Positions 1 to 64,000 of a DNA stretch of 64,000 nucleotides are shown piece by piece; within the stretch, counting starts at the first letter, position 1, and every line of letters begins with the position of its first letter. This DNA is from a phage. Made by a program: the position numbers and the translations under genes. The notes under the pieces are model-generated. The model worked only from the letters and a program-made list of their open reading frames with translations. It ran no database searches and had not been told where the DNA came from. The stretch lies in NCBI GenBank assembly GCA_017822615.1, contig GCA_017822615.1_4530.1; one strand, written 5' to 3'.

Positions 1-1
1 T

Positions 2-196
2 TATTTTAACCCTGTAGATGCTCGCGCTGTTGCTTATGCAGAGAATAAAGCAGAATGGCATTACGAAATTGTTAAGCTTCTTCGAAATCCGAACTATCGG
101 GAAGATCGCGGCTTGTTCTTAGCGGAACATGTTCGAACACATTATAATCTGGCAGATGCAAACGAATTGCGACGCCAGGTTATTGAAAGTTTGTAG
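2..196 (+). CDS. 3' fragment of a gene cut by the window edge; paralog of the next gene (glycosyltransferase-like C-terminus)
   Basis: Frame open from position 2 to TAG at 194-196; C-terminus ...VRTHYNLADANELRRQVIESL parallels ...VRTHYHIDVLNERRRLLFEEL of the 386..1147 product. Confidence 0.5.
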   Translation, partial: YFNPVDARAVAYAENKAEWHYEIVKLLRNPNYREDRGLFLAEHVRTHYNLADANELRRQVIESL

Positions 197-219
197 GTGA
201 AGTATGGGACAAATAATTC

Positions 220-248
220 TTGACAATCGTAACGGAATCAATTATAGT
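220..248 (+). promoter_or_regulatory. sigma70-like promoter TTGACA-N17-TATAGT
   Basis: TTGACA at 220-225, 17-nt spacer, TATAGT at 243-248; followed by a 7-bp leader hairpin at 271-289. Confidence 0.5.
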
Positions 249-385
249 GTCTGCGATTTCCATAGGGTAGTGCTGCCTTACTCAAGGCAGTTCTCTTCAC
301 AACCTAAACACAACGTTTTCGTTTTTAACGGAGTGCCAACAAAAGGTAAAGAGGGCTTTTAGCCCTTAAAAACCTGGGCTTTAAA

Positions 386-1147
386 ATGGTTATGGATTTG
401 GATGACTCTTTAGTTATTCCAAAAGGACACATGTTAGAAGGTATTTTTGAATCAGGTATTCGTGAACATTTAAAATGGTTTTTAGAGCACAGTGATCTTG
501 TTACAACTACGACACCTGCCTTGCAAGTTGAACTTTCACAATACAATGATAATGTGCACATAATCCCTAATGGACTTCCTTACGATGAAGGTCAATTTGT
601 GTTGACCCGTGATCGCTACTCCAAAACTCCATTAGTCTGGGCTGGAAGTGAAACACATAAACAAGATTTGGCTATCTTGCCCGATTTTGGTAAAGATCTT
701 ACAATATGTGGTTTTCGTAGGGATTCTGAAGTTTTAAGTAGTCGTGAATGGTCTTTAATCAGGGAAAATGTAGCACCAACTTGTGTTTATGAAGGTGTAA
801 GACCATATGCCAACTACATGGAATCTTACGATGGTCATCAAATCAGTCTTGCACCATTGATCGATAACGTGTTTAATAATGCAAAAAGCAATCTTAAAAT
901 TCTTGAGGCAGGTGCTAAGGGTTTACCTTTAATCTGCTCTCCTCGTGAGAATTATCATACACAAGAGTTTAAAGATTTGTTATTCTTTGCTGAAACACCT
1001 TCCGAGTGGAAAGATATTACGGAATACTTATTAAGTGCTCCCGATGTTTGCATGGAGAAAGGATTAGCATTAGCTAAGTATGTCAGGACTCATTATCACA
1101 TTGATGTGTTGAATGAGCGTCGTAGACTTTTATTTGAGGAGCTATAA
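386..1147 (+). CDS. putative glycosyltransferase-like protein (GT-B C-terminal domain)
   Basis: 253-aa ORF; motif KILEAGAKGLPLICSP resembles the GT1/GT4 donor-binding segment; C-terminus paralogous to the upstream fragment. Confidence 0.4.
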   Translation: MVMDLDDSLVIPKGHMLEGIFESGIREHLKWFLEHSDLVTTTTPALQVELSQYNDNVHIIPNGLPYDEGQFVLTRDRYSKTPLVWAGSETHKQDLAILPDFGKDLTICGFRRDSEVLSSREWSLIRENVAPTCVYEGVRPYANYMESYDGHQISLAPLIDNVFNNAKSNLKILEAGAKGLPLICSPRENYHTQEFKDLLFFAETPSEWKDITEYLLSAPDVCMEKGLALAKYVRTHYHIDVLNERRRLLFEEL

Positions 1148-1425
1148 TGATTAACACTTTTGATTTTGAATACACCACTCGTAACGGGAAAGCCTTGGTC
1201 GTGGAGGTGGATTACTATTATGAAGAACCTAATCCACTTTCTCGTGAAAGCGATTGGGATTACCACGGAGGGCTTTTAATTGACGGTATTCGTTTTTATG
1301 AAGGATCTACAGAAGTTTTTGAAAAAGATTTAAATGTAACTGTAGCAGAAATTGCTTTCCAATTTAGAAAGCACATGGAAGAACTAGAAGCAGAATATAT
1401 GATGGAGACTAACGAACCATTTTAA
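1147..1425 (+). CDS. hypothetical protein
   Basis: 92-aa ORF; ATG overlaps the upstream stop (TAATG), suggesting translational coupling. Confidence 0.55.
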   Translation: MINTFDFEYTTRNGKALVVEVDYYYEEPNPLSRESDWDYHGGLLIDGIRFYEGSTEVFEKDLNVTVAEIAFQFRKHMEELEAEYMMETNEPF

Positions 1426-1437
1426 CAGGAGAACAAA

Positions 1438-3216
1438 GTGTCGCACATTATAACTAAATATGGATTTGATGTTGATCTTAGCAAGGAAGGGCATACAGGT
1501 TGTCCGCGCTGCATGAAAAATGGCAAGGATCGCTCTCGTAATAACCTGATGGTTTATGGATTAGATTCTAATGGAGAGCATAAAGGTGCTAAGTGCTTTG
1601 CGTGTGAATACACTATTCCTAGCGTAGAATGGTTACGAGAAAATGGTGAAGTTTTAGAAGAAGAGGAGGAGATTGTGGGTTCGGAATTTAATAAACAGAT
1701 TCATCGTAAAATTGTTCAAGAAACATCAACCAACCCACGTGGTTATCGAGGCATTAAAGAAAAAGTTTCATCTTTCTATGGTGTTCGTTATGAATACCGT
1801 CAGGAAGGGGATCAGATGGTAGTAGAAAGTTGTTTATATCCAACTACTATCGGTAAAGAATTGGTTGGTTTTAAGCGTCGTATTCATCCTAAAGATTTCA
1901 GTAAACCTATTGGTCAAGTAGGTAAAGATGTAGATCTTTTTGGACAAATTCGTTTTGCAGACCGTTCTCATACTGTGGTAATTACAGGTGGTGAACACGA
2001 TGCTCTGGCAGCTTATCAAATGCTGTCTGAAAACTTGGACAACAAATATGAACTTCCAGCAGTAGTTAGTGGCACAACTGGTGAAACCAGTATGTATAAA
2101 CAAGTTCAGGCACAATACCCTTTCTTTGAAAAATTTAAGAAGATTATTGTTTGCATGGATAATGACAAAGCAGGTAATGAGGCATTTGAAAATATTGTTA
2201 AGGTGCTGCCTCGTAACAAAGTCTACCGTATGCAGATGGATCTTAAGGATGCCAATCAGTATCTGGAAGAAGGTCGTGCAAAAGATTTCGTAAAAGCTTT
2301 TTGGAGTGCTCGTCTATACACCCCAGCAGGTGTTTATGCTTCTAATGTCTTGTATGAAGCTGCATTAGAATGCTTGGAATCCAAGATGATTACCTTGCCT
2401 CCTTTTATGCGTGTTGCTGCAAATATGCTGGGTGGTGGTTTAGTAGAGGAAGAGATTACAGTCATCCTGGCAAAGACCAGTATCGGTAAAACTTTGATGG
2501 TGAACGAGATCACCAAACATATTATTGTTGCGCACCCAGAACATACCCTAGGTATTCTGTCCTTGGAAGCAACTTATAAGAAATATTCTCGTAACCTGTT
2601 GTCCTCGTTCCTGCATATTCCTCTACACAGGAAAACACCGGAAGAGAAATTTCAAATCTTGGAAGAGAATAAAGAAAAAATCCTAGATTTTTACGAAAGA
2701 GAAGATGGATCACCACGTTTTTATGTGTGTGATGATCGTGGAGCAGATGTGGAGTCTATCAAAGAAAAAGTTTTGGAGATGATCATCTATTTTGGAGTAA
2801 CAATTCTTGTTATCGACCCTTATTCTGATTTGCTTTCTGGTATGGATGTTCAAGCCCAGGAAGAGTTAGCAACATGGTTGAAGCGCATCATGAAAGAGTA
2901 TGCTATAACTATTATCGTCATCTCACACGTTAAGAAATCGGCTAATGGTGGCAATGAACACTTAACAGAGGACGATGCAATGGGTAGTAGTTTCTTGGCT
3001 AAAGGTGCTGGTATTACCTTGGCTTTGGAACGAGATAAAGCCGCTGAAGACCCTGTAGAACGCAATACGACTCATTGCTTTATCCTAAAAAACCGTGAGT
3101 TCTCGGAAACTGGTCCGGCAGGGCAGTTTTACTATGACATTAGAACTGCAACTCTGCATGACAAAGAGCAGTATTTCAACAATCCTGCTAATTTGCCTAC
3201 GGATAGCAACTACTAA
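1438..3216 (+). CDS. DNA primase/helicase (T7 gp4-like)
   Basis: GTG start after AGGAG; N-terminal Cys4 zinc ribbon (CPRC...CFAC); DnaB-like helicase Walker A AKTSIGKT and Walker B ILVIDPY; 592 aa. Confidence 0.85.
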   Translation: MSHIITKYGFDVDLSKEGHTGCPRCMKNGKDRSRNNLMVYGLDSNGEHKGAKCFACEYTIPSVEWLRENGEVLEEEEEIVGSEFNKQIHRKIVQETSTNPRGYRGIKEKVSSFYGVRYEYRQEGDQMVVESCLYPTTIGKELVGFKRRIHPKDFSKPIGQVGKDVDLFGQIRFADRSHTVVITGGEHDALAAYQMLSENLDNKYELPAVVSGTTGETSMYKQVQAQYPFFEKFKKIIVCMDNDKAGNEAFENIVKVLPRNKVYRMQMDLKDANQYLEEGRAKDFVKAFWSARLYTPAGVYASNVLYEAALECLESKMITLPPFMRVAANMLGGGLVEEEITVILAKTSIGKTLMVNEITKHIIVAHPEHTLGILSLEATYKKYSRNLLSSFLHIPLHRKTPEEKFQILEENKEKILDFYEREDGSPRFYVCDDRGADVESIKEKVLEMIIYFGVTILVIDPYSDLLSGMDVQAQEELATWLKRIMKEYAITIIVISHVKKSANGGNEHLTEDDAMGSSFLAKGAGITLALERDKAAEDPVERNTTHCFILKNREFSETGPAGQFYYDIRTATLHDKEQYFNNPANLPTDSNY

Positions 3217-3234
3217 GGGCTTCGGCCCTTTTAT
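3216..3234 (+). terminator. rho-independent terminator
   Basis: agggc-ttcg-gccct hairpin followed by TTTT directly after the primase-helicase stop. Confidence 0.6.
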
Positions 3235-3246
3235 TAAAAATACCTG

Positions 3247-3275
3247 TTGACAACTTTGCGGAAGGGACTTATACT
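3247..3275 (+). promoter_or_regulatory. sigma70-like promoter TTGACA-N17-TATACT
   Basis: Consensus -35 at 3247-3252, 17-nt spacer, TATACT at 3270-3275; upstream of the 3309 gene. Confidence 0.55.
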
Positions 3276-3308
3276 TGTCTCATCAACCAAACAAGAGGAG
3301 AAGTAAAA

Positions 3309-3740
3309 ATGCGTATGACAATCGATCTGAATGCAAAAGTTAAAGCTGCTGGTGCTCTGGGTGCTGGTGTTATTAAACACAAACAAGCGTTGGCATTTGC
3401 CATCCCACACATGATTGTTGAGGATCATCCTGAAGAGTTTGCTGTAAAAGTTGTTGAGAACAATGTCTCTGTTATTGAACATATCCCAACTGGACGTTCT
3501 TACCGTGTTGTTTCTTCTAAAGGTTTCCGTTTCGATGTAAGCCCTTCTTTCACAAAAGGTGCTGGTCGTAGTAAAGTGGGTATTCTTTCTTACAAATATT
3601 ATATCGATAAAGTTGCAGATGGTGTTGCATTCTGTCGTGTAAGTGAAGGTAAAGTAGATATCATCTTTAAAAATACCAAAAACATGGTTATTTCTGACGA
3701 TGGTAAAGTTGACCTCACTATTGAGTTCGCTAACAACTAA
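3309..3740 (+). CDS. hypothetical early protein
   Basis: 143-aa ORF with strong RBS (GAGGAG), sitting between a terminator and its own promoter. Confidence 0.6.
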   Translation: MRMTIDLNAKVKAAGALGAGVIKHKQALAFAIPHMIVEDHPEEFAVKVVENNVSVIEHIPTGRSYRVVSSKGFRFDVSPSFTKGAGRSKVGILSYKYYIDKVADGVAFCRVSEGKVDIIFKNTKNMVISDDGKVDLTIEFANN

Positions 3741-3749
3741 GGAGGACTA

Positions 3750-4544
3750 TTGAGCAAGTTGAACACACTTGATCAATATTACACTAACCCCGCTTATGCG
3801 GGGTTCTTATGTGATAAGATCAAAGAAATTTTTGGAGAGGAAGCTAACTACGTAGAACCATCTGCGGGAGAAGGAGCTTTCTCTTCTTGTTTTAAAAACA
3901 TAACTTCTTTTGATATTGACCCTAAGTTTGAAGATTGTATTGAGGCAGATTTTTTAGCTCAATCTGTTGAGTCTGTTGGTAGTGTAACTGCTTTTGTCGG
4001 TAATCCTCCGTTTGGAAAAAATGCTAGTCTTGCCATTAAGTTCTTTAACCATTGTGCTGAAATGTTGGATAACGAAGGTGGTATTTGTTTTATCTTGCCT
4101 CGCACATTTCAAAAAATCTTTTTTGCACACAAACTAAATCCCCACATGCATCTTCTTTACGAAGAAGAATGTCCAAAAGGATCTTTTATTCTTCATGGAG
4201 AACCTTGGGATGTTCCTTGTGTATTCCAGATATGGATTAAACGCAACGAGAAGCGTTCTCCCGTTGTTTTAGGAGAGAATCGACTATTCGTATTAGGTAA
4301 CAGTAAAGACTACGATATAGCCGTTAGGAGAGCGGGAGCAAGTGCAGGTAAAGTGTTATCAGAAGAAGATTCTTTATCTGAAGCATCTACCTATTTTTTA
4401 AAAGCCTTGACTTCTGATCTTAAAACGCGTATCATTGAGGCTTACCCGTTACTTAAAGCTGAAGCTAGTAAAACTGCGGGAGTAAGAAGTTTAAGTTTAA
4501 AAGAACTTCAGTGGGTTCTGGAGAACATTAGAAAGGAGGAATAG
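3750..4544 (+). CDS. DNA N6-adenine methyltransferase (gamma class), orphan
   Basis: TTG start after AAGGAGG; AdoMet motif VEPSAGEGAF followed by catalytic FVGNPPFG (NPPF); no restriction endonuclease partner seen. Confidence 0.7.
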   Translation: MSKLNTLDQYYTNPAYAGFLCDKIKEIFGEEANYVEPSAGEGAFSSCFKNITSFDIDPKFEDCIEADFLAQSVESVGSVTAFVGNPPFGKNASLAIKFFNHCAEMLDNEGGICFILPRTFQKIFFAHKLNPHMHLLYEEECPKGSFILHGEPWDVPCVFQIWIKRNEKRSPVVLGENRLFVLGNSKDYDIAVRRAGASAGKVLSEEDSLSEASTYFLKALTSDLKTRIIEAYPLLKAEASKTAGVRSLSLKELQWVLENIRKEE

Positions 4545-7141
4545 TGAGTAAGTTTACATGGGATATTGAAGCAAACGGATTGTTGAATAATGACACTATT
4601 GATTATTTAGCTAGTCCTTATCGTCTCAAAGACACATTTCAAATGCACTGTATTGTCTTAGAGAACCATGAAACAGGAGAAATAGTAGCTTTCCACGATG
4701 GCCCTAAATACATCTTTGATGGGCGTCCTTATGAAGAGTCAGATGGTAAATACACATATGTTCTTAAAGAGTATGTGGCGCAAGATTACACGCATTTTCA
4801 ACTAAAAGATTTCCCAGACTTTATTAATCATGAAGGTTATTTTAAAGACAAGCCTGAATATCTGGTTGAAATGGCTGTGGCTCACAACGGTATCAACTAC
4901 GACTGGTTGGCTACAAAACTGTTTTATGGATTAGATTACAGTGTTAAATATAATACGTGGGGCAAAAATAAGGTAAAACTTATTGACTCCTTGATTTTGA
5001 GTAAAGTGTTAAACCCAGATCGAAAGATTGAGGGCAAATCAGGACATAGCTTGGCAGCACTTTCTCGAAAAGCAGGTGGTGATGTAAAAATAGATTTCCG
5101 TAAAGAGATTCCAGAAGAAGATCGATTTAAGACTTTTGCTGCGGATATGCTTTATTACTGTATCTATGACAACAAAGCCAATACTAGCGTATATAACTAC
5201 CTTATGGAAGAATGGGGTGATTATGATAAATGGGAAGGTCCATTTGAACTTGAACAACGTGTAGCAGACATTATCACACGCCAAGAACACCGTGGGTTTG
5301 CTTTTAACATGAAGCAAGCAGAAGAGAACCTTGCTTTTTTGGATGCAGAAATGGAGCGTCTTCGTTTACTCGTTGAGCCTATTTTGCCACCTAAACCAGC
5401 AACAAAAGGCTATCTTAAGGCTTTTATTCCACCTAAGTTGCAAATTAAAAAGAACTTAGAGCCAACTAACCATATGATCAATTTTGCTAAGAAACATGAT
5501 GGTCATTTGGAAGAGAGGGATGGCGATTGGTGGTTAGTTATGTTGGGGAAAGAGTGGAAACTGCCAGTTGCAGCAGATGAACCTCTATGTGATCCTAACA
5601 TCCCTGCAACATTGAACGATACAACCCATATTAAAAACTGGCTTGTAGGATTAGGTTGGGTACCGTCTGAATATAAAGATAAAGACTTAACTCTTAAATC
5701 TGGCACCAAGATTAAAAAGAGCGAGGAAGAACTTCAGAAAGGTATTCGAGCTTACGTTGAGCAAACTCTATCTTCTAATTTTTGTCAGGATCGTTGTGAT
5801 CATCTGGAGTGCACACCGGAAACCTTGGAAAGGAAGATTCAAGAGCGTATAGCAAAAGGTAAAGGTCGCGGTCTTAAAGTATTGACTAACCCATGTTTTA
5901 CCAAAGGTCAGGAAAAAGAAATCTGTCCTAACCTGCAAGCTTTGGGTGAGAAATTTCCTTATGCTACTCAGATTGTAGAATACTTAACGTATAAGCATCG
6001 TAGGAACTCTATTTTAGGTGGCGGTGCTGATTGGGAAGAAGATGAAGAAGATCAAGAATACGATAAAGGTTTCTTAGCCGCAGTAAGGGCGGATGGGCGT
6101 ATTCCTACACCAGCCGCTACATGTGATGCTGCAACCTCTCGTATGAAGCATAGGTCTGTAGCCAATATCCCTCGTGTCACATCTTTGTTTGGATGGGAGA
6201 TGCGTAACTTGTTTGGTGTAGAAGTTCCTAAATACTTCCAGATCGGTTATGACTTCGACTCTTTGGAAGCAAAGATTGAGTCGCATTATTGTTGGCGCTA
6301 CGAACCGGAGCCTCATGAATACTGTAACGCTCTCTTGTTAGAGAAGCCTAACGATGTTCATACCATGATGGCAAAACGTATTACAGATACTATTGGGCGT
6401 AAGTTTGAACGTAGTCCGGCGAAATCTGTTAAATACGGGATCACTTATGGTGCACAAGCAGACAAGGTTGCTAAAACAATTGGTAGCGATAAATACACAG
6501 GGCAACTGGTGTTCGATGCTTTCTGGGAAGCTGCATTCCCACTGGCGCGTCTTAAAGAACGTTTAAACGATTTCTGGGTTAAGACTGGTAAACAGTATGT
6601 TTTGGGTATTGACGGTCGTAAGGTTCCTACTCGTTCTGCTCACGCGATTCTTAACTCTCTGTTCCAAAGTGGTGGGGTTATCTGTGCTAAACGTGCAATG
6701 GTTATTTATGACGACATGATCGAAGAAGAAGGGCTAAGTGTTGACTTCTTTAAAGATGACTGGAAGAATAAAGACTTCGTGCAACAAATGATTGCATATC
6801 ACGATGAAGCCCAGCTTGAAGTTTCTCGTAACCTTGTAGAATTCAAATGGTTTTCACCTGAATCATTAGGTTGGAAGAAAGTAGACGATCCTGAAGAACA
6901 AAAGAAAATTGATAAAGAATGCCTTGCTAAAGTTGAAGAATGGAAGCATAATAAGGAAAAAGAGACAGGGCAAATTTGGGCTAACATTCATGAATCTCCC
7001 AAAGGTGGATGGTTTACAGCCTATAGTCGGGCAGGTGAACTTGCTGCTTTAGCTGTTACTAAGGCTGGAGAATTTTACAATCTTAATGTTCAGCTTACTG
7101 CCGGATATGATGTGGGTAACTCCTGGGCGTCCTGTCACTAG
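4544..7141 (+). CDS. DNA polymerase, family A, with 3'-5' exonuclease domain
   Basis: GTG start; Exo I motif DIEANGL; Pol A motif A DFDSLEAKIESHY, motif B KSVKYGITYG, motif C AYHDEAQLE; 865 aa. Confidence 0.9.
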   Translation: MSKFTWDIEANGLLNNDTIDYLASPYRLKDTFQMHCIVLENHETGEIVAFHDGPKYIFDGRPYEESDGKYTYVLKEYVAQDYTHFQLKDFPDFINHEGYFKDKPEYLVEMAVAHNGINYDWLATKLFYGLDYSVKYNTWGKNKVKLIDSLILSKVLNPDRKIEGKSGHSLAALSRKAGGDVKIDFRKEIPEEDRFKTFAADMLYYCIYDNKANTSVYNYLMEEWGDYDKWEGPFELEQRVADIITRQEHRGFAFNMKQAEENLAFLDAEMERLRLLVEPILPPKPATKGYLKAFIPPKLQIKKNLEPTNHMINFAKKHDGHLEERDGDWWLVMLGKEWKLPVAADEPLCDPNIPATLNDTTHIKNWLVGLGWVPSEYKDKDLTLKSGTKIKKSEEELQKGIRAYVEQTLSSNFCQDRCDHLECTPETLERKIQERIAKGKGRGLKVLTNPCFTKGQEKEICPNLQALGEKFPYATQIVEYLTYKHRRNSILGGGADWEEDEEDQEYDKGFLAAVRADGRIPTPAATCDAATSRMKHRSVANIPRVTSLFGWEMRNLFGVEVPKYFQIGYDFDSLEAKIESHYCWRYEPEPHEYCNALLLEKPNDVHTMMAKRITDTIGRKFERSPAKSVKYGITYGAQADKVAKTIGSDKYTGQLVFDAFWEAAFPLARLKERLNDFWVKTGKQYVLGIDGRKVPTRSAHAILNSLFQSGGVICAKRAMVIYDDMIEEEGLSVDFFKDDWKNKDFVQQMIAYHDEAQLEVSRNLVEFKWFSPESLGWKKVDDPEEQKKIDKECLAKVEEWKHNKEKETGQIWANIHESPKGGWFTAYSRAGELAALAVTKAGEFYNLNVQLTAGYDVGNSWASCH

Positions 7142-7158
7142 TTAACTCATTGTTTTAT

Positions 7159-7179
7159 AAGGGGCTTCTGCCCCTTTAT
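7159..7179 (+). terminator. rho-independent terminator
   Basis: ggggc-ttct-gcccc hairpin followed by TTTAT after the polymerase stop. Confidence 0.55.
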
Positions 7180-7189
7180 AGGAGGAGAT

Positions 7190-7381
7190 ATGCATTACGA
7201 TTTAGATTGTCTTGGTATGCCTTACCTACCAGATGAATTTGAAGGTGAAGAAGAACGTGAATGGGACGATGGGGATATCCGTTGTTGGTCTTGTGGTAAA
7301 GATATGTCCTATGAACAACATATGCACAATGATGGTTTCTGCATACATTGTTATAATGAAATTGATCTGGAGGAAGATTAA
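7190..7381 (+). CDS. small acidic Cys-containing protein (zinc-ribbon-like)
   Basis: 63 aa; RBS AGGAGGAG; CWSCGK...CIHCY. Confidence 0.6.
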   Translation: MHYDLDCLGMPYLPDEFEGEEEREWDDGDIRCWSCGKDMSYEQHMHNDGFCIHCYNEIDLEED

Positions 7382-7548
7382 TGGGAAATGGTATCATGAT
7401 TTGCTATAAAATTGTGCATATTGTCGGAGACGAAGTTATCACTCGGTATTTTATGATAGAGTCTCAAACCGATGAGGTTTACAATGACTGGCTTGAAAAA
7501 GGTGGATACGATTTTGTATCTAAAGAAACTTTCCGTTTAGAAGTATAA
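7381..7548 (+). CDS. hypothetical small protein (55 aa), not in ORF track
   Basis: ATG overlaps the upstream stop (ATGA); open to TAA at 7546-7548. Confidence 0.4.
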   Translation: MGNGIMICYKIVHIVGDEVITRYFMIESQTDEVYNDWLEKGGYDFVSKETFRLEV

Positions 7549-7558
7549 GGAGAAAACA

Positions 7559-7777
7559 ATGCGTAAATTAGTGAGCTTTAATGTTTCAATTCTTGTTGAT
7601 GAACAAAATGAAGATGTTATTAAAGGTCTTGCAAATAAGATTGCAGGCGGAATGACGGAAGCTGAAGTGTGGGAAGAATGTGCTCGACTTTATGAGGAAG
7701 GTGTTATTGAGGTCTTGGGGGATGAGATTAATATGGACGATGTTGTAAAAGTAACTGTGGAGCGTATCCATGACTAA
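7559..7777 (+). CDS. hypothetical protein
   Basis: 72-aa ORF with RBS AAGGAG. Confidence 0.55.
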   Translation: MRKLVSFNVSILVDEQNEDVIKGLANKIAGGMTEAEVWEECARLYEEGVIEVLGDEINMDDVVKVTVERIHD

Positions 7778-8363
7778 ATCAAAACAAATCAATATTGCCA
7801 AAGAAATTCTTACCGTATTAAAGATTGCTGATCCTAATTCTGTCTTGGCTGGCGGCGCTGTTCGTGATTGGCGTATTCTTGATATTGCTGGACGTGATCT
7901 GGATTTTTACACGTCTCTTCCTGCACATCGATCAGAAGAGCAAATACAAGAATTGATTGCATCTGCTTTGATGGGAACTAATGTTCGTAAATTAGGAAAC
8001 AAAGAAGCTTCGGATAACTACGAGGGTGTTACTGGTCTTAAACACGTTTTTGAGTTTGAACGTGATGGTCAGCTTTGCAACCTTATGATTATGGAACCAA
8101 GCGTAATGACAACCTTTCTAAATGAGTTTGATCTGTCCATCTGCCAGGCTGCATTTGATGGGAAGGATTGTTATTACTCTAAAGATTTTGAAACAACTTT
8201 GGAAACAGGGATCTGCTTCTTGCACAAAGATGTTAGAGAAGATGCCAAACACGTTATTAAAATTGCTACACGTTTCCCATATCTTCGTTTTGTGAAAGAG
8301 GTTAAGGTTCCACGTCCACCTCAAGTAGATACCAGATTGGAAGAAGATGATATTCCTTGGTAA
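7770..8363 (+). CDS. nucleotidyltransferase, CCA-adding enzyme / poly(A) polymerase head-domain-like
   Basis: LAGGAVRDWRILDIAGRDLDFY matches the class II tRNA nucleotidyltransferase signature (GGAVRD...DxD); C-terminus EEDDIPW. Confidence 0.6.
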   Translation: MTKSKQINIAKEILTVLKIADPNSVLAGGAVRDWRILDIAGRDLDFYTSLPAHRSEEQIQELIASALMGTNVRKLGNKEASDNYEGVTGLKHVFEFERDGQLCNLMIMEPSVMTTFLNEFDLSICQAAFDGKDCYYSKDFETTLETGICFLHKDVREDAKHVIKIATRFPYLRFVKEVKVPRPPQVDTRLEEDDIPW

Positions 8364-8370
8364 TTAAAGC

Positions 8371-8400
8371 TTGACAATATTAAACATTTTATGATAGGAT
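8371..8400 (+). promoter_or_regulatory. promoter TTGACA-N18-TAGGAT with TG extended -10
   Basis: TTGACA at 8371-8376; aTGaTAGGAT at 8391-8400, same -10 region as tRNA-cluster promoter P3. Confidence 0.45.
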
Positions 8401-8408
8401 AGCATTCA

Positions 8409-8801
8409 ATGACTGAACGTTCTAAGATAGCTGTTGAAACTGTTTATGGAAACTACACCAGTTTGACACTAGTTGAGAAAAATGTTGTAGGTCTTGACAA
8501 CTCTTTTTATTTTCAAATTTTGGTTATTCAAGGTGGAAACAAGAAGCTAACTGCTCGTGTCGAAACATCTGAAATAATTGAAACCACTGTTACAAACAAA
8601 GAATTCATTTCACTGCAAGATACAATCCGAAACGTTATAGACGAAGAAGGCAAAGCTGCCACAATTAAACTCGGAGGTTTCCCAGTGCAAATAGTTCATT
8701 TTCCTAATGGTGAAATTGGAGTTGGAATAGGTAAAGGTAAATACCTGTTAGAGCAAGATGATATGGAAAGACTCCGCTCTTTCTGTGCAAAATTAATGTA
8801 A
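8409..8801 (+). CDS. hypothetical protein
   Basis: 130-aa ORF downstream of a promoter. Confidence 0.55.
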   Translation: MTERSKIAVETVYGNYTSLTLVEKNVVGLDNSFYFQILVIQGGNKKLTARVETSEIIETTVTNKEFISLQDTIRNVIDEEGKAATIKLGGFPVQIVHFPNGEIGVGIGKGKYLLEQDDMERLRSFCAKLM

Positions 8802-8817
8802 TGTAGAGGAGATAATA

Positions 8818-9705
8818 ATGTCCGTAATTAATACTGAAACTGATCGTAAAGGCAAAACCGTAACTTATGCAACTGGTATCGTAGACTACGTTAAACTGGA
8901 TAAATTCGCTGAACCTAAAACTTTTCATTGGGAAGGAAAAACGATTGTTTCAACTCACCGAGCCTCTCTTGTTCTGAAAGAGAAAGGTGCTAAACCAGAT
9001 GAGAAAGGTGTTTGGATTTCTCTTGGTGACATTGAACTGAAAGAAGGTTATGAAAACCTGCAAGTCAAAGAAGGTGATAATTGGATCACTATTGAAAAAG
9101 GTGTAGAAGTAAGTATTGATATTGATCGCGTTGATAATAAAGGCGGTAAAACTTACTACAATACTAAAAAATCTCGTATTACAGTATTGTCTACCGATGG
9201 TGTTCAGAAGTCTAACAAATCTTCTGGCAATAAAGGTTCCAACGATGCTGCTCCTAAGCAGTCCTATAAAAAACGTGATACTGTAGGTCTGGAAACTGGT
9301 CACGCAGTAAATGGTGCACTGGAACTGATTCGTAATGGTGTTAAAGGTGATGCTTTCGATATCGCTGGGGTTGTTCAATCTGCAACTGTCACGCTGAAAT
9401 CGGAAATTGCTGAATCTCGTGGCGTTGATATTAATGATTATGATCTTGGGGCATCTGTTGGTCACGCTATTCTCAATGCTTGTAAAGACCATACCATTAA
9501 GACTGTATCTGTAGAAGATCTGATTGACTCTGCTCGTAAAGTTCTAGCTCTGTCTGATAAAGTTGCTGCTGCCATTCGTGGTTCCGCAGAACAACCTAAG
9601 AAAGAAGAGAAGAAAGAAGTTAAGAAACCTGAACCACAACCAGAACCAACTCCAAGCAATCAAGAAGAACCTCCAATGGACTTCGATGATGATATTCCGT
9701 TCTGA
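8818..9705 (+). CDS. ssb: single-stranded DNA-binding protein
   Basis: 295 aa; Gly/Lys-rich linker and acidic C-terminal tail PPMDFDDDIPF, identical in its last residues to the E. coli SSB tail. Confidence 0.8.
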   Translation: MSVINTETDRKGKTVTYATGIVDYVKLDKFAEPKTFHWEGKTIVSTHRASLVLKEKGAKPDEKGVWISLGDIELKEGYENLQVKEGDNWITIEKGVEVSIDIDRVDNKGGKTYYNTKKSRITVLSTDGVQKSNKSSGNKGSNDAAPKQSYKKRDTVGLETGHAVNGALELIRNGVKGDAFDIAGVVQSATVTLKSEIAESRGVDINDYDLGASVGHAILNACKDHTIKTVSVEDLIDSARKVLALSDKVAAAIRGSAEQPKKEEKKEVKKPEPQPEPTPSNQEEPPMDFDDDIPF

Positions 9706-9733
9706 TCTTATTGATTTATAAAGAGTTTTTATA

Positions 9734-9768
9734 AAAGAAAAGGGAACCTTTGCGGGTTCCCTTTTTAT
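9734..9768. terminator. bidirectional rho-independent terminator between convergent modules
   Basis: gggaacc-tttgcg-ggttccc hairpin flanked by an A-run upstream and a T-run downstream. Confidence 0.65.
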
Positions 9769-12443
9769 TAGTCGTAATATTTCAAACCTGTAATGAACTT
9801 CGATCCCCAATCCGCACTTGCGGCGGTGAACGTCAACATCCAAGTTGTAGCTGTACCAGTGAAGACCTCTCGTTGCACAGTACCATCAGTGTGGTAAATG
9901 TCCACGCCAGTATGTCCATTCTTAGGAATAGTGAAGGTAACAGCACTGGTAGTGTCTCGTGCATAAGAACAAACAAATGGTGTCCCAGCCCAAACTGGAT
10001 TTGTCATATCACCCATCTCAAGCTGTGGAACCCAAGCAATAAGACCTGCCGTACCATCTCCTGCGAAAGTGTCTGATCCACTTGCATTCAAAGCTATAAT
10101 CTCATAGGTTATAGATGCTTGTTTGGCAACTGTCACTTTGTGTAGAATTACACGATACCAACCATTCCCCATATCGATTATGTTTGCATCTGCACCTGTA
10201 AATGTTCCAGCTACAAGATCATAAGTCCCTTCGTTAATCTCATCTCCTGAAGTCAATTTGAGTTTCACTTTAGTGATCCCGTCTGGCTTCAAGAATACGG
10301 ATGCCGCCCAGTGCTTACCTGCTGTAATATCAGAAGCTGTATTCACTGCTGATAAAATATGTTGTCCTGAAGTTGTAGAAGGTGTTAACTTGTAAGTGTT
10401 AGCTGTAGTTCCAACCGGAGAGTTGATTGTTGATGCCGTGACTGTCAAGTTCGTCTTCAACCACGGGGAAGCTGTTGTCAAGTTATTGTTGATAAAGATA
10501 TGTGTACGGTTGGCTGCTACAACACGTCTACCTTGTGGAGTTGTACCAACATATTCTAAAGGTGCTACGGGAGCAGAACTCTCTGTAGGTACAAGGATAT
10601 CTCCAGAAGCCCTGGCATAACGGTTACTCCTGTTGACCTTTACATCCGCCGGAATAGTTTCTTGCGTCAAATCATAATCCATCACAATCACCACAGCATT
10701 CACTGTGAGATAAGAACTATCTTCGGCAGTTACCACACCTTGATAAGTTGCTCTACAACCGATACGACAACCTCCATCAGCAACCGCTGTAATAACGCCT
10801 GTAACGGGGTCAACTGTTGCTACCGTAGGGTCATTAGAGAAATACTCAACAACCATACCAGGTAAGCTTGCTGCTCCTGTTGGCGTTATTTCTGCTACCA
10901 TTGTTTGTGTTGTTCCTACATCCATCGCAGATAAGCTAGGGGTGTAAACACTCAATGTTGAAGCATATCCTCCAGAGGTATCTGATAAAGTTGTTCCTTC
11001 AGCGTTTAAGGCTGTCATACCTGCATCAAAACCACCTTCTGCATGGAAAGTCATTAAACCAGTAGATGATATTGTCATGTTTGCAGGGGCAGAAGAAGTG
11101 TATTTAATATTGAAAAGTTTGCCTCCTTCTGGGCTAACAGAATGTGTCAACTGTTTAGTTCCACCTACAATACAAATTCCTAAAGAATCTGTAGTTAAGC
11201 CTGTTGCCAGAATATCGCCCGTAATCACGGAGCTTGCTATTGGTGTGAATTTATTATAGTTTAGACCACTATTGAACAGATACGAGGCTTTCCCATCTTT
11301 CCAAATACCGGAATAATACATATCTCCATTATAAACGAAAAAGGTTCCTTGATAACCTAATTGGTTAGTAACATCCATATTCAGCGTATGAACGCTTGTG
11401 AGCTTGTTTATATCCCAAGAACCCACTCCTTCAGGTTTAACTGGTTTTCCCACTTGGAGTGGATCTCCGCTCGCAGAATCATACCCCAAACCTAAGTTTG
11501 CAGTGTAGTTCTTACCAATAGCCCACAAGGAATTATTGATCCCAACGAAAAAAGAGTGGCGGCTTGGTGGAAACTTCCATGTTGAGAAACCTGCTGCAAA
11601 GGTATCCAGTTTAGTGTAGGTTGTTTCTGTATTAGATCTAACATATAAGTAGTTTACTGTACCCGTGCCACCGGAGGTATCTCCTACAACTATTGTCTGG
11701 GAAACTGTATTGATGTAATCTTTGACATACACTGTTTCAGTAGTGGATATTGTGGCATTGACAAAAGCTGTTGTTGTGTTATTATTACCTGCTAAACCTT
11801 TACTAGCTCCACAAACACGCAAGGTTCCCACATTGTTGACATAAGAGCATTGGTTGTAACCTGCATCAAAAGCAACTGCTGCGCTTGTTATCTGACGAGG
11901 AGTAGAAACTTCGTTAGTAGTGCTTGCACCTAAACTACCTACTGTGTTTTGACCCGATCCATAAAGAACACCACTATTCATTAACCAGAGAGTATTGTTA
12001 TACCCTCCTTTAACCTCTTTAAGATTGGCTAAAGAAATAGTCCCTGTTATTACAGATGGAAAGCTGGTCCAGGTAGTTACACATGCATCCGTACCACCTG
12101 CTGCTATAGATCCTACCAACCCTGCTGTCAATCCTGAATATTGCCATCCCCCACTGTTAGTTTTAATAACAAAACAACGATCTGCGGTAAACACATCCGC
12201 TACTACAGTAGAAGCTAAGTGGAAATTATTGAATCGTGCACTACGAGTTCCATCTGCAATCTCACCAAAGAGGTTTGCGCCTTGAGTAAACAATCTACCA
12301 TCATTAAGCAAAATTGCTAAACTGCTGTTAGAATTACCAGCGTTATCTGGGTAATCTAAAGTGATTACTTTTTTAACAATACCTGCTGGCAGAGGAACGA
12401 CACCAGTGCTGGTCATAATAGTAAATATTGGAATTGGAAACAT
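9768..12443 (-). CDS. tail fiber / receptor-binding protein with RCC1-like repeats
   Basis: 891 aa; repeated G-x-N/Q-x-x-G-x-L-G motifs (GVLYGSGQNTVGSLG, GRLFTQGANLFGEIADG) suggest a beta-propeller. Confidence 0.6.
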   Translation of the reverse strand: MFPIPIFTIMTSTGVVPLPAGIVKKVITLDYPDNAGNSNSSLAILLNDGRLFTQGANLFGEIADGTRSARFNNFHLASTVVADVFTADRCFVIKTNSGGWQYSGLTAGLVGSIAAGGTDACVTTWTSFPSVITGTISLANLKEVKGGYNNTLWLMNSGVLYGSGQNTVGSLGASTTNEVSTPRQITSAAVAFDAGYNQCSYVNNVGTLRVCGASKGLAGNNNTTTAFVNATISTTETVYVKDYINTVSQTIVVGDTSGGTGTVNYLYVRSNTETTYTKLDTFAAGFSTWKFPPSRHSFFVGINNSLWAIGKNYTANLGLGYDSASGDPLQVGKPVKPEGVGSWDINKLTSVHTLNMDVTNQLGYQGTFFVYNGDMYYSGIWKDGKASYLFNSGLNYNKFTPIASSVITGDILATGLTTDSLGICIVGGTKQLTHSVSPEGGKLFNIKYTSSAPANMTISSTGLMTFHAEGGFDAGMTALNAEGTTLSDTSGGYASTLSVYTPSLSAMDVGTTQTMVAEITPTGAASLPGMVVEYFSNDPTVATVDPVTGVITAVADGGCRIGCRATYQGVVTAEDSSYLTVNAVVIVMDYDLTQETIPADVKVNRSNRYARASGDILVPTESSAPVAPLEYVGTTPQGRRVVAANRTHIFINNNLTTASPWLKTNLTVTASTINSPVGTTANTYKLTPSTTSGQHILSAVNTASDITAGKHWAASVFLKPDGITKVKLKLTSGDEINEGTYDLVAGTFTGADANIIDMGNGWYRVILHKVTVAKQASITYEIIALNASGSDTFAGDGTAGLIAWVPQLEMGDMTNPVWAGTPFVCSYARDTTSAVTFTIPKNGHTGVDIYHTDGTVQREVFTGTATTWMLTFTAASADWGSKFITGLKYYD

Positions 12444-12452
12444 TTAAACCCT

Positions 12453-12481
12453 CCATAAAAAGAAAGCCCCTTTCGGGGCTT
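12453..12481 (-). terminator. rho-independent terminator (minus strand)
   Basis: aagcccc-tttc-ggggctt hairpin with T-run on the minus strand after the 12485 stop. Confidence 0.55.
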
Positions 12482-12484
12482 CTG

Positions 12485-14509
12485 TTATCGTGTTACAACA
12501 ACCATGTCCACGATATCACCCACACCAGGATACGTTAATTGCAAAATTGTTACTGCGTTAGCAGTAGTTGCTATTTCTGTATCATTTAGTGCTCCATAAG
12601 ACGCATCTAGTGTAACCGTGTGTCCCGTTGTATCTTGAATCAAATAAATCATTGCTGAAAACGCTTTAGGTTTTGTAGAGCCAGTGACACCAGGCCATGC
12701 TCCAACTGTCAGAGCGTCAGTTACTGTAACAAAATACATATTGGAAGTTCCAGAAGGAGTCCAAGATGCTCCAGAGTTGGCAGTAGTTGTTTCAAGTTCC
12801 ATGAAACCTGCTGTAACTCTAGTTGGTGTTATAGCTTCCGTAGGATCTGATCCTGATATTTCGATCCAATTTCCATCAGACCTACCATACGTCAAGCCGT
12901 CTTGAGGGGCTTCTGGTATACTAGGAAGAGTGCCTATAAGCGTCCACGTAGAAGAATCTGTTTTCTTAAACACTGCTCCAGTGGTAGTATTGAAGGCGTA
13001 ATCATTGATAACACCGTCTCCTGCGACTGGATTAGTTGTTGCTACAAACCACTGTGCGCCGTCCTTACCGTTGGTCCCATCAGTACCGTTGGTTCCGTTT
13101 GTTCCAGGATCACCCTTATCTCCTTTATCCCCTTTTTCACCTTTGTCGCCTTTAATACTTCCCATGTCAACAAAAGATGCGGAATTGGTGTCTTGATCGT
13201 AGGTATAGATGTAAAGATTACTAGTGTCTTCAGTTAAGTAAGCATCACCATAGTTATTGTAAACAGGGAGAGCTTCACTGTTCGGAACATGACCTTTAGC
13301 TGTAATTGATGTTCCTCCAAGACTGCCAACATTCATCCATTCCGTAGCATCTTGGACCCAAACATATAAATCATTATTAATTTTATATGCGTCACCTACT
13401 TCTCCAGTCGGAGGAAGTTCAGCTTCGCTGTTCAGAACCCCGATAATCTCTAAGCCTGATCCTGTTGCACCCACTGGTCCTTGTGGACCTAGTTCACCTT
13501 GTGGACCTCGCTCTCCTTGATCACCCTTGTCTCCTTTTGGACCTTTAAGTGAGGCAATAAAATCTACTTCTGTCCCTTCATTACCAGCATCCAGCCAACT
13601 TTGATATGCAGATTTCCCTTCATCTCCATCTGTTCCATCTAGACCGTCTTTTCCTGCCTCGCCTTGTGGACCTTGAGGACCAACAATATTACCCATGTTG
13701 ACCCAAGCTGTCCCATTAGAGACATAAAGATTACCATTGATAGAATAAGCTTGGCTTACGTTTTCAGAGGTAGGTTGTGGTAAGTTACTTGTAGAAGGCA
13801 AATCTCCACGATAATCAAAACCGTTGGCGTTAACACCAGGTGCTCCCTGTGGCCCTGTAGGACCAACATCGCCTTTATCACCTTTTATAGAGGTAAGGAA
13901 ATCATAAACAGATCCTGTATTACCATCTGCCAACCATACCTCGTAAGCTGATTTACCTTCTGGCCCAAGAGAAGAAATAAGTTTCCAAACAGAACCATCC
14001 CAAGCGTAGATTACATCACCTACGATATAACCATCCCCTGCAACGTTACCTGTGGATGGTAGTTCACTAGTACTTGCTAATGATCCTTTAATATTAAGTT
14101 GAGCACCAGTATCCCCTTTCAAAGAGGCAAGCCACTGTGCTTCTGTTCCAACAAAACCATTATCAAGTGCGATCTGATAAGCCGATTTACCAGCTTCAGG
14201 TATTGTTTCCGACAGATCATCAATTTGTTGCTGCATTGCCGTAAACTTGGCATTGATAATTGCTATATCATCAGCGGTCCCAACACTTTGCCATGCAAGG
14301 GAAGAAATACCACCTGTGGTGGCTGGCGTAGAGTTTGCTGGAACCACTTTAGGAAAAGTTCCTTTCCATTGGTAATAATTCCCTTCTGCTGCTAACAGCA
14401 AAACTTCACGGGAATTACGTAATGTAAAACCTGCCTCAAAGCTGCGACGTTTTCGATAAGTAGCTTCTACCAGATCGGCTATCGCACTATTAGGTCTTGT
14501 TAAATTCAT
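12485..14509 (-). CDS. tail fiber protein with collagen-like repeats
   Basis: 674 aa; several G-X-Y tracts (GDKGDVGPTGPQGAPG, KGDKGDQGERGPQGELGPQGPVGATG, GDKGEKGDKGDKGDPGTNGTNGTDG). Confidence 0.7.
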   Translation of the reverse strand: MNLTRPNSAIADLVEATYRKRRSFEAGFTLRNSREVLLLAAEGNYYQWKGTFPKVVPANSTPATTGGISSLAWQSVGTADDIAIINAKFTAMQQQIDDLSETIPEAGKSAYQIALDNGFVGTEAQWLASLKGDTGAQLNIKGSLASTSELPSTGNVAGDGYIVGDVIYAWDGSVWKLISSLGPEGKSAYEVWLADGNTGSVYDFLTSIKGDKGDVGPTGPQGAPGVNANGFDYRGDLPSTSNLPQPTSENVSQAYSINGNLYVSNGTAWVNMGNIVGPQGPQGEAGKDGLDGTDGDEGKSAYQSWLDAGNEGTEVDFIASLKGPKGDKGDQGERGPQGELGPQGPVGATGSGLEIIGVLNSEAELPPTGEVGDAYKINNDLYVWVQDATEWMNVGSLGGTSITAKGHVPNSEALPVYNNYGDAYLTEDTSNLYIYTYDQDTNSASFVDMGSIKGDKGEKGDKGDKGDPGTNGTNGTDGTNGKDGAQWFVATTNPVAGDGVINDYAFNTTTGAVFKKTDSSTWTLIGTLPSIPEAPQDGLTYGRSDGNWIEISGSDPTEAITPTRVTAGFMELETTTANSGASWTPSGTSNMYFVTVTDALTVGAWPGVTGSTKPKAFSAMIYLIQDTTGHTVTLDASYGALNDTEIATTANAVTILQLTYPGVGDIVDMVVVTR

Positions 14510-14571
14510 TTATCTCTCCTATCATTAGACCATTCTATTGGAAGAAGAGGGGGAATCCCCCCTCTATTCCA

Positions 14572-17500
14572 TTAGGTTGTTGGCACATCTACTACTGGCG
14601 TTGGGCGAATAACCGCAGTATTACCTACAGAAACATTACTGGAATCATTAGGTATGGTTTTAATTCTAACTCCAGCACTTGTAGGCGTTACAATTGGATC
14701 TGCAATGTCTATTTTAACTGGGTTAGTCCACGTATCATTATCTTGATAAGGTGCACGAGTAATAACTGTGTCCAAATCTGCTCCACCTACGCCAGCACCA
14801 GGAATACGGATACGTGTCCCTGCTGACAGAGGGTAATGATACAACCAAGAAGCATTTGTTGCTGTCCCGTTAGGAGTCAAGTTCTGTGTCAGGAAGGTAT
14901 CTCCTGCCTGTGTAGCTCGAATACCGAAAGCTGGGATATCTGGAATATATGCCCCACTTGTTGTTACAAGGAAGAACGTATTATCCGCTTTGACTATCAT
15001 ATCACCTTTGTCAAACTCTTTCCCTGTTGGGAAATGCATTCCATCAATGTTTCGACTAGGATTAGGCTCTAAGTAATAAACTTTGCCCGTTGTCCCTACA
15101 ATAGCTCCAATACCACCTGCGATATTGGTATACATATTAGCTTCAACATTACAGTTGACACGATGAATATCCGAGTAACGGCAACGGCTCCACTGTGGAC
15201 GACCAGTAACCATCGTCTTGCCATCTGGGTAACAGTTTACGTTAACCATTTCAAGAACAGATTTTTCTCTACGGAAGAATCCATCATAAAATGTCCCTGG
15301 ACCAGATTCAGGTTGACCAACACAATCGAAGATATTACAGGTGATGTTAGACATTGAAAGCCAAGAAGCTATACCGAACAACTGCAATGCAGCGCAACGA
15401 ATATTTTCAAAGCTAACTCTGTTTTCATAACCTGGCCCAGCGGAAACTCCCGCAAAAACACGCCCAGTTTTGGTGTGAATGTTACGAACAGAATAGTTAA
15501 AGCATGGATTTGAAGGTCTGCCCTGTGCCGGAACTACCGGATTACCCTCTTCGTCCAGAACTGCGTTAGTTCCCCACTCCAAGTAAATCATACGGATATT
15601 ACTTGCAAGTGTGCTACCGTCTGTTTTAGGCTCTCCATAAACACCATCAATCGTAAAGTCTTTACTTCCATACATTACAACTGCGCCAGTTGCCAAACCT
15701 GTCCCAACAGATACGGTTTGATCTGGATCGCCATGAATGTTTTCGATAGAAATATTACGACCAACTTCTACGTGGACAATCTGACGGCAACGTTTTGCAA
15801 AAACGTTACGAATTGTAATGTTCTTACAATATTGATCATCAGGGATTCCGTAACCATATGGTCCTTTACCAGCTACACCGATACCGATACCCCAGTTCGA
15901 CAGAGGAATAGGAGCATTAGTTCCATCGATATTAGACAGGTAAATATTCTCAATCACACAACCATCGTCATAATGTTTATTGATGACGTTCAGTTCTATT
16001 GCATCACCTTGCATGTCCATGAAGGTAAGGTTACGGAAGACACCACGTGTTACTGGTTCCCCTGTTCCTTGTTGAAGGATGCCGTATAACCCATTTTTAA
16101 AAGTACAATTATCAATTTCAAAAGTACCTGATATTGGGTTGCCTTGGAATACCAAGCTACCAACTTGACCCGCGCGAGGAGCACCGTCCCACAAACAATC
16201 GAACATGCGCACAGCACCACCCCAATACATAACACGAGAGTTACGGAAAGTTGTGCCTTCTACTGTAGCATTTTGCACACGATAGTCGCGTTGACCACGG
16301 AACACACCCCCACGCAAAGTGATACCTTGAATATCAAAAGAGCTTGTCGTGAAAGTCATATCGCAACCGTAAGCATCGAGAATCTTGCTTTTCGAAGCTT
16401 TTGCTGCTAACAGTGCCGCTTGGAAAGCTGCTTCTGGTGTGGTATATGCTGTTGTGTTGTTAGCAAATTCTGACAAGTAGACAACATCGAATAAATCGTT
16501 GTATGTTCCACCACGAGGGGTTAACAGTCCTTCTGTATTGGTCAGAACCCATGCATTTGGACCTAATCCACCGCTTGTCTCCAATGTATCGGAGGCCAAA
16601 ATACTTTTTGGTAAACTTCCAGCCCAACGATAACGACCAGCGCCACGTCCAATCGTCTGATTTTTAGCTGTCAGAGTTACATTATTACCAAAGCTTGTAG
16701 GCAAATGAACAAACTGTCCACGCTCAACAGCCAGTGCAGAAAGGTCTACAGATCCTCCAGAATAAGTCATTACTCCAGAAACAGACAAGGATGTTAAAGT
16801 GCCTGTAATGTTAGGAGGTAATGTGTAGGAAGACTGCGCTACCGGATCATACAGAGCTTTAATCCCTGTTAACGATTGACCTGCTGTTGCGTAAGCCACC
16901 TCATCATCTAACAAACCATACTTACGAGCAATAGTTTGCAGAGGGACTTTATCCATGCTTTCTGTTAGTTCTTCCGTTTTTGTTTCTAAACTAACAAGAC
17001 GGTTCTCTAGATTAGGATCTGTATCTGCTGAAGCTACGATTTTGCCAATATAAGCAAAAAGTTTGTTTGGCAGTCCTGTTGCAGGATCGTGTCCCAAAGG
17101 TTCAGATAAGATGATCTTACTATCTTCTATACGGAAAGCTTCCCCCAGAACCTGAATAACACCATTGATCGTAACAATAGCACTATCAAAGATGTAAGGA
17201 GGACTAATTACTGTTTCATAACCAGTTGCACCAGAATATACCCAAGGGGTGACTTCTGTTGCCAATTGTTCTGTCTTCAGTCCCCACAATACCCAGTTGT
17301 TATCTCCTACTGGAGTCCCTTGCATAGGGATTGGGTTAACCAATGTAGCGTTAGGGGCATAGTAATAACCGCTCAATACTCCATTCTGGAAATAACGAAG
17401 TTGGTTAAAAACTGTTTCGTTTGTGCCTTGCGCCCAATCCAATGGGCTTTTAAAGAAAAAGTTGTCAACAAGGGCTTTTCTCAGGGTTGGTATCAACCCT

Positions 17501-17625
17501 GATTCTGTTTCAATACTCTCTGTAGCACTTCCATTAATAACATCATGGAGTTGGTTAGATGAGAAAATAACCAGGTCTACGCCCTGTTCGAGAGACGTTG
17601 CTGGATATGTTGGGAATGTTGCCAT
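14572..17625 (-). CDS. tailspike protein, probable beta-helix depolymerase
   Basis: 1017 aa; N/G/T-rich repeats typical of right-handed beta-helix tailspikes. Confidence 0.6.
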   Translation of the reverse strand: MATFPTYPATSLEQGVDLVIFSSNQLHDVINGSATESIETESGLIPTLRKALVDNFFFKSPLDWAQGTNETVFNQLRYFQNGVLSGYYYAPNATLVNPIPMQGTPVGDNNWVLWGLKTEQLATEVTPWVYSGATGYETVISPPYIFDSAIVTINGVIQVLGEAFRIEDSKIILSEPLGHDPATGLPNKLFAYIGKIVASADTDPNLENRLVSLETKTEELTESMDKVPLQTIARKYGLLDDEVAYATAGQSLTGIKALYDPVAQSSYTLPPNITGTLTSLSVSGVMTYSGGSVDLSALAVERGQFVHLPTSFGNNVTLTAKNQTIGRGAGRYRWAGSLPKSILASDTLETSGGLGPNAWVLTNTEGLLTPRGGTYNDLFDVVYLSEFANNTTAYTTPEAAFQAALLAAKASKSKILDAYGCDMTFTTSSFDIQGITLRGGVFRGQRDYRVQNATVEGTTFRNSRVMYWGGAVRMFDCLWDGAPRAGQVGSLVFQGNPISGTFEIDNCTFKNGLYGILQQGTGEPVTRGVFRNLTFMDMQGDAIELNVINKHYDDGCVIENIYLSNIDGTNAPIPLSNWGIGIGVAGKGPYGYGIPDDQYCKNITIRNVFAKRCRQIVHVEVGRNISIENIHGDPDQTVSVGTGLATGAVVMYGSKDFTIDGVYGEPKTDGSTLASNIRMIYLEWGTNAVLDEEGNPVVPAQGRPSNPCFNYSVRNIHTKTGRVFAGVSAGPGYENRVSFENIRCAALQLFGIASWLSMSNITCNIFDCVGQPESGPGTFYDGFFRREKSVLEMVNVNCYPDGKTMVTGRPQWSRCRYSDIHRVNCNVEANMYTNIAGGIGAIVGTTGKVYYLEPNPSRNIDGMHFPTGKEFDKGDMIVKADNTFFLVTTSGAYIPDIPAFGIRATQAGDTFLTQNLTPNGTATNASWLYHYPLSAGTRIRIPGAGVGGADLDTVITRAPYQDNDTWTNPVKIDIADPIVTPTSAGVRIKTIPNDSSNVSVGNTAVIRPTPVVDVPTT

Positions 17626-17628
17626 TAA

Positions 17629-17964
17629 TTACCCCTTATTCTGTGTACGTTTAACTATGTCATCTAGCATCATTTGGATAGTCGCATTCTTGAGGTCCAT
17701 AATCTTTTCAATTTTTTGCTCAAGGGTGTTATTATTTGCCATTAATGTAGAGTTAATTTGATTTAGCATCTGGGTAAGTTCGGCTTTAGTTGCATAAGTT
17801 GATTCAACAAAGACCAACTTCTTCTCTAGCTCTCGACTTTTCTCCTCCATTTCCTCAAGATCAGAGCCGAATTTATCCATTTTTTGTTTGAAAAAGAACC
17901 AGATGACTCCGATTAAAGGGATTATTGCATCCTTTGCAAGTCCCCATGCTTCTTGAAATTCCAT
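17629..17964 (-). CDS. membrane-anchored coiled-coil protein
   Basis: 111 aa; N-terminal TM segment IIPLIGVIWFFF followed by a charged helical region. Confidence 0.5.
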   Translation of the reverse strand: MEFQEAWGLAKDAIIPLIGVIWFFFKQKMDKFGSDLEEMEEKSRELEKKLVFVESTYATKAELTQMLNQINSTLMANNNTLEQKIEKIMDLKNATIQMMLDDIVKRTQNKG

Positions 17965-17973
17965 AGTGATCCC

Positions 17974-18519
17974 TTATTCTGTCGGTAATGTAGGCCAATC
18001 TATAGCGTAAGGATAGTCTTTTTGAAGCGGAACACGATTTAGTTTAACTACATAAACTTGAAGATTTTTAAGATAAGCTAATTCGTCTTCAGTAGCCATT
18101 TCTAAATCTTTAGCATACTGTAAAGGTGTTATAAGTGCTACCGCTGTTTCTTGTAAAGAGCGAATTTTTGCACTAGCTTGTGTCATCAACTCTTCACGGG
18201 AATACTCTTTATCCTTAAGAGTTAAGGTTTCTAAATCCAGAACCTTGTTCCTAATATCCTCAAAAGTATCTATATTAAAGTCTACTTGTGCTATAGAAAG
18301 ATCTTCAGGGCAAAGCAGTGTAGGATCAGTATTCCAAAACACAATACGATTTTGATCATCAAAAACGACTTTCATTTTATCGTTATTGAATTCTGTGCTA
18401 CGTAAATCATACCAATCGTAACCTTGATCGCAACGAAGAAAAAGAATGTTCTCTGCTTCTACCAATTCTTTTAGTTCAGGGTCTTCAGGAATATATTTTT
18501 TAAAGTTTGTAAATATCAT
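17974..18519 (-). CDS. putative tail fiber assembly protein
   Basis: 181 aa directly downstream of a tail fiber gene; position and size as in P2 G / Mu U. Confidence 0.45.
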   Translation of the reverse strand: MIFTNFKKYIPEDPELKELVEAENILFLRCDQGYDWYDLRSTEFNNDKMKVVFDDQNRIVFWNTDPTLLCPEDLSIAQVDFNIDTFEDIRNKVLDLETLTLKDKEYSREELMTQASAKIRSLQETAVALITPLQYAKDLEMATEDELAYLKNLQVYVVKLNRVPLQKDYPYAIDWPTLPTE

Positions 18520-19581
18520 TTAGCCTCCAATATCGTACCAGTTTCCGTTAACGTTGCGCTGGAGGCGTTTGAAGTAAACCCCACCGATGTTATCCGCAGA
18601 GCTACGTCCTGTTTCCTGTACGATAATACCAGAAAGAACATAACCAGAAGAACAGATATAAGTCCAAGAAACCTCGTTCCCTGGTGGATAATACACACCT
18701 TGGCTAGTATAACGAATATCTCTTACAAAGGTTCCGTTAGCATAGTTGTAGTTATTTGTAATCTGACTTTGATGATTACTTTCTACATTGTTTATACGAG
18801 AAGAGAGGTTGTTGTTAACATTATTCAAGTTGTTTTGAACAGTGTTAATATTCGTCTGCAATGTGTTCTGAAGGGAAGTCAAACGAGAGTTCAGATAATC
18901 TAAACGAACTAAAGCATTTCCGTTAGAAGTATCTTGTCCACTGTTTGATCTTGGATTATCTATTAGAACATAACCTGCGTCATATAAACGAATACCTGCC
19001 GATACACTACCTGTGCTAGGATTTCTACGATAGATGTAAAGCTGACCTCCGCTTTGATACTCGGCAGAAATCTCACCATTTGTTTGTCCTGCAAAGTTTT
19101 TGAAGAACAGTGTTGCAGGATCTGTTGTGGAAGTACCGTTAACATAAACATCGCCACCATAAATAGCACCACCCGCATCACGTTTTACCAGCACGTTTGG
19201 TGTTACTGTTGAACTAGTGGCATCTGTAATGTTTGCCGACAAGTGATTATGACTGTTATCTTGAACTTGGATAGATAAAGTAACTTCTTTGTTACCGTTC
19301 CAAGTAGCCTCACCAGTAGCATCACCTGCCATTGTAATCTTAGTTCCCACTAAAGGCAAGTAGGTATTAGGTAAAGTTGGAAGAAAGTCATCCACCAAAT
19401 AGCGAATCCATAAACCGATATTATTAAGAATCCAGTTCATTTCTTCGCAAGTCATGATTTGACCATAATCCATACCAACTGTGCGGATGGTTTCTTTAGG
19501 TCTAATTTTGTTTGTGTTTAAAGTTCCTGGGAGCGTTACAGTTTGTGTAGCCCAGTCAGGATAATATATTGGCTTCGCCAT
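18520..19581 (-). CDS. tail fiber protein
   Basis: 353 aa; N/T/S-rich; sits in the P2 H-like position after the baseplate J/I-like genes. Confidence 0.6.
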   Translation of the reverse strand: MAKPIYYPDWATQTVTLPGTLNTNKIRPKETIRTVGMDYGQIMTCEEMNWILNNIGLWIRYLVDDFLPTLPNTYLPLVGTKITMAGDATGEATWNGNKEVTLSIQVQDNSHNHLSANITDATSSTVTPNVLVKRDAGGAIYGGDVYVNGTSTTDPATLFFKNFAGQTNGEISAEYQSGGQLYIYRRNPSTGSVSAGIRLYDAGYVLIDNPRSNSGQDTSNGNALVRLDYLNSRLTSLQNTLQTNINTVQNNLNNVNNNLSSRINNVESNHQSQITNNYNYANGTFVRDIRYTSQGVYYPPGNEVSWTYICSSGYVLSGIIVQETGRSSADNIGGVYFKRLQRNVNGNWYDIGG

Positions 19582-19590
19582 TTAAACTCC

Positions 19591-20220
19591 TTAATCTATT
19601 TGCTTGAGAAGCGTACACATGCGTCCTGTTTCATCCCCAGTAGATTCCATGTACAGGGAACCTAAACCACCAATACCATGAGGCGGTTTGGTAGCATAAT
19701 AAGAACTAAAACCAAAAGCTGATCCTGCTTTTGCTCCAAGACGGTAGCTACTAATAATAGGGAAAACACTTAGCAACTGCTCTAAAGCTTGATCAGATTG
19801 AAGACACAGGTTGTAGAAAAACACATCAAAGGTTTTATTCAAACCTACGTAAGTATTAAGCGTTTCACGCTCTGTTCCTGTGAAACGGGCGAAGATATCA
19901 ATTATGTCACCACGAGTCCCCGATGAGGCTACGCGGTAAGCCCTGATTTTTAATATTGTTCTATACTCTTCATCATCAGAGCCATTACGTTCGATCCCCA
20001 TTTCTTCCCCTAGAATATCTAGGTATTTGCCTGTGGCTGTAGAGATCAAGCGGTGTTTAGCAAGATAGATCATTGCCTGATCTATCTTTTGCTTTTCACT
20101 GGATACGATGTAGAGGAGCTTGACAATGTTAGGAGAAGATTTAAAATCTTCAATCAGAAGGTTTTTAACGTCTTCATTGATACTGGCCCAAGTTGTTACA
20201 TGGTCAACACTCACTGCCAT
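19591..20220 (-). CDS. baseplate/tail protein (P2 gpI-like position)
   Basis: 209 aa; gene order only. Confidence 0.4.
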   Translation of the reverse strand: MAVSVDHVTTWASINEDVKNLLIEDFKSSPNIVKLLYIVSSEKQKIDQAMIYLAKHRLISTATGKYLDILGEEMGIERNGSDDEEYRTILKIRAYRVASSGTRGDIIDIFARFTGTERETLNTYVGLNKTFDVFFYNLCLQSDQALEQLLSVFPIISSYRLGAKAGSAFGFSSYYATKPPHGIGGLGSLYMESTGDETGRMCTLLKQID

Positions 20221-20222
20221 TT

Positions 20223-21710
20223 TTACACTCCATACTCGTAAGAAATGTTATCAAGGTCAAAAGAAGGGACAACATTATAAGCAGGAACTATATTATTCTC
20301 TGTATATTTACTGTCATCCTCAGTATTAAGTTTAACATAAACACGAAGAGAAGTCAAGCGTCCAAAAGCAAGTGCTGCATAAATAACACCTTTGATTTGA
20401 TCGTTCGTTACTGAAGAACCTAATTCAAAGTAAGCTTGCAGGTTTTGTAAAGCTTCTACGATGTTTTGTTTTTCTGTTCCACTTAAAGTTGTTCCGTTGA
20501 CAGTTTGATAAACAAGTTTTACAGAATACATAGCAGAAGCACCAGGAGAGAAGCGAATAATTTCTTGTCCTCCATCTTCTGTTGTAACTGTTATGTTAGT
20601 TGTTCCGTGTGTCAAAGTGTTGATTGGTTTGGTTTTATAAATAACATTTGCAATTTCTTCTGCACTGCCACCATAAACTATAGTCTGGAAAGTCATAGCT
20701 GGAGCGTGTTCTTGATCATGTAACGTAGGGTTATCATAAATCTTCACCTTAGTAACACCATCTGTAAGCAACAGAGCTTTCACAATAGCTGCTCGTGTCC
20801 CTGCGTTAGCTTCATCAACGTTGTCATTGAAACGAGAGCGGAATTCTGCGTCTGTCTCAACATCTCGACCAGGAGAAAATGAATAGAAGTTACCACTGTC
20901 AAGATAACCTGTAAAGGTAGAAGATATCCCTGTAATAGACTCCACACCAACAGGATTGTATCCTTTCTCTGCTGCAACTACCGGAATCTCACTCCATTTG
21001 GTTCCAACCGGAACACTAGCATAAAATTTAATAGGAGTTACCAGCCCCACTGGAGTATCACTGGTTAAAGAAGTAAAACCAATTGATAAGTTACCTGAAT
21101 CAGAAAATACAAGACTACGATCAGCTTCTGTTAAATTTGCCTTGATAAAAGTTTCAAGATCGGTTATAAATGTAGAAGAACCAGGTGCAAGTGTTTTACT
21201 GTTTAGTCCTCCATCGACCGCACTTTGTGCATAAAAAGTAATATTTGGAACACCTGTAGCAGTTGCATTAGCACGAGAGATTTGATAAGCTGCAATCTTA
21301 GCATTCAACATAGTTGGTGTGCTAACATAGTAGTTCATATCACTATCAGAGTTGAAATAAATATCTGTGCCTAGCTCATAAGTCCAAGCTGCTTTGTTAT
21401 TACTCTTAACATATGCATAACCTGTACTTGCTGCTGCACCTGCTCGATAGAAACCGCGTTTAGAAAAGATTTCATCAAGATAAATACCTTCTGCACCATC
21501 CAGTGTTTGAGTATTATAAACACCTTGCATACCTTCCCACAATGTGTAATCTGTGTATGCAATTATTCTAAACAGTTGTCCGATCACAGTATCTTCCGAA
21601 GTGGCTGCATCTGCACCAAATGTGTTTTTTACTGCTGTCATGTAGTTGTTTAAAACATCGTCAAAAGTCGGGATTACAAATCCCGCATCTGTCAAACCAT
21701 ATTCGTCCAT
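20223..21710 (-). CDS. baseplate J-like protein
   Basis: 495 aa; size and position upstream of gpI-like and fiber genes. Confidence 0.45.
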   Translation of the reverse strand: MDEYGLTDAGFVIPTFDDVLNNYMTAVKNTFGADAATSEDTVIGQLFRIIAYTDYTLWEGMQGVYNTQTLDGAEGIYLDEIFSKRGFYRAGAAASTGYAYVKSNNKAAWTYELGTDIYFNSDSDMNYYVSTPTMLNAKIAAYQISRANATATGVPNITFYAQSAVDGGLNSKTLAPGSSTFITDLETFIKANLTEADRSLVFSDSGNLSIGFTSLTSDTPVGLVTPIKFYASVPVGTKWSEIPVVAAEKGYNPVGVESITGISSTFTGYLDSGNFYSFSPGRDVETDAEFRSRFNDNVDEANAGTRAAIVKALLLTDGVTKVKIYDNPTLHDQEHAPAMTFQTIVYGGSAEEIANVIYKTKPINTLTHGTTNITVTTEDGGQEIIRFSPGASAMYSVKLVYQTVNGTTLSGTEKQNIVEALQNLQAYFELGSSVTNDQIKGVIYAALAFGRLTSLRVYVKLNTEDDSKYTENNIVPAYNVVPSFDLDNISYEYGV

Positions 21711-21952
21711 TAGTCATCCTCTTTGGTAGATTGTGATCTGCCCCAGCGTAAATCAATAAGATTTTTCATGAGGCGAGAAGGAGTTATCATGAAAACAAAA
21801 GCCCAACCCATCCATTCAGGAATTTCTTTTTCTATTCCTAAAAAGATAAACATGCCTGTCATAACCGACATGCCTACAGCGTTCCAGACTTTCGTAGAAC
21901 TGACTTTATTATCAGGATATGTACAGAACATACCTATTAAAAATTTTCTCAT
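21710..21952 (-). CDS. small membrane protein (two TM segments)
   Basis: 80 aa; hydrophobic stretches VMTGMFIFLGI and WMGWAFVFMI; charged C-terminus. Confidence 0.5.
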   Translation of the reverse strand: MRKFLIGMFCTYPDNKVSSTKVWNAVGMSVMTGMFIFLGIEKEIPEWMGWAFVFMITPSRLMKNLIDLRWGRSQSTKEDD

Positions 21953-21954
21953 AG

Positions 21955-22103
21955 TGCGTTCTCATTACTTTTTAAATCACGATATGCAGCTAATTCCCCA
22001 AGGTCTACAGAACCCGCTGAATGCACAAGTACAGCAGCACTAAGACTAATGGCAGTAGTACCTGGGGCAATACCGCCTTGGGAGAACATTTCGTTCATAA
22101 GTA
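21955..22103 (-). CDS. hypothetical small protein (49 aa), not in ORF track
   Basis: RBS AAGAGG before ATG at 22103; its TGA overlaps the ATG of the 21952 gene. Confidence 0.4.
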
Positions 22104-22148
22104 CCTCTTTGTTTTTCTAAGAAACCCCCTCCGAAGAGGGGTTTGTTA

Positions 22149-24131
22149 TTAAGATCCTGAAGACTTAACCCATGTAAAGGTGTCTCCACGATAAATAACT
22201 TCGTATCCGAGAGTAGTGTCGAAATACTTTTGCCATGCGTAAGGCTGGCTAGGTCTATTGGCTGTAGTACCGCCTTCGTTTAGCCCGTAACTGAAGCGTC
22301 CGGTGCCGTTTGCGCTAAAGAACTCACCTCGCACGGTATCGATACTCCAAGTATTTAATAGCTTCTTGCAAATCATCTTACCTGTGGCAGTGCTACGCAC
22401 TTCAGTAGTACGCGCCTCCAACATATCAGTAAAGATGAAATTCATCTGATTGCCTGATGTGTTGTAGCAGGTAAATTGCATTTCATCTGTACCATAACCA
22501 GCCTGAATAGTTACGGCAATAGGCCTGGTTGCATTGGTATTACGCACCTCATTACACCAGCGCGAGTTAGTAACTGTACCTGATGCAGTGAACTCCTGGT
22601 ATATCTTAGAGTTCGTGCGAATGCCTGCTGCTGCCGGGTTATGAATCTCAGGGTAAGTAAACTTACTACGGTCATACGTTATGTTGTTGAAAGTATAATT
22701 GCCGACATCTCCCGATATATTGTTTGTAATGGCAATAGGGTGAGTAAGCGTAGTACTACGGTTAATGATGTTTAGGTTATCAATTGTGATACCACCTGCA
22801 GTACCCCCTGCATAGTTATTGTAAATACCAATAGCTACACCATACGGGGAACTGGTATCACCTACCTGGTTACAGTTCAAACTTGTCATATTACGGATAT
22901 GGAACTTACAATCATCTCGCCACTTAACAGTTTGCAGTTCCTGATTCTTACTGTTACGCCCATAAACGGAATCAATAGTAATATTGCCGGACACGCCCCC
23001 GTCACCACGGATTTCTATACAACGTTGGCATCCAATAGATGATACGGACCCTACGGTAACGTTTATAGGTTGTGATACACCAGTAAGTTGGTGTACTGCA
23101 AACAGGAGTGCAGGCCCAGCGTTATTAACACCTCGTACAGAACCTATTACTAAATCAATGATAAATTCAGAAGATACGTCAGGCTCCACGTCAATAGTAG
23201 CCCACGGACCTGCCGAAGCTCCTTGAATACTAACTCCTACACTATCTTCGATATATAAACCACGGCATGAGATAACACTTATACCTTGTCTACGAGAACG
23301 GGTGTATACACCAGTACCGGTAATTGCACCTCCGTACTGTTGGTCGTCGTTAACGAACCAAAGGATACTATCGCCCCAACAATAACTGATGTTTGGTGAA
23401 TCAATCACAAGGTTGCTACTGTTGAAGTTGCGAATACCATAACCCCATTCACCTGTAGTCCCTGTATGTGTTTCAACATCACCAACAATAACAGGGTTAA
23501 TTATTTTTGAGTTATGAGCATAGTAAGCGTCTATGATGACATATCGCCCTGATTCTACTGCATCCATTTTTAAAGACGCACCAGCAGAAAATTCGATGTC
23601 TATATTTTGGCGGGTCATTCTCAGCCCCATAGGATATGTTTCACTCCTGACAGGGTCCAAAGTATCCACGAGAACAATTCTATGCTCTCCTGGCGGAATG
23701 GTTACTTTATTAGGGGTCAATTCATATGCGGTTTTCAGAAGAGGCATGATGTCGTCTCCGCTTTTTACAGCCCCCCAATTTCTTAAATCGTCGATATCAA
23801 ATCCATTAAGTAATCCAACGCACTGCCACGAGTCGTCAGGGGAGGAACCGGCACCTACAGTTATAGTGCCGTATTTGGGTGTGTAATAATAACCGTTTGT
23901 TGTGTTTTTTAGAGCTGATACACCCTCAGTTGCGCTTCCTCCTGATAAGAAAGATCCTTCAGACTTAACTAATTGGAGTGGTTTTAGTGTATTATTAGCC
24001 CAGCTTCCAACCGTGTCAGTAAGAAAGTTGGAAACTGTGCTTTTAACAGTCTTATCAGGTTGGTCTAAAACCAGGTAATCAGAACCATTAACTTTTGATG
24101 TTTCGGGTAAATTAGTAATTGTAGTTGACAT
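22149..24131 (-). CDS. tailspike protein, pectate-lyase-like beta-helix
   Basis: 660 aa; repetitive G/N/S/V-rich beta-strand pattern. Confidence 0.6.
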   Translation of the reverse strand: MSTTITNLPETSKVNGSDYLVLDQPDKTVKSTVSNFLTDTVGSWANNTLKPLQLVKSEGSFLSGGSATEGVSALKNTTNGYYYTPKYGTITVGAGSSPDDSWQCVGLLNGFDIDDLRNWGAVKSGDDIMPLLKTAYELTPNKVTIPPGEHRIVLVDTLDPVRSETYPMGLRMTRQNIDIEFSAGASLKMDAVESGRYVIIDAYYAHNSKIINPVIVGDVETHTGTTGEWGYGIRNFNSSNLVIDSPNISYCWGDSILWFVNDDQQYGGAITGTGVYTRSRRQGISVISCRGLYIEDSVGVSIQGASAGPWATIDVEPDVSSEFIIDLVIGSVRGVNNAGPALLFAVHQLTGVSQPINVTVGSVSSIGCQRCIEIRGDGGVSGNITIDSVYGRNSKNQELQTVKWRDDCKFHIRNMTSLNCNQVGDTSSPYGVAIGIYNNYAGGTAGGITIDNLNIINRSTTLTHPIAITNNISGDVGNYTFNNITYDRSKFTYPEIHNPAAAGIRTNSKIYQEFTASGTVTNSRWCNEVRNTNATRPIAVTIQAGYGTDEMQFTCYNTSGNQMNFIFTDMLEARTTEVRSTATGKMICKKLLNTWSIDTVRGEFFSANGTGRFSYGLNEGGTTANRPSQPYAWQKYFDTTLGYEVIYRGDTFTWVKSSGS

Positions 24132-24139
24132 TTTTACTC

Positions 24140-26293
24140 CTATATATAAAATTTTTGTGTTGTTACCAAATCTTCTCCAGATTTAGTAGCTAATGTAATT
24201 CCACTTATGGTAGCAATCTCAACATTTGCTTGTTTAAGAGTGATATCTTGCAAATAACAATTCAAAGGCACATTACCCATATAGAAAACTTGGGATTGAG
24301 AATTAACTACCGTGATGGAATCATGCATTATTTGAGGATAGGCCCATATATATTGTGTAAGCCCATTGAACTTATTGGCGTTCAACACTATATTACCTAT
24401 AATCATCTTCCAAAGATATGTGCGGTAGTTTGATTTAGGATCAAAGCCATACAAAGGTGCAAGAGTAGCATCTGGAACAAAACCTGAAAGGTAGTGAATA
24501 TCAGAATATTCAAAACCTAATTTTTCATGTGGTATAGTAATTGCATCAAATGCTTTCATCATCTTACCTTCCAGAAGCCAGTCATAACACTCTGAACAGT
24601 AAAAATCAAAAGCTTCAGGAATGTAGTAATCAGACGGGAAGTTAACTTTCTCCATCAAACCGTTGCCGATAATTGATGGCAAGAACGGAAGCAATGTTAC
24701 CTTGGCTCCTGGGTAAGTTGCTCTAGTATCTGTTGCAAACTTTGTAACTCTTAATCCTAGTTTACGAGACAAAAATGCATAATATTCGTCAAACGGCGTT
24801 CCTGTTTTATAATTATCTATTGTTCCTGCATCTTGTGCAAATAAACCTGTTTCTGTGTTGAATGCCAGTTTGGTAGTGTAATCATATATGCAAGGCATTT
24901 TACTTGCTGTATTATACCACCACCAAGGCTCACCAATTTGAATGACAACTGGAATATTATTAGCTTGCGAAATAGATGCTATTTTATTAATAACATTTTG
25001 CAAATATTCCATACCTTCGTCAATAGTTGGAGACAACACATAACTAGGAGGTTCATACCCTGTTGCTGCAAGAGCATCGTTCCAATCATGCTGGACCCAT
25101 TCTACAGGACAAACTGTGCTCATCAATTCAAAACTTAAAGAGTTCATTATTGTGTAGCCCTTCTCGTTTGCTATAGAATGGAAGCTGTTAAGCCAAGCTT
25201 CTGTAGCCGGATTCAGGAAAACAGATTTATTTAAAGCCCAAGATGTTCCATTCCATGAGAACTCATAATAGTGAGACATTCCGTTATAATGGTTAATCAT
25301 CCCACGATAACCTAGTGCATATGTATTATAAATAACTCTCTCTGGAGTCAGGTTATACATATCATCATAAGATGTGCACATGCGAATATCATGTTCAGGC
25401 TGGACAAGGTTGCTGACTTTCATCATACTGTAACCAGAGGTAGGTTCAAGAAGAGTGAAAGTAAACCAAGCCTCTTGACTGTCAATAGGTACAACCTCTT
25501 CTATTTCTTCATACCTTGCTGTAATCAAAGAGAAGAAAATATTATCTACAGCACTCATATCCAAAGGAATATCATTATTAGGGCCAGAAAAGATATTACC
25601 AAAATCTAACTTGATTGTAGCTGTTTTACCATCTTCTGAAATATCTGAAGCGTAGAATCCTAAACTGACATAATGAACACTTTTATCCAGGAGAGTTACA
25701 GTCAAAGTCGGCACCAAAGGTTCTTCTTTAAAACCTGGCATGTTTTGACTAATTTCCATTTTAAACCAAAGTTTCTCTGAACTTAAATCTGTGTGGGGTA
25801 AATACCCAACACCTTTATGGTCATATTTGTCAACTGTGCTCCAGATAACCCCTGCCAAACCTGCTGTTGTTCTGTTTACAAATCTTGCAGTAAAAGAGTC
25901 TCCATGAGATACAATAGAACAACTTTCCGTTGCTTGAGAATCTATTGTCCAATACATAGGAGAGAACATTTTAACGTCTTTTGTAGTCCAAGTTATTGGA
26001 GTAGTATTTTCTTGGATAGTAGTTATAATACAATTGATGGTTGTTTCAACCATCATGTTATTTTGACTAATCCCTGAAACTTGGAGGGAGAAGTTAAGAT
26101 CTATTGAGTTCTTTGGTCGTTCAAATACTTCAACCACAATGGTAGCAGAATCAGCATCATCAGGGAACACAAGTGTTCCCGATTTTGCAATATAATCTCT
26201 ACCAGCGACTGCTGTTCCATCAACAGTCGTGTAGTTAAATGAACTCGCATTTACTCTCTTGTCTCGCGTGACAGTAAATATAGCTTGTTTCAT
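24140..26293 (-). CDS. tail-associated protein with N-terminal Calx-beta-like domain
   Basis: 717 aa; FNYTTVDGTAVAGRDYIAKSGTLVFPDD matches the Calx-beta motif; large C-terminal domain. Confidence 0.5.
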   Translation of the reverse strand: MKQAIFTVTRDKRVNASSFNYTTVDGTAVAGRDYIAKSGTLVFPDDADSATIVVEVFERPKNSIDLNFSLQVSGISQNNMMVETTINCIITTIQENTTPITWTTKDVKMFSPMYWTIDSQATESCSIVSHGDSFTARFVNRTTAGLAGVIWSTVDKYDHKGVGYLPHTDLSSEKLWFKMEISQNMPGFKEEPLVPTLTVTLLDKSVHYVSLGFYASDISEDGKTATIKLDFGNIFSGPNNDIPLDMSAVDNIFFSLITARYEEIEEVVPIDSQEAWFTFTLLEPTSGYSMMKVSNLVQPEHDIRMCTSYDDMYNLTPERVIYNTYALGYRGMINHYNGMSHYYEFSWNGTSWALNKSVFLNPATEAWLNSFHSIANEKGYTIMNSLSFELMSTVCPVEWVQHDWNDALAATGYEPPSYVLSPTIDEGMEYLQNVINKIASISQANNIPVVIQIGEPWWWYNTASKMPCIYDYTTKLAFNTETGLFAQDAGTIDNYKTGTPFDEYYAFLSRKLGLRVTKFATDTRATYPGAKVTLLPFLPSIIGNGLMEKVNFPSDYYIPEAFDFYCSECYDWLLEGKMMKAFDAITIPHEKLGFEYSDIHYLSGFVPDATLAPLYGFDPKSNYRTYLWKMIIGNIVLNANKFNGLTQYIWAYPQIMHDSITVVNSQSQVFYMGNVPLNCYLQDITLKQANVEIATISGITLATKSGEDLVTTQKFYI

Positions 26294-26301
26294 TTTACCC
26301 C

Positions 26302-29178
26302 TTACTCGGTAACGTCCACACTAATGTTTGCCATTGTCAAAACAGTAAGTGCAGGAATATTGCTCGAATCCAAAACAGGTAATGCATTTTGGGGATTAAG
26401 TTTTTTGTATAAGGCATACAACCCAAAACCACGTAACAACTCTCCGGCGTGGAAGCCAAAGAAGACTCCGTTATCACTGTCTGGTCTAGGAGCAGCACTC
26501 CAACAACCATTCATAACGTGATTAGGACCAAGAACAATATAATTTTCCTGAATAAGTTCAAAACAGCGATCTGCTACTATTTTAATGTTAGGAATTTCTG
26601 AATCATATCCAGCCATCCCCATTATAGCACATCCCGCCATAAAGAGCGCAGACATGTGACTTGTAAAGTCATCTACAGGCGCAGCCACTTCTCCGTTGGG
26701 ATAAAATATTGTTGGTGTTCTTCCTTCGTTGTTATCTTGGAACCACTTCAGATAATTGATCCAGTTTTTACAAACTGTTAAAAGTTTTGCAGGAACTTCT
26801 GCTCCTCGTTGCTTCAGTTCGTATACTGTATGACACGCACAGAAGAATGCTCGTGCTTCATAACCATCCCAAGCTTTATCGTTCCAATGATACATTGTGA
26901 ACTCATTCTTGTTTCCATATTTATGAGCATCCCAACGATCCCAAACATAAGCTTGTGCCATTGGCCCAGGCATCACAGGGGCAAACTTATTATAAAACCA
27001 CATTTGTGAATCATATAAAAAGTCTATACTGTTGTTCATACGAACCCAGTCAATATCTCTCCCTTTAAAACAATATAAGGATGGGTATTGATAACCTGGG
27101 TAAGGAATACCACGCCAACCATCATACAATGCTGTGTTAGGATCACTAATATTGGAAAATGGAATGATTCCTGGAGTATAATTCAAACTATCAAGTTTGT
27201 AGTCCAGTATCGTACAATCTCCAAGTTTTGCTGTATAAGGCTTTTCAGACGAAACTGTAACCCTGAAGTACATTGTGTAGTCATCGCCAGTGGCTGAAGA
27301 ATACAAAGATGGGATATCGTTAACGCAATAAAAGTCGATTGCCCCTGTCAAACCATTTGCAGGTTCAGAATCCAATGCAATGTTAATCTGATCAACAGTA
27401 GTCAGGTTTATTGACGAAGGTTTTGTCTCTGTGTCATTGTGATTAGGTTGCCAAGTACTTAATTTGAAATCAGCAGGACTTAAAGCTTTAGTAACCCATG
27501 CAGAATTTGTTTTTTCTAACATGGCCCACCATCTCCAACCTGCGGAATCCGTAATAGTGATGTTAAAATCATCTGCGTATGAACGATACGTAATAGATTT
27601 TAAATTGGTTGTTTTAGTTGGTGTTAACCAAAACCCAATAGTAAAACCACCATCTGAATCCATATTAGCAGAAACTATCTGATCACTATTTGTCCCAGCA
27701 ATACCAGTTGCATATTTATATTGTATCACAGTATTGCTTCCCCAGTCAACAATGATTCTAGGTTCAGCAATAATATATACACCACCTCCAGGAGGTTCAG
27801 TGCGCATAAAACTGGATAAAGGTATATCCATCTTAGTCATATTAGCTGCACCAAGAGGTAAGCCACAACGATATGTCACTGTGTCTGTTTCACTCTTAGT
27901 CTTGCTTAATTCTAACTCTGGACGGAAAAGAACACCTTCCCCTGCATCATCTACGCCTTGAAACTCAATACGCAGTTTTGAATTCTGATCCACTCTGAAC
28001 CAAACTGCTTGTTGTTCTAGAGTTGTTTGTGCTGCAACATCTTGGCGAATTACTGTGTATCCTAACTCGTCACGAGAATATTTAGGTATTGCTGTAGATG
28101 GGTATGAGTAATCATACGAGATACCATCTGTAAAAGGAATTATTGCTGTCGTAGATCTACGGAAGAATTTATCAAACATATCGATGTTTGAGTAGTCTTG
28201 ACACAACAATAAAGAAGATTGCCAGCAAAGCCAGTATTTTCTCTCTCCTGTGATTTGATACATCAAGTAGTTTGCATCACACCACCACGTTTCAGCATCG
28301 GAAGCATTATCTTGATAACCTAACTCTACCGGAACGTTTACAGGACGGTTATGCCACATCTCATTACGCTTAAGCAGATATCCACCGTGTTCTACAGGAT
28401 TGCATGTAGCGTAGTTGAATTTATAGTCCCCGTTCACAGAAGCATTTTTAAGTTGCACTGTTCCATATTCTGCGAAGCTGTGCCCTGTAGATAAAATGTT
28501 ACCGTCCCAATCAACTTTACGTCCTAGACGATCTATAATCCATTCAACGTCCCACTGATCTCCATATTCTTTCCAGTTGGTTGAACCATCTGGGTTAGTT
28601 GCATAAACTGTTGCGTTAACGGAGTTCCAACCAAGATTGCCATTGAAAGCAAACCAAGCTTTATCTAAGTATTCCCCCCAATGCGGTGCACCTTTAGGAA
28701 TAACAGTCCTTCCGTTAATCCAAGTCATCATGCTACCTTTGAACCCGCCGTGCGTAGGATACCCATCATCTGTGAGAGGGTAATGTGCTAAACGTGGTTC
28801 TTTACCATTGATGATCCAGTTGGGACGATATTTAGCTGGAGGATCAGGAATAGGTTGGCCCCCGAAGAAGTGATCTATATAGGCTTGCCAATACTTCTCG
28901 GCAGATTCAAGATATTTTTTATCCCCTGTAGCCAAATATGCATAAGCAAAACCAGTGATAAGCACAGATTGACCTTCGGTAGTAGCGTCACCGTTTGGTT
29001 GCCCTTCCTGCGCTGTCCAGTTAATAAAGTGTCTGTTGTTCGCCAATACGTTTTGTGGGTTGATAATGTAATGCTGAACCGTAGGATCTATGGTAAGCCC
29101 AGTATTTCTTTCCAAAAACTGAACCAACCCTTCAATCAACTGAAACGTGTTGTCAATATTGTGCTTAACTCTTGACAT
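26302..29178 (-). CDS. large tail fiber/depolymerase-like protein
   Basis: 958 aa; N-terminal region (GFAYAYLATGDKKYLESAEKYWQAY) resembles alpha/alpha-toroid polysaccharide lyase/hydrolase folds. Confidence 0.45.
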   Translation of the reverse strand: MSRVKHNIDNTFQLIEGLVQFLERNTGLTIDPTVQHYIINPQNVLANNRHFINWTAQEGQPNGDATTEGQSVLITGFAYAYLATGDKKYLESAEKYWQAYIDHFFGGQPIPDPPAKYRPNWIINGKEPRLAHYPLTDDGYPTHGGFKGSMMTWINGRTVIPKGAPHWGEYLDKAWFAFNGNLGWNSVNATVYATNPDGSTNWKEYGDQWDVEWIIDRLGRKVDWDGNILSTGHSFAEYGTVQLKNASVNGDYKFNYATCNPVEHGGYLLKRNEMWHNRPVNVPVELGYQDNASDAETWWCDANYLMYQITGERKYWLCWQSSLLLCQDYSNIDMFDKFFRRSTTAIIPFTDGISYDYSYPSTAIPKYSRDELGYTVIRQDVAAQTTLEQQAVWFRVDQNSKLRIEFQGVDDAGEGVLFRPELELSKTKSETDTVTYRCGLPLGAANMTKMDIPLSSFMRTEPPGGGVYIIAEPRIIVDWGSNTVIQYKYATGIAGTNSDQIVSANMDSDGGFTIGFWLTPTKTTNLKSITYRSYADDFNITITDSAGWRWWAMLEKTNSAWVTKALSPADFKLSTWQPNHNDTETKPSSINLTTVDQINIALDSEPANGLTGAIDFYCVNDIPSLYSSATGDDYTMYFRVTVSSEKPYTAKLGDCTILDYKLDSLNYTPGIIPFSNISDPNTALYDGWRGIPYPGYQYPSLYCFKGRDIDWVRMNNSIDFLYDSQMWFYNKFAPVMPGPMAQAYVWDRWDAHKYGNKNEFTMYHWNDKAWDGYEARAFFCACHTVYELKQRGAEVPAKLLTVCKNWINYLKWFQDNNEGRTPTIFYPNGEVAAPVDDFTSHMSALFMAGCAIMGMAGYDSEIPNIKIVADRCFELIQENYIVLGPNHVMNGCWSAAPRPDSDNGVFFGFHAGELLRGFGLYALYKKLNPQNALPVLDSSNIPALTVLTMANISVDVTE

Positions 29179-29651
29179 TAAATAACTCCTGCTAAAACTA
29201 AGCTACCTGTCCAAGTTGCTCCATTATCATAACTGATAAACTCAAAAGTGTCTGTTGCACCTTGACGATAACTCAAAACTGGGGAACGACCAAAACTCCA
29301 TTTTACAGAAGAAGGCCATACGACTTTATTTGCACCACTTCCTTGACGCAAAGCTAAAGTAAAGTTTAAAACTGCATTTGTTGCTACTGGAATATTAGTA
29401 AAACTAATTGTGCACGTTGCAGAAGATAAAGTTGCTGAAAAATATTCTGCCGAACTAATATCTAATGCTAGGGTGCTAGTTACTGTTCCCCGTGCATTCA
29501 GACGGTTTCTAGTTACCCCTGCACCACTCAACAGCACTTTCAAAGAAGTTTTCTTTGTTATTCCAGCCTGATCTGTTACAAAGAAATCTGTATCAGACAC
29601 AGAGGTTGTTTGGGTAAGATCAGAAACTTTGATCGTAGTTAAATCTGCCAT
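29178..29651 (-). CDS. tail/baseplate protein
   Basis: 157 aa; start overlaps the upstream stop. Confidence 0.5.
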   Translation of the reverse strand: MADLTTIKVSDLTQTTSVSDTDFFVTDQAGITKKTSLKVLLSGAGVTRNRLNARGTVTSTLALDISSAEYFSATLSSATCTISFTNIPVATNAVLNFTLALRQGSGANKVVWPSSVKWSFGRSPVLSYRQGATDTFEFISYDNGATWTGSLVLAGVI

Positions 29652-30277
29652 TACTCTTCTACTCCTGTCATAGCTGTTATACCGAAATTATTGTTTGTAG
29701 CTAATGCATCACCTTTTTCGTTAACCATGATTCTTTCCACTGCTGACTCTGTAGACCATTCATTCCACCAAGTAGAGTAGGTATCACGTGGCAAACCAAC
29801 AAAGTTGATAAAGCGATAAAGTCTATTCGAATTCTCAACAATACTGTAAGCTTCGCAAGTGATCGCTGCATTGTCTTCACCAGCTTCAGGGTAAATAAAC
29901 TCTTCAGAAGGTTGAGTATTGAATATAGATGTTACTGTATCTGCTCCAACTGTGACCATAACTGTCATTGAGTAATAACGTTGATCCATGTCATACGCAG
30001 ATTTATAACTGTTTATTGTATCAATGTAAACGTTTTTGGCAATCTCTGCTAAAAATATTCTGTCTACAATATCTTTCTTTCTGGCAACACCAATAATCTC
30101 TTGTAAGTAAGGAACACCGAAGTTAGTATTTAAAAACCACTCCCCACGATACGTGTTCAGAGTTATCCCAAGAGTTTGTGCTGCAATTTCTGTTCTGGTT
30201 GTAGTGAGGACCAAATCCCCATCATCCATGATGAGGTCGTTGTTTGGTCCAAGCTTTAAGTCAAAAGGGATTCCCAT
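29651..30277 (-). CDS. baseplate protein
   Basis: 208 aa; gene order. Confidence 0.45.
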   Translation of the reverse strand: MGIPFDLKLGPNNDLIMDDGDLVLTTTRTEIAAQTLGITLNTYRGEWFLNTNFGVPYLQEIIGVARKKDIVDRIFLAEIAKNVYIDTINSYKSAYDMDQRYYSMTVMVTVGADTVTSIFNTQPSEEFIYPEAGEDNAAITCEAYSIVENSNRLYRFINFVGLPRDTYSTWWNEWSTESAVERIMVNEKGDALATNNNFGITAMTGVEE

Positions 30278-30278
30278 G

Positions 30279-31013
30279 TTAGGCTCCTGTTGGTTTTAAG
30301 GACTCGGCACTTGAGCTACCGCTCTGAATGTTACGAACCGTGTGCGTGTGAGTATGGAATCCGATGCCATTACCATCTGTCATCAAACCGTTCTGATCTA
30401 TTTTAAGACCATTGATATCTGCCACGCCGCCTTTGAAAGTTAAATTACCACCTTTTAGATCCAAAGTCCCTGTGCCATCTGTAATAGTAATACCAGAGGT
30501 AGTAATATCTATTTTCATCCCTTGACTATTCCATATTGAAATATTACCTGTAGGGTCGAAAGAAGCGTACGTGTTTTTGTTGTTAGAAATAACTACCTTT
30601 TCAGAATCTACAGCTTCTGTTGAATCTGTTCCTGTAGCTATTTTGGGAATAAAACAAATAGGGTATAATCCACAAGGCTGCATAAAAGTGGATGATGAAG
30701 AGGTTTCTCCACTAGTTTGCAGTGCATTAGAAGGATCTCTTTCAGAAAATATAACAGTTCCTAAATCGCCAGCTTTAATAGGGAATGAGATTCTTCCTGT
30801 CCCACCACCATTAACCATAAAAGGAACATCTTCAAAAGTAGGGTAATCTATTTCATCTTCGCTAGATCGTGTGTTTTTAACAATAGATTCTAAGGTGACA
30901 GTCTTAGCACCATAATTAACGCCAGTCACACGGACTGGCAGGGCTGTATGGACTTCTGCTAATTGTTCTGTCATTAAGCCACGCATTGCTGTGACAAAAT
31001 TTAATGCATCCAT
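30279..31013 (-). CDS. baseplate central spike protein (gpV-like)
   Basis: 244 aa; C-terminal beta-rich region with HTHTH motif, resembling HxH iron-binding spike tips. Confidence 0.5.
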   Translation of the reverse strand: MDALNFVTAMRGLMTEQLAEVHTALPVRVTGVNYGAKTVTLESIVKNTRSSEDEIDYPTFEDVPFMVNGGGTGRISFPIKAGDLGTVIFSERDPSNALQTSGETSSSSTFMQPCGLYPICFIPKIATGTDSTEAVDSEKVVISNNKNTYASFDPTGNISIWNSQGMKIDITTSGITITDGTGTLDLKGGNLTFKGGVADINGLKIDQNGLMTDGNGIGFHTHTHTVRNIQSGSSSAESLKPTGA

Positions 31014-32023
31014 TATTTCTCCTTAGTCATTATTTCAGACACGGATACACACTCCACTTCAGTAACCCACTCTTTACCCTCTTTATCACCATTGTGAGAA
31101 ACAGAAACAACTTTAAATGGACCATCATAATCTCGGCTTTTTAACCAGATTGTTTTTTCTGGTAATATTGCACCATTCATTTGACATTTGAATTTAACAC
31201 CATCTGTAGGTTTCTTTGCCTTCTTAGAGGACTTGGTAACTTTTTTAGTAGGTTTTATATCGTTGTGGAATGGTTCTGGACTTCCTATCAGACCAGTTTC
31301 AGGGCTAATATAGGCGCTACGTGCACTAGACATTTGTGAACGAGGCGTGACATAAACAGATCCATCTTGTATTGACACATTGTGATCAATACTTTTACAA
31401 ATATGTTCTAGGTAATGTGAAGTGTTTCCACACATAGCTGTTGCTGAAGATAAGGTTTGATCATTATCTACGTGTATATTACCTTCTGTAGTTCCTAAAT
31501 CCTTTACCAAATCTGTCACAACACGTTTTATTTTAGTTCCTTTTGGATAACTGCGACTTGTTCTTGCTTCTGCAATGTTAATACCGCCATCTAAACAGTG
31601 TAAAGTGGTTTTCCTGTCTACCGAGTCAAAAGTATCACTAACCCACTGGATAGTTCCTTTGAAGATCATAACCAACTCTTCACCTTCGTATCCTACCGCT
31701 AAAGCAACAGCCAAGTTATTTCGGATACCACGGTTTATATAGTTAACAGTATCATCCGAAAGGTTATAAACTACAATCTCTGCTTGGTTAGGATCTTTGT
31801 TATTATCTTTCTTAATACTGAAGGTTATTTGATGGTCTTGCAACAAATACAAATTAGAAGAGGATTTTTCTGTTGTCCCTAACTTGGTATCCAAATCTAC
31901 TGTAGATTTAAATGCCGAGTTCTTAGTTCTCTTCTGTATTGTGTTTGTGGCAGAACCAATTAATAATTTGTATGCCCTGTTTAAATTAGGGGCAGGAGCT
32001 TTTGTATACTCTCTTTCTGCCAT
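31013..32023 (-). CDS. baseplate hub / tail protein
   Basis: 336 aa; downstream of tape measure. Confidence 0.45.
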   Translation of the reverse strand: MAEREYTKAPAPNLNRAYKLLIGSATNTIQKRTKNSAFKSTVDLDTKLGTTEKSSSNLYLLQDHQITFSIKKDNNKDPNQAEIVVYNLSDDTVNYINRGIRNNLAVALAVGYEGEELVMIFKGTIQWVSDTFDSVDRKTTLHCLDGGINIAEARTSRSYPKGTKIKRVVTDLVKDLGTTEGNIHVDNDQTLSSATAMCGNTSHYLEHICKSIDHNVSIQDGSVYVTPRSQMSSARSAYISPETGLIGSPEPFHNDIKPTKKVTKSSKKAKKPTDGVKFKCQMNGAILPEKTIWLKSRDYDGPFKVVSVSHNGDKEGKEWVTEVECVSVSEIMTKEK

Positions 32024-32032
32024 ATTATCTCC

Positions 32033-32446
32033 TTACGCCTGATTAGGTTTGTTATCAATATAAACCAATACAAAACGTTTATCTCGACCTGTAGTTGTAT
32101 ACCCAGGACGACCATTAATCTTAACTGTATCTACTATATATAATTGACCATCTGGCACACTTTCAAGATATTTATAAGGTTTAAGAAGATCTAAACCATT
32201 TGTAACTTTGAAACTTATACTTGGATCATCTCCAGATAATCCAATCTGACATTGCCAAGACTCGTCCCTAGTGTTCCACCTTAAACGAATGTCATAATCA
32301 ACTCCATCCAATGTAACTGTATATGTTTGATCAGGATACTCTTCAGTTTTCAGATACCATGCAAAATAAGTAGAATGGTCCTCCAGATAAACTGCACTGT
32401 AGCCTGTATTACTTGTAGACCTTGTTGTTTTAGAATAAGTTGTCAC
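32033..32446 (-). CDS. tail protein
   Basis: 137-aa ORF in the tail module. Confidence 0.45.
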   Translation of the reverse strand: MTTYSKTTRSTSNTGYSAVYLEDHSTYFAWYLKTEEYPDQTYTVTLDGVDYDIRLRWNTRDESWQCQIGLSGDDPSISFKVTNGLDLLKPYKYLESVPDGQLYIVDTVKINGRPGYTTTGRDKRFVLVYIDNKPNQA

Positions 32447-32448
32447 TA

Positions 32449-33150
32449 TTAACCTCCGTTGTTTGTTGGGGTATTAGTAGCTTCAGCAGTTCTTACTGTA
32501 ATATCTGACTTAGGACCATTCGAAGCAACTTGACCTTTCACATCACCACCAGTCGATTTATTTGGTGCTGTTTTTACAGCAATAGCATTAGTAGTGGCCT
32601 TAGAAACGAGACGGATTTGTTCAAACTCTAAATCAAATTGCATAGCAAATTCAGATTTATAATCATAAGAGTAGCCTTTGAGAATAACATTTTCAAAAGT
32701 CCTGTGTTCTGTCAAAAGAACTATTGGTTGTCTTGACTCAAATATTTGATCTAGATATTCTATTGCTTGAGAAATCCTTGCCCCATTTACACCTGCGCTG
32801 TATAATTGATCTCGCATAAGCCGAATTGGTGTTTCGGTAATTATACCTGAAAGTTTAAATCTGTTGTTTTTTATTTGAACGTGGTCACTTACATCCGATC
32901 CTGATTCTACTGGAAAACTTGTAACATCTGCCTCACGAGTTACACCTACTTCAGGGACCGAATCGAAAGTAATTGCTTTAAAGTTTTGAATGTATTGATC
33001 ACTTGAACTATTATAAACACTTGCTAAAATGCAGAAACCATTATCACCCTTTACAGTAGATGCCGAGGTATTTTTATTCTCGGTAGAGTTGATTTCCTGT
33101 TCTGCCTTATAGACGGCTCTCACCGACTGTTGTGGAGTCATTGCTGCCAT
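32449..33150 (-). CDS. tail protein
   Basis: 233-aa ORF after tape measure. Confidence 0.45.
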   Translation of the reverse strand: MAAMTPQQSVRAVYKAEQEINSTENKNTSASTVKGDNGFCILASVYNSSSDQYIQNFKAITFDSVPEVGVTREADVTSFPVESGSDVSDHVQIKNNRFKLSGIITETPIRLMRDQLYSAGVNGARISQAIEYLDQIFESRQPIVLLTEHRTFENVILKGYSYDYKSEFAMQFDLEFEQIRLVSKATTNAIAVKTAPNKSTGGDVKGQVASNGPKSDITVRTAEATNTPTNNGG

Positions 33151-33245
33151 GATAACCTCGTAGTAATGATAATGCCAAAAGGAAGATGCAAGATCTTCCC
33201 ATATTGATTATTGTAACACATATAGAAACTTCGTGTCAAGGGAAA

Positions 33246-33269
33246 CGAAAAAACCCCGCCGAAGCGAGG
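33246..33269 (-). terminator. rho-independent terminator (minus strand)
   Basis: GC hairpin followed by a T6 run on the minus strand just after the tape measure stop. Confidence 0.45.
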
Positions 33270-33276
33270 TATTTTA

Positions 33277-35262
33277 TTAACCACCAGTGTTAGATTGTCC
33301 ACTTAGAGTTGAAAGAGATAAACGTTGGAAAATGCTATTTCCGCTATTTTGAATTCTTGCATCAAGAATATTTCCAAACTCTGAAGAAGGGCTGATCGTA
33401 ACTTTGATAAGATCACTTGGTATTGCTACCGTATTCTCAACAACAGGTTGATTACGAGCCAAACTTACATTAGGTGTATATGCCGACTGACGTAAATCTT
33501 CCAGAGGGTTTCCGAAACCGAAGGTTTGTGATCTGGTTTCTTCTCCTCTTATAGCACGACCAACATCTCGTGTATCTAAACCAGTGGCATTAAATATCCA
33601 ATCTGCTATAGTATTTGGTATTATTTGAGATGCGTCATTCACCTTATCTAATATAGATTTGTTCGGATCTGAATTTTTACCAAAAGTATCAGGGAAAGTT
33701 TCTTTTAACCAGTTATTAAAAGATCCAAAACCATCTCCTAATTCTTTAGCAAACCCTGTAAGCTGGACAGTTGTCTTACCAAGTTCTTCACCTAAATTTT
33801 TGGCGAACTGATCTAACACTTTAACGTTATCCAACCAACCATCATCTTTAGGTAAAGCTTTTACAAAACCTTCTAAGAAATGGTTCTGCATACCTTGACC
33901 TACAAGTTGAACTGTTGCAGCAAAACGAGTAAACTCTTTAGAAGCGTCTATTTGTTCTTGAGTTAATGTTGCACCTGTTCTTTGAAGCATTTTCAATGTT
34001 TCATTGTATCCTTCGCCGTTTTTACTAAACATTCGTTGGTAGTGCATAAGGTCGTCACCAAGGTTTTCAAGAAGTCGCCCGATTTGAGCAGAGTTCATAC
34101 CTCGACGCTCACCTTCATTAACAGTAGCCTGAATAAAAGCTAAAGGATCGTTCTGTAAAGGTTTAAGCTGTTCTGGATTCCATCCAAACAAGTTCATAAT
34201 GTCATTTATGCCATTATCACCGCCTTTCCACTTCCCTTCTTTCTCATTCCATTTTGAGGCTAAAACTGTATTACCAAGACGTTCACGAACGTCTTTAATA
34301 TTATCTATTGACTTAATAATATTTGCAGAGTCTACACCGTTCTGTTCACCCCAAGCTGTCATCGTTAAAATAGAGTTGGCGTTTGTCTGAACGTTTTCAG
34401 CGCCACGGCTTACAAGTTTAATTCTTTCGTTAGTATTCATCAAAGTGTTACCAACTACAGAACCACCTGCAAACAGTCCAGCACCGATCAAAGAGGATGC
34501 AATCATGCGTGGATTAAGACCTGCTGCACCTTCTTTTAATTGTCCATATCGACGATCACGATCACGTTTTTGTTGAGCTAATTCACGCTTACGGTTGCGT
34601 TCTATATCTCTAAGTTCACGATTTCGCATACGTATACGCATTTTAGCTTCTGCTTCTAGCTCTCTACGAATACGGCGACGACCGCGAACCTCGTCTTCTA
34701 TTTCAGCATTCTTTTCACGATGAGATCTGCGTAAAGCATCCAACTGGTGAGCAAGAGCTTGGTTCATACGTTGAAGAGTTATTTCACCCTTTTTGTATTG
34801 CTCTACAGCTTTACCCATAACGTCCCTAGCTTCTTGCATAGCCCCAGGACTGGCTTTACTAAACGCTCTTGCTCTGTAGTTAAAGTTCTGCAAACGAAGA
34901 TTACCTAAATCTTCCCTACGTGCTGCTGCTTTAGCTTCGCGTTCAGCAGCTTTACGAGCTTTTTCTTCTTCTCTACCTTGTGGGGTTTTAGGAGTTCTAG
35001 GTCTACCAGAACCACCTACAGGAGCACCCGCTCCAGCGGGAGTAGGTGCTCGCATAGGTTTTTGGCTTTGAGTTTGAGCTTTCTTAAGTTCACGCTCAAT
35101 CTCTTTCATTTGTTGTCTAAACTTGGTCATGTTCATAGTGGGTTGCATTTTATTTGCAAACTTCTGAACACTCAACACGGCATCTTTTGCTTCCTTGAGA
35201 CTGTTCTTGTCCACCTTAAACGTAACCACGTTACTAATTCTGGAGGCGTTAATTTCTAACAA
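33277..35262 (-). CDS. tail tape measure protein
   Basis: 661 aa; Arg/Glu-rich helical core; follows the chaperone pair. Confidence 0.75.
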   Translation of the reverse strand: MLEINASRISNVVTFKVDKNSLKEAKDAVLSVQKFANKMQPTMNMTKFRQQMKEIERELKKAQTQSQKPMRAPTPAGAGAPVGGSGRPRTPKTPQGREEEKARKAAEREAKAAARREDLGNLRLQNFNYRARAFSKASPGAMQEARDVMGKAVEQYKKGEITLQRMNQALAHQLDALRRSHREKNAEIEDEVRGRRRIRRELEAEAKMRIRMRNRELRDIERNRKRELAQQKRDRDRRYGQLKEGAAGLNPRMIASSLIGAGLFAGGSVVGNTLMNTNERIKLVSRGAENVQTNANSILTMTAWGEQNGVDSANIIKSIDNIKDVRERLGNTVLASKWNEKEGKWKGGDNGINDIMNLFGWNPEQLKPLQNDPLAFIQATVNEGERRGMNSAQIGRLLENLGDDLMHYQRMFSKNGEGYNETLKMLQRTGATLTQEQIDASKEFTRFAATVQLVGQGMQNHFLEGFVKALPKDDGWLDNVKVLDQFAKNLGEELGKTTVQLTGFAKELGDGFGSFNNWLKETFPDTFGKNSDPNKSILDKVNDASQIIPNTIADWIFNATGLDTRDVGRAIRGEETRSQTFGFGNPLEDLRQSAYTPNVSLARNQPVVENTVAIPSDLIKVTISPSSEFGNILDARIQNSGNSIFQRLSLSTLSGQSNTGG

Positions 35263-35282
35263 AGTATGTTCCTCGTGTTGGA

Positions 35283-35618
35283 TTAAACAAGTTTCTTAAA
35301 CAAATCTGACATTTTGTTTGTCTGGTTTTGATGTTTTCTCTTTATTGAAGTGTCTTTAACATACATGGCTTCAACATACTCTTCGTATGTTAAATACTCA
35401 TATAGTTTTAAAAGATAATCTACACCGTAGTTATCTAATGTTTTCAGTGTTTCCGAGGTATCTTTAACGACTTTGCAAAGAATAACCTCATACCACTTCA
35501 AAGTAAGGGTTTTCGTTGCTGTGTCGATAGCATGTTCAATCGCAGGTGTTAATTTGCTGCTAAACTCGTCATCGCCTGAAGCTGTGTGAACAGTTTTCCG
35601 AAACCTCGTTTGAAAAAA
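35283..35618 (-). other. -1 frameshift extension of the tail assembly chaperone (GT-like fusion, about 249 aa)
   Basis: Slippery heptamer at 35612-35618 (minus strand); the -1 frame is open from there through the 72-aa ORF to the stop at 35283. Confidence 0.55.
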
Positions 35619-36031
35619 GGGCCGTAGTTTACCTCCAGAACTTTAGCAGTAAGATCTAACACTAGTTCTGGGTGAGCCATAAATAATTCATCAAAATTTT
35701 CTGCAACGTTATAACCGTCTTGAGTATAAACCTCATCTAAAATTTTACGCAAAAAGACAGTTAAATTCTTTTCTTCCAAACCTGCAAAAAGTTGGATCAG
35801 TGCCATAGCAATACGTGACTCAAGGTCTTCGTCTGCGGACATTGTTGCTGTGCTATACATAGTCATAGGAACAACCAGAACACTACCTAATTCTGGAATC
35901 CTGTCAAACACTTTAGATGGACTCCACTTCATAATACGGAAAGTAACAGATCTGTTTCCATCTAACGGAATCTCAACTACTTCTTCTGGTCGAGCATATT
36001 TTTGAATTGTGTTATCTTGTTCTTGTGACAT
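35549..36031 (-). CDS. tail assembly chaperone (G-like)
   Basis: 160 aa directly upstream of tape measure; contains slippery heptamer T_TTT_TTC. Confidence 0.65.
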   Translation of the reverse strand: MSQEQDNTIQKYARPEEVVEIPLDGNRSVTFRIMKWSPSKVFDRIPELGSVLVVPMTMYSTATMSADEDLESRIAMALIQLFAGLEEKNLTVFLRKILDEVYTQDGYNVAENFDELFMAHPELVLDLTAKVLEVNYGPFFKRGFGKLFTQLQAMTSLAAN

Positions 36032-36076
36032 ATTTTCCTCTCTAATGATAAAAAGGGCATTTCTGCCCTTTATTTA

Positions 36077-36556
36077 TTATTGAATTGTCAGAGCAGAGAT
36101 TGAGTTAAGGGTGCTCAAACCTACACCAACTTCATTACGCAGAAGGCTTGCATCTTTAAGACCAATAACCCATTGGTTCTCTGTAATCATTTCGCCAATA
36201 GTATCTTCAGGCTGACTTTGAATCCATCCAATCGTGCTAATGTAATAGCCACGTGGGTCTTCCAAGTAAACACTGAATGCTACTTGACGAGTAGAATACA
36301 TTGTTTGTGCATATGTTGCAAGTACTTCGTTAGCTGGAGATGTGCGTTGCAAAGACATTGTGAGTGTTCCCAAACGGTTACGACTCAAAGCTAATGAAAC
36401 GTCCCCATCAGTCCCTGAATAAGGGTTGATAATATCGTTAGATTTAGCAATAACGATTTTAGTATCAGCCGCAAAACCCCACGGTTCCCAACCACCTAAT
36501 GAAAGGATAACTTGAGATGGGTCGTAGGCCATTACGCCAGTAAGCATTTTATCCAT
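36077..36556 (-). CDS. tail tube protein
   Basis: 159 aa immediately downstream of the sheath gene; RBS AAGAGG. Confidence 0.65.
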   Translation of the reverse strand: MDKMLTGVMAYDPSQVILSLGGWEPWGFAADTKIVIAKSNDIINPYSGTDGDVSLALSRNRLGTLTMSLQRTSPANEVLATYAQTMYSTRQVAFSVYLEDPRGYYISTIGWIQSQPEDTIGEMITENQWVIGLKDASLLRNEVGVGLSTLNSISALTIQ

Positions 36557-36580
36557 TATAGATCCTCTTTATTTTGATAA

Positions 36581-36597
36581 CGGGGGCTTAACCCCCG
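36581..36597 (-). promoter_or_regulatory. intergenic GC hairpin between sheath and tube genes
   Basis: cggggg-cttaa-cccccg perfect 6-bp stem; no clean T-run. Confidence 0.35.
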
Positions 36598-36602
36598 CCG
36601 TA

Positions 36603-37976
36603 TTAGTTTGCAGTACGGTTAGTCAGGACGTTGACCTGAACTTTAACGTAATGGAAGAAGCCAGCGTAAACATATTCAATCTTCATCCCATCAACCAGAC
36701 GAGCATTGATTTGCGCATCGGTCATATCGGCACGAGAAGGAATATAAACTATAGGTTTCAGATCGACACGCAAACCAGTCTCTTCAGAAGTAACAACTTC
36801 ATTAGCGATGGAACCGTTGAGGATACCTACTTGGATCGGGTTAGCCAGAACAGCTTGTCGAATCAAAGCTAGACCGTTTGAAGTAGCACGAACACCACCA
36901 CCCAGCATAGACTGTTGTTTAAACAGTGTAAACAGTGATTCTTCTGTGCGAGCTTTAAACCACAAAGCATGAACAACATAGTCAACAAAGAAACCGCTAA
37001 CCATCAATCCATCACGATAGAACAGAGTTCCATGCTCTTTACGATAGATGTTACCGTTCTGTTGAACAATATTGTTTTCCGAAGTCTGATCCAGTTTCTC
37101 GATCTCTACACCTACCAGTGTTTTACCGTGAAGGGTAGTTAAACCAGGTTGACGAGAACAGATAGCACCAACAACTGCTGCTTCTGGGAATACAGAATCT
37201 GCATCGGTCATCCACAATGCAAAGCAAGTGTTATTATAACCGAGATCATTCAGTCGTTCCAGAACGTTATCTTCTGCTTTCGTTTTAATTCCAGGTTCAG
37301 AACTAGAGAAGAAGTAAACTTTATCATTCTCTTCTACCCATGCAGCCAAAGCTAGAATATCTTCTGTTTCATGGGAATCTGAAAGGGTCCAGAACCAGCT
37401 ACTATCAATATCATGCAGAGCAGCAATATCTTCCGTAATAGCATTAGCATAGACAGTTTCTTGAGTGAAACCTGTGCTATCAATAGAACCAAACTTACCT
37501 TCTACTGGAGTGAAAGTCATTGCAGCGCCGTTGTTAGCTACTGTAAACAGTGGGCCATAAACAAGATCTGCATTGATCATTTCAGTAAGACCAACTACAA
37601 TCTCTTGTGCAGTTGCAGTGTCATCAGCAATGAATTTAAATTCTTTTTTCTTGGTACCATTTTTGATGGTAATTGTGTAAGTTGCACTATCTTCTACGAT
37701 TGGAGTTAGAGTAAAGTTTGTAACTTCACGCTTACCAACCATAACTTGATCTGGTGGGAACAAACCGTTAAACAGTTTGACTGCCATAATATACGCTGGA
37801 TCATTTAATCCATAACCTGCTTCCAAAAGTGCATCGGAAGAAGAGTAATATTGAATCGCTTCGCCAGTTACGTTCTGACCTGTAAGGATCAGGGGAATAT
37901 CGAACTGGGTTTCACGAATTGATGTAGCACCATACAGTAAAGTTACGGTTGCTACCTTTTCACGAAAAGTTGCCAT
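36603..37976 (-). CDS. tail sheath protein
   Basis: 457 aa; precedes the tube gene, as in contractile tails. Confidence 0.7.
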   Translation of the reverse strand: MATFREKVATVTLLYGATSIRETQFDIPLILTGQNVTGEAIQYYSSSDALLEAGYGLNDPAYIMAVKLFNGLFPPDQVMVGKREVTNFTLTPIVEDSATYTITIKNGTKKKEFKFIADDTATAQEIVVGLTEMINADLVYGPLFTVANNGAAMTFTPVEGKFGSIDSTGFTQETVYANAITEDIAALHDIDSSWFWTLSDSHETEDILALAAWVEENDKVYFFSSSEPGIKTKAEDNVLERLNDLGYNNTCFALWMTDADSVFPEAAVVGAICSRQPGLTTLHGKTLVGVEIEKLDQTSENNIVQQNGNIYRKEHGTLFYRDGLMVSGFFVDYVVHALWFKARTEESLFTLFKQQSMLGGGVRATSNGLALIRQAVLANPIQVGILNGSIANEVVTSEETGLRVDLKPIVYIPSRADMTDAQINARLVDGMKIEYVYAGFFHYVKVQVNVLTNRTAN

Positions 37977-38010
37977 TTATGCTCCTGTTAGAAACTTAAT
38001 TCCAATGAGT

Positions 38011-38670
38011 TTATTCGGTAGGGTTGTTAAATAATGATCCATTTTGATTAACTGACGAGTATTCGCCTGGAACCAAAGTAATTGCATAAACCCTGTTTAG
38101 AATTAAATCTAAAGGGATAGGATCATTGTAACTATCTCTGAATGAACGGATGTGCATGTTGATTGCTTCTATTGGTGTAGTAGCAATATCTTCAATACTC
38201 ATGCGAGTGTTGAACGTCATAACCATACGCGCTCTTAATTCAGTCTTATCTCCGTCTACAATTGTATTGGCTTGAGCTATATTAGAGGCTCCTAAAAAAC
38301 CAAGACCTTTAGAATAGAGATGTTTGTATTTTAATTCCTCTGCACCACGGAGAGCAGCCAGAACATAGCTCATCAAAGTGGTAGGTCTTCCACGATAGGC
38401 TACAAGTTCAATCTCGTAGGTATTATCCATCTCGTAGGAATACATATCATTTTGAATAGAGCTTCGGTAAGACCAACCTCCAGAATCGCTGGAAGTGATA
38501 ATACGTAGTGCTAGGTAAGGAGTATCCGGTTTAATGAATGGCTTATCCATAACATAGACTGGCAACCCCACTAATTCTTGAAGGAAGCCACCTATATTTA
38601 AGTAGATGGCATTTTCGTATGCTTCTATTTGTTGGTAAATATTAGCCAAAGTTTCCTCCTTCTGTTCCAT
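38011..38670 (-). CDS. neck/tail completion protein
   Basis: 219 aa between head and tail modules. Confidence 0.45.
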   Translation of the reverse strand: MEQKEETLANIYQQIEAYENAIYLNIGGFLQELVGLPVYVMDKPFIKPDTPYLALRIITSSDSGGWSYRSSIQNDMYSYEMDNTYEIELVAYRGRPTTLMSYVLAALRGAEELKYKHLYSKGLGFLGASNIAQANTIVDGDKTELRARMVMTFNTRMSIEDIATTPIEAINMHIRSFRDSYNDPIPLDLILNRVYAITLVPGEYSSVNQNGSLFNNPTE

Positions 38671-39091
38671 AAGACCAGGAGTTGTTTTGATCGTCTAATA
38701 TTGCAACACAGTGATGATGGACTAAGAAAGATGTTCTGGTCCAATCTTTAAGGGAATAAACAGAATACCATTTACCATCTATCAATATCTGATCTGATAA
38801 CTGTTCTGTTCCTTGTTGTAACCCCTTCATTTCTGTTTTAGTCCAGAAACTATATTGAGCCTTAGATCTGTAACCTTCAGGTAGTGCATTCAGTATTTTA
38901 CCAGATATCGGTTGTAAGCTTGCAGCTTCAATAGTAAATGGTTCATATTCTACACTACTTTCTAAGTTAGCAATAACTGAACCAACGGCCTCTTTGTAGA
39001 CTCGTCTACGACCTTGGTATTCAGTTAGATCAAGGAGAGTAAATTGATCTAGTAACACTTGTATCTCCTTTTTAGTATACATCAAAAACAA
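38642..39091 (-). CDS. head-tail joining protein
   Basis: 149-aa ORF overlapping its neighbour. Confidence 0.45.
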   Translation of the reverse strand: MFLMYTKKEIQVLLDQFTLLDLTEYQGRRRVYKEAVGSVIANLESSVEYEPFTIEAASLQPISGKILNALPEGYRSKAQYSFWTKTEMKGLQQGTEQLSDQILIDGKWYSVYSLKDWTRTSFLVHHHCVAILDDQNNSWSYGTEGGNFG

Positions 39092-39103
39092 AGTTTATGC
39101 AAG

Positions 39104-39592
39104 TTATTTTTTAGACTTGCTTTTTGTGATTTTTGTTTCGATTGCATTTATCATGTGTGCCGTATCTATTAAGATATGATTAGAATAGTTGCCTTTATCT
39201 TGTCGTATCTTAATTGTCACAGGAGATAAAGGACGATAACGTTGCATTGCAATCGCTTGAGCTATTCCTTCTCTAGAGGCTCTCGCTATAGGCTCAAAAA
39301 CAGCTAACCCGACATTATTCATTAGGTAATTTGCAAACACCTGCTTCATCTTTTTAGCGATATCGTTCTGTGAGATAACAGCACCATCTGTTATAAAAGG
39401 GCGAGCAGGTATGTTATTTGTTTCATTACCATATTGTTGAATAGCTGCTATTGCAGGAATAGTGAGATCTGATTCAGGATGCCTTTTGTTTGTTAAAAAA
39501 CCAGCTTCGATTTGAACTTGTTCAAGGTCCATCATCTTTTTGATAATGGTTTCCCAATCTGTATCGTCACCTGGTAAGATCTCACTTTCCAT
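39104..39592 (-). CDS. head-tail joining protein
   Basis: 162-aa ORF. Confidence 0.45.
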   Translation of the reverse strand: MESEILPGDDTDWETIIKKMMDLEQVQIEAGFLTNKRHPESDLTIPAIAAIQQYGNETNNIPARPFITDGAVISQNDIAKKMKQVFANYLMNNVGLAVFEPIARASREGIAQAIAMQRYRPLSPVTIKIRQDKGNYSNHILIDTAHMINAIETKITKSKSKK

Positions 39593-40140
39593 TATTTGTC
39601 CCTACGATAAAAAGAAACAGGTCCGTAATTTCGCAAATAATTAACGTTGCGTGTATTACGATCAACACTTGCAACATTACCAAGACCATTTACAGAGTTA
39701 GGATCGCTGTTTACTCGATCAATCTCACGAGCATCCACACCGCCAATAAGAACTTTGCTGGTTGCTCCTCGTCCTGCCGTGCACCCAGGGATCACCATAA
39801 GACCATTTAAATAGTTATGATAGATATCTTCCCACGGAGATTTATAAGTGACTTGACCGTTGTTAAATTTAACTTCAACTTCGACTTCACCCATCTTTTC
39901 TCTGCGGGACATAGCTCCTCCTGTTTGAGTACTGTTGTTAAGAACATCGTTGTTCCATAAATACTCTAAAACAGAAATCAAGCTGTTCCACAATACTGCA
40001 CACTTATCCTTATCTTCATTCCCTATAATATCAATCCAAGTTTGGATGATCTGAATCAGCATCGCATCTGGCAATACTTCTTGAGAAGGGTTATAAACAA
40101 GAATTCGGATCAGTGGTGCCAACTCTACCGCATTCAGCAT
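39592..40140 (-). CDS. head completion / connector protein
   Basis: 182-aa ORF. Confidence 0.45.
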   Translation of the reverse strand: MLNAVELAPLIRILVYNPSQEVLPDAMLIQIIQTWIDIIGNEDKDKCAVLWNSLISVLEYLWNNDVLNNSTQTGGAMSRREKMGEVEVEVKFNNGQVTYKSPWEDIYHNYLNGLMVIPGCTAGRGATSKVLIGGVDAREIDRVNSDPNSVNGLGNVASVDRNTRNVNYLRNYGPVSFYRRDK

Positions 40141-40149
40141 AAGCCCACC

Positions 40150-40548
40150 TTATTTTTTACGAAGGGAACGTTTTTTAGCTGGAGTGTCTACCGCTTCTAC
40201 TTTTAAAACTTCTTCTTTGATTTTTACAGGTGCATAGTCTTCGTAACTTACAAGATAGTAACCCATGTGTTCTTCACTTGCAAAAGGATGCACAAGAATA
40301 CCTGTTTCTTCTCTCAAACGCGTGAGGAAGTGAATGAAGTTTCCACCTAATGCAATACGACCATCTTTCAGATAGAAAGACATTGGTGGCGCAGATACTA
40401 ATGTTTTATCAGCATCAATCAGTGGTGAAAGCGATTCGAAATCACGAATCATTTCGTGATAACTAAAGTAACGTTTCAATTCTGGGTTTGACATATCAAT
40501 CTCCTCGTTGTAAACTCTTATTGTAAACAGAAAAGGCTCGCCCATCAC
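40150..40548 (-). CDS. head-associated protein
   Basis: 132 aa; start codon lies inside a hairpin just after the capsid gene. Confidence 0.5.
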   Translation of the reverse strand: MMGEPFLFTIRVYNEEIDMSNPELKRYFSYHEMIRDFESLSPLIDADKTLVSAPPMSFYLKDGRIALGGNFIHFLTRLREETGILVHPFASEEHMGYYLVSYEDYAPVKIKEEVLKVEAVDTPAKKRSLRKK

Positions 40549-40578
40549 GGACGAGCCTCTAATCTTAACAGAGTTCTA

Positions 40579-41580
40579 TTAAGCCGTAGTCAGTTTAACT
40601 ACCAGTTCTGGACGGGTGTTAACTGCGAGCAGCGAGAATTCAGACTGAAGCTGAATAGTGCGGTGCTGGCTGATCATGAAGGTATACAGTTCACGAGCCT
40701 GGGTGTTAGCCAGTTCTGGAGTATCCGCAGGAGCGTAGTGCGCCTGGAACATACCTTCGATACCCATAGGCAGAACATATGCTTCACCAGCAGGGATGTT
40801 ACCGTGGATATCTTCAATGTAAGTTACACCGTTCCATTCGAACACCTGAACATCCATGTTACCGCTAAGGCGGTCACGCAGAAGGTTAGGAGTTCCCTGG
40901 AAATACTGATACGCCTGGCGAACAAATGGAGAGTTAACCAGAGATGCGAAAAATTCACGAGAACACAGAGCTACGATACGGGTAGCGGTAGAGCCATCTT
41001 GTTTAGTATCGATGATGTAAGCACGAGCTTCTTGTTCGATAGTGGCTGCTGGAGAAACAGTGGTAGAAGCAAAGTCTACAGCAACAGATTTCTGGGTAGC
41101 ACCCCATTCGGTATACCAGTTGTATGCAGAGTTAGCTGCACCACCTACGCCGTTATAGGCACGACCCATAACTGCTTCTGCAAAGATTTTTTCTTTGGTT
41201 TTTGCTACGTCACGCAGAATCTGGGACATATAGCGGTTAACAACTTCAGCGTCTGTGCGCAGAGAGTCGTTGATTCCTGCCATTGCAAAGCTACGGAAAG
41301 ATTGAATATCTTGAGCTTTGATGTTTTTATCCAGAGGGAAGAACGGAATGCGGAACGCTTTCAGTTCTGGATTTTTCATGGTCAGGAAGTTACGCTCACC
41401 ACCACGCTCACGAGCGGAGATCAGAGCATCTTCAGCTTTTTCTTTACCGATTTCAATAGCGGTAGTTGAATGATAGTCAACACTGAACAGATTCAGGCTG
41501 GCAATCAGTGTATCAGGGGAATCCTGAAGTTCGATCATAGGGCTGAAATCTACAACCTGATCTAAAATTACTGCTGGCAT
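40579..41580 (-). CDS. major capsid protein (lambda gpE-like)
   Basis: 333 aa; C-terminal NTQARELYTFM resembles lambda E NTQARGLRTYG; follows decoration and scaffold genes. Confidence 0.8.
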   Translation of the reverse strand: MPAVILDQVVDFSPMIELQDSPDTLIASLNLFSVDYHSTTAIEIGKEKAEDALISARERGGERNFLTMKNPELKAFRIPFFPLDKNIKAQDIQSFRSFAMAGINDSLRTDAEVVNRYMSQILRDVAKTKEKIFAEAVMGRAYNGVGGAANSAYNWYTEWGATQKSVAVDFASTTVSPAATIEQEARAYIIDTKQDGSTATRIVALCSREFFASLVNSPFVRQAYQYFQGTPNLLRDRLSGNMDVQVFEWNGVTYIEDIHGNIPAGEAYVLPMGIEGMFQAHYAPADTPELANTQARELYTFMISQHRTIQLQSEFSLLAVNTRPELVVKLTTA

Positions 41581-41601
41581 TATATTAATCTCCTATTAAA
41601 A

Positions 41602-42000
41602 TTAAGAAGTGAAAACGACTTTTTCGGTCAGTTTCAGATCATGTGTTTCCAGTGCTGCTACGCCAGCGTCATCTACCAGGGAGCCATCTTTGTAGTATAC
41701 TGCAAAGCGGTTCAGAGTAAGATCACGTACGCCAACAACTGCGGTGAAAGTGTCACCTACTGCTACATCGTCAATACCGAACAGAGCATCAGTCCAAATC
41801 AGAACTTTAGCAGCATCGGCAGCTTCAGCTTTAGCAGCTTCAGTGTTGTCAGCTTTCAGGATAGAACCAATTTTCATGGTTGCTGTTTTAACCAGGTTAA
41901 CTTCACGTACACAGTGTCCAAGGTCAGAGCTAAACACTCCACCCAGAACCAGGTGTCCGAATTCCTGGCGAGAGTTAGATAAAGTAATTCCTTTAGCCAT
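41602..42000 (-). CDS. head decoration protein (gpD-like)
   Basis: 132 aa; Ala/Val/Thr-rich; between scaffold and capsid genes. Confidence 0.55.
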   Translation of the reverse strand: MAKGITLSNSRQEFGHLVLGGVFSSDLGHCVREVNLVKTATMKIGSILKADNTEAAKAEAADAAKVLIWTDALFGIDDVAVGDTFTAVVGVRDLTLNRFAVYYKDGSLVDDAGVAALETHDLKLTEKVVFTS

Positions 42001-42019
42001 TTAATTTAATCTCCTAAGA

Positions 42020-43135
42020 TTATTGTTTCTGGGCTTTTTTAAGTTCAGCAGCTTTCTGACTAATCAGTTCAGAAGAAGATTTAGCTACAGGTTGAGTATT
42101 GATCACGTCAACACCACGTTCTGTTCCAAATTCTTTCTTAACTGCGTCCACTTCTGCACGTGCTTTTTCGAATGCTTTGACGATAGTTTCAGCGATATCT
42201 TTATTGTCTACCAGATATTTAACGAGAGCTTCAACTTTGTCTTCTTCTACGAAAGAATAGGATTTAACAACAGTTGTATATTCTTCTTCGATACGAGCTT
42301 GTTCAGCTTTACGAAGTTCTTCTGCTTCCTGTTCTGCCTTAGCGATTTTTTCCTGTGCTTCAAGTTCTGCGGCTGCACGTGCATCTGCGGCTGCTTTTTC
42401 TACAGCTTCAGCGATCTGTGCTTTCATCAGTTCTTGGAATTCAGCAGATTTCAGGAATTCTTCTTTGTTGATATTTTCCAAAGGGGTTTCTCCTTTATTG
42501 ATTCCAGTTGTGTTTGCAGATTTATCACCTGCGGGGTTAGCCTCTGCATCCACAGAGTTTGTATTAGCTTTAGCGTGAGCTTTCACTAAATAATCTTTAA
42601 CTTGACTTTGTTTCAAGGAACTCTTAACGAGATTACTCAAAGCATCGTCTAAAACGTCCTCAAAGAAATCAATGGAGATCATTACATCACCATCAACAAC
42701 TTGATAATCAGTAACACGAACAACAGGTTTAGCAACCTCTTCAACTTCAACATTCAGTCCGTCAACTTTAAAGCCAACAGAGAACATACCGTTATCTGAA
42801 CAGAAAATTGCAACGTTCGCATCGAAGTCAGCATCAATAACGTAAACCCAATCCCAACCAGCTTCAAATTTTTCACGCACTTTTTCAGAAATGCGATCCA
42901 TCACTTGTTGAATATAGCTTTTACGTAACTCTGTAACATCTTCTCCCATTTTAGTGAGAGCTTCTAACTTTTCAAAAGTTATGTCTGGAGATCCGTCTGA
43001 CTTAAATAAAAGGGGGGTATTATAACCAGATGCCGCTCCACCTTGAAAATCAAAAGTGTAAGCAATATGAGCACCTAGTGACTCTTCCGTAGCTTTTCCA
43101 GAAAAGTCTACGTTAGTTAAATATGTATTTGCCAC
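42020..43135 (-). CDS. scaffolding protein
   Basis: 371 aa; long Ala/Glu/Lys coiled-coil C-terminal half. Confidence 0.6.
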   Translation of the reverse strand: MANTYLTNVDFSGKATEESLGAHIAYTFDFQGGAASGYNTPLLFKSDGSPDITFEKLEALTKMGEDVTELRKSYIQQVMDRISEKVREKFEAGWDWVYVIDADFDANVAIFCSDNGMFSVGFKVDGLNVEVEEVAKPVVRVTDYQVVDGDVMISIDFFEDVLDDALSNLVKSSLKQSQVKDYLVKAHAKANTNSVDAEANPAGDKSANTTGINKGETPLENINKEEFLKSAEFQELMKAQIAEAVEKAAADARAAAELEAQEKIAKAEQEAEELRKAEQARIEEEYTTVVKSYSFVEEDKVEALVKYLVDNKDIAETIVKAFEKARAEVDAVKKEFGTERGVDVINTQPVAKSSSELISQKAAELKKAQKQ

Positions 43136-43137
43136 GA

Positions 43138-43617
43138 TTAGTCCTTCTTGACTTTAACGCCCATTGCGCCTATACTCAAACCTTTAAGAACGCCGTCTTT
43201 ACGAGCTTGATATAATTCAGGGTCGTTGAATTGGATTTTAACGAGGGGAGTTCCTTCCACAACGAGTTCGTCACCAATGTAACAATCGACTTCATTTACC
43301 CAAGCTTTAATTGGAGAAAACTTATCGGTGTTCTTCATGTGACCAAGATTACCACTAATGTTGGTAATATTCTCATTGAAGTTGTCAACCATCTTCCTGA
43401 TTTCCAAATCAGACATGCGCTCTCCGTGGAGATCGTCTTCTTCAGGTGGACAATACAAGACCTCAATAACCTGCATCTTTTCTTCATCAAATTTATTTTG
43501 TTTGACTAGAGTTTCAGGTTTTTGAGATGGTATAGAATCTTGTTGGGATTCAGAATTCTCTTTAAAACCAGCGAAGGTTTTGAAGAGTTCCCACAGTGTA
43601 TCTTTATTGAGTTCCAT
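43138..43617 (-). CDS. head morphogenesis protein (possible prohead protease)
   Basis: 159 aa between portal and scaffold. Confidence 0.4.
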   Translation of the reverse strand: MELNKDTLWELFKTFAGFKENSESQQDSIPSQKPETLVKQNKFDEEKMQVIEVLYCPPEEDDLHGERMSDLEIRKMVDNFNENITNISGNLGHMKNTDKFSPIKAWVNEVDCYIGDELVVEGTPLVKIQFNDPELYQARKDGVLKGLSIGAMGVKVKKD

Positions 43618-43647
43618 TTGAAACCTCTTAAAAACAGATATCCCATA

Positions 43648-43682
43648 AATCTTAGTCTACAGGATATTTGTTGTTTTGTCAA
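43648..43682 (-). promoter_or_regulatory. minus-strand promoter with ctaTTGACAA -35 motif
   Basis: ttgtcaatag at 43674-43683 on the plus strand; upstream of the 43617 start. Confidence 0.45.
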
Positions 43683-43710
43683 TAGAAAAATTAAAAAATA
43701 TTAAATATTT

Positions 43711-45276
43711 TTAATTCGACAGGTTTTGTGCTGAAGGATCTAAAGCAGAAACAGTATCAGACGTTCCAGTTCCCGCTGTAGCTAAACCATCTCCTGATCG
43801 TGAAGTTTTGTCAGGCATATAGTTATCCATGAATTCAAAGAATTTCTCTTTATTGGCAACAATATCGTCAGGGATACGATATTCAAAACCAATTTTTTCA
43901 AGGAACTCGTTAATAACTTCTGGGGTTAAAGGTATTGCACCAGAGGCTACCAACTGCTGAATAGCTTTAGCATTTACTTCAATATCAGGATCACCCATTT
44001 CACCACTGACAAACTTAGGCATATCTTCATCAGAAAGGAAGATATTGTTTAGTCGTAGTGTTTGAGGGATCAGTTGAGAGTTTATAGCTTCTACAACAAT
44101 ATCTACATCCCGCTCAATAAAATGAGACAATAGTGTTTGTTTGTTGTCAGAAAGCGCAAAACTTCCTGCATCACCATCACCCATAATCAACACACCCGCA
44201 CCAAAGCGGTTATAAATATCTAGCTTGCGTTGTTTGATTAGTGCTTGAGTGTCAAACTGTTTACCCGTGCCATCAACACCTTGGAATACAAGGTCGTATT
44301 GACGCATCACTGTGCCTTCATAAACGTCTGAAGGCAATACCATGTAGGCTTGCTCACCAGAGTGCAGGTTAGCGATGTTGGCTTGGAGAACTCGAAGAGA
44401 TTGTGCTTCATCCCCAGCAGGATCTAAAGATGCCCTGTTTAGAATGTCACTTGGAACCTTAAGAACTGGCATACCGCCTAAATCTTTAGATACCCCAATA
44501 ACCTCAAATTCCTGAATAAGAGATTTTTCACGCCAGCTACGATATACAGCTAAAAGCGGACTAACTCCTAGTGGGTTATTCTCTGTAATGTTACTACCAA
44601 CAAATAAAACTTTACTGAAAGGAATTTCTTTAATACCAGTTTCTAAAGTTGTATTACCTGGAGCTAACATCGTATTGGTGATATTCTGGTTAACAGATAG
44701 AATAGAACGTCCGTCTGCCGAATATGTAAAAGGTTGAGCCATGTGAAGAGTGTCTTGTGGTCTAAAAGCCAGTTTGGTCAATCGCCAATACCCAAAGTAA
44801 GGACTCTTAGGATCTTCATCCAACTCATAAACTTTTTCTGCGAATGCAAACCCGTATTGCTTATATGTCAAAAGTGATCTAACATATTGACGTAGAGGGG
44901 CTTGCATATTGCGTAACATGTAATCAATAAACTTAGCAGCTTTTCTTGACTTTGCCGAGTTTACATTGTATTTTATCTTGAAATCAAAGAATGCTCTATC
45001 TACAAAGATATATGTAGCGTCAAGAGCAGTAGCTACATCAGGGTCTTCACCCATCTCTTTAAAAGTGCGAATACATTCTGGGAAACGAGTCTCATAAGGT
45101 TGCATGAAATTCGTAAATGCTTTGATTGAGTTTAATCCGATCGTTCCTATTTCAGGTGACAGGAGTAACGTTTTCTCTTTCTCTGCCTCTTTTGTTGGAG
45201 AGAGAGCAGCTTTATTTGCAGCACCTTTGTCCCAGTATTCTGACTTTTTAGTGTACGTTCTTTTTCCTGTTGACAC
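43711..45276 (-). CDS. portal protein
   Basis: 521 aa; downstream of large terminase. Confidence 0.75.
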   Translation of the reverse strand: MSTGKRTYTKKSEYWDKGAANKAALSPTKEAEKEKTLLLSPEIGTIGLNSIKAFTNFMQPYETRFPECIRTFKEMGEDPDVATALDATYIFVDRAFFDFKIKYNVNSAKSRKAAKFIDYMLRNMQAPLRQYVRSLLTYKQYGFAFAEKVYELDEDPKSPYFGYWRLTKLAFRPQDTLHMAQPFTYSADGRSILSVNQNITNTMLAPGNTTLETGIKEIPFSKVLFVGSNITENNPLGVSPLLAVYRSWREKSLIQEFEVIGVSKDLGGMPVLKVPSDILNRASLDPAGDEAQSLRVLQANIANLHSGEQAYMVLPSDVYEGTVMRQYDLVFQGVDGTGKQFDTQALIKQRKLDIYNRFGAGVLIMGDGDAGSFALSDNKQTLLSHFIERDVDIVVEAINSQLIPQTLRLNNIFLSDEDMPKFVSGEMGDPDIEVNAKAIQQLVASGAIPLTPEVINEFLEKIGFEYRIPDDIVANKEKFFEFMDNYMPDKTSRSGDGLATAGTGTSDTVSALDPSAQNLSN

Positions 45277-45345
45277 TTGTTCCTCCAGTCAGGTATAAAA
45301 TCGTTAAGGCAAGGCTGTATTATATACAACCTCACCTATCTAGTT

Positions 45346-45374
45346 ATAATACACTTTAAAGTGACTTTTGTCAA
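45346..45374 (-). promoter_or_regulatory. minus-strand sigma70-like promoter TTGACA-N17-TATTAT
   Basis: Consensus hexamers (plus strand tgtcaa 45369-45374, ataata 45346-45351) between terminase stop and portal start. Confidence 0.5.
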
Positions 45375-45377
45375 CAA

Positions 45378-47453
45378 TTATCTTTTACGGACACTATACG
45401 GTTGGTGAAATCCGCTGTTCATTCTACTGTATCCTGTAGGAGCATTTGTTGTTGCAGGGATAGCTACTGCTTTGAAAGTATTCTCTTTTGACAGAGTATT
45501 GAAACAAGAAGCAGCAGCATCGGGAATGTCATCTTTAATAGTGGCTGTAGATCTTTCACCATTGAAAGATTCCAATTCTTTATAAAAGTGGGTTAAAGTT
45601 TCCACATTAGGGAAAGAATCTTCAACAATATAAACAAAACCGTTTTGACACGCACTACTAAAAGGCATAAAACGCTGAAGCTTTTTCTTGTTGCCTGGCA
45701 TAGCATCTGGTTTAACAACAAAACCCTCTAGAATAAGTTTCTTTGCAGACTCTGTATATTCTATTGTCCCAGCACCAGATGGGTCTTTAGGAAGAACTAC
45801 TGTAACTTCTGGTCCATCAATCTTACATTGATTTAGAATCAGGTTATCCCTTTCCCCAGGTAATCTTCGAAACCTTCCGAAAATTTTACTTTTCTCATCC
45901 ACAGCATCATAATCATAGTCACCAAAGATGTAGATATTACCATCTTGGTCTTTACCCATTTTGACAGATGTTGTATAGTCTGGATAACGATAAGTTTCTG
46001 TAGGAATTGAAACAGCTTTATCCCATGCTCGCATTAGTTTAAGATTATTAGGAACATCTTTATAAGATATCTTATGCAACCATTCACGTTGGAAGAAAGA
46101 CTCTTTCTGTATACGTGCAAACCAACAGCCGTCCAAGAGTTGTGCTCTTTTGATTGCTGTTTGTGATTTAAGCTGTGCTAAATAATTAGGGTTAAGCCTA
46201 ATCAATTCTGGGTTATCAAATATTGTCCCACCGATAAATACGAAAGTTTGTGGTTCAATAACAACTGTCTCCCCTGTATTAGGGTTTTCCATGAAACAGT
46301 TTTCTGGATATTTTTCTTTCAGTTCTTCAGGTGTGTCAGCAAAAACAGGTTCATCGTTAACAATGATGAAATATTTTTGTTTACCACACATATCTTCTCT
46401 AGGATAACCACCCTCATCAAGATAAGGTAACACCCAATTCAAAACCCAACTATCTGCATCGGGGTTACATGTGCACAACATGAAGCTTGTTTCTGATTCT
46501 GAACGCATACGTCCCAGAAGATAGAGCATTTCATATTGCGTGAAGTGGGTTAACTCGTCAAAACCTACCATTGAATACTGTGTACCCTGATGGTTTGTTT
46601 CTGCTGTTACGTTGTCATTTTCCAAATGGTCGAATTTGAGGGTTCCACCACCAGTGGCTTCAAAAATGATATCCATTGTACTTTCTTTTACGTGCGGTTG
46701 TAAAGGAAGATACAAACGTTTTGCTTCTGTAAACAGACCACCTGGTTTACGGTGAGCAGTGGTGTTCTTACGGAAAAGTATTCCACCAAACAAAGGGTCT
46801 TTGTAGGCGTATTTTAAAGCTTTCAGCAATAGCAGACGAGACTTGCCGCTATTCCCAGTAACGAAGCAGTGATCGCCACGTCTAAAGACAATATAGCTGC
46901 TTGGAGTCTCAAAACAATATTTCTTATCATCTGTTGAAATAACCTCGTGTATTTTTAAGTAAGTGCTCTTTTTACCAGGTATGTTAAAAGGAACACGTTT
47001 ACCGAATGGATTTTCTACATAACCTTGCAGGGGTTTTCCTATTTGCTGTAATGCAATAAGATCTCCTACAAGAATCTCGAAATGTTTCTTTGATTTCTTT
47101 TTCTTATAGAATACAAAACGGTGTTCCATACTAAGTTCTTGGAACAATCCTACACCATTTGTTATTCTGTATAGGTTATCTCCATTTAAATCATATTCTA
47201 CAAAATAAGGTGTTACCAATTCTAAACGCTTATTCTTAGGATTGTATTGGTAAATATCCTCTCCCGAATATTCACTAATCTGTCTCCAACCATCTTTTGT
47301 AAGATATTCTGTTTCAGCAGAAACACATCCAGCGGCACCACCATAAATCATAACTTCTGGCATTAAATCCATTGCAAGAGTCTGTTTACCTGGTTGAGCC
47401 TTTACTTCAATATCTACTCCAGCTAAACTACCTGCTGCCTTTTTCTTTGCCAC
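45378..47453 (-). CDS. terminase large subunit, interrupted by a mini-intein
   Basis: 691 aa; Walker A split as MIYGGAAG / SGKS around a 159-aa insert; nuclease-type C-terminal half. Confidence 0.8.
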   Translation of the reverse strand: MAKKKAAGSLAGVDIEVKAQPGKQTLAMDLMPEVMIYGGAAGCVSAETEYLTKDGWRQISEYSGEDIYQYNPKNKRLELVTPYFVEYDLNGDNLYRITNGVGLFQELSMEHRFVFYKKKKSKKHFEILVGDLIALQQIGKPLQGYVENPFGKRVPFNIPGKKSTYLKIHEVISTDDKKYCFETPSSYIVFRRGDHCFVTGNSGKSRLLLLKALKYAYKDPLFGGILFRKNTTAHRKPGGLFTEAKRLYLPLQPHVKESTMDIIFEATGGGTLKFDHLENDNVTAETNHQGTQYSMVGFDELTHFTQYEMLYLLGRMRSESETSFMLCTCNPDADSWVLNWVLPYLDEGGYPREDMCGKQKYFIIVNDEPVFADTPEELKEKYPENCFMENPNTGETVVIEPQTFVFIGGTIFDNPELIRLNPNYLAQLKSQTAIKRAQLLDGCWFARIQKESFFQREWLHKISYKDVPNNLKLMRAWDKAVSIPTETYRYPDYTTSVKMGKDQDGNIYIFGDYDYDAVDEKSKIFGRFRRLPGERDNLILNQCKIDGPEVTVVLPKDPSGAGTIEYTESAKKLILEGFVVKPDAMPGNKKKLQRFMPFSSACQNGFVYIVEDSFPNVETLTHFYKELESFNGERSTATIKDDIPDAAASCFNTLSKENTFKAVAIPATTNAPTGYSRMNSGFHQPYSVRKR
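46851..47327 (-). other. mini-intein (159 aa) inside the terminase P-loop
   Basis: Starts CVSAETEYLTKDGW (block A), has ELSMEHRF (block B-like), ends DHCFVTGN followed by Ser; excision would give YGGAAGSGKS. Confidence 0.7.
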
Positions 47454-47462
47454 ATTCCCTCC

Positions 47463-47807
47463 TTATTCAGCAATAATACCTTTTTCTTGCAGTGTTTTAA
47501 TATATGTTTGTAAACCTAGAACCTTTCGTCTATCTTGCTCCCAAAGAGCATTGTTTTGAGTTTGGTTGTTAACAACTTCAGATCTACTAACCCCTTTTGC
47601 AATTTGATTTTTAGTGTATGGCACAGGTGTCGATACTTTATCCATCAAGTCCGAATCTGGACCTTTAACCTTTTCTATGGCTACAGCCTTACACTCATCA
47701 ATAAGAACTGGGGAAACTTTTGTTGATGATGAACAACCCGTCATCATTAGGGGCAAAGCAAGACATACTGCCAGAATTAGTTTTTGCATAATTCGTTGTA
47801 TCCTCAT
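47463..47807 (-). CDS. outer-membrane lipoprotein, putative o-spanin
   Basis: 114 aa; signal peptide with lipobox-like LMMTGC; starts 110 nt inside the upstream TM/coiled-coil gene in another frame. Confidence 0.5.
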   Translation of the reverse strand: MRIQRIMQKLILAVCLALPLMMTGCSSSTKVSPVLIDECKAVAIEKVKGPDSDLMDKVSTPVPYTKNQIAKGVSRSEVVNNQTQNNALWEQDRRKVLGLQTYIKTLQEKGIIAE

Positions 47808-48090
47808 TGATCGTTTGTTTCTTCTTCTCTAAATCTGCTTTTAATTGTGCATTGTTTTTAGACAAGTTGTTTATTTGAGTATTTAATAATGCTCTTTCTT
47901 CATCTGCTCTTTTTTGAAGAACATCAAAATCTTGTTTTGCTTTTGCTTGGGCTGCTTGATATACTTGCGTTTGATAGGCAACACCATCTTTGTAGCCAGA
48001 CTCACGTATCTTGTTATAAGCAAACATTCCGGCAAGAATAAGAACAACAATTAAAACAAAACTTAATACAGTTTTAGTCTTTAGATTCAT
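47698..48090 (-). CDS. putative i-spanin (Rz-like)
   Basis: 130 aa; N-terminal TM helix (VLSFVLIVVLILAGMFAY) then coiled-coil domain; overlaps the lipoprotein gene. Confidence 0.5.
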   Translation of the reverse strand: MNLKTKTVLSFVLIVVLILAGMFAYNKIRESGYKDGVAYQTQVYQAAQAKAKQDFDVLQKRADEERALLNTQINNLSKNNAQLKADLEKKKQTINEDTTNYAKTNSGSMSCFAPNDDGLFIINKSFPSSY

Positions 48091-48140
48091 TATCTTCTAC
48101 TTCCTCATAAAATTTTATTTTAGGAAGAGAAGGGGCGTTG

Positions 48141-48311
48141 TTAACTATCTTCTTCACTTCCATTGGTTGAGCCTCCGCTAGGATCTCTTCCCAAGTCTTC
48201 TCTGTCATCATAAAGTTCTTCCTCCAAGTTCCAAACCCGTGTGTAATCATTCTTTTTATCTTTATGATAAGAAGAACGGTTAAAATCATTTTTAACTACA
48301 AAATTGCGCAT
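48141..48311 (-). CDS. small acidic protein (56 aa), not in ORF track
   Basis: Strong RBS GAGGAGG 7 nt before ATG at 48311; competes with the RBS-less 71-aa track ORF 48074..48289. Confidence 0.35.
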   Translation of the reverse strand: MRNFVVKNDFNRSSYHKDKKNDYTRVWNLEEELYDDREDLGRDPSGGSTNGSEEDS

Positions 48312-48450
48312 ATTTTATCCTCCTCATATCTGATCTTATCACAAAATGATATACAATTGCAAGCATTAAAAATAAAAAAGCCCCTAACCTTTCGGAGAGG
48401 GGTGTTAAAAATAACAAGGAGGAGGGCAAAGCCCCAAGAGAGGAGAGGGA

Positions 48451-48747
48451 TTAGATTACGATCTTTTTAGGAACGTCATCTGTATTCTGCACGGCAGGGG
48501 TTTCTTCTTCCATAGCTTCATAATGTTCTTCTAACCATTCTTCTACTTGCTCTTTAATAGCTTTAGCTGCTTGGAAGCGGAGAGGTTTTGCTGCATCCTT
48601 ATCATTAACAAGTTCAACAATATACCGCATAGCTTCTAAATAATGCTCTGCAAATAATTCTTTTACACTTGCTTGCGCCGCATCCATTGCGTAAATCTGT
48701 TGCATTTCGGCTGTTGGTCTTCCACGACCACGTTTTAGTTTAGGCAT
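48451..48747 (-). CDS. DNA-binding protein, possible terminase small subunit
   Basis: 98 aa; N-terminal KRGRGRP basic motif; RBS AGGAGG; own promoter. Confidence 0.4.
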   Translation of the reverse strand: MPKLKRGRGRPTAEMQQIYAMDAAQASVKELFAEHYLEAMRYIVELVNDKDAAKPLRFQAAKAIKEQVEEWLEEHYEAMEEETPAVQNTDDVPKKIVI

Positions 48748-48768
48748 AATAAAATCCTCCTAAACTTT

Positions 48769-48797
48769 ATCTTAACATATAAAAAATAATAAGTCAA
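48769..48797 (-). promoter_or_regulatory. minus-strand promoter TTGACT-N17-TAAGAT
   Basis: Upstream of the 48747 start. Confidence 0.4.
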
Positions 48798-48811
48798 GTT
48801 TTATTCAATAG

Positions 48812-48839
48812 ATAGCAAAAAGCCTCCAATAAGGAGGCT
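48812..48839 (-). terminator. rho-independent terminator ending the tRNA transcription unit
   Basis: agcctcc-aataa-ggaggct hairpin with T-run on the minus strand. Confidence 0.55.
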
Positions 48840-48952
48840 AATAAATACTGTTAATTTGAAATGCTTTATTATAATTGTGCGTTAAGGAGTCGCACCCCTC
48901 CCTCTTAGAAGGAACCAGGCAAGGTCTTCAAAGATACCGCTGGCGCGATATT

Positions 48953-49031
48953 TGGAGGCGGGAATCGGATTCGAACCGATGATCTCCAGCATATGAAACT
49001 GGCGAGGACGACCAGACTCCTCTATCCCGCT
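48953..49031 (-). tRNA. tRNA-Met(CAT): tRNA, anticodon CAT (Met or lysidine-Ile), CCA encoded
   Basis: Manual cloverleaf: T-arm atcgg/attcgaa/ccgat, anticodon loop TTCATAT, 6/7 acceptor pairs. Confidence 0.6.
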
Positions 49032-49037
49032 ATTATG

Positions 49038-49107
49038 TATCCCGTGCTGGATTCGAACCAGCATCACAATAAGCTGTGGAACTCTTATCCTGTAAGTCTA
49101 ACGGGAA
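49038..49107 (-). tRNA. tRNA-like gene, anticodon unresolved
   Basis: Canonical T-arm gctgg/attcgaa/ccagc and 6/7 acceptor stem, but no regular anticodon arm could be folded. Confidence 0.35.
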
Positions 49108-49112
49108 ACTGG

Positions 49113-49183
49113 TTGTTTCGACAAGAATCGAACTTGTATCTCACGATTATCAGTCGTGGGTTCTACCATTGAACTACGAAACA
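49113..49183 (-). tRNA. tRNA-Ile(GAT): tRNA-Ile (GAT)
   Basis: Perfect 7-bp acceptor stem, D-stem GTTC/GAAC, anticodon loop CTGATAA, T-loop TTCGATT. Confidence 0.75.
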
Positions 49184-49192
49184 TTTAATTGG

Positions 49193-49266
49193 TCGGAATT
49201 GCAGGATTCGAACCTGCGACAATACGCTCCCAAAGCGTACACTCTACCAAACTGAGCTAAATTCCG
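49193..49266 (-). tRNA. tRNA-Pro(TGG): tRNA-Pro (TGG)
   Basis: Perfect acceptor stem, anticodon stem TACGC/GCGTA, loop TTTGGGA. Confidence 0.75.
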
Positions 49267-49363
49267 TCATAACATTCTAAAGGTACACCGCAAAAGAAAG
49301 TGTTCGGCGGCTCCTCGTTTTTTAACTTCACACTTGAGGTAGTGACTCACCTTTGTTGTATGG

Positions 49364-49436
49364 CTGGTCTGTCTGGATTTGAACCAAACCTACGACAGTC
49401 AAAGTGTCGTGTGCTACCTGACTACACTACAAACCA
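49364..49436 (-). tRNA. tRNA-Gln(TTG): tRNA-Gln (TTG)
   Basis: Anticodon stem CGACA/TGTCG, loop CTTTGAC, T-loop TTCAAAT. Confidence 0.7.
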
Positions 49437-49534
49437 ATAAATCATTTAATGAAGGGCAACCAGAAGAAGTGTGAGAGAAGGAGAAAACCATGAGTAAAAG
49501 AGAAAGTTTTCTGGCAACCCTTTATTAAATAATT

Positions 49535-49611
49535 TGGAGCGTTATATCGGATTCGAACCGATGCCACCGACTTGGAAGGACGGGATGCTGAACCGCTAAC
49601 ACTAATAACGC
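49535..49611 (-). tRNA. tRNA-Gly(TCC): tRNA-Gly (TCC), CCA encoded
   Basis: Perfect acceptor stem, anticodon loop CTTCCAA with one U-U mismatch in the stem. Confidence 0.65.
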
Positions 49612-49619
49612 TTTGTATA

Positions 49620-49654
49620 TATTTACTATACTACATTTTACTATTGGTTGTCAA
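49620..49654 (-). promoter_or_regulatory. tRNA promoter P1 (ctaTTGACAA, TG-extended -10)
   Basis: ttgtcaatag on plus strand at 49647-49656; TATAGT-like -10; reads into tRNA-Gly. Confidence 0.5.
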
Positions 49655-49930
49655 TAGTTTTATTGAGTGGGACAGTGACGAGTATCCCATTGGGTGACTA
49701 GCCCTACGTTCGGTAAGCTAACTTAAAATAATACAAAACAAAAGTCAAATATTATTCTTCGTTGCTGTCGATGGGAGAGCCGCTTCTTCTTTTGCCCCAT
49801 CCAACCCTACTCCGGTCAAGTTTCAGGTGACTCTTTTTGTGATCAACACAATACTAAGAACACTGTCTTTCGAGCAGACCTTGTGCACAGGATACGACGA
49901 TCAATCACAGTGCTCTTAATGTTGTGTTGG

Positions 49931-50002
49931 TGCTCCCACACTGAATCGAACAGAGATCCACGGATTACAAAACCGTTGTAATAGCCATTATACTATAGGA
50001 GC
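49931..50002 (-). tRNA. tRNA-Thr(TGT): tRNA-Thr (TGT)
   Basis: Acceptor stem with one G-U pair, anticodon loop TTTGTAA, T-loop TTCGATT. Confidence 0.6.
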
Positions 50003-50008
50003 AATGCT

Positions 50009-50086
50009 GGGACTCGGCAGGATTCGATACCTGCAATTCCAGAAGCCTATTGGCGACTGGGGGGTTTACCTTAACTCTACAAGTCC
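50009..50086 (-). tRNA. tRNA-like gene, non-canonical
   Basis: Acceptor stem (6 bp plus G-U) and T-stem GCAGG/CCTGC with an 8-nt T-loop; anticodon arm could not be placed. Confidence 0.3.
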
Positions 50087-50093
50087 ATAATTC

Positions 50094-50179
50094 TGGCGAT
50101 GAGTATAGGATTCGAACCTATATTGTTCTTTCGAACACGGATTAACAGTCCGCCGCTTAAACCATTCAGCCAACTCATC
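50094..50179 (-). tRNA. tRNA-Asn(GTT): type II (long variable arm) tRNA with Asn anticodon GTT, CCA encoded
   Basis: Perfect 7-bp acceptor, 3-bp D-stem, anticodon arm GCGGA-CTGTTAA-TCCGT, 15-nt variable arm GTTCGAAAGAACAAT, discriminator G73. Confidence 0.55.
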
Positions 50180-50185
50180 TTAATT

Positions 50186-50273
50186 TGGTGGTGAGTGATG
50201 GAGTCGAACCACCCGAATCGCAATGATAACAGATTTACAGTCTGCCCCGCTACCCCTACGGAATTAACTCACC
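50186..50273 (-). tRNA. tRNA-Tyr(GTA): tRNA-Tyr (GTA), type II, CCA encoded
   Basis: Perfect acceptor stem, anticodon arm GCAGA-CTGTAAA-TCTGT, long variable arm. Confidence 0.65.
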
Positions 50274-50403
50274 TAAATACTAATATTTAAATTCTTTTTA
50301 AAATAGCCAGTGTTCACACCACTAACTATGAGGTATCGGTAAAGTGGTTACCGCCACTTGCCGAAGATTTACTCTGCTAAAGTAAGCTACATTAAAAAGA
50401 ACT

Positions 50404-50489
50404 TGGCGGTAGATGTAGGACTCGAACCTACACGCCGTTTCCGACTACAGTTTAGCAAACTGTCGTGGCTACCATTTCACCAATCTACC
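50404..50489 (-). tRNA. tRNA-Ser(GCT): tRNA-Ser (GCT), type II, CCA encoded
   Basis: Perfect acceptor stem, anticodon arm ACAGT-TTGCTAA-ACTGT, 15-nt variable arm, G73. Confidence 0.7.
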
Positions 50490-50494
50490 TAATC

Positions 50495-50585
50495 TGGCGG
50501 AAGGAGGGAGAGTCGAACTCCCAAGGCTCTTTCAAGCTCGGCGGTTTTCAAGACCGTTTTCGTCGCCACATCGATTTGCCCTTCC
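50495..50585 (-). tRNA. tRNA-Ser(TGA): tRNA-Ser (TGA), type II, CCA encoded
   Basis: Anticodon loop CTTGAAA, long variable arm, T-loop TTCGACT, G73. Confidence 0.6.
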
Positions 50586-50593
50586 ATACTTAT

Positions 50594-50623
50594 AATCTAA
50601 CATAAAATAATGTTTGTTGTCAA
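50594..50623 (-). promoter_or_regulatory. tRNA promoter P2 (ctaTTGACAA, aTGtTAGATT)
   Basis: ttgtcaatag at 50616-50625; reads into tRNA-Ser(TGA). Confidence 0.5.
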
Positions 50624-50819
50624 TAGTTTTTTAAAACATTTTACCATGAATGGTGACTCCACCAACCCCCGTTCTCCACGAACGGTGCTCTTCGAGCATT
50701 TATGTCTTCTAATATAACCGTGGCCTTTGTTTATAATGTCTGACATACTTGCCTCATTCTCTGCCACCATGATCAGTAGTGGGTTCAAATCACTTGAGCT
50801 AATTCATGTTAAAATGTTC

Positions 50820-50894
50820 TGGTGTCTTTACAAGGAATCGAACCTTGACTAAGAGTTTAGAAGACTCCTGTGCTATCCATTACACCATAAAGAC
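50820..50894 (-). tRNA. tRNA-Arg(TCT): tRNA-Arg (TCT), CCA encoded
   Basis: Perfect acceptor stem, D-stem GTGT/GCAC, anticodon loop CTTCTAA. Confidence 0.7.
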
Positions 50895-50896
50895 TT

Positions 50897-50971
50897 TGGT
50901 GGCCCTGGCTGGTTTCGATCCAGCTACCTATCGGTTATGAGCCGACAGCTCTCCCATTGAGCTACAGGGCC
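50897..50971 (-). tRNA. tRNA-Met(CAT): tRNA-Met (CAT), possibly initiator-like, CCA encoded
   Basis: Perfect acceptor stem, anticodon loop CTCATAA with three G/C pairs closing the stem; unusual T-loop ATCGAAA. Confidence 0.65.
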
Positions 50972-51180
50972 ATAAATGTGGTAACAGAGACGCTGACGAT
51001 TGTAGAGAACCGCTACATTCTCTAAGACCAAGCCCAACTTTCAGCGTAAAAGTTCTTGAGCCGAGACTATTCCTTTTCCTCTTTGGTAGCTAACCTCTGA
51101 AGAAGTAGTCTCTAACACTACCGCAGTGCAAGCCCCTCTTAACAAAAGTCAACGACCCTGTTACCACACTTGATGAACGT

Positions 51181-51210
51181 ATCCTAACATATGAAGGATA
51201 CGTTTGTCAA
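51181..51210 (-). promoter_or_regulatory. tRNA promoter P3 (ctaTTGACAA, aTGtTAGGAT)
   Basis: ttgtcaatag at 51203-51212; reads toward the tRNA-Met/Arg end of the cluster. Confidence 0.5.
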
Positions 51211-51217
51211 TAGTTAT

Positions 51218-51466
51218 TTAAGCATATTCTGCTACTTCTTCACTATCTTTCTTTTCCAGAAGAGCAACAACCAAAGCTTCTGCGTTAAAAGTGTTAATTT
51301 CAAGATCCATTTCTCGCATCAGAGCCAAGAAATCAATAACTTTAACATCTTTAGTTATTACAATAGAAGTTGTACCATTGTTTTCAGATGTGTATTTTTC
51401 TGGATGGAAAAGAAAAACTGCATTGCCGTTACCATCTTCAAACACGTGTTTTTCTAATAGAGACAT
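51218..51466 (-). CDS. hypothetical protein (83 aa, start refined)
   Basis: Internal ATG at 51466 preceded by AGGAGG is a better start than the upstream ATG used in the track. Confidence 0.5.
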   Translation of the reverse strand: MSLLEKHVFEDGNGNAVFLFHPEKYTSENNGTTSIVITKDVKVIDFLALMREMDLEINTFNAEALVVALLEKKDSEEVAEYA

Positions 51467-51474
51467 TGTTCCTC

Positions 51475-51726
51475 CTAATCTGTTAGTTGTTCGTCCTCTA
51501 CCAAGTTTGACACGAGAACGTCTGTTATACATTGATGCTGATAAACCCTTTCGGGACTATCATCAAAAGCCAAACCTGTGCAAATAGAACAGAGGTCTGA
51601 TTCCTTGATGACTCCATTTTTATCACGTCTGGAGTGGTTTGTCAAATGCCTATTACAAGCACGGCACCTAAAATAAAAGCTATTTTGCATATATCCTTCG
51701 AACCCCAAATGGGGAGTGATCGGCAT
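51475..51726 (-). CDS. hypothetical Cys-rich protein
   Basis: 83 aa with CxxC...CxxC; poor SD spacing; overlaps a plus-strand track ORF. Confidence 0.35.
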   Translation of the reverse strand: MPITPHLGFEGYMQNSFYFRCRACNRHLTNHSRRDKNGVIKESDLCSICTGLAFDDSPERVYQHQCITDVLVSNLVEDEQLTD

Positions 51727-51763
51727 CTCCTCACTTCTAGTTTAGCACGAAGGATATCTTAAG

Positions 51764-51949
51764 TCAACTAGGAATAATTTTATCCTTTTTGGTTTCATAA
51801 CCAGTCCAATCTAAATCCTCCCAGCCTTCATCATCGTCTAACACATTGTCATCATCATAAGATGCAATGTTATAAATAGAACGTGGATTACAAGACATAC
51901 AATCTTTAATAGGCACATGATGCCATTTGCACGGATTCTCACTAATCAT
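51764..51949 (-). CDS. small acidic Cys-containing protein
   Basis: 61 aa; RBS GGAGG; Asp/Glu-rich C-terminal half. Confidence 0.5.
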   Translation of the reverse strand: MISENPCKWHHVPIKDCMSCNPRSIYNIASYDDDNVLDDDEGWEDLDWTGYETKKDKIIPS

Positions 51950-51981
51950 TGCACACCTCCATTCTTGTTAAGATGTTCCGT

Positions 51982-52010
51982 ACTGTACTTCATACTAATC
52001 TATAGATCAA
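51982..52010 (-). promoter_or_regulatory. candidate minus-strand promoter TTGATC-N17-TACAGT
   Basis: Hexamers with 17-nt spacing about 33 nt upstream of the 51949 start, inside the divergent AT-rich region. Confidence 0.3.
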
Positions 52011-52431
52011 GTATTATTTATAATAATTTATTATTTTATTTTTTAATTGATAGAAGTTGATCTGTACGTACCAGTTCTGATACACTGTACCTGTTTGTTA
52101 GATCTAATAATTATTTATTATTAATATTTAATAATTATTAATCTAGTACGGAGTACAGTACTTGAGTACAGAGTACTACATCAACAACCTAAAACCTTAA
52201 CTCGCTGCGCTCGTTAATAGATTTCTAGGGTAGCATACTTCGAACACAAAAGTCAAGAGTTTTATTAAAATTATTTTCTGTGTGCAAAAAACCTTGCTTA
52301 AATAGGTAGCAATAGTATAGCCTATAACATAAGCTTCATAAGAGGCTCGTAGAGCAAGTTCACTTACTAGGTAAGGTGATTTATCATCTTATATATAAAA
52401 AGTGCGTCAGAGACGCGTTTAGGAGGCTAGA

Positions 52432-52755
52432 ATGAGATTTACAAGACAAGAGGTAGTTGTGCTGGACGAAGCAATGACAATGATCGTCTTTTACTACGAG
52501 GATATCTTCTGTGCAGCATATCATTTAAATGATATTCAGATTGAATGGCAGCAGATAGCATTCCTGTTGGACAAGAGTAATCATTTGGATGGCTTTGAGT
52601 ATTTGGAGTGGGATGGTGCAAAGGAAGTTAAAATTGTAGGGTTAAATCACGATCAGATTGTTGACATGCAATGTAAGTTGTGTCATTATCAGTTCTCAAA
52701 CAAAGTCAAACTCGAAAGGCAATTGGAGGTGGTTAAAGATGATAGCACTAATTAG
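52432..52755 (+). CDS. hypothetical early protein
   Basis: 107 aa; RBS AGGAGG; first gene of the plus-strand early block. Confidence 0.55.
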   Translation: MRFTRQEVVVLDEAMTMIVFYYEDIFCAAYHLNDIQIEWQQIAFLLDKSNHLDGFEYLEWDGAKEVKIVGLNHDQIVDMQCKLCHYQFSNKVKLERQLEVVKDDSTN

Positions 52756-52855
52756 TGAGAACCCAATCCTGACAACAATTGTTCTGATTTTTGCCATGTG
52801 TGTGGTTCACGATGTTCTGGTAAGTTATTTTGACAACAAAGGAGGTAAGAAATGA
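52739..52855 (+). CDS. small membrane peptide (38 aa, start refined)
   Basis: Internal ATG after GGAGGTGG; single hydrophobic helix ILTTIVLIFAMCVV. Confidence 0.4.
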   Translation: MIALISENPILTTIVLIFAMCVVHDVLVSYFDNKGGKK

Positions 52856-53046
52856 AAGACGTTATTCAAATGGTATTCCGTGTAACGCTAGATGGTATAC
52901 ACGTTGTTAAAGGCACACAGAACTACACAGAAGCGAAAGAACACTTCTTAGAGTGGATTGATACATTGAAGACACAAGATGTGTCCTACAGCCGTGTTAC
53001 GCTTACTGGCGACCATACCCCAATCATGGAGTACGTAAAGAAATGA
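52852..53046 (+). CDS. hypothetical protein
   Basis: 64 aa; overlapping start/stop with neighbours. Confidence 0.5.
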   Translation: MKDVIQMVFRVTLDGIHVVKGTQNYTEAKEHFLEWIDTLKTQDVSYSRVTLTGDHTPIMEYVKK

Positions 53047-53282
53047 GCAACTATCCAATTACAGGCGTAACCTATTCTTGTGTAGCAAAAGGTGGTTTAT
53101 ATACAGTAGTGGAATTTCCAAAACCCGCCGGAATATCTAAAGTGTTTGATCCTGTGGTTATCTATGAAGATCTTAGAACAGGTCAACGTTACTGGAGATT
53201 TGTGAATGACTTTTTAGATCGTATGGAGGTAGTAAGTGGCGAAAACACCGAAGAAGTTATCAAAGCCAAAGAACGTTACTAA
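53043..53282 (+). CDS. hypothetical protein
   Basis: 79-aa ORF. Confidence 0.5.
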   Translation: MSNYPITGVTYSCVAKGGLYTVVEFPKPAGISKVFDPVVIYEDLRTGQRYWRFVNDFLDRMEVVSGENTEEVIKAKERY

Positions 53283-53589
53283 GAAACCGAAAAACGAGGT
53301 TCTCAAAGTAGCCAAATCAGTTCCTAAGAAAGATAAATTTGATACGGAGGCATTCGTCTTTGACACACCAATCGAGAAGATTGAAGAAGCGTTGCAACGT
53401 CTTGAGGAGCAGGAGGCAGATCCAATGGCTGAACCACTCACGGCAGACCAAATTTATTGGTGGGGAATATGGACTTTGCAACTACCAGAAGCAAAACGAA
53501 GAGGAATGACTTCAGTTCCTACTTGTGCAAAAGAAGCGGCTGTGTTAGGTTTGTATGAGAAATCTAAAAAGAGGAGCAAAAAGAAATGA
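53236..53589 (+). CDS. hypothetical Lys-rich protein
   Basis: 117 aa; GTG start 7 nt after GGAGG; overlaps the upstream gene by 47 nt. Confidence 0.45.
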   Translation: MAKTPKKLSKPKNVTKKPKNEVLKVAKSVPKKDKFDTEAFVFDTPIEKIEEALQRLEEQEADPMAEPLTADQIYWWGIWTLQLPEAKRRGMTSVPTCAKEAAVLGLYEKSKKRSKKK

Positions 53590-53867
53590 TCAAGACTTTC
53601 CTGAAGTGTGTAAAAGCAACAGATAATGAGTGGTACTCTGGATTATTCACTGCTGGCAAGAAATACGAGATCCTCAACGGGACAGGCAAGAAGTTTTCTC
53701 TCGTTGTAAACGATGAAGGTACGAAGCAAATGGTATTTGCTGAAAGTTCTGTTTATGGTATCTTTGAAGTAGTGCAAGAAGGATCTCCAATGCTTCTGGA
53801 GTATCATGGCACTAATAAACCATATACTGCTATGGATGTTATCAACAACAAGAGAAATGCAAAATGA
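53586..53867 (+). CDS. hypothetical protein
   Basis: 93-aa ORF. Confidence 0.5.
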   Translation: MIKTFLKCVKATDNEWYSGLFTAGKKYEILNGTGKKFSLVVNDEGTKQMVFAESSVYGIFEVVQEGSPMLLEYHGTNKPYTAMDVINNKRNAK

Positions 53868-54046
53868 TTTTGCTCTATTCCGGTAAGGCAAAATACATGC
53901 AAGGTGTTAAACGCGTAGAGGTTACTAGGACAGTAACAATCGGGAAATCTTTTATCGTTTATTATTTCCTTGTTAATGGGAAGGAGTATGCTGTAGCAAA
54001 AACCTTGGTTGATAATGGTAAAACGTGGAAAGTGGAGGCACTATGA
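53864..54046 (+). CDS. hypothetical protein
   Basis: 60-aa ORF. Confidence 0.45.
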   Translation: MILLYSGKAKYMQGVKRVEVTRTVTIGKSFIVYYFLVNGKEYAVAKTLVDNGKTWKVEAL

Positions 54047-54249
54047 TCCCTGTAGCTGGGTGGGTGGTATTGGCAACACTTAATGGGAATGTTACTGTGG
54101 AGACTAAAACCATCTTCAAAGCACCAGAAGATTGCTATAACTCCTTGGTAACTTGGCCTCGTGATGATGATGATAAGGCAGAGTATCAGTGTTTTTACAT
54201 TGAGGGTAATCCTGTAGAATTTGAGGTTAAAGTGAAGGAGGAAAAATGA
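54025..54249 (+). CDS. hypothetical protein
   Basis: 74-aa ORF. Confidence 0.45.
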   Translation: MESGGTMIPVAGWVVLATLNGNVTVETKTIFKAPEDCYNSLVTWPRDDDDKAEYQCFYIEGNPVEFEVKVKEEK

Positions 54250-54716
54250 GAATTAAAGTAACTAAAGCTTACGATGATAACCCGAAGTTTATCTCTTTGA
54301 ATAAGAGTTATGGTGTCGAAAACGGCGATGAGTTCGAGGTTATCGATCTTTTTGAGGACCACGGTTATATTGTCAAAGCCCCAATCACAGAGCAGGCTAT
54401 TATCATCTTACGCACAGAGGCTGTTGAGGTAGGTTCTGATGAGCCTCAATATGACAGCCCATACATGACAGAGTGGATCGTAGCTGTGGATGTTGGAGGT
54501 ATGGTTTCTGTACTGAAGGCTCCTAATCTCCATCCTAGTTTTACAGAGAACGGTAAGACAGCTTTGGATTATGGGTTGCCAGAAGATGTTGAGAATACAC
54601 CGCCAGGTATGTACCGTTGGATTTGCTCTTTCCATGAAGAGAAGGATTGGGAATCAGGGCTTGTTGATGATTGGCATTTTGAAGTGGAAAGTTCTTTTTT
54701 AATCATGCCAGCTTAA
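54246..54716 (+). CDS. hypothetical protein
   Basis: 156 aa; RBS AAGGAGG. Confidence 0.55.
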   Translation: MRIKVTKAYDDNPKFISLNKSYGVENGDEFEVIDLFEDHGYIVKAPITEQAIIILRTEAVEVGSDEPQYDSPYMTEWIVAVDVGGMVSVLKAPNLHPSFTENGKTALDYGLPEDVENTPPGMYRWICSFHEEKDWESGLVDDWHFEVESSFLIMPA

Positions 54717-54726
54717 AGGAGGTTAT

Positions 54727-55071
54727 ATGAAAGTTTGGATAGATGATATGCGGAACCCAGCCGACTATGGACAGGAGGATGCAATTTGGTTTAAAACGTC
54801 ACAAGAAGCTATGGCCTTTCTCAACGATCCTGCTAAACTGTATCGAAGAGTAACCGAGTGGTCTTTTGACAATGATTTAGGTATGGAGTCAGACCAAGAT
54901 GGGTATGATGTTTTCCTGTACCTGGAAGAACTTCTGGCGTTTGGTAAACCTTGCTTTGGTTCACCCACCATTTTCGTGCATACTTCTAATCCCGCCGCTG
55001 GGGATAAATTCATGCTTGCAAAAGAATCCATGCTGCGTTATGGTATTAAAATGATTCGTGTGCACTACTAA
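54727..55071 (+). CDS. hypothetical protein
   Basis: 114 aa; RBS AAGGAGG. Confidence 0.55.
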   Translation: MKVWIDDMRNPADYGQEDAIWFKTSQEAMAFLNDPAKLYRRVTEWSFDNDLGMESDQDGYDVFLYLEELLAFGKPCFGSPTIFVHTSNPAAGDKFMLAKESMLRYGIKMIRVHY

Positions 55072-55080
55072 GGAGAGAAC

Positions 55081-55224
55081 ATGCATCATTCGGTTTGGTC
55101 GGAACAAGAAGAGGACGAAGGTTACTTTATCTACCGAGAAGAAGAGGATTGGCCCGACACAAGTAATGATCTTTTACTTCCAGACGCTAGTTTTTTCGAG
55201 GATAACTTAAGAGAGGAGGATTAG
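55081..55224 (+). CDS. small highly acidic protein (47 aa), not in ORF track
   Basis: RBS AAGGAGAG; product MHHSVWSEQEEDEGYFIYREEEDWPDTSNDLLLPDASFFEDNLREED. Confidence 0.4.
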   Translation: MHHSVWSEQEEDEGYFIYREEEDWPDTSNDLLLPDASFFEDNLREED

Positions 55225-55230
55225 GAAACA

Positions 55231-55587
55231 ATGAGTGGTATTGAAAACAATATTTGTTACCAACCTCTTACCTGGATGGGTGAGGGTCATTATGCGCAAC
55301 GTGTTATCGTCTGTGCTGCAAATAAGTATATTTTGAATAATGGTGAAGAGTTAATTATTCCTTGTGTTCGACATGCAAATCCTGTACTATATGCACAGTT
55401 AAACGTGTTGAAAGAAGCAGGTGTAATCAACAAAACTTTGTGCACACCAGATAATCAAGGCTTTATCGATCAGTATTACAATTGGTGGAGTCGTGCGGAT
55501 GCTTACATCATCGCGGAAAATGCTGACCAGATCGACCATGAGCGTAATGGTCACGACCATGAATTATTTAGCGAGGGATTATACTAA
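55231..55587 (+). CDS. hypothetical protein
   Basis: 118 aa; RBS GAGGAGG. Confidence 0.55.
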   Translation: MSGIENNICYQPLTWMGEGHYAQRVIVCAANKYILNNGEELIIPCVRHANPVLYAQLNVLKEAGVINKTLCTPDNQGFIDQYYNWWSRADAYIIAENADQIDHERNGHDHELFSEGLY

Positions 55588-56138
55588 TGTTTATTACAAG
55601 TGATTTGCATTTTATGCACAAACGTATACGAGAGTTTGCTCCTGAATATCGACCGTGGGAAGATATGGACCACATGACAGAAGCACTGATCGAAGCATGG
55701 AATAAATGTGCTACTACTCCTGGTGTTAAGATGTGGCATTTGGGCGACTTCTGTTTCGGAACTGAAGAAGATACCCGTAAAATTGCTTCTCGTCTCCAAG
55801 GAGATATCACCTACTGTGTTGGGAACCATGACTACAGCAAACACCGAGAAGTGCTTGCAGAGTATGGTGAAGTGGTGTATTATGACGAAGTGAAATATCA
55901 GAAGCTGTTCTTCGTCTTAAGTCATTACCCTATGGCCTCCTGGAATAAACAAGGTCGTGGATCAATCATGCTACACGGGCATTCCCACGGATCTTTCCCT
56001 GATGAAGCTTATGGTAAAATGTTAGATGTGGGTTGGGATGCACATGGAAAAATCTTGCATTTTGATGAGATAATTTCTATGATGAGTAAACGAGATATCG
56101 TGACTGTAGACCATCACAAAATAATCAAAGGAGAGTAA
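55587..56138 (+). CDS. calcineurin-like metallophosphoesterase (putative RNA 3'-end healing phosphatase)
   Basis: Motifs SDLHFMH, HLGDFCFG, CVGNHD, HGHSH; immediately upstream of the RNA ligase and kinase genes. Confidence 0.7.
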   Translation: MFITSDLHFMHKRIREFAPEYRPWEDMDHMTEALIEAWNKCATTPGVKMWHLGDFCFGTEEDTRKIASRLQGDITYCVGNHDYSKHREVLAEYGEVVYYDEVKYQKLFFVLSHYPMASWNKQGRGSIMLHGHSHGSFPDEAYGKMLDVGWDAHGKILHFDEIISMMSKRDIVTVDHHKIIKGE

Positions 56139-56139
56139 T

Positions 56140-57072
56140 GTGGCTAAATTTAACTGCGACGATTTGGTTGAAAAAGGTTTAGTTCATAAGAAAACATATA
56201 AAGAAGGAGAGTATTCTGGTCTATCTGTTCTTAAGTATAAGAACAAAGTTTTCTGGGATAACTTATGGGGCATTGATTCTCGTCTTCTGGAATGTCGCGG
56301 AATCGTTGTTGACGCTGATGACAATGTTGTTATTTGGCCTTTCACTAAGATTTTTAATCATTTTGAGAATGGCACAGATCTACCAGCGGATGAACTTGTA
56401 GATGTGGTTCGTAAAGTAAATGGTTTTATGGCCTCTGTGGGTGTATATAAAGGTCAACTTATTGTATCGACAACAGGAAGCCTTGAATCAGATTTTGCAA
56501 GTATTGCAAAGAATCATATTGTTTCAGAGTGTGATGACATAGAACATTTCATCAAATGGACAGAGAGTGCAAAAGCAACTTTCCTTTTTGAAATCTGTGA
56601 TCCTTCTGATCCGCATATTGTCGAAGAAGAACCAGGTGCATACTTAATTGGTGCCAGAATTCAAAACCCTGATGGGACAAGTTTTATGTTACCTGAAGGT
56701 GCTCTTGATGGAATTGCTTCTGTCACCAAATTTAAGCGTCCTGAAGTTTATCCAATGGTTAAGTTTTCAGATGTTGTTGAAATGTCTAAACATTGTAAAC
56801 ACGAAGGGTTTGTAGTTCGTGAAACAAACTATCCGTTCAACTTACTTTTAAAAATTAAATCACCACACTATCTTACTAAGAAGTTTCTTATGCGCGGTGG
56901 AGATAAAAAGTGGGATCTGATTTGGGATAATCCGAAAAATGCCAAACAAATTGTTGACGAAGAATATTACGCTTTGTTAGAATGGATTCGAAATAATTTT
57001 ACGAAGACTCAATGGGCTGCTTTAAATCAGCAAGAGCGACGTGAAAAAATCGAAAACTTCTTTGGAGGATAA
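56140..57072 (+). CDS. ATP-dependent RNA ligase
   Basis: Nucleotidyltransferase motif I KVNG, motif IV EGFVV, motif V LLKIK; 310 aa; flanked by end-healing enzymes. Confidence 0.65.
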   Translation: MAKFNCDDLVEKGLVHKKTYKEGEYSGLSVLKYKNKVFWDNLWGIDSRLLECRGIVVDADDNVVIWPFTKIFNHFENGTDLPADELVDVVRKVNGFMASVGVYKGQLIVSTTGSLESDFASIAKNHIVSECDDIEHFIKWTESAKATFLFEICDPSDPHIVEEEPGAYLIGARIQNPDGTSFMLPEGALDGIASVTKFKRPEVYPMVKFSDVVEMSKHCKHEGFVVRETNYPFNLLLKIKSPHYLTKKFLMRGGDKKWDLIWDNPKNAKQIVDEEYYALLEWIRNNFTKTQWAALNQQERREKIENFFGG

Positions 57073-57477
57073 ATGAAACAACTTATCATTTTACGTGGCG
57101 TTTCAGGTGCTGGTAAATCTACGGTAGCAGAAATTATTTCTGAAGGTTATTGGCCTATCTGTGAGGCAGATCAATATCATTACACAGAGAGTGGTGTTTA
57201 CGATTGGAAGCCAGAAAATGTAGGTAAAGCACACGCATGGTGTCAGGGTATTGTTCGTGATGCTATGGCATCTAATCTTAACAAGATTATTGTTTCTAAT
57301 ACTTCAACCACAGAGAAAGAACTTAAACCTTATCTAGCTCTTGCTGAAGAGTTTGGTTATCAAGTTATCTCTTTAATTGTTGAAAATAGGCACGGTAATG
57401 ATTCAATTCACGAGGTTCCACAATATATCCGTGATCAGCAAGAGAAACGTCTTCGTGGTTCACTTAAACTTCAATAA
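57073..57477 (+). CDS. polynucleotide 5'-kinase (T4 Pnk kinase-domain-like)
   Basis: Walker A GVSGAGKST in IILRGVSGAGKSTVA, close to the T4 Pnk N-terminus; IIVSNT segment; 134 aa. Confidence 0.65.
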   Translation: MKQLIILRGVSGAGKSTVAEIISEGYWPICEADQYHYTESGVYDWKPENVGKAHAWCQGIVRDAMASNLNKIIVSNTSTTEKELKPYLALAEEFGYQVISLIVENRHGNDSIHEVPQYIRDQQEKRLRGSLKLQ

Positions 57478-57486
57478 GGAGAAATA

Positions 57487-57813
57487 ATGCAGATTTATAC
57501 AGATGATCGTAAATATGAGACAATTTTAGATGAAGATACTGGACGAATTACCGTTCTCCGTCACGGTGAAGAGTGGCGTGATGAAACGGGAGACAATTAT
57601 ATCTTGTCTCTGATTCATCTTATTGAACAAATGCGTGATGATTACGCTGAACTGCATTATGAAAATGAGGCTAATAAAGTAAAATTTGAAAATGAATTAG
57701 AAGAGAAAGAATCCGAAATGGTATATCTAAAAGAAGAGATCTCCCGTTTGGAGGAAGAGATTGATGCTCTTCAAGAAGAGATTTACGAACTCAACAACGA
57801 ACTGAACGCTTAA
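57487..57813 (+). CDS. hypothetical coiled-coil protein
   Basis: 108 aa; C-terminal heptad-rich segment. Confidence 0.5.
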   Translation: MQIYTDDRKYETILDEDTGRITVLRHGEEWRDETGDNYILSLIHLIEQMRDDYAELHYENEANKVKFENELEEKESEMVYLKEEISRLEEEIDALQEEIYELNNELNA

Positions 57814-57822
57814 GGAGGGATT

Positions 57823-58011
57823 ATGAAAAAAGATATCGTTGTTGGTTGGCTGACTTGCCCTTGTGGTAGTAATGACATAACTGTAAACACAGAGGGTGAT
57901 AAAAATTATTTATTCTACGGGGATAAAATCACTTGCAATACCTGCGGACGTGTTGGTATTATAGAAACCGATGATTGTTGTGCTTTTGAATCTTGGGATG
58001 AAGAAGAATGA
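57823..58011 (+). CDS. small zinc-ribbon protein
   Basis: 62 aa; CPCG...CNTCG plus a DDCC tail. Confidence 0.5.
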   Translation: MKKDIVVGWLTCPCGSNDITVNTEGDKNYLFYGDKITCNTCGRVGIIETDDCCAFESWDEEE

Positions 58012-58229
58012 GTACTGCATTTTATGTTCGTAGCGGAGACGAGGATTTTCTAGCTACTTTTGATGACGGTGATCTTGAAGATATGTATGAAGATATGCTT
58101 GACTATGCCAAAGGGCAAGGTTTCACAAGCATTGATTATATGTTGGCAACATCTACAACGTTACTCGACGCAGATTTGGATGAAGTGTGTAACAGATTGA
58201 AAATTTCAGTTTTTAAATGGGAGGACTAA
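58008..58229 (+). CDS. small acidic protein
   Basis: 73 aa, Asp/Glu-rich. Confidence 0.45.
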   Translation: MSTAFYVRSGDEDFLATFDDGDLEDMYEDMLDYAKGQGFTSIDYMLATSTTLLDADLDEVCNRLKISVFKWED

Positions 58230-59344
58230 TGCAACAAACAAATCAAACGCTGTATGGTAAAGATTCAAAAGGAAAACTTAAACAGTGGACAGTATATACA
58301 GATGGTGCAGTTGTTACTGTAGCTCATGGAAGAGTAGGTGGAAAGATCACAGAAAAATCTTATACAGCAGAAGCAAAAAACATTGGTCGTTCCAATGAAA
58401 CAACACCGGAAGAACAAGCTGAACTTGAAGCTTTTGCCAAATGGACAAAACAGTTAAAGAATGGCTATTATAAAACAAAAGAAGAAGCTGAAAACCATGT
58501 TCCTTCCACACCAATGAAATGCCAGGATTATAAAGATTATCCTGAAAGGGTTGTGTTCCCTGGTTATGCACAATACAAACTGAACGGGTTACGTTCTATG
58601 ATTAACATGAAAGGGGAGTGTTTATCAAAAGCTGGGGAAGTGTATAACCTGCCACCTCATTGGAAAGGTATTCCAAACTTTATTAGTGAAGTTGTTGGTC
58701 ATCCTCTTGATGGTGAAGTGTTTGCTGGGTTAGGTGTCCTTAGTCTGCAACAAATTAACAGTGCTTGGAAGAAGCATAATGCAAATACACCTTTGCTGAA
58801 TTATTACGTATACGATATTCCAGTTCCAGGTCTACCGTTTGAAAAACGTGTTGATGCTCTTGCTGCTCTTAAGGCAGTAGTTGAAGATTATGGTCTTGAC
58901 GAGCTTATTTGTGTAGTTCATACAGAGTATATTGAAAACCAAGAGCGGTTTGACGCTTTCTATGAAAAAGCTTTACTTGAGAAAGCTGAAGGTGTAGTAT
59001 ATCGTAATGCTCACGGAGTTTACGAATTTGATAAACGTTCTTATGACGTTATTAAACGTAAGCCTCGCCACACCCTTGAAGTTAAAGTAACAAATTCAAA
59101 AAGCGATAAAAATGGCGATGGAGTGTTGACAGGTGAGATGGAAAATGGTAAAGTAGTCGAATTCTTAATGCGTAAAGATGCTCATGAGACTATCAATTAT
59201 CGTAAAGCAGAGAATGCTTCTACCTTGATTAATCAGTTCGTTGAAATAGAGTATGAAGAATTTTCAGATGAAGGTATTCCAACAAAACCTGTTGGTGTTC
59301 GTATTCGAGAAATGATCCCAGGCACTTGGGAACCAGCAGAGTAA
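58229..59344 (+). CDS. ATP-dependent DNA ligase
   Basis: Start refined to ATG 58229 after GGAGG; motif I KLNGLR, motif IV EGVVYR, motif V VIKRK. Confidence 0.75.
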   Translation: MQQTNQTLYGKDSKGKLKQWTVYTDGAVVTVAHGRVGGKITEKSYTAEAKNIGRSNETTPEEQAELEAFAKWTKQLKNGYYKTKEEAENHVPSTPMKCQDYKDYPERVVFPGYAQYKLNGLRSMINMKGECLSKAGEVYNLPPHWKGIPNFISEVVGHPLDGEVFAGLGVLSLQQINSAWKKHNANTPLLNYYVYDIPVPGLPFEKRVDALAALKAVVEDYGLDELICVVHTEYIENQERFDAFYEKALLEKAEGVVYRNAHGVYEFDKRSYDVIKRKPRHTLEVKVTNSKSDKNGDGVLTGEMENGKVVEFLMRKDAHETINYRKAENASTLINQFVEIEYEEFSDEGIPTKPVGVRIREMIPGTWEPAE

Positions 59345-59353
59345 GGAGGAAAA

Positions 59354-59548
59354 ATGTTCTTAGCCATTTTAATCGTTTTCAGTGTACTTTCTTTTTATTG
59401 TATGAATGCTTCGGAAAACTTTCCTAAGAATTCAAAGAAAAGAACCGTATGTGTTGTGATTGATTCATGTATGTCTGGAGTTGGGTATGCGGTAGTTTCT
59501 TGTTTCTTAGCTTATCATTGTTCAAAATACCTGGAGGCATTTTTATGA
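59354..59548 (+). CDS. small membrane protein
   Basis: 64 aa; hydrophobic N-terminus FLAILIVFSVLSF. Confidence 0.45.
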   Translation: MFLAILIVFSVLSFYCMNASENFPKNSKKRTVCVVIDSCMSGVGYAVVSCFLAYHCSKYLEAFL

Positions 59549-59727
59549 TAATTTTAGCAACAATTCTTATGATGCTGATAGCAATTGCTATTGTAATTCT
59601 GGCATCTTTTCCAGCGGATAAATGGTATTTCAATATTCCACGTATGCTTGTTTTCGGTTTCGCAGGAATTTACATGGGTGAGACTGTAGTAAATATTAGC
59701 AACTTTCTAGAAAGCTATTTTAAATAA
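59546..59727 (+). CDS. small membrane protein (start refined)
   Basis: ATG at 59546 after GGAGG; hydrophobic segments IILATILMMLIAIAIVILA and MLVFGFAGIYM. Confidence 0.45.
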
Positions 59728-59736
59728 GGAGTTATA

Positions 59737-60462
59737 ATGATCGAGAATTTTTTTAAAGATATTAAGTTCGATACTGAATTTTTCAAAAATGCAGCGAAGC
59801 ACGTGATTGATTGGAATGCTAAAGCACGAGGTGGTGAACAACCTGAATTCACTCAAGAGCTATTTATGTCCCAAATCGGATTCGTTCGTGAAGAGCTTAA
59901 AGAGTATGAAACAGCCGCGAAAGTAAACGATCATGTAGAACTCTTGGATGCAGCAGCGGATATTTTTGTAGTATCCAGTTATCTGACCTACATGTTCTTT
60001 GGTGAAGAACATACGATGAATTTCTTGGACTATGCTGTAGGCGATGTTTTTACTCCAACTGTGTATACTGATTTTGATGCTTTGGAACAAACATTTACAG
60101 AGCCAGTTCAAATGGCACTAATGGCTGCTGGTATTATGCGTATGTCTCGTGACACTCTAATCCGTTCAAAATATCCAGAAAAGAAAGTTATTAAAGAGGT
60201 ATTGAAAAGTAATGATTCCAAGTATCCAACTAAACAACAGTTGCTGAAAACTTGGAAAACTTCGGATATCGATTCAGCCATTGCACAAGAATGCGCTGCA
60301 ATTGAAGAACGAAATGCCAATCGTCCAGAAGGGGCATACACTGGTGTTCATGCTGTTTATAATGAAAAACAGAAAGTGTATGTGTTCTTTGATGATAAAG
60401 GTAAGATCATGAAACCATCGACCTTTGTCAAACCTAATATTGCAGGTATTATTAATAAGTAA
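59737..60462 (+). CDS. MazG-like nucleotide pyrophosphohydrolase domain protein
   Basis: EELKEYE ... ELLDAAADIF matches the MazG E-E-x2-E / E-x2-D metal-binding helices; 241 aa. Confidence 0.45.
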   Translation: MIENFFKDIKFDTEFFKNAAKHVIDWNAKARGGEQPEFTQELFMSQIGFVREELKEYETAAKVNDHVELLDAAADIFVVSSYLTYMFFGEEHTMNFLDYAVGDVFTPTVYTDFDALEQTFTEPVQMALMAAGIMRMSRDTLIRSKYPEKKVIKEVLKSNDSKYPTKQQLLKTWKTSDIDSAIAQECAAIEERNANRPEGAYTGVHAVYNEKQKVYVFFDDKGKIMKPSTFVKPNIAGIINK

Positions 60463-60518
60463 TGTTGTAAGCCGCCCTTTATGGGCGGTAATGTGAGATG
60501 TATTAAATAGGAGGAAAC

Positions 60519-61397
60519 ATGTTTGTAAAATCTTTTAAATCCGCTCTGCCTATGGTTGTTGGTGACAATGCTTCTGTAGCATCCCTTAACAGCATTACAG
60601 ATATTCCTCTGGAATTTGTAACAGCAGAAGGCTCCCAGTCACACACTATCGGTCTTGTTCGTTTCGAAGATGACTCTAAATTTGTAAAAGAGTTTTCAGA
60701 TCTTGAACTGCTTAATGTAGGTCAATCTGTGAAGAAGGTAGATAAAAAGAAAGTTAAACGTATTCTGAATGAACGTCTAGAAGAAATGCGTCAGGACATG
60801 GAGAGCGAAGGTAAAGAGTTTTATGTCGATAAAGAAGTAGTCAAAGCAATGAAAGAAGATATTGAATTTGCACTATTGCCTGAAACAGAACCTGAAGATT
60901 TCTTTAACTATGTTGTCTTGGATAAAACTACGAATCTTCTTTATGTTCTTAATGGAAGTAAAAAGGTTGCAGAAGAGATTACTTCTTTCCTCCGTTCCGT
61001 CCTGGGGACTTTCCCTTCGGTAGGTTTTAGTGTGCACGAAGAAGCTATTGTAAAAGGTTTTGGTGAATTGCTGGAGAATCACGAAGCAGATCGTATTACT
61101 CTCGGAAATTATATCAAAATGGAGGATAGCGAGGGCGTTGTTGTTTGGAGTAAAGAATCTCTATACGAGTCTAAAGCTGTCGAACTAAAAGAAGATGGTA
61201 AAGATGTTGTTGCAATCGGTCTTGAATATGACGGTGTTGTAGATTTTGTAGTGGATAAAGAGTTTAAACTTTCTAAACTACGTTTTCCGAAATATTTTGC
61301 AGACGAAGAAGGTAGTATTGAAGCTTCAGTCCTTCTGTGCTTCAATGAGATTCGAGGTCTGATGGAAGATTTAACCAAAGCAACAATCCTTAAATAA
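60519..61397 (+). CDS. hypothetical protein (possibly recombination-associated)
   Basis: 292 aa; RBS AGGAGG; no decisive motif. Confidence 0.5.
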   Translation: MFVKSFKSALPMVVGDNASVASLNSITDIPLEFVTAEGSQSHTIGLVRFEDDSKFVKEFSDLELLNVGQSVKKVDKKKVKRILNERLEEMRQDMESEGKEFYVDKEVVKAMKEDIEFALLPETEPEDFFNYVVLDKTTNLLYVLNGSKKVAEEITSFLRSVLGTFPSVGFSVHEEAIVKGFGELLENHEADRITLGNYIKMEDSEGVVVWSKESLYESKAVELKEDGKDVVAIGLEYDGVVDFVVDKEFKLSKLRFPKYFADEEGSIEASVLLCFNEIRGLMEDLTKATILK

Positions 61398-61401
61398 GTT
61401 C

Positions 61402-61430
61402 TTGACTTGCGGGATTAGTTATGATATTAT
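61402..61430 (+). promoter_or_regulatory. promoter TTGACT-N17-TATTAT
   Basis: Lies between the 61397 stop and the terminator hairpin; predicted start site falls inside the 5' arm of that hairpin. Confidence 0.5.
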
Positions 61431-61459
61431 GCCTACCTACTTAATGAGGTAGGCTTTTT
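61431..61459 (+). terminator. rho-independent terminator overlapping the promoter output
   Basis: gcctacct-acttaatg-aggtaggc 8-bp stem followed by TTTTT. Confidence 0.55.
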
Positions 61460-61469
61460 AGGAGGCGTT

Positions 61470-61679
61470 ATGAAAAAGATTCTGACAGTCGTTCTTTTAG
61501 CTTTTAGTTTCACAGTAGCAGCAGGTCAAATTACTTTAATCTTGTCTGATTCTGAAGTTAATGGCAACACAAAATATTGCTACTATTCTAACGCTAACCA
61601 AGATGAAGTTATAGCAATCCCGAAAAGTCGTCAATGTCCGTATACTAAAACATTCTCAACAGAGGATGACGATGAATAA
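61470..61679 (+). CDS. small secreted protein with signal peptide
   Basis: 69 aa; MKKILTVVLLAFSFTVAAG signal-like N-terminus, two Cys, acidic C-terminus; RBS AGGAGG. Confidence 0.55.
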   Translation: MKKILTVVLLAFSFTVAAGQITLILSDSEVNGNTKYCYYSNANQDEVIAIPKSRQCPYTKTFSTEDDDE

Positions 61680-61691
61680 TTAGGGGGAAAT

Positions 61692-62810
61692 ATTAGCGGT
61701 TATATTTTAATTAAACCTGAAGATCTTCATTTATATGTCAACGAAGAAACAATAGCTGCAATTGATTATGATCAGATCGCTTTCCAAGCAGCGTCTGCAT
61801 TAGAGAAAAGAACAATCATTGCGAAGCACATCCCTTCAGGTGCTCAAAAGGAATTTAAAAATAAGACAGAGTTTTGGGGTAAAAGCAAGACTAAAATTGG
61901 AGGTTGGCTAGGAGATACAAATGCAGAAAGAGCCTCCAAAAACAAACGTCCCTTCACAAAGGAAGAGTTCGAAATCATTGATAAGCAATATCCGCCAGAA
62001 GATATCGGACACACCTTCCAAGCAGCTAAAACAAAAGTCTTAGGTATTCTAAAACATCTACGTTTAGAAAAATATTGCGGAGTTATTGGCGTAGGAAAAA
62101 CTTTCAGACACGCCTTCAAAATGCCTGTAGAATATAAATCTGAACGATTAGATATCAAACCACTCCAGCTTTCAGAAACCAAAGATTATCTTGTGGAGTT
62201 CCACAATGGTGATGTTGTTACTGTAATAGAAGCTGATGATGAGTTAGAGAAGTATGGTTTCCAAGGTTATAAAGATTATAAAAGGACGGGTAAATTTTCT
62301 TATATCGTTGTATCTATAGATAAAGATAGTTTACATACTCCTAGTATCCTTTTTAATTTCTACAAAGAGGATGGAGTATTTAAAAATCCAGATATAATTC
62401 TTATTGACGAGTCTATTGGCGACATATGGATCGTAGATAAAGGTAAAAAGAAAGAAGTTAAAGGTTGGGGCAGTTACTGGTTAGCATATCAGATGCTAAT
62501 GGGAGATAAAACAGATAGTATCCGACCTTATCAAGATTTTGATATTAAGTTCGGAGATATTACTTGTTTTAATCTTCTTTCAGCTTGTAAAACTCAAGCA
62601 GAACTTTTCCAAACAGTTAAAGATACTTACTACTCATGGTTCCCAGATGGTGTTAATTTTACTTCTTGGGATGGAGAAGAAGTCCATATGACAACAGATG
62701 AATGGATAGAAACAATTTTCCAGTTGGTATACATGAAACGCTGGGATAATGACGATACAACATTTGAGAGTATGCTTCAGTCATACATCTCGCAACAGGA
62801 GGCAGAGTGA
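61692..62810 (+). CDS. 5'-3' exonuclease / flap endonuclease (T7 gp6-like), non-canonical start
   Basis: Frame open from 61680; AIDYDQIAFQAASA resembles T7 gp6 MDGDWLVFQAMSA, VVSIDKD resembles IISCDKD, GDKTDSI helix; no ATG/GTG/TTG before 62121, so ATT at 61692 after AGGGGGA is proposed. Confidence 0.5.
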   Translation: MSGYILIKPEDLHLYVNEETIAAIDYDQIAFQAASALEKRTIIAKHIPSGAQKEFKNKTEFWGKSKTKIGGWLGDTNAERASKNKRPFTKEEFEIIDKQYPPEDIGHTFQAAKTKVLGILKHLRLEKYCGVIGVGKTFRHAFKMPVEYKSERLDIKPLQLSETKDYLVEFHNGDVVTVIEADDELEKYGFQGYKDYKRTGKFSYIVVSIDKDSLHTPSILFNFYKEDGVFKNPDIILIDESIGDIWIVDKGKKKEVKGWGSYWLAYQMLMGDKTDSIRPYQDFDIKFGDITCFNLLSACKTQAELFQTVKDTYYSWFPDGVNFTSWDGEEVHMTTDEWIETIFQLVYMKRWDNDDTTFESMLQSYISQQEAE

Positions 62811-63766
62811 GCAGATTAACAGAAGAGCAGAAAGCAGATATCCTTAGTATGAGTGCAGAGGGTATGTCTTCTCGCAATATTGCAGCAATTGTTTTAGGTA
62901 GTCCAACAAGAAAAAGCACAGTGAACGATTTCCTTGCACGATTCGGAGCAAGTAAACAAGAGCCAGTTAAAAAGAAACAACCAGTTATTAAAATTATTGA
63001 TGTTGAAACTGCACCAGAGATTGCATATACTTTCCGTCGATTCAAAGCCTTCATTTCTCCAGATCAAGTAATTCGTAGGGGTTATTTGTTATCTTACTCT
63101 TCTGCCGACCTGTATACTGGTGAAGTGGAAGGTAAGAACTTGTCTTCTTATCCTCTTTTTGATATTGATCATACAGATGATTGGGAGCTTTGCCAAGATC
63201 TTTGGAACCTTCTGAATGAGGCAGATGTAGTTGTGGCACACAACGGATATAAGTTTGACCGTGCATACATTAACCAACGATTTGCATATCACGATATGGC
63301 TCCTCCTTCTAATTATGTAGTTGTTGATACATTGAAGGCAGCTAAGAAACAATTTGCACTTCCTTCCAACTCCCTTAAAGAAATGGGAGCATATTTCGAA
63401 ACAGAAAGTGAAAAACTGGATAACGAGGGGTTCCCTTTATGGAAAGCATGTTGTGAAGGTGATCGTGATGCTTTTGAACGTATGCAGATTTACAATGATG
63501 GTGATGTTGTTTCGCTCCGTGATTTGTATATGAAAATCCTTCCGTGGATTCCACAGCATCCTAACTTATCCGCTTATTACACAGATGAGAAGGTCCGTTG
63601 TTCTCGTTGTGGCAGTGATCACGTTCACGTTGTTACTGGTAAACAATACCACACTGCGGTAAGTTCTTTCGATATCATTCGTTGTGAATCTTGTGGAGGT
63701 TTGTCACGTAGTAGAGCAAACACCAGATCCAAAGATAAACGAGCAGCAACTATTATTGGAATCTAA
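62807..63766 (+). CDS. DnaQ-like 3'-5' exonuclease with N-terminal HTH and C-terminal zinc ribbon
   Basis: GTG start; HTH-like NIAAIVLGSPTRKSTVNDFL; Exo I IDVETA, Exo II VAHNGYKFD, Exo III YNDGD; CSRCG...CESCGG. Confidence 0.6.
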   Translation: MSRLTEEQKADILSMSAEGMSSRNIAAIVLGSPTRKSTVNDFLARFGASKQEPVKKKQPVIKIIDVETAPEIAYTFRRFKAFISPDQVIRRGYLLSYSSADLYTGEVEGKNLSSYPLFDIDHTDDWELCQDLWNLLNEADVVVAHNGYKFDRAYINQRFAYHDMAPPSNYVVVDTLKAAKKQFALPSNSLKEMGAYFETESEKLDNEGFPLWKACCEGDRDAFERMQIYNDGDVVSLRDLYMKILPWIPQHPNLSAYYTDEKVRCSRCGSDHVHVVTGKQYHTAVSSFDIIRCESCGGLSRSRANTRSKDKRAATIIGI

Positions 63767-63770
63767 TAAT

Positions 63771-63796
63771 CAGGGAGCTTATTGCTCCCTTTTTTA
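63771..63796 (+). terminator. rho-independent terminator
   Basis: gggagc-ttatt-gctccc hairpin followed by T6. Confidence 0.6.
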
Positions 63797-63825
63797 TTGA
63801 CAAAAATTTGATATTAGTGTATACT
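63797..63825 (+). promoter_or_regulatory. sigma70-like promoter TTGACA-N17-TATACT
   Basis: Same hexamers and spacing as the 3247 promoter. Confidence 0.55.
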
Positions 63826-63852
63826 CTGCTAACCACAATAAAAGGAGGAAAT

Positions 63853-64000
63853 ATGAGCATTACATTAACAGGTAACGAAATTTTCGAACTGTTTGAAATG
63901 TTAGGTTTAAACTACACCATCGAGAAAGACCCAGATTTACTTGACGTTAAAATAACAATTCAAGAAGATACAGCAATCTACAATGATGATGGTGATGTTA
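63853..64000 (+). CDS. hypothetical protein, 5' part (cut by window end)
   Basis: RBS AAAGGAGG before ATG at 63853; frame open to the window end. Confidence 0.5.
   Translation, partial: MSITLTGNEIFELFEMLGLNYTIEKDPDLLDVKITIQEDTAIYNDDGDV

Follow-up and report, generated by a model that had tools for sequence, protein, structure and literature searches.

Overlap between the terminator of one operon and the promoter of the next has been published for the tufB-secE junction and for other enterobacterial operon pairs (Brandis et al. 2019, PMC6735719). At tufB-secE, initiation from the promoter most likely declines when the RNA polymerase load on the terminator that overlaps it rises, an effect named "promoter exclusion", and the gap between the tufB stop codon and the promoter is 13 nt in Salmonella (PMC6735719). 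We checked the sequence of the same junction in E. coli K-12. The stop codon was followed by 13 nt and then by TTGACG-N18-CATCAT, and the terminator hairpin (-19.9 kcal/mol) occupied bases 110-135 of the locus, with the -10 element in its 5' arm and loop and the predicted transcription start in its 3' arm. A search of the literature on promoters located inside terminators yielded mostly nothing relevant beyond Brandis et al. (2019).

Two further groups of phage loci combine promoters with RNA hairpins. The late promoters of the T4 genes e, soc, 49, and I-TevI are located inside a hairpin (reviewed in PMC3014915). In Pseudomonas phages, premature terminators have been mapped in 5' untranslated regions (UTRs) by ONT-cappable-seq (PMC10914365).

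Genome and Locus

The DNA analyzed here, called the window throughout, is a stretch of 64,000 nt from a phAPEC8-like coliphage (Phapecoctavirus, subfamily Stephanstirmvirinae). Its region 60500-63800 was 100% identical to Escherichia phages vB_EcoM_Schickermooser (MK373788.1) and Ro121lw, at least 99% identical to 33 phAPEC8-like phages, and 95-99% identical to another 32. When the full window was compared to MK373788.1, the two were not base-identical: k-mer anchors were found at several offsets, and one third of them were missing. The window thus comes from a different, mosaic Phapecoctavirus genome and is close kin of Schickermooser.

The junction is a spacer of 72 nt that separates an RdgC-like gene (60519-61397) from an ORF of 69 amino acids (61470-61679), after which two exonuclease genes follow. 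Pfam RdgC is recorded on a product identical to the RdgC-like protein of the window, and many records label this product a recombination-associated protein or an exonuclease. A preliminary description, made from the sequence of the window, had placed a stop codon, a promoter, a terminator hairpin, a ribosome-binding site, and a start codon in this order at the junction. Inspection of the sequence and site scans recovered every one of these elements exactly where it had been placed. The upstream gene and the elements of the junction are as follows.

60519-61397, + strand: rdgC-like gene, 292 aa, the final one of the upstream unit; TAA stop codon at 61395-61397 (ORF list)
61402-61407, + strand: -35 hexamer TTGACT (sequence and site scan); TTGAC is the same in 20/20 relatives
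61408-61424, + strand: promoter spacer of 17 nt (site scan), the 3' end of which is an extended -10 TGa; TG (61422-61423) is present in 20/20 relatives
61425-61430, + strand: -10 hexamer TATTAT (sequence and site scan); T1, A2, A5, and T6 are invariant in relatives
61431-61438, + strand: 5' arm of the hairpin, GCCTACCT (scan and folding), also the discriminator and early transcribed region of the promoter
61436-61453, + strand: hairpin in a slipped register, CCTACTT-AATG-AGGTAGG, 7 bp including one G-U pair (second terminator-like match in the scan)
61437-61439, + strand: predicted start zone C, T, A, 7-9 nt past the -10 (from standard sigma-70 spacing); A61439 follows a pyrimidine
61439-61446, + strand: loop of the hairpin, ACTTAATG (scan and folding), variable in sequence among relatives
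61447-61454, + strand: 3' arm of the hairpin, AGGTAGGC (scan and folding), covarying with the 5' arm
61455-61459, + strand: T5 run, the U-tract of the predicted intrinsic terminator (sequence and scan)
61460-61465, + strand: AGGAGG, ribosome-binding site of the 69-aa ORF, outside the hairpin (sequence)

At the other end of the rdgC-like gene, just 5' of it, a GC-rich hairpin lacking a T-run, GCCGCCC-TTTAT-GGGCGG(T), was found at 60470-60488. It is a terminator in the annotation of phage ASO2A. A weak promoter-like site, TTGTCA-N16-TATTAT, is located 5' of this hairpin, at 60425-60452.

Comparison with Described Systems

The phage junction and tufB-secE have in common a stop codon followed by a few bases and then by the promoter of the next unit, which overlaps the terminator hairpin predicted for the upstream unit. 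At both, the overlap is conserved over a long evolutionary distance and RNA from the promoter would lack the 5' arm. The phage -10 ends at 61430, the hairpin starts at 61431, and the predicted start is inside the hairpin, with a gap of zero in 20/20 spacers compared. The two systems differ in that the phage -10 adjoins the hairpin, whereas the tufB-secE -10 is inside its 5' arm. Furthermore, the phage junction is located in a virulent phage and involves genes of DNA metabolism rather than translation. The predicted arrangement is a phage, deeply conserved case of the terminator-promoter overlap already described.

The logic proposed for the junction is the same as that of T4 e, soc, 49, and I-TevI: long transcripts fold both arms, while RNA from the internal promoter is without the 5' portion and escapes. 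However, the T4 hairpins sequester a Shine-Dalgarno sequence or an AUG and thereby control translation, whereas the predicted terminator of the junction acts on transcription, and the T4 promoters are gp55 late promoters, whereas the junction promoter is of the sigma-70 type. The AGGAGG sequence (61460-61465) and the ATG at 61470 are 3' of the hairpin (61431-61454) and unpaired in the predicted folds. As the ribosome-binding site is outside the hairpin, the junction is not a member of the T4 class. Fold-back inhibition in IS10 and IS50 also depends on a structure present only in externally initiated transposase transcripts, the element's own promoter starting inside the 5' arm; it differs from the junction in that the block is at translation initiation, not termination, and in its mobile-element context.

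The 5'-UTR terminators of Pseudomonas phages (PMC10914365) resemble the junction in that a terminator is found immediately downstream of a phage promoter. Their transcripts start 5' of the whole hairpin and are cut short by it; the opposite is predicted for the junction. No start compatible with the junction -10 includes the full 5' arm, which places the junction outside the class of 5'-UTR premature terminators and attenuators.

Junction Promoter

A sigma-70 weight matrix composed of the two hexamers, the spacer length, and the extended -10 TG was run over the 64-kb window on both strands. As a null model, 200 approximately dinucleotide-preserving shuffles were used. The junction promoter, TTGACT-N17-TATTAT, matched the sigma-70 consensus at 10/12 hexamer positions, scored 14.55, and ranked 12th among all sites of the window on both strands. 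Sites scoring at least 14.5 numbered 12 in the window versus 0.6 +/- 0.9 in the shuffles, and the chance of such a site occurring on the + strand of the 72-nt spacer was ~2e-4. The match is not due to chance.

Approximately half of the top-scoring sites were located in the intergenic 11% of the window, co-oriented with the next gene. Given that the strong sites are concentrated between genes and co-oriented with them, host-type promoters are clearly used by the phage. Several of the top-scoring intergenic promoters share an A/T-rich...TTGACA(A) context, and the upstream context of the junction promoter was like that of other intergenic promoters of the same phage. The ordinary order, in which a hairpin and a T-run precede the promoter, was observed at four strong sites, 3247(+), 33239(-), 48797(-), and 63797(+). 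The junction promoter looks like the other host-type promoters of the phage, but the order of promoter and terminator is reversed.

Predicted Terminator Hairpin

The junction hairpin, which begins 33 nt past the rdgC stop codon, consists of an 8-bp stem (5 GC), an 8-nt loop, and a T5 run. It was the top terminator-like site in a scan of 56-64 kb. The folding energy of the hairpin alone was -12.7 kcal/mol, and the centroid structure of the region was the hairpin itself, at -13.9 kcal/mol. The folding energy of the whole region was unremarkable (z = -0.74), and since this value is not significant, support for the hairpin was taken from conservation and covariation. The hairpin is already a terminator in two GenBank records, those of Schickermooser (ARNOLD, -13.9) and phage ASO2A (TransTermHP/WebGeSTer).

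Conservation across Relatives

Homologous spacers were taken from the window, from the GenBank records of phiWec186, phi92, and Klebsiella phage KP2025, from IMG/VR viral contigs, and from metagenome contigs. The set comprised 20 distinct spacers in five clades, with amino acid identities of RdgC to that of the window of 100, 84, ~68, ~65, 44-46, and 41%.

All 20 spacers contained a -35 with TTGAC fixed and T or A as the sixth base, the extended -10 TG, and a -10 of the form TAnnAT (TATTAT, TATCAT, TACTAT, TAATAT, TAACAT, TAGTAT, or TAAGAT), in which positions 3 and 4 are free. The remainder of the promoter spacer and the flanks were divergent in sequence, and the spacer was 17 or 18 nt long. 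Such a distribution is the pattern expected from selection on predicted sigma-70 contacts, not from general sequence inertia.

In none of the GenBank records inspected was a promoter annotated at the junction. These included the record of ASO2A, the authors of which report having predicted promoters. Sigma-70-like matches are, moreover, common in AT-rich phage DNA: at a loose threshold, 33 were found versus 24 expected. Both points would suit a site that is little used in infection, or not used at all, with the downstream genes served by read-through of a leaky terminator and the bases kept by some other constraint. We regard this as quite improbable, as conservation is placed exactly at the sigma-70 contacts while -10 positions 3 and 4 and the spacer, including its length, vary; as only 0.6 sites per window are expected at the score of the candidate; and as its upstream context is that of the phage's other intergenic promoters.

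The hairpin started at the base directly 3' of the -10 in every spacer (20/20). Other distances were less constant owing to indels: 3-8 nt between the stop codon and the -35, 21 or 24 nt for the hairpin, and 14-20 nt between the hairpin and the ATG. There were 12 distinct hairpin sequences among the relatives, with a full folding energy between -10.8 and -13.5 kcal/mol in all lineages. The stems of the clades were GCCTACCT/AGGTAGGC, GCCCATCT/AGGTGGGC, GCCCTTC/GAAGGGC, and GCCTCTCA/TGAGAGGC. MAFFT/RNAalifold partly misaligned the two 21-nt hairpins, and stem pairs were tabulated from the outside in by a script. Double compensatory changes were detected at stem pairs 4, 5, 6, and 8 (4/8 pairs), with U-G intermediates. 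In one common clade, stem pair 5 was mismatched (U-U or C-U).

A palindrome extending from +1 to +24 past the -10 could also be a DNA operator, bound by a dimeric regulator of phage or host origin that acts on the promoter. Its arms are perfectly palindromic and lie over the start site, and inverted repeats also occur at other promoters of this phage, within or close to the spacer and the -10. Against this, the arms differ between clades while their complementarity is kept, and most lineages have a T-run 3' of the repeat. The U-G intermediates of the + strand are C-A mismatches on the other strand, which is senseless for a DNA palindrome; as these pairs fit only a + strand RNA, a transcript structure is favored and an operator disfavored. 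The operator was rejected on account of the U-G intermediates, and we would now give it only a very slight chance of being correct.

The U-tract was less uniform than the stem. It was T5 in the window and in the L014 clade, T4 in most other lineages, and T3 in several, and in one lineage (KP2025, L028, and L032) it was replaced by ATTAT or ATTAA with the hairpin kept. Retention of the hairpin where the U-tract is gone suggests that termination may not be its sole or universal role. Taken further, the promoter would be real and the hairpin mainly non-terminating: a protective structure at the 3' end of rdgC mRNA, a site for a nuclease or an RNA-binding protein, or a pause signal. Compensatory changes also accompany the hairpin where the run is T3, ATTAT, or ATTAA, and the GC hairpin just 5' of rdgC likewise has no T-run. 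On the other hand, a U-tract adjoins the stem in the window, in the L014 clade, and in most other lineages, the hairpin is a terminator according to two prediction pipelines, and a permissive Rfam search of 60-64 kb returned no match to a known cis-regulatory RNA family. A mainly non-terminating hairpin is, in our judgment, unlikely.

Sequence comparison across the five clades demonstrates that the predicted promoter and the RNA hairpin are conserved at the rdgC junction and locked together.

Predicted Transcription Start and Escape from the Hairpin

Because the hairpin begins directly after the -10, any start compatible with this -10 is inside the 5' arm; starts 5 nt or more past the -10 are necessarily within it. 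The bases 7-9 nt past the -10 were CTA in 19/20 spacers and CAG in 1/20, and the boundary between arm and loop coincided with a pyrimidine-purine step, located 8-9 nt past the -10 or, in one clade, 7-8 nt past it. A pyrimidine-purine step is the favored context in start-site selection by E. coli. We found no transcriptome or start-site study of Stephanstirmvirinae in the literature searched, and a search for transcript-like contigs ending at the junction gave genomic contigs only.

The structure left to RNAs with different starts was estimated from folding energies. In the clade of the window, the energy was -12.7 kcal/mol for the full hairpin, -6.9 for a start at +6, -4.5 at +7, -1.4 at +8, and 0 at +9 (positions counted past the -10). 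The values at +6 and +7 arise because the repeat CCTACCTAC permits a slipped register, CCUACUU/AGGUAGG, that RNAs can adopt only if they start at 61436 or 61437. The phi92-like and Klebsiella-phage clades share this register, whereas the two most distant ones are without it and have 0 kcal/mol from +7 on; in the L014 clade the energy was 0 at every start between +5 and +10. Starts at +8 or +9 retained between -2.5 and 0 kcal/mol in all lineages and between -1.4 and 0 in the window. The preliminary description had held that transcripts of the junction promoter cannot form the hairpin. This fits the predicted +8 and +9 starts and the distant clades but is somewhat too strong for +6 and +7 starts in the clade of the window, where -6.9 and -4.5 kcal/mol would remain.

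It is conceivable that this residual structure is itself the function. RNAs starting at C61436 or C61437 would carry the slipped hairpin, of 6-7 bp, at their 5' end, where it would attenuate the output of the promoter or stabilize the mRNA. With -6.9 (+6) or -4.5 (+7) kcal/mol it could form next to the U-tract, and it is intact in the Phapecoctavirus, phi92-like, and Klebsiella-phage clades, even where the main register has a mismatch. Nevertheless, it needs a C start at +6 or +7, though the pyrimidine-purine step is conserved at +8/+9, for which only 0 to -1.4 kcal/mol are available. It is also missing from the two most distant clades, and for this reason the slipped register was rejected as the main function of the element; we rate such a role as highly improbable.

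Downstream Unit

The genes after the junction and the signals at their end are as follows.

61470-61679, + strand: opening gene of the downstream unit, an ORF of 69 aa with ATG at 61470 and an N-terminus resembling a signal peptide (ORF list)
61692-62810, + strand: exonuclease gene, second in the unit, with a probable start at ATT 61692 and a frame open from 61680
62807-63766, + strand: gene of a DnaQ-like 3'-5' exonuclease, last of the unit (ORF list and annotations)
63772-63795, + strand: terminator closing the unit, AGGGAGC-TTATT-GCTCCCT and T6 (scan), present in phiWec186, phi92, and KP2025
63797-63825, + strand: next promoter, TTGACA-N17-TATACT, in the ordinary order, found in Phapecoctavirus and absent from phi92 and KP2025

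In all relatives, including the most distant (41% RdgC identity), the junction element was followed by a homologous small ORF, and a signal peptide (SignalP) is annotated on the phi92 homologue of the 69-aa ORF, gp086. The unit predicted for the junction promoter is bounded at its 3' end by the conserved terminator at 63772-63795. The signals at 63772-63825 provide a contrast to the rdgC junction, as phi92 and KP2025 retain the terminator without the promoter. Intergenic signals thus turn over in these phages, and the rdgC junction is unusually stable.

The start of the first exonuclease gene differs between records. Some place it at ATG 62121 (229 aa), while the ESCO13 record has a 372-aa exonuclease product called from the position of ATT 61692. 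The stretch between 61680 and 62120 is a conserved, open N-terminal extension of 147 codons that is without in-frame ATG, GTG, or TTG. A strong Shine-Dalgarno sequence, GGGGGA or GGAGG, was detected right after the stop codon of the small ORF in all four lineages (window; L006, 3657-3705; L007, 3667-3766; L008, 3670-4105). A conserved codon, ATT or ATC, and the peptide (I)SGYILIxPEDLH come next in each of the four. Based on the conserved extension, the Shine-Dalgarno sequence, and the ATT/ATC codon, the exonuclease probably starts at ATT 61692.

Proposed Mechanism

We think it probable that the junction is a composite of two transcription units, in which the hairpin stops RNA arriving from upstream and the RNA of the promoter itself escapes. 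The junction would be read by host sigma-70 RNA polymerase. Polymerases of the rdgC unit would transcribe 61431-61459, the RNA would fold into the GC-rich 8-bp hairpin with U5 behind it, and some of the polymerases would terminate. Initiation at TTGACT-N17-TGaTATTAT would begin 7-9 nt past the -10, at the end of the 5' arm. Apart from the loop, the 3' arm, and the U-tract, the resulting RNA would contain nothing of the terminator, so that no full hairpin could form and polymerases would read on. The promoter would drive three genes, encoding the 69-aa secreted protein, the exonuclease, and the DnaQ-like exonuclease, and the terminator at 63772-63795 would close the unit. The promoter would have the GC-rich stem base as its discriminator.

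In its overall reading of the junction, the preliminary description is supported by the comparative evidence. The promoter start position, the termination of read-through RNA, and its efficiency are parts that we infer, termination being deduced from the anatomy of the hairpin, its covariation, and terminator-prediction programs. The description had also ascribed an insulating effect to the arrangement. The terminator would indeed insulate the downstream genes, but the promoter would not be insulated: it is located 5' of the release point, and upstream polymerases must therefore cross it before they are released. By analogy with tufB-secE, strong upstream transcription may dampen the promoter through promoter exclusion.

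A more far-reaching interpretation is that the invariant zero gap between the -10 and the hairpin goes beyond compaction and is a selected coupling device, by which the promoter is held down under strong upstream transcription and released as that transcription fades. We offer this as a possibility, though a doubtful one. If it were true, the junction would time or buffer the operon of the secreted protein and the exonucleases as a switch that needs no factor, with polymerase release ~25 nt inside the promoter. Persistence of the hairpin without a U-tract would then imply a second role on read-through RNA that is independent of termination.

Significance

The junction indicates that the overlap known from ancient bacterial operon junctions also occurs in large virulent phages. 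Here, the juxtaposition of -10 and hairpin has stayed exact to the base over a range in which the identity of the flanking protein falls to 41%. The predicted promoter adds a boundary between transcription units that is missing from the inspected annotations of phAPEC8/phi92-type phages. At ~58 bp, the element would be a compact natural part that closes one unit and opens the next, and it would provide a simple system in which to ask whether initiation inside the 5' arm disables a terminator and whether upstream traffic occludes a promoter. The current understanding of transcription is left unchanged by the junction.

Other Promoter-Hairpin Sites

Promoters next to hairpins were also found elsewhere. 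On the - strand of the Schickermooser record, at 20142-20074, a very strong promoter-like sequence, TTGACA-N18-TGgTATAGT (score 15.9), has a -10 that overlaps the stop codon of gene 58. The annotated hairpin and T-run start 15 nt past this -10, and RNA from the site itself would hold the complete terminator. As this counter-example shows, a promoter 5' of a terminator need not start within its arm, and escape from termination cannot be regarded as a design principle of the phage as a whole. At 27437-27385 (- strand) of the same record, TGaTATACT, the TGA of which is the stop codon of gene 74, is followed by two bases, an annotated terminator hairpin, TTTT, and AAGGAGG. It was considered as a second copy of the geometry in which the start is inside the arm and was dropped, as the -10, the promoter, and the spacing were not kept in phiWec179 or W22. 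The predicted architecture is a specific conserved feature of the rdgC junction, not a genome-wide rule.

At the junction between the portal and prohead-protease genes of the window (43625-43685, - strand), TTGACA-N17-TAGACT was found with an inverted repeat, AACAAATATCC...GGATATCTGTT. The 5' arm of the repeat is in the promoter spacer and the 3' arm past the predicted start, and T5 and a ribosome-binding site follow. Promoter and repeat are kept in phage PaulScherrer and, with alterations and without a T-run, in Klebsiella phage 05F01. This may be another site at which transcription starts within a hairpin.

In the tRNA region, strong promoters at 51170-51210 and 51700-51770 (- strand) were accompanied by inverted repeats with no T-run after them. 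One repeat, AACGTATCCT...AGGATACGTT, extends across the spacer and the -10 (~51204-51176). In another pairing, a segment of the spacer matches a sequence ~60 nt downstream (GATATCCTTCG...CGAAGGATATAT). These repeats could be operators or RNA structures.

Follow-up and report, generated by a model that had tools for sequence, protein, structure and literature searches.

In Escherichia coli the codons AUA, AUC, AUU and CUG form a near-cognate class that initiates translation at 1-2% of the level of AUG, and infC and pcnB are the only genes of this bacterium with a confirmed start of the AUU class (Hecht et al., bioRxiv 10.1101/063800). Other measurements placed AUU six- to eight-fold below AUG, i.e., at up to about 15% of it (Osterman et al., PMC3592434). 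Both infC (IF3) and pcnB have their AUU preceded by a Shine-Dalgarno (SD) sequence, as is the case in the gene described here. In infC the stop codon of thrS is located a few nucleotides before the AUU, a layout similar to that of the phage locus below, and initiation is a mixture of de novo entry and reinitiation (PMC3592434). For pcnB, a paper cited in PMC3592434 is reported to show that the weak start limits output.

The enzymes D15 of phage T5, RNase H of phage T4 and gp6 of phage T7 (PF02739/PF01367) belong to the same superfamily of nucleases as the protein studied here, which has 12-20% identity to the solved structures. The T5 and T4 enzymes are annotated with ordinary starts. So is T7 gp6, unlike the gene that we describe, which comes from a 64,000-nucleotide stretch of phage DNA that was analyzed as a whole (referred to as the window) and in which the head of the reading frame contains no canonical start codon.

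Gene order and transcription unit

The 1.5-kb region around the gene is 100% identical to Escherichia phage vB_EcoM_Schickermooser and is found at 95-100% identity in 65 phage records, nearly all of them from Phapecoctavirus (phAPEC8-like, Stephanstirmvirinae). The local order is a MazG-like pyrophosphohydrolase, an RdgC-like protein (PF04381), a 69-aa protein with a signal peptide (phrog_4641), the exonuclease and a DnaQ-like 3'-5' exonuclease (PF13482). The last three genes are likely one transcription unit, bracketed by a promoter-like site and two terminator-like hairpins (Table 1).

Table 1. Features of the exonuclease locus, in window coordinates unless another sequence is named
Feature	Position	Strand	Remarks
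Predicted sigma-70-like promoter TTGACT-17-TATTAT with TG-extended -10, upstream of the three-gene unit	61402..61430	+	Consensus scan, 10/12 matches
Terminator-like hairpin and T-run ending the RdgC-like gene	61431..61454	+	Annotated terminator in NC_048196
69-aa small secreted-protein gene, signal peptide, phrog_4641	61470..61679	+	TAA 12 nt before the putative exonuclease start
Shine-Dalgarno AGGGGGA	61682..61688	+	4 nt before the putative start codon; unpaired in the predicted mRNA fold
Putative ATT initiation codon of the exonuclease gene	61692..61694	+	Aligned starts of relatives; annotation of ESCO13, NC_047770
Predicted full-length CDS of FEN-family 5'-3' exonuclease / flap endonuclease, 372 aa and TGA	61692..62810	+	
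Codons Asp25-Tyr26-Asp27 (IDYDQ), with the first metal-ligand Asp, at the end of strand beta1	61764..61772	+	Missing from the 229-aa model
Commonly annotated truncated ORF, 229 aa from Met144; no separate gene	62121..62810	+	Starts 4 codons before Y148-K149
DnaQ-like 3'-5' exonuclease gene	62807..63766	+	PF13482; GTG overlaps the exonuclease TGA (GTGA)
Terminator-like hairpin closing the three-gene unit	63772..63790	+	
Exonuclease as annotated in Justusliebigvirus	L081 (phi92, NC_023693) 1038-2072; L004 697-1731; L082		

The -10 element of the candidate promoter adjoins the terminator hairpin of the RdgC-like gene (61402-61454). A transcript from this promoter (61402-61430) would begin in the 5' arm of the hairpin and would therefore escape termination. 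At the other end of the exonuclease gene, the GTGA overlap at 62807-62810 has the typical layout of translational coupling from the FEN gene to the DnaQ-like gene, which in some records (e.g., MH160766) begins at an ATG 14 codons downstream.

A reading frame without a canonical start codon

The TAA at 61677-61679 closes the 69-aa gene, and a frame in the same phase opens at 61680 and continues to the TGA at 62808-62810. This had been noticed in the first-pass annotation, as had the lack of ATG, GTG and TTG in the 147 codons ahead of 62121; both statements hold for the window, and a script count over the 147 in-frame codons of 61680-62120 gave zero for the three codons together. Their in-frame frequency in the long ORFs of the window is 4.4%, which puts the chance of 147 codons without any of them at ~0.0013. 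When the whole window was scanned for long start-less ORF heads, the exonuclease gene was the sole protein-like case. Four sense codons (TTA GGG GGA AAT), none of them of start type, separate the TAA from an ATT at 61692, the first of three in-frame ATT codons in the head of the frame (the others are at 61704 and 61710). The first canonical start codon of the frame is Met144, inside the core fold of the protein.

The encoded nuclease

Read from the ATT at 61692, the product has 372 residues and matches phrog_107 ("exonuclease") over residues 10-367 with an E value of 1.4e-55. An AlphaFold2 model of very high confidence (pLDDT 95.6, pTM 0.89), computed from an alignment of 38 sequences, has the layout of the FEN superfamily, in which a PIN-like alpha/beta core precedes a helical DNA-binding region (H3TH). 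Upstream of Met144 this model contains a strand at residues 16-25 that ends at D25, a helix at 26-37 and two further strands at 93-100 and 127-137. Residues D25, Y148, K149, E180, D182, D183, D210, K211, D212, D272 and D275 are invariant in the 38 sequences, and R152 and D27 are conserved in at least 90% of them. The 5'-nuclease motifs (D25; Y148-K149..R152; E180-A-D182-D183; D210-K211-D212; D272/D275) align motif for motif with those of the Taq 5'-nuclease and T7 gp6.

The N-terminal 143 amino acids are part of the enzyme; they are under purifying selection, lie in the core fold and hold D25. For codons 2-143, dN/dS against relatives (NG86) was 0.07-0.2, values that are given only where computable, dS being saturated for many pairs. 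It had been proposed from the letters of the DNA that the 147 codons before the ATG at 62121 encode the N-terminal region of a nuclease, and the fold, D25 and the phrog_107 match agree with this; both alignment and model put the region upstream of 62121 within the nuclease fold. The ORF 62121..62810 was also rightly described as devoid of the catalytic N terminus, the first catalytic Asp (D25) being upstream of it. The 229-aa product of this ORF would lack one metal ligand, beta1, alpha1 and two more core strands, i.e., three core strands in total.

Similarity searches against known nucleases recovered this relationship to different degrees. No nuclease family was matched in a Pfam scan of the 376-aa frame. 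PF02739 was matched by 13 of the 38 homologues with E values of 1e-5 to 1e-6, under the 34.3-bit cut-off, which T7 gp6 itself clears narrowly (36.5 bits). The sub-threshold PF02739 scores are those of a divergent subfamily with an insertion and no argument against the fold. A phmmer search against PDB sequences gave no match, and a profile search gave a weak match to Taq (E 0.2) with the motifs correctly placed. BLASTP found no significant similarity to T7 gp6 (best E 0.35), and hhalign against the same protein reached a probability of 93% (E 3.6e-7) for residues 129-290 vs. gp6 81-213 only. The correspondence of IAAIDYDQIAFQAASALE to T7 gp6 ILVMDGDWLVFQAMSAAE appears only in a non-significant BLASTP segment, and the N-terminal alignment of IDYDQIAFQAASA with T7 gp6 MDGDWLVFQAMSA only in a segment with E=20. 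The latter makes structural sense, the catalytic Asp being the last residue of strand beta1 in the model. The label "T7 gp6-like" given at first is apt only at the level of the superfamily, significant similarity being limited to the core motifs, and the N-terminal match quoted in its favor is non-significant.

A family-specific insertion of ~60 residues (~38-100; window 61800-61990) follows helix alpha1 and precedes the next core strand. It consists of a beta-hairpin and helices, in which H46, S49-G50, F55, T59, F61-W-G63, W72-L73 and N77 are conserved.

Taking sequence and model together, the gene appears to encode a complete FEN-family (PIN-like plus H3TH) 5'-3' exonuclease / flap endonuclease of a Phapecoctavirus replication-recombination module, with a predicted structure-specific 5'-nuclease activity.

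Start codons in related phages

Related loci were collected with a 12-sequence alignment as query, and our table of junctions holds 45 non-redundant ones, drawn from GenBank phages, IMG/VR and metagenomes. Among the 26 junctions whose protein has at least 49% identity to that of the window, the codon aligned to ATT 61692 is ATT in 12, ATC in 10, ATA in three and CTG in one; none has a canonical ATG, GTG or TTG at this place. These counts follow a by-eye correction of the codons picked by the script at two loci (L033 and L040), and the pick at L007 was also corrected. The clade with weak starts is made up of ~150-kb myoviruses, namely Stephanstirmvirinae together with relatives from metagenomes whose protein identity goes down to about 50%. 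Canonical codons are found at the aligned position in more distant phages: ATG in CR3-like phages and others (MGYPVV..., at most 43% identity), GTG in a further metagenomic group (at most 43% identity) and TTG, after AGGAGGG, in rV5-like phages (MSREYP..., 37% identity).

In almost every junction of the weak-start clade, GGAGG or GGGGG is located 4-5 nt upstream of the start (at L033 and L040 this spacing from GGAGG was read by eye from the sequence, the script having chosen another codon). Between the SD and the start, the intervening triplet is free to change (AAT, AAC, AGG, AAG, TAA, GTT, AGT, TTA, TTT), whereas the codons after the start (S-G-Y-I-L-I) differ between lineages mostly at synonymous sites. 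L017, L028, L029 and L031 have an in-frame TAA directly before the ATC, and in these four lineages the ORF can start nowhere else.

Translation very probably starts at ATT 61692, giving the gene model 61692-62810, since this codon is aligned to the ATG, GTG or TTG of the distant relatives and is, in four lineages, the first one after an in-frame TAA. The same codon, after AGGGGGA, had been the preferred candidate before any comparison, and the junctions now speak for that choice. GGGGG and the AUU are separated by 4 nt (8 nt on the scale of Osterman, which counts from the central G); this spacing is near the lower limit of what is usual and counts against this start. In the predicted mRNA fold both the SD and the AUU are unpaired, and folding of the mRNA around the start gave no significant structure (z -0.56), hence no evidence for a riboregulatory element. 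The AUU at 61692 would be translated from the strong SD AGGGGGA, 4 nt away, within an unstructured stretch of mRNA, and by analogy with established E. coli biology the initiator tRNA presumably reads it, so that the protein would begin with fMet.

The upstream gene and the route of initiation

A homologue of the small secreted-protein gene is located directly upstream of the exonuclease in 20 of 20 weak-start lineages, with its stop codon 8-21 nt before the start and often overlapping the SD (TAGGAGG). Among the lineages examined that start with ATG, GTG or TTG, none has the small gene adjacent to the exonuclease. In the window, part of the initiation events would probably come from ribosomes that have just terminated at the stop of the small gene, 12 nt before the AUU. 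A coupling like that of thrS-infC is plausible, with reinitiation as a possible contributing route.

A more extreme version of this would make reinitiation obligatory: the AUU and its SD would be unable to recruit free 30S subunits, and the output of exonuclease would be strictly slaved to the translation of the secreted-protein gene. The constant presence of the small gene in front of the weak starts, with a stop usually overlapping the SD, and its absence next to the canonical ones are what one would expect in such a case, and at an infC-type UAA-GGU-AUU junction reinitiation accounts for about half of the translation. However, in those experiments the shares of de novo initiation and reinitiation were roughly equal and neither was exclusive (Osterman et al., PMC3592434), and infC and pcnB indicate that an AUU can recruit ribosomes alone. 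A strong conserved SD at a fixed spacing is a requirement of de novo initiation, and no feature of the sequence forces reinitiation to be the only route. We regard an obligatory dependence as unlikely, though it is the alternative that survives best.

As to the small protein itself, a signal peptide is annotated for its phi92 homologue. It has two conserved Cys and an acidic C terminus (..TEDDDE). The phrog_4641 homologues (L004-L070) are strictly syntenic with the weak-start exonuclease, within a replication-recombination module.

Other readings of the junction

Initiation could also take place a little further into the ORF, at a different near-cognate codon such as the in-frame ATT at 61704 or 61710; moreover, model confidence is somewhat lower for the N-terminal residues 1-7 (pLDDT 87 in the first block). 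At 16-22 nt, these codons are too distant from the SD; the stretch S-G-Y-I-L-I between 61692 and the later ATTs is conserved by mostly synonymous changes; and the canonical starts of the distant relatives align to 61692 and not to 61704 or 61710. A start at either of them appears very improbable.

Even less credible is that a canonical start is masked by an error of sequencing or assembly, or that the gene is a decaying pseudogene making only the 229-aa product from ATG 62121, despite the fact that this shorter ORF alone is annotated in most GenBank records. The sequence from the stop to the ATT is identical in 12 independently sequenced genomes or contigs, the only change being C for T at 61680 in phAPEC8, which excludes the assembly error that had been considered initially, and the region is covered by the 65 phage records cited above. 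The purifying selection on the N-terminal 143 codons, their confidently modeled core fold and the invariant D25 speak against decay, as does the loss of three core beta-strands from a product beginning at Met144.

The least tenable reading, readthrough of TAA 61677 that would join the signal-peptide protein to the exonuclease, has in its favor that in the window both ORFs are in phase with a single TAA between them, but it is excluded because the phase is not conserved (four of ten junction arrangements are out of frame: L004 of Justusliebigvirus, L013, L033 and L040) and because double stops (TAG..TAA, TAA TAG, TAA..TAG) occur in in-frame lineages (L017-type, L018/L019 and L064), besides TAA being the least leaky stop and a nuclease fused to a cleavable signal peptide making no biological sense. 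Counted between the first bases of the two codons, stop and start are 15 nt apart in the window, 11 in Justusliebigvirus (L004) and L033, 14 in L013 and 17 in L040. The first-pass annotation had listed readthrough among its options and had laid emphasis on the shared phase, and neither survives the comparison of lineages.

A metagenomic gene call of 444 aa (P0005) looked at first like a natural fusion of the two proteins. It is an artefact; the underlying DNA has an ordinary TAG that was translated as Q by the gene caller. This stop is at L011:2208-2210 (Logan contig of SRR30397360), and the caller apparently chose a genetic code with TAG recoded. The start-less head of the exonuclease can mislead code-inference tools into calls of stop-codon reassignment.

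Annotation in public records

In the record of phage ESCO13 (NC_047770) the same CDS is annotated from the ATT, with an RBS feature placed by hand. Its product, a "putative exonuclease" (phrog_107; YP_009786567.1 / UniRef100_A0A1Q1N971), is an identical, Met-initiated protein of 372 aa that is present in 12 UniProt entries of Phapecoctavirus. Neither the ESCO13 record nor the genome announcement remarks on the unusual start. We have searched the literature for phAPEC8, ESCO13 and ATT/AUU starts in phages and found no paper describing this start codon or the pattern in the clade. The ATT gene model is thus already deposited, and it is the clade-wide pattern of weak starts that was not found described.

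Most records contain shorter models. The 229-aa version appears in 10 of the 11 Phapecoctavirus records examined, which miss 143 residues, and on at least 385 contigs, compared with the 12 UniProt entries of the full protein. In the three phi92-like records examined (Justusliebigvirus; ESCO32, phi92 and PaulScherrer) the annotated start is a GTG inside the DYDQV motif, 28 codons downstream, so that 28 residues are cut from the N terminus, the invariant Asp among them; the record of phi92 carries the note "No RBS identified; weak Prodigal statistics". Gene callers confined to ATG, GTG and TTG will continue to spread the truncated model. phAPEC8-like and phi92-like phages are widely proposed for therapy, so that correct gene models matter.

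Within the N-terminal part of the exonuclease gene, but out of its frame, the records of phAPEC8 (G377_gp266), Ro121lw and vB_Ec-G1 list a 40-aa ORF with an ATG (61921-62043, + strand) as a "hypothetical protein". This ORF is almost certainly a false call that occupies the gap left by the truncated exonuclease model.

A possible role for the weak start

The T5 and T7 relatives of the nuclease are toxic when over-expressed, and a weak codon would most likely cap the dose of the enzyme. The start codons found in the clade are exactly the AUA/AUC/AUU/CUG class of bioRxiv 10.1101/063800. With dS saturated and ATG one third-position change away, the retention of near-cognates only suggests that low output has been selected. 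This argument is statistical and the lineages are phylogenetically non-independent, with ~10 of them effectively independent; the absence of a third-position G across these ~10, were Ile and Met equally acceptable, is only suggestive. The case for dosage and toxicity is one of analogy, and we give the combined rationale of dosage control and coupling about an even chance of being right. More tentatively, and with the odds somewhat against it, the weak start may be a maintained regulatory device that is always tied to the stop of the small secreted-protein gene, the synthesis of nuclease being set by termination-reinitiation and/or by the IF3-to-ribosome ratio of the host, in what would be a phage counterpart of thrS-infC.

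The value of these observations lies in the correction of a widespread mis-annotation and in the finding of weak starts throughout a clade, tied to an upstream gene. Four interchangeable near-cognate starts provide a natural system to test selection for dosage on weak start codons and also the share of reinitiation at near-cognate codons.

Comparison with known systems

With regard to the protein, the insertion with its KNKTEFWG / GGWL motifs is absent from the canonical FENs (T5, T4 RNase H and ExoIX). With regard to the start, the exonuclease gene would, on the evidence of its sequence, belong to the known class of AUU-initiated genes. Unlike infC and pcnB, it is a nuclease gene of a phage and not a translation factor, with no feedback loop evident, and its start is not fixed as AUU but drifts among AUU, AUC, AUA and CUG across the phage clade.
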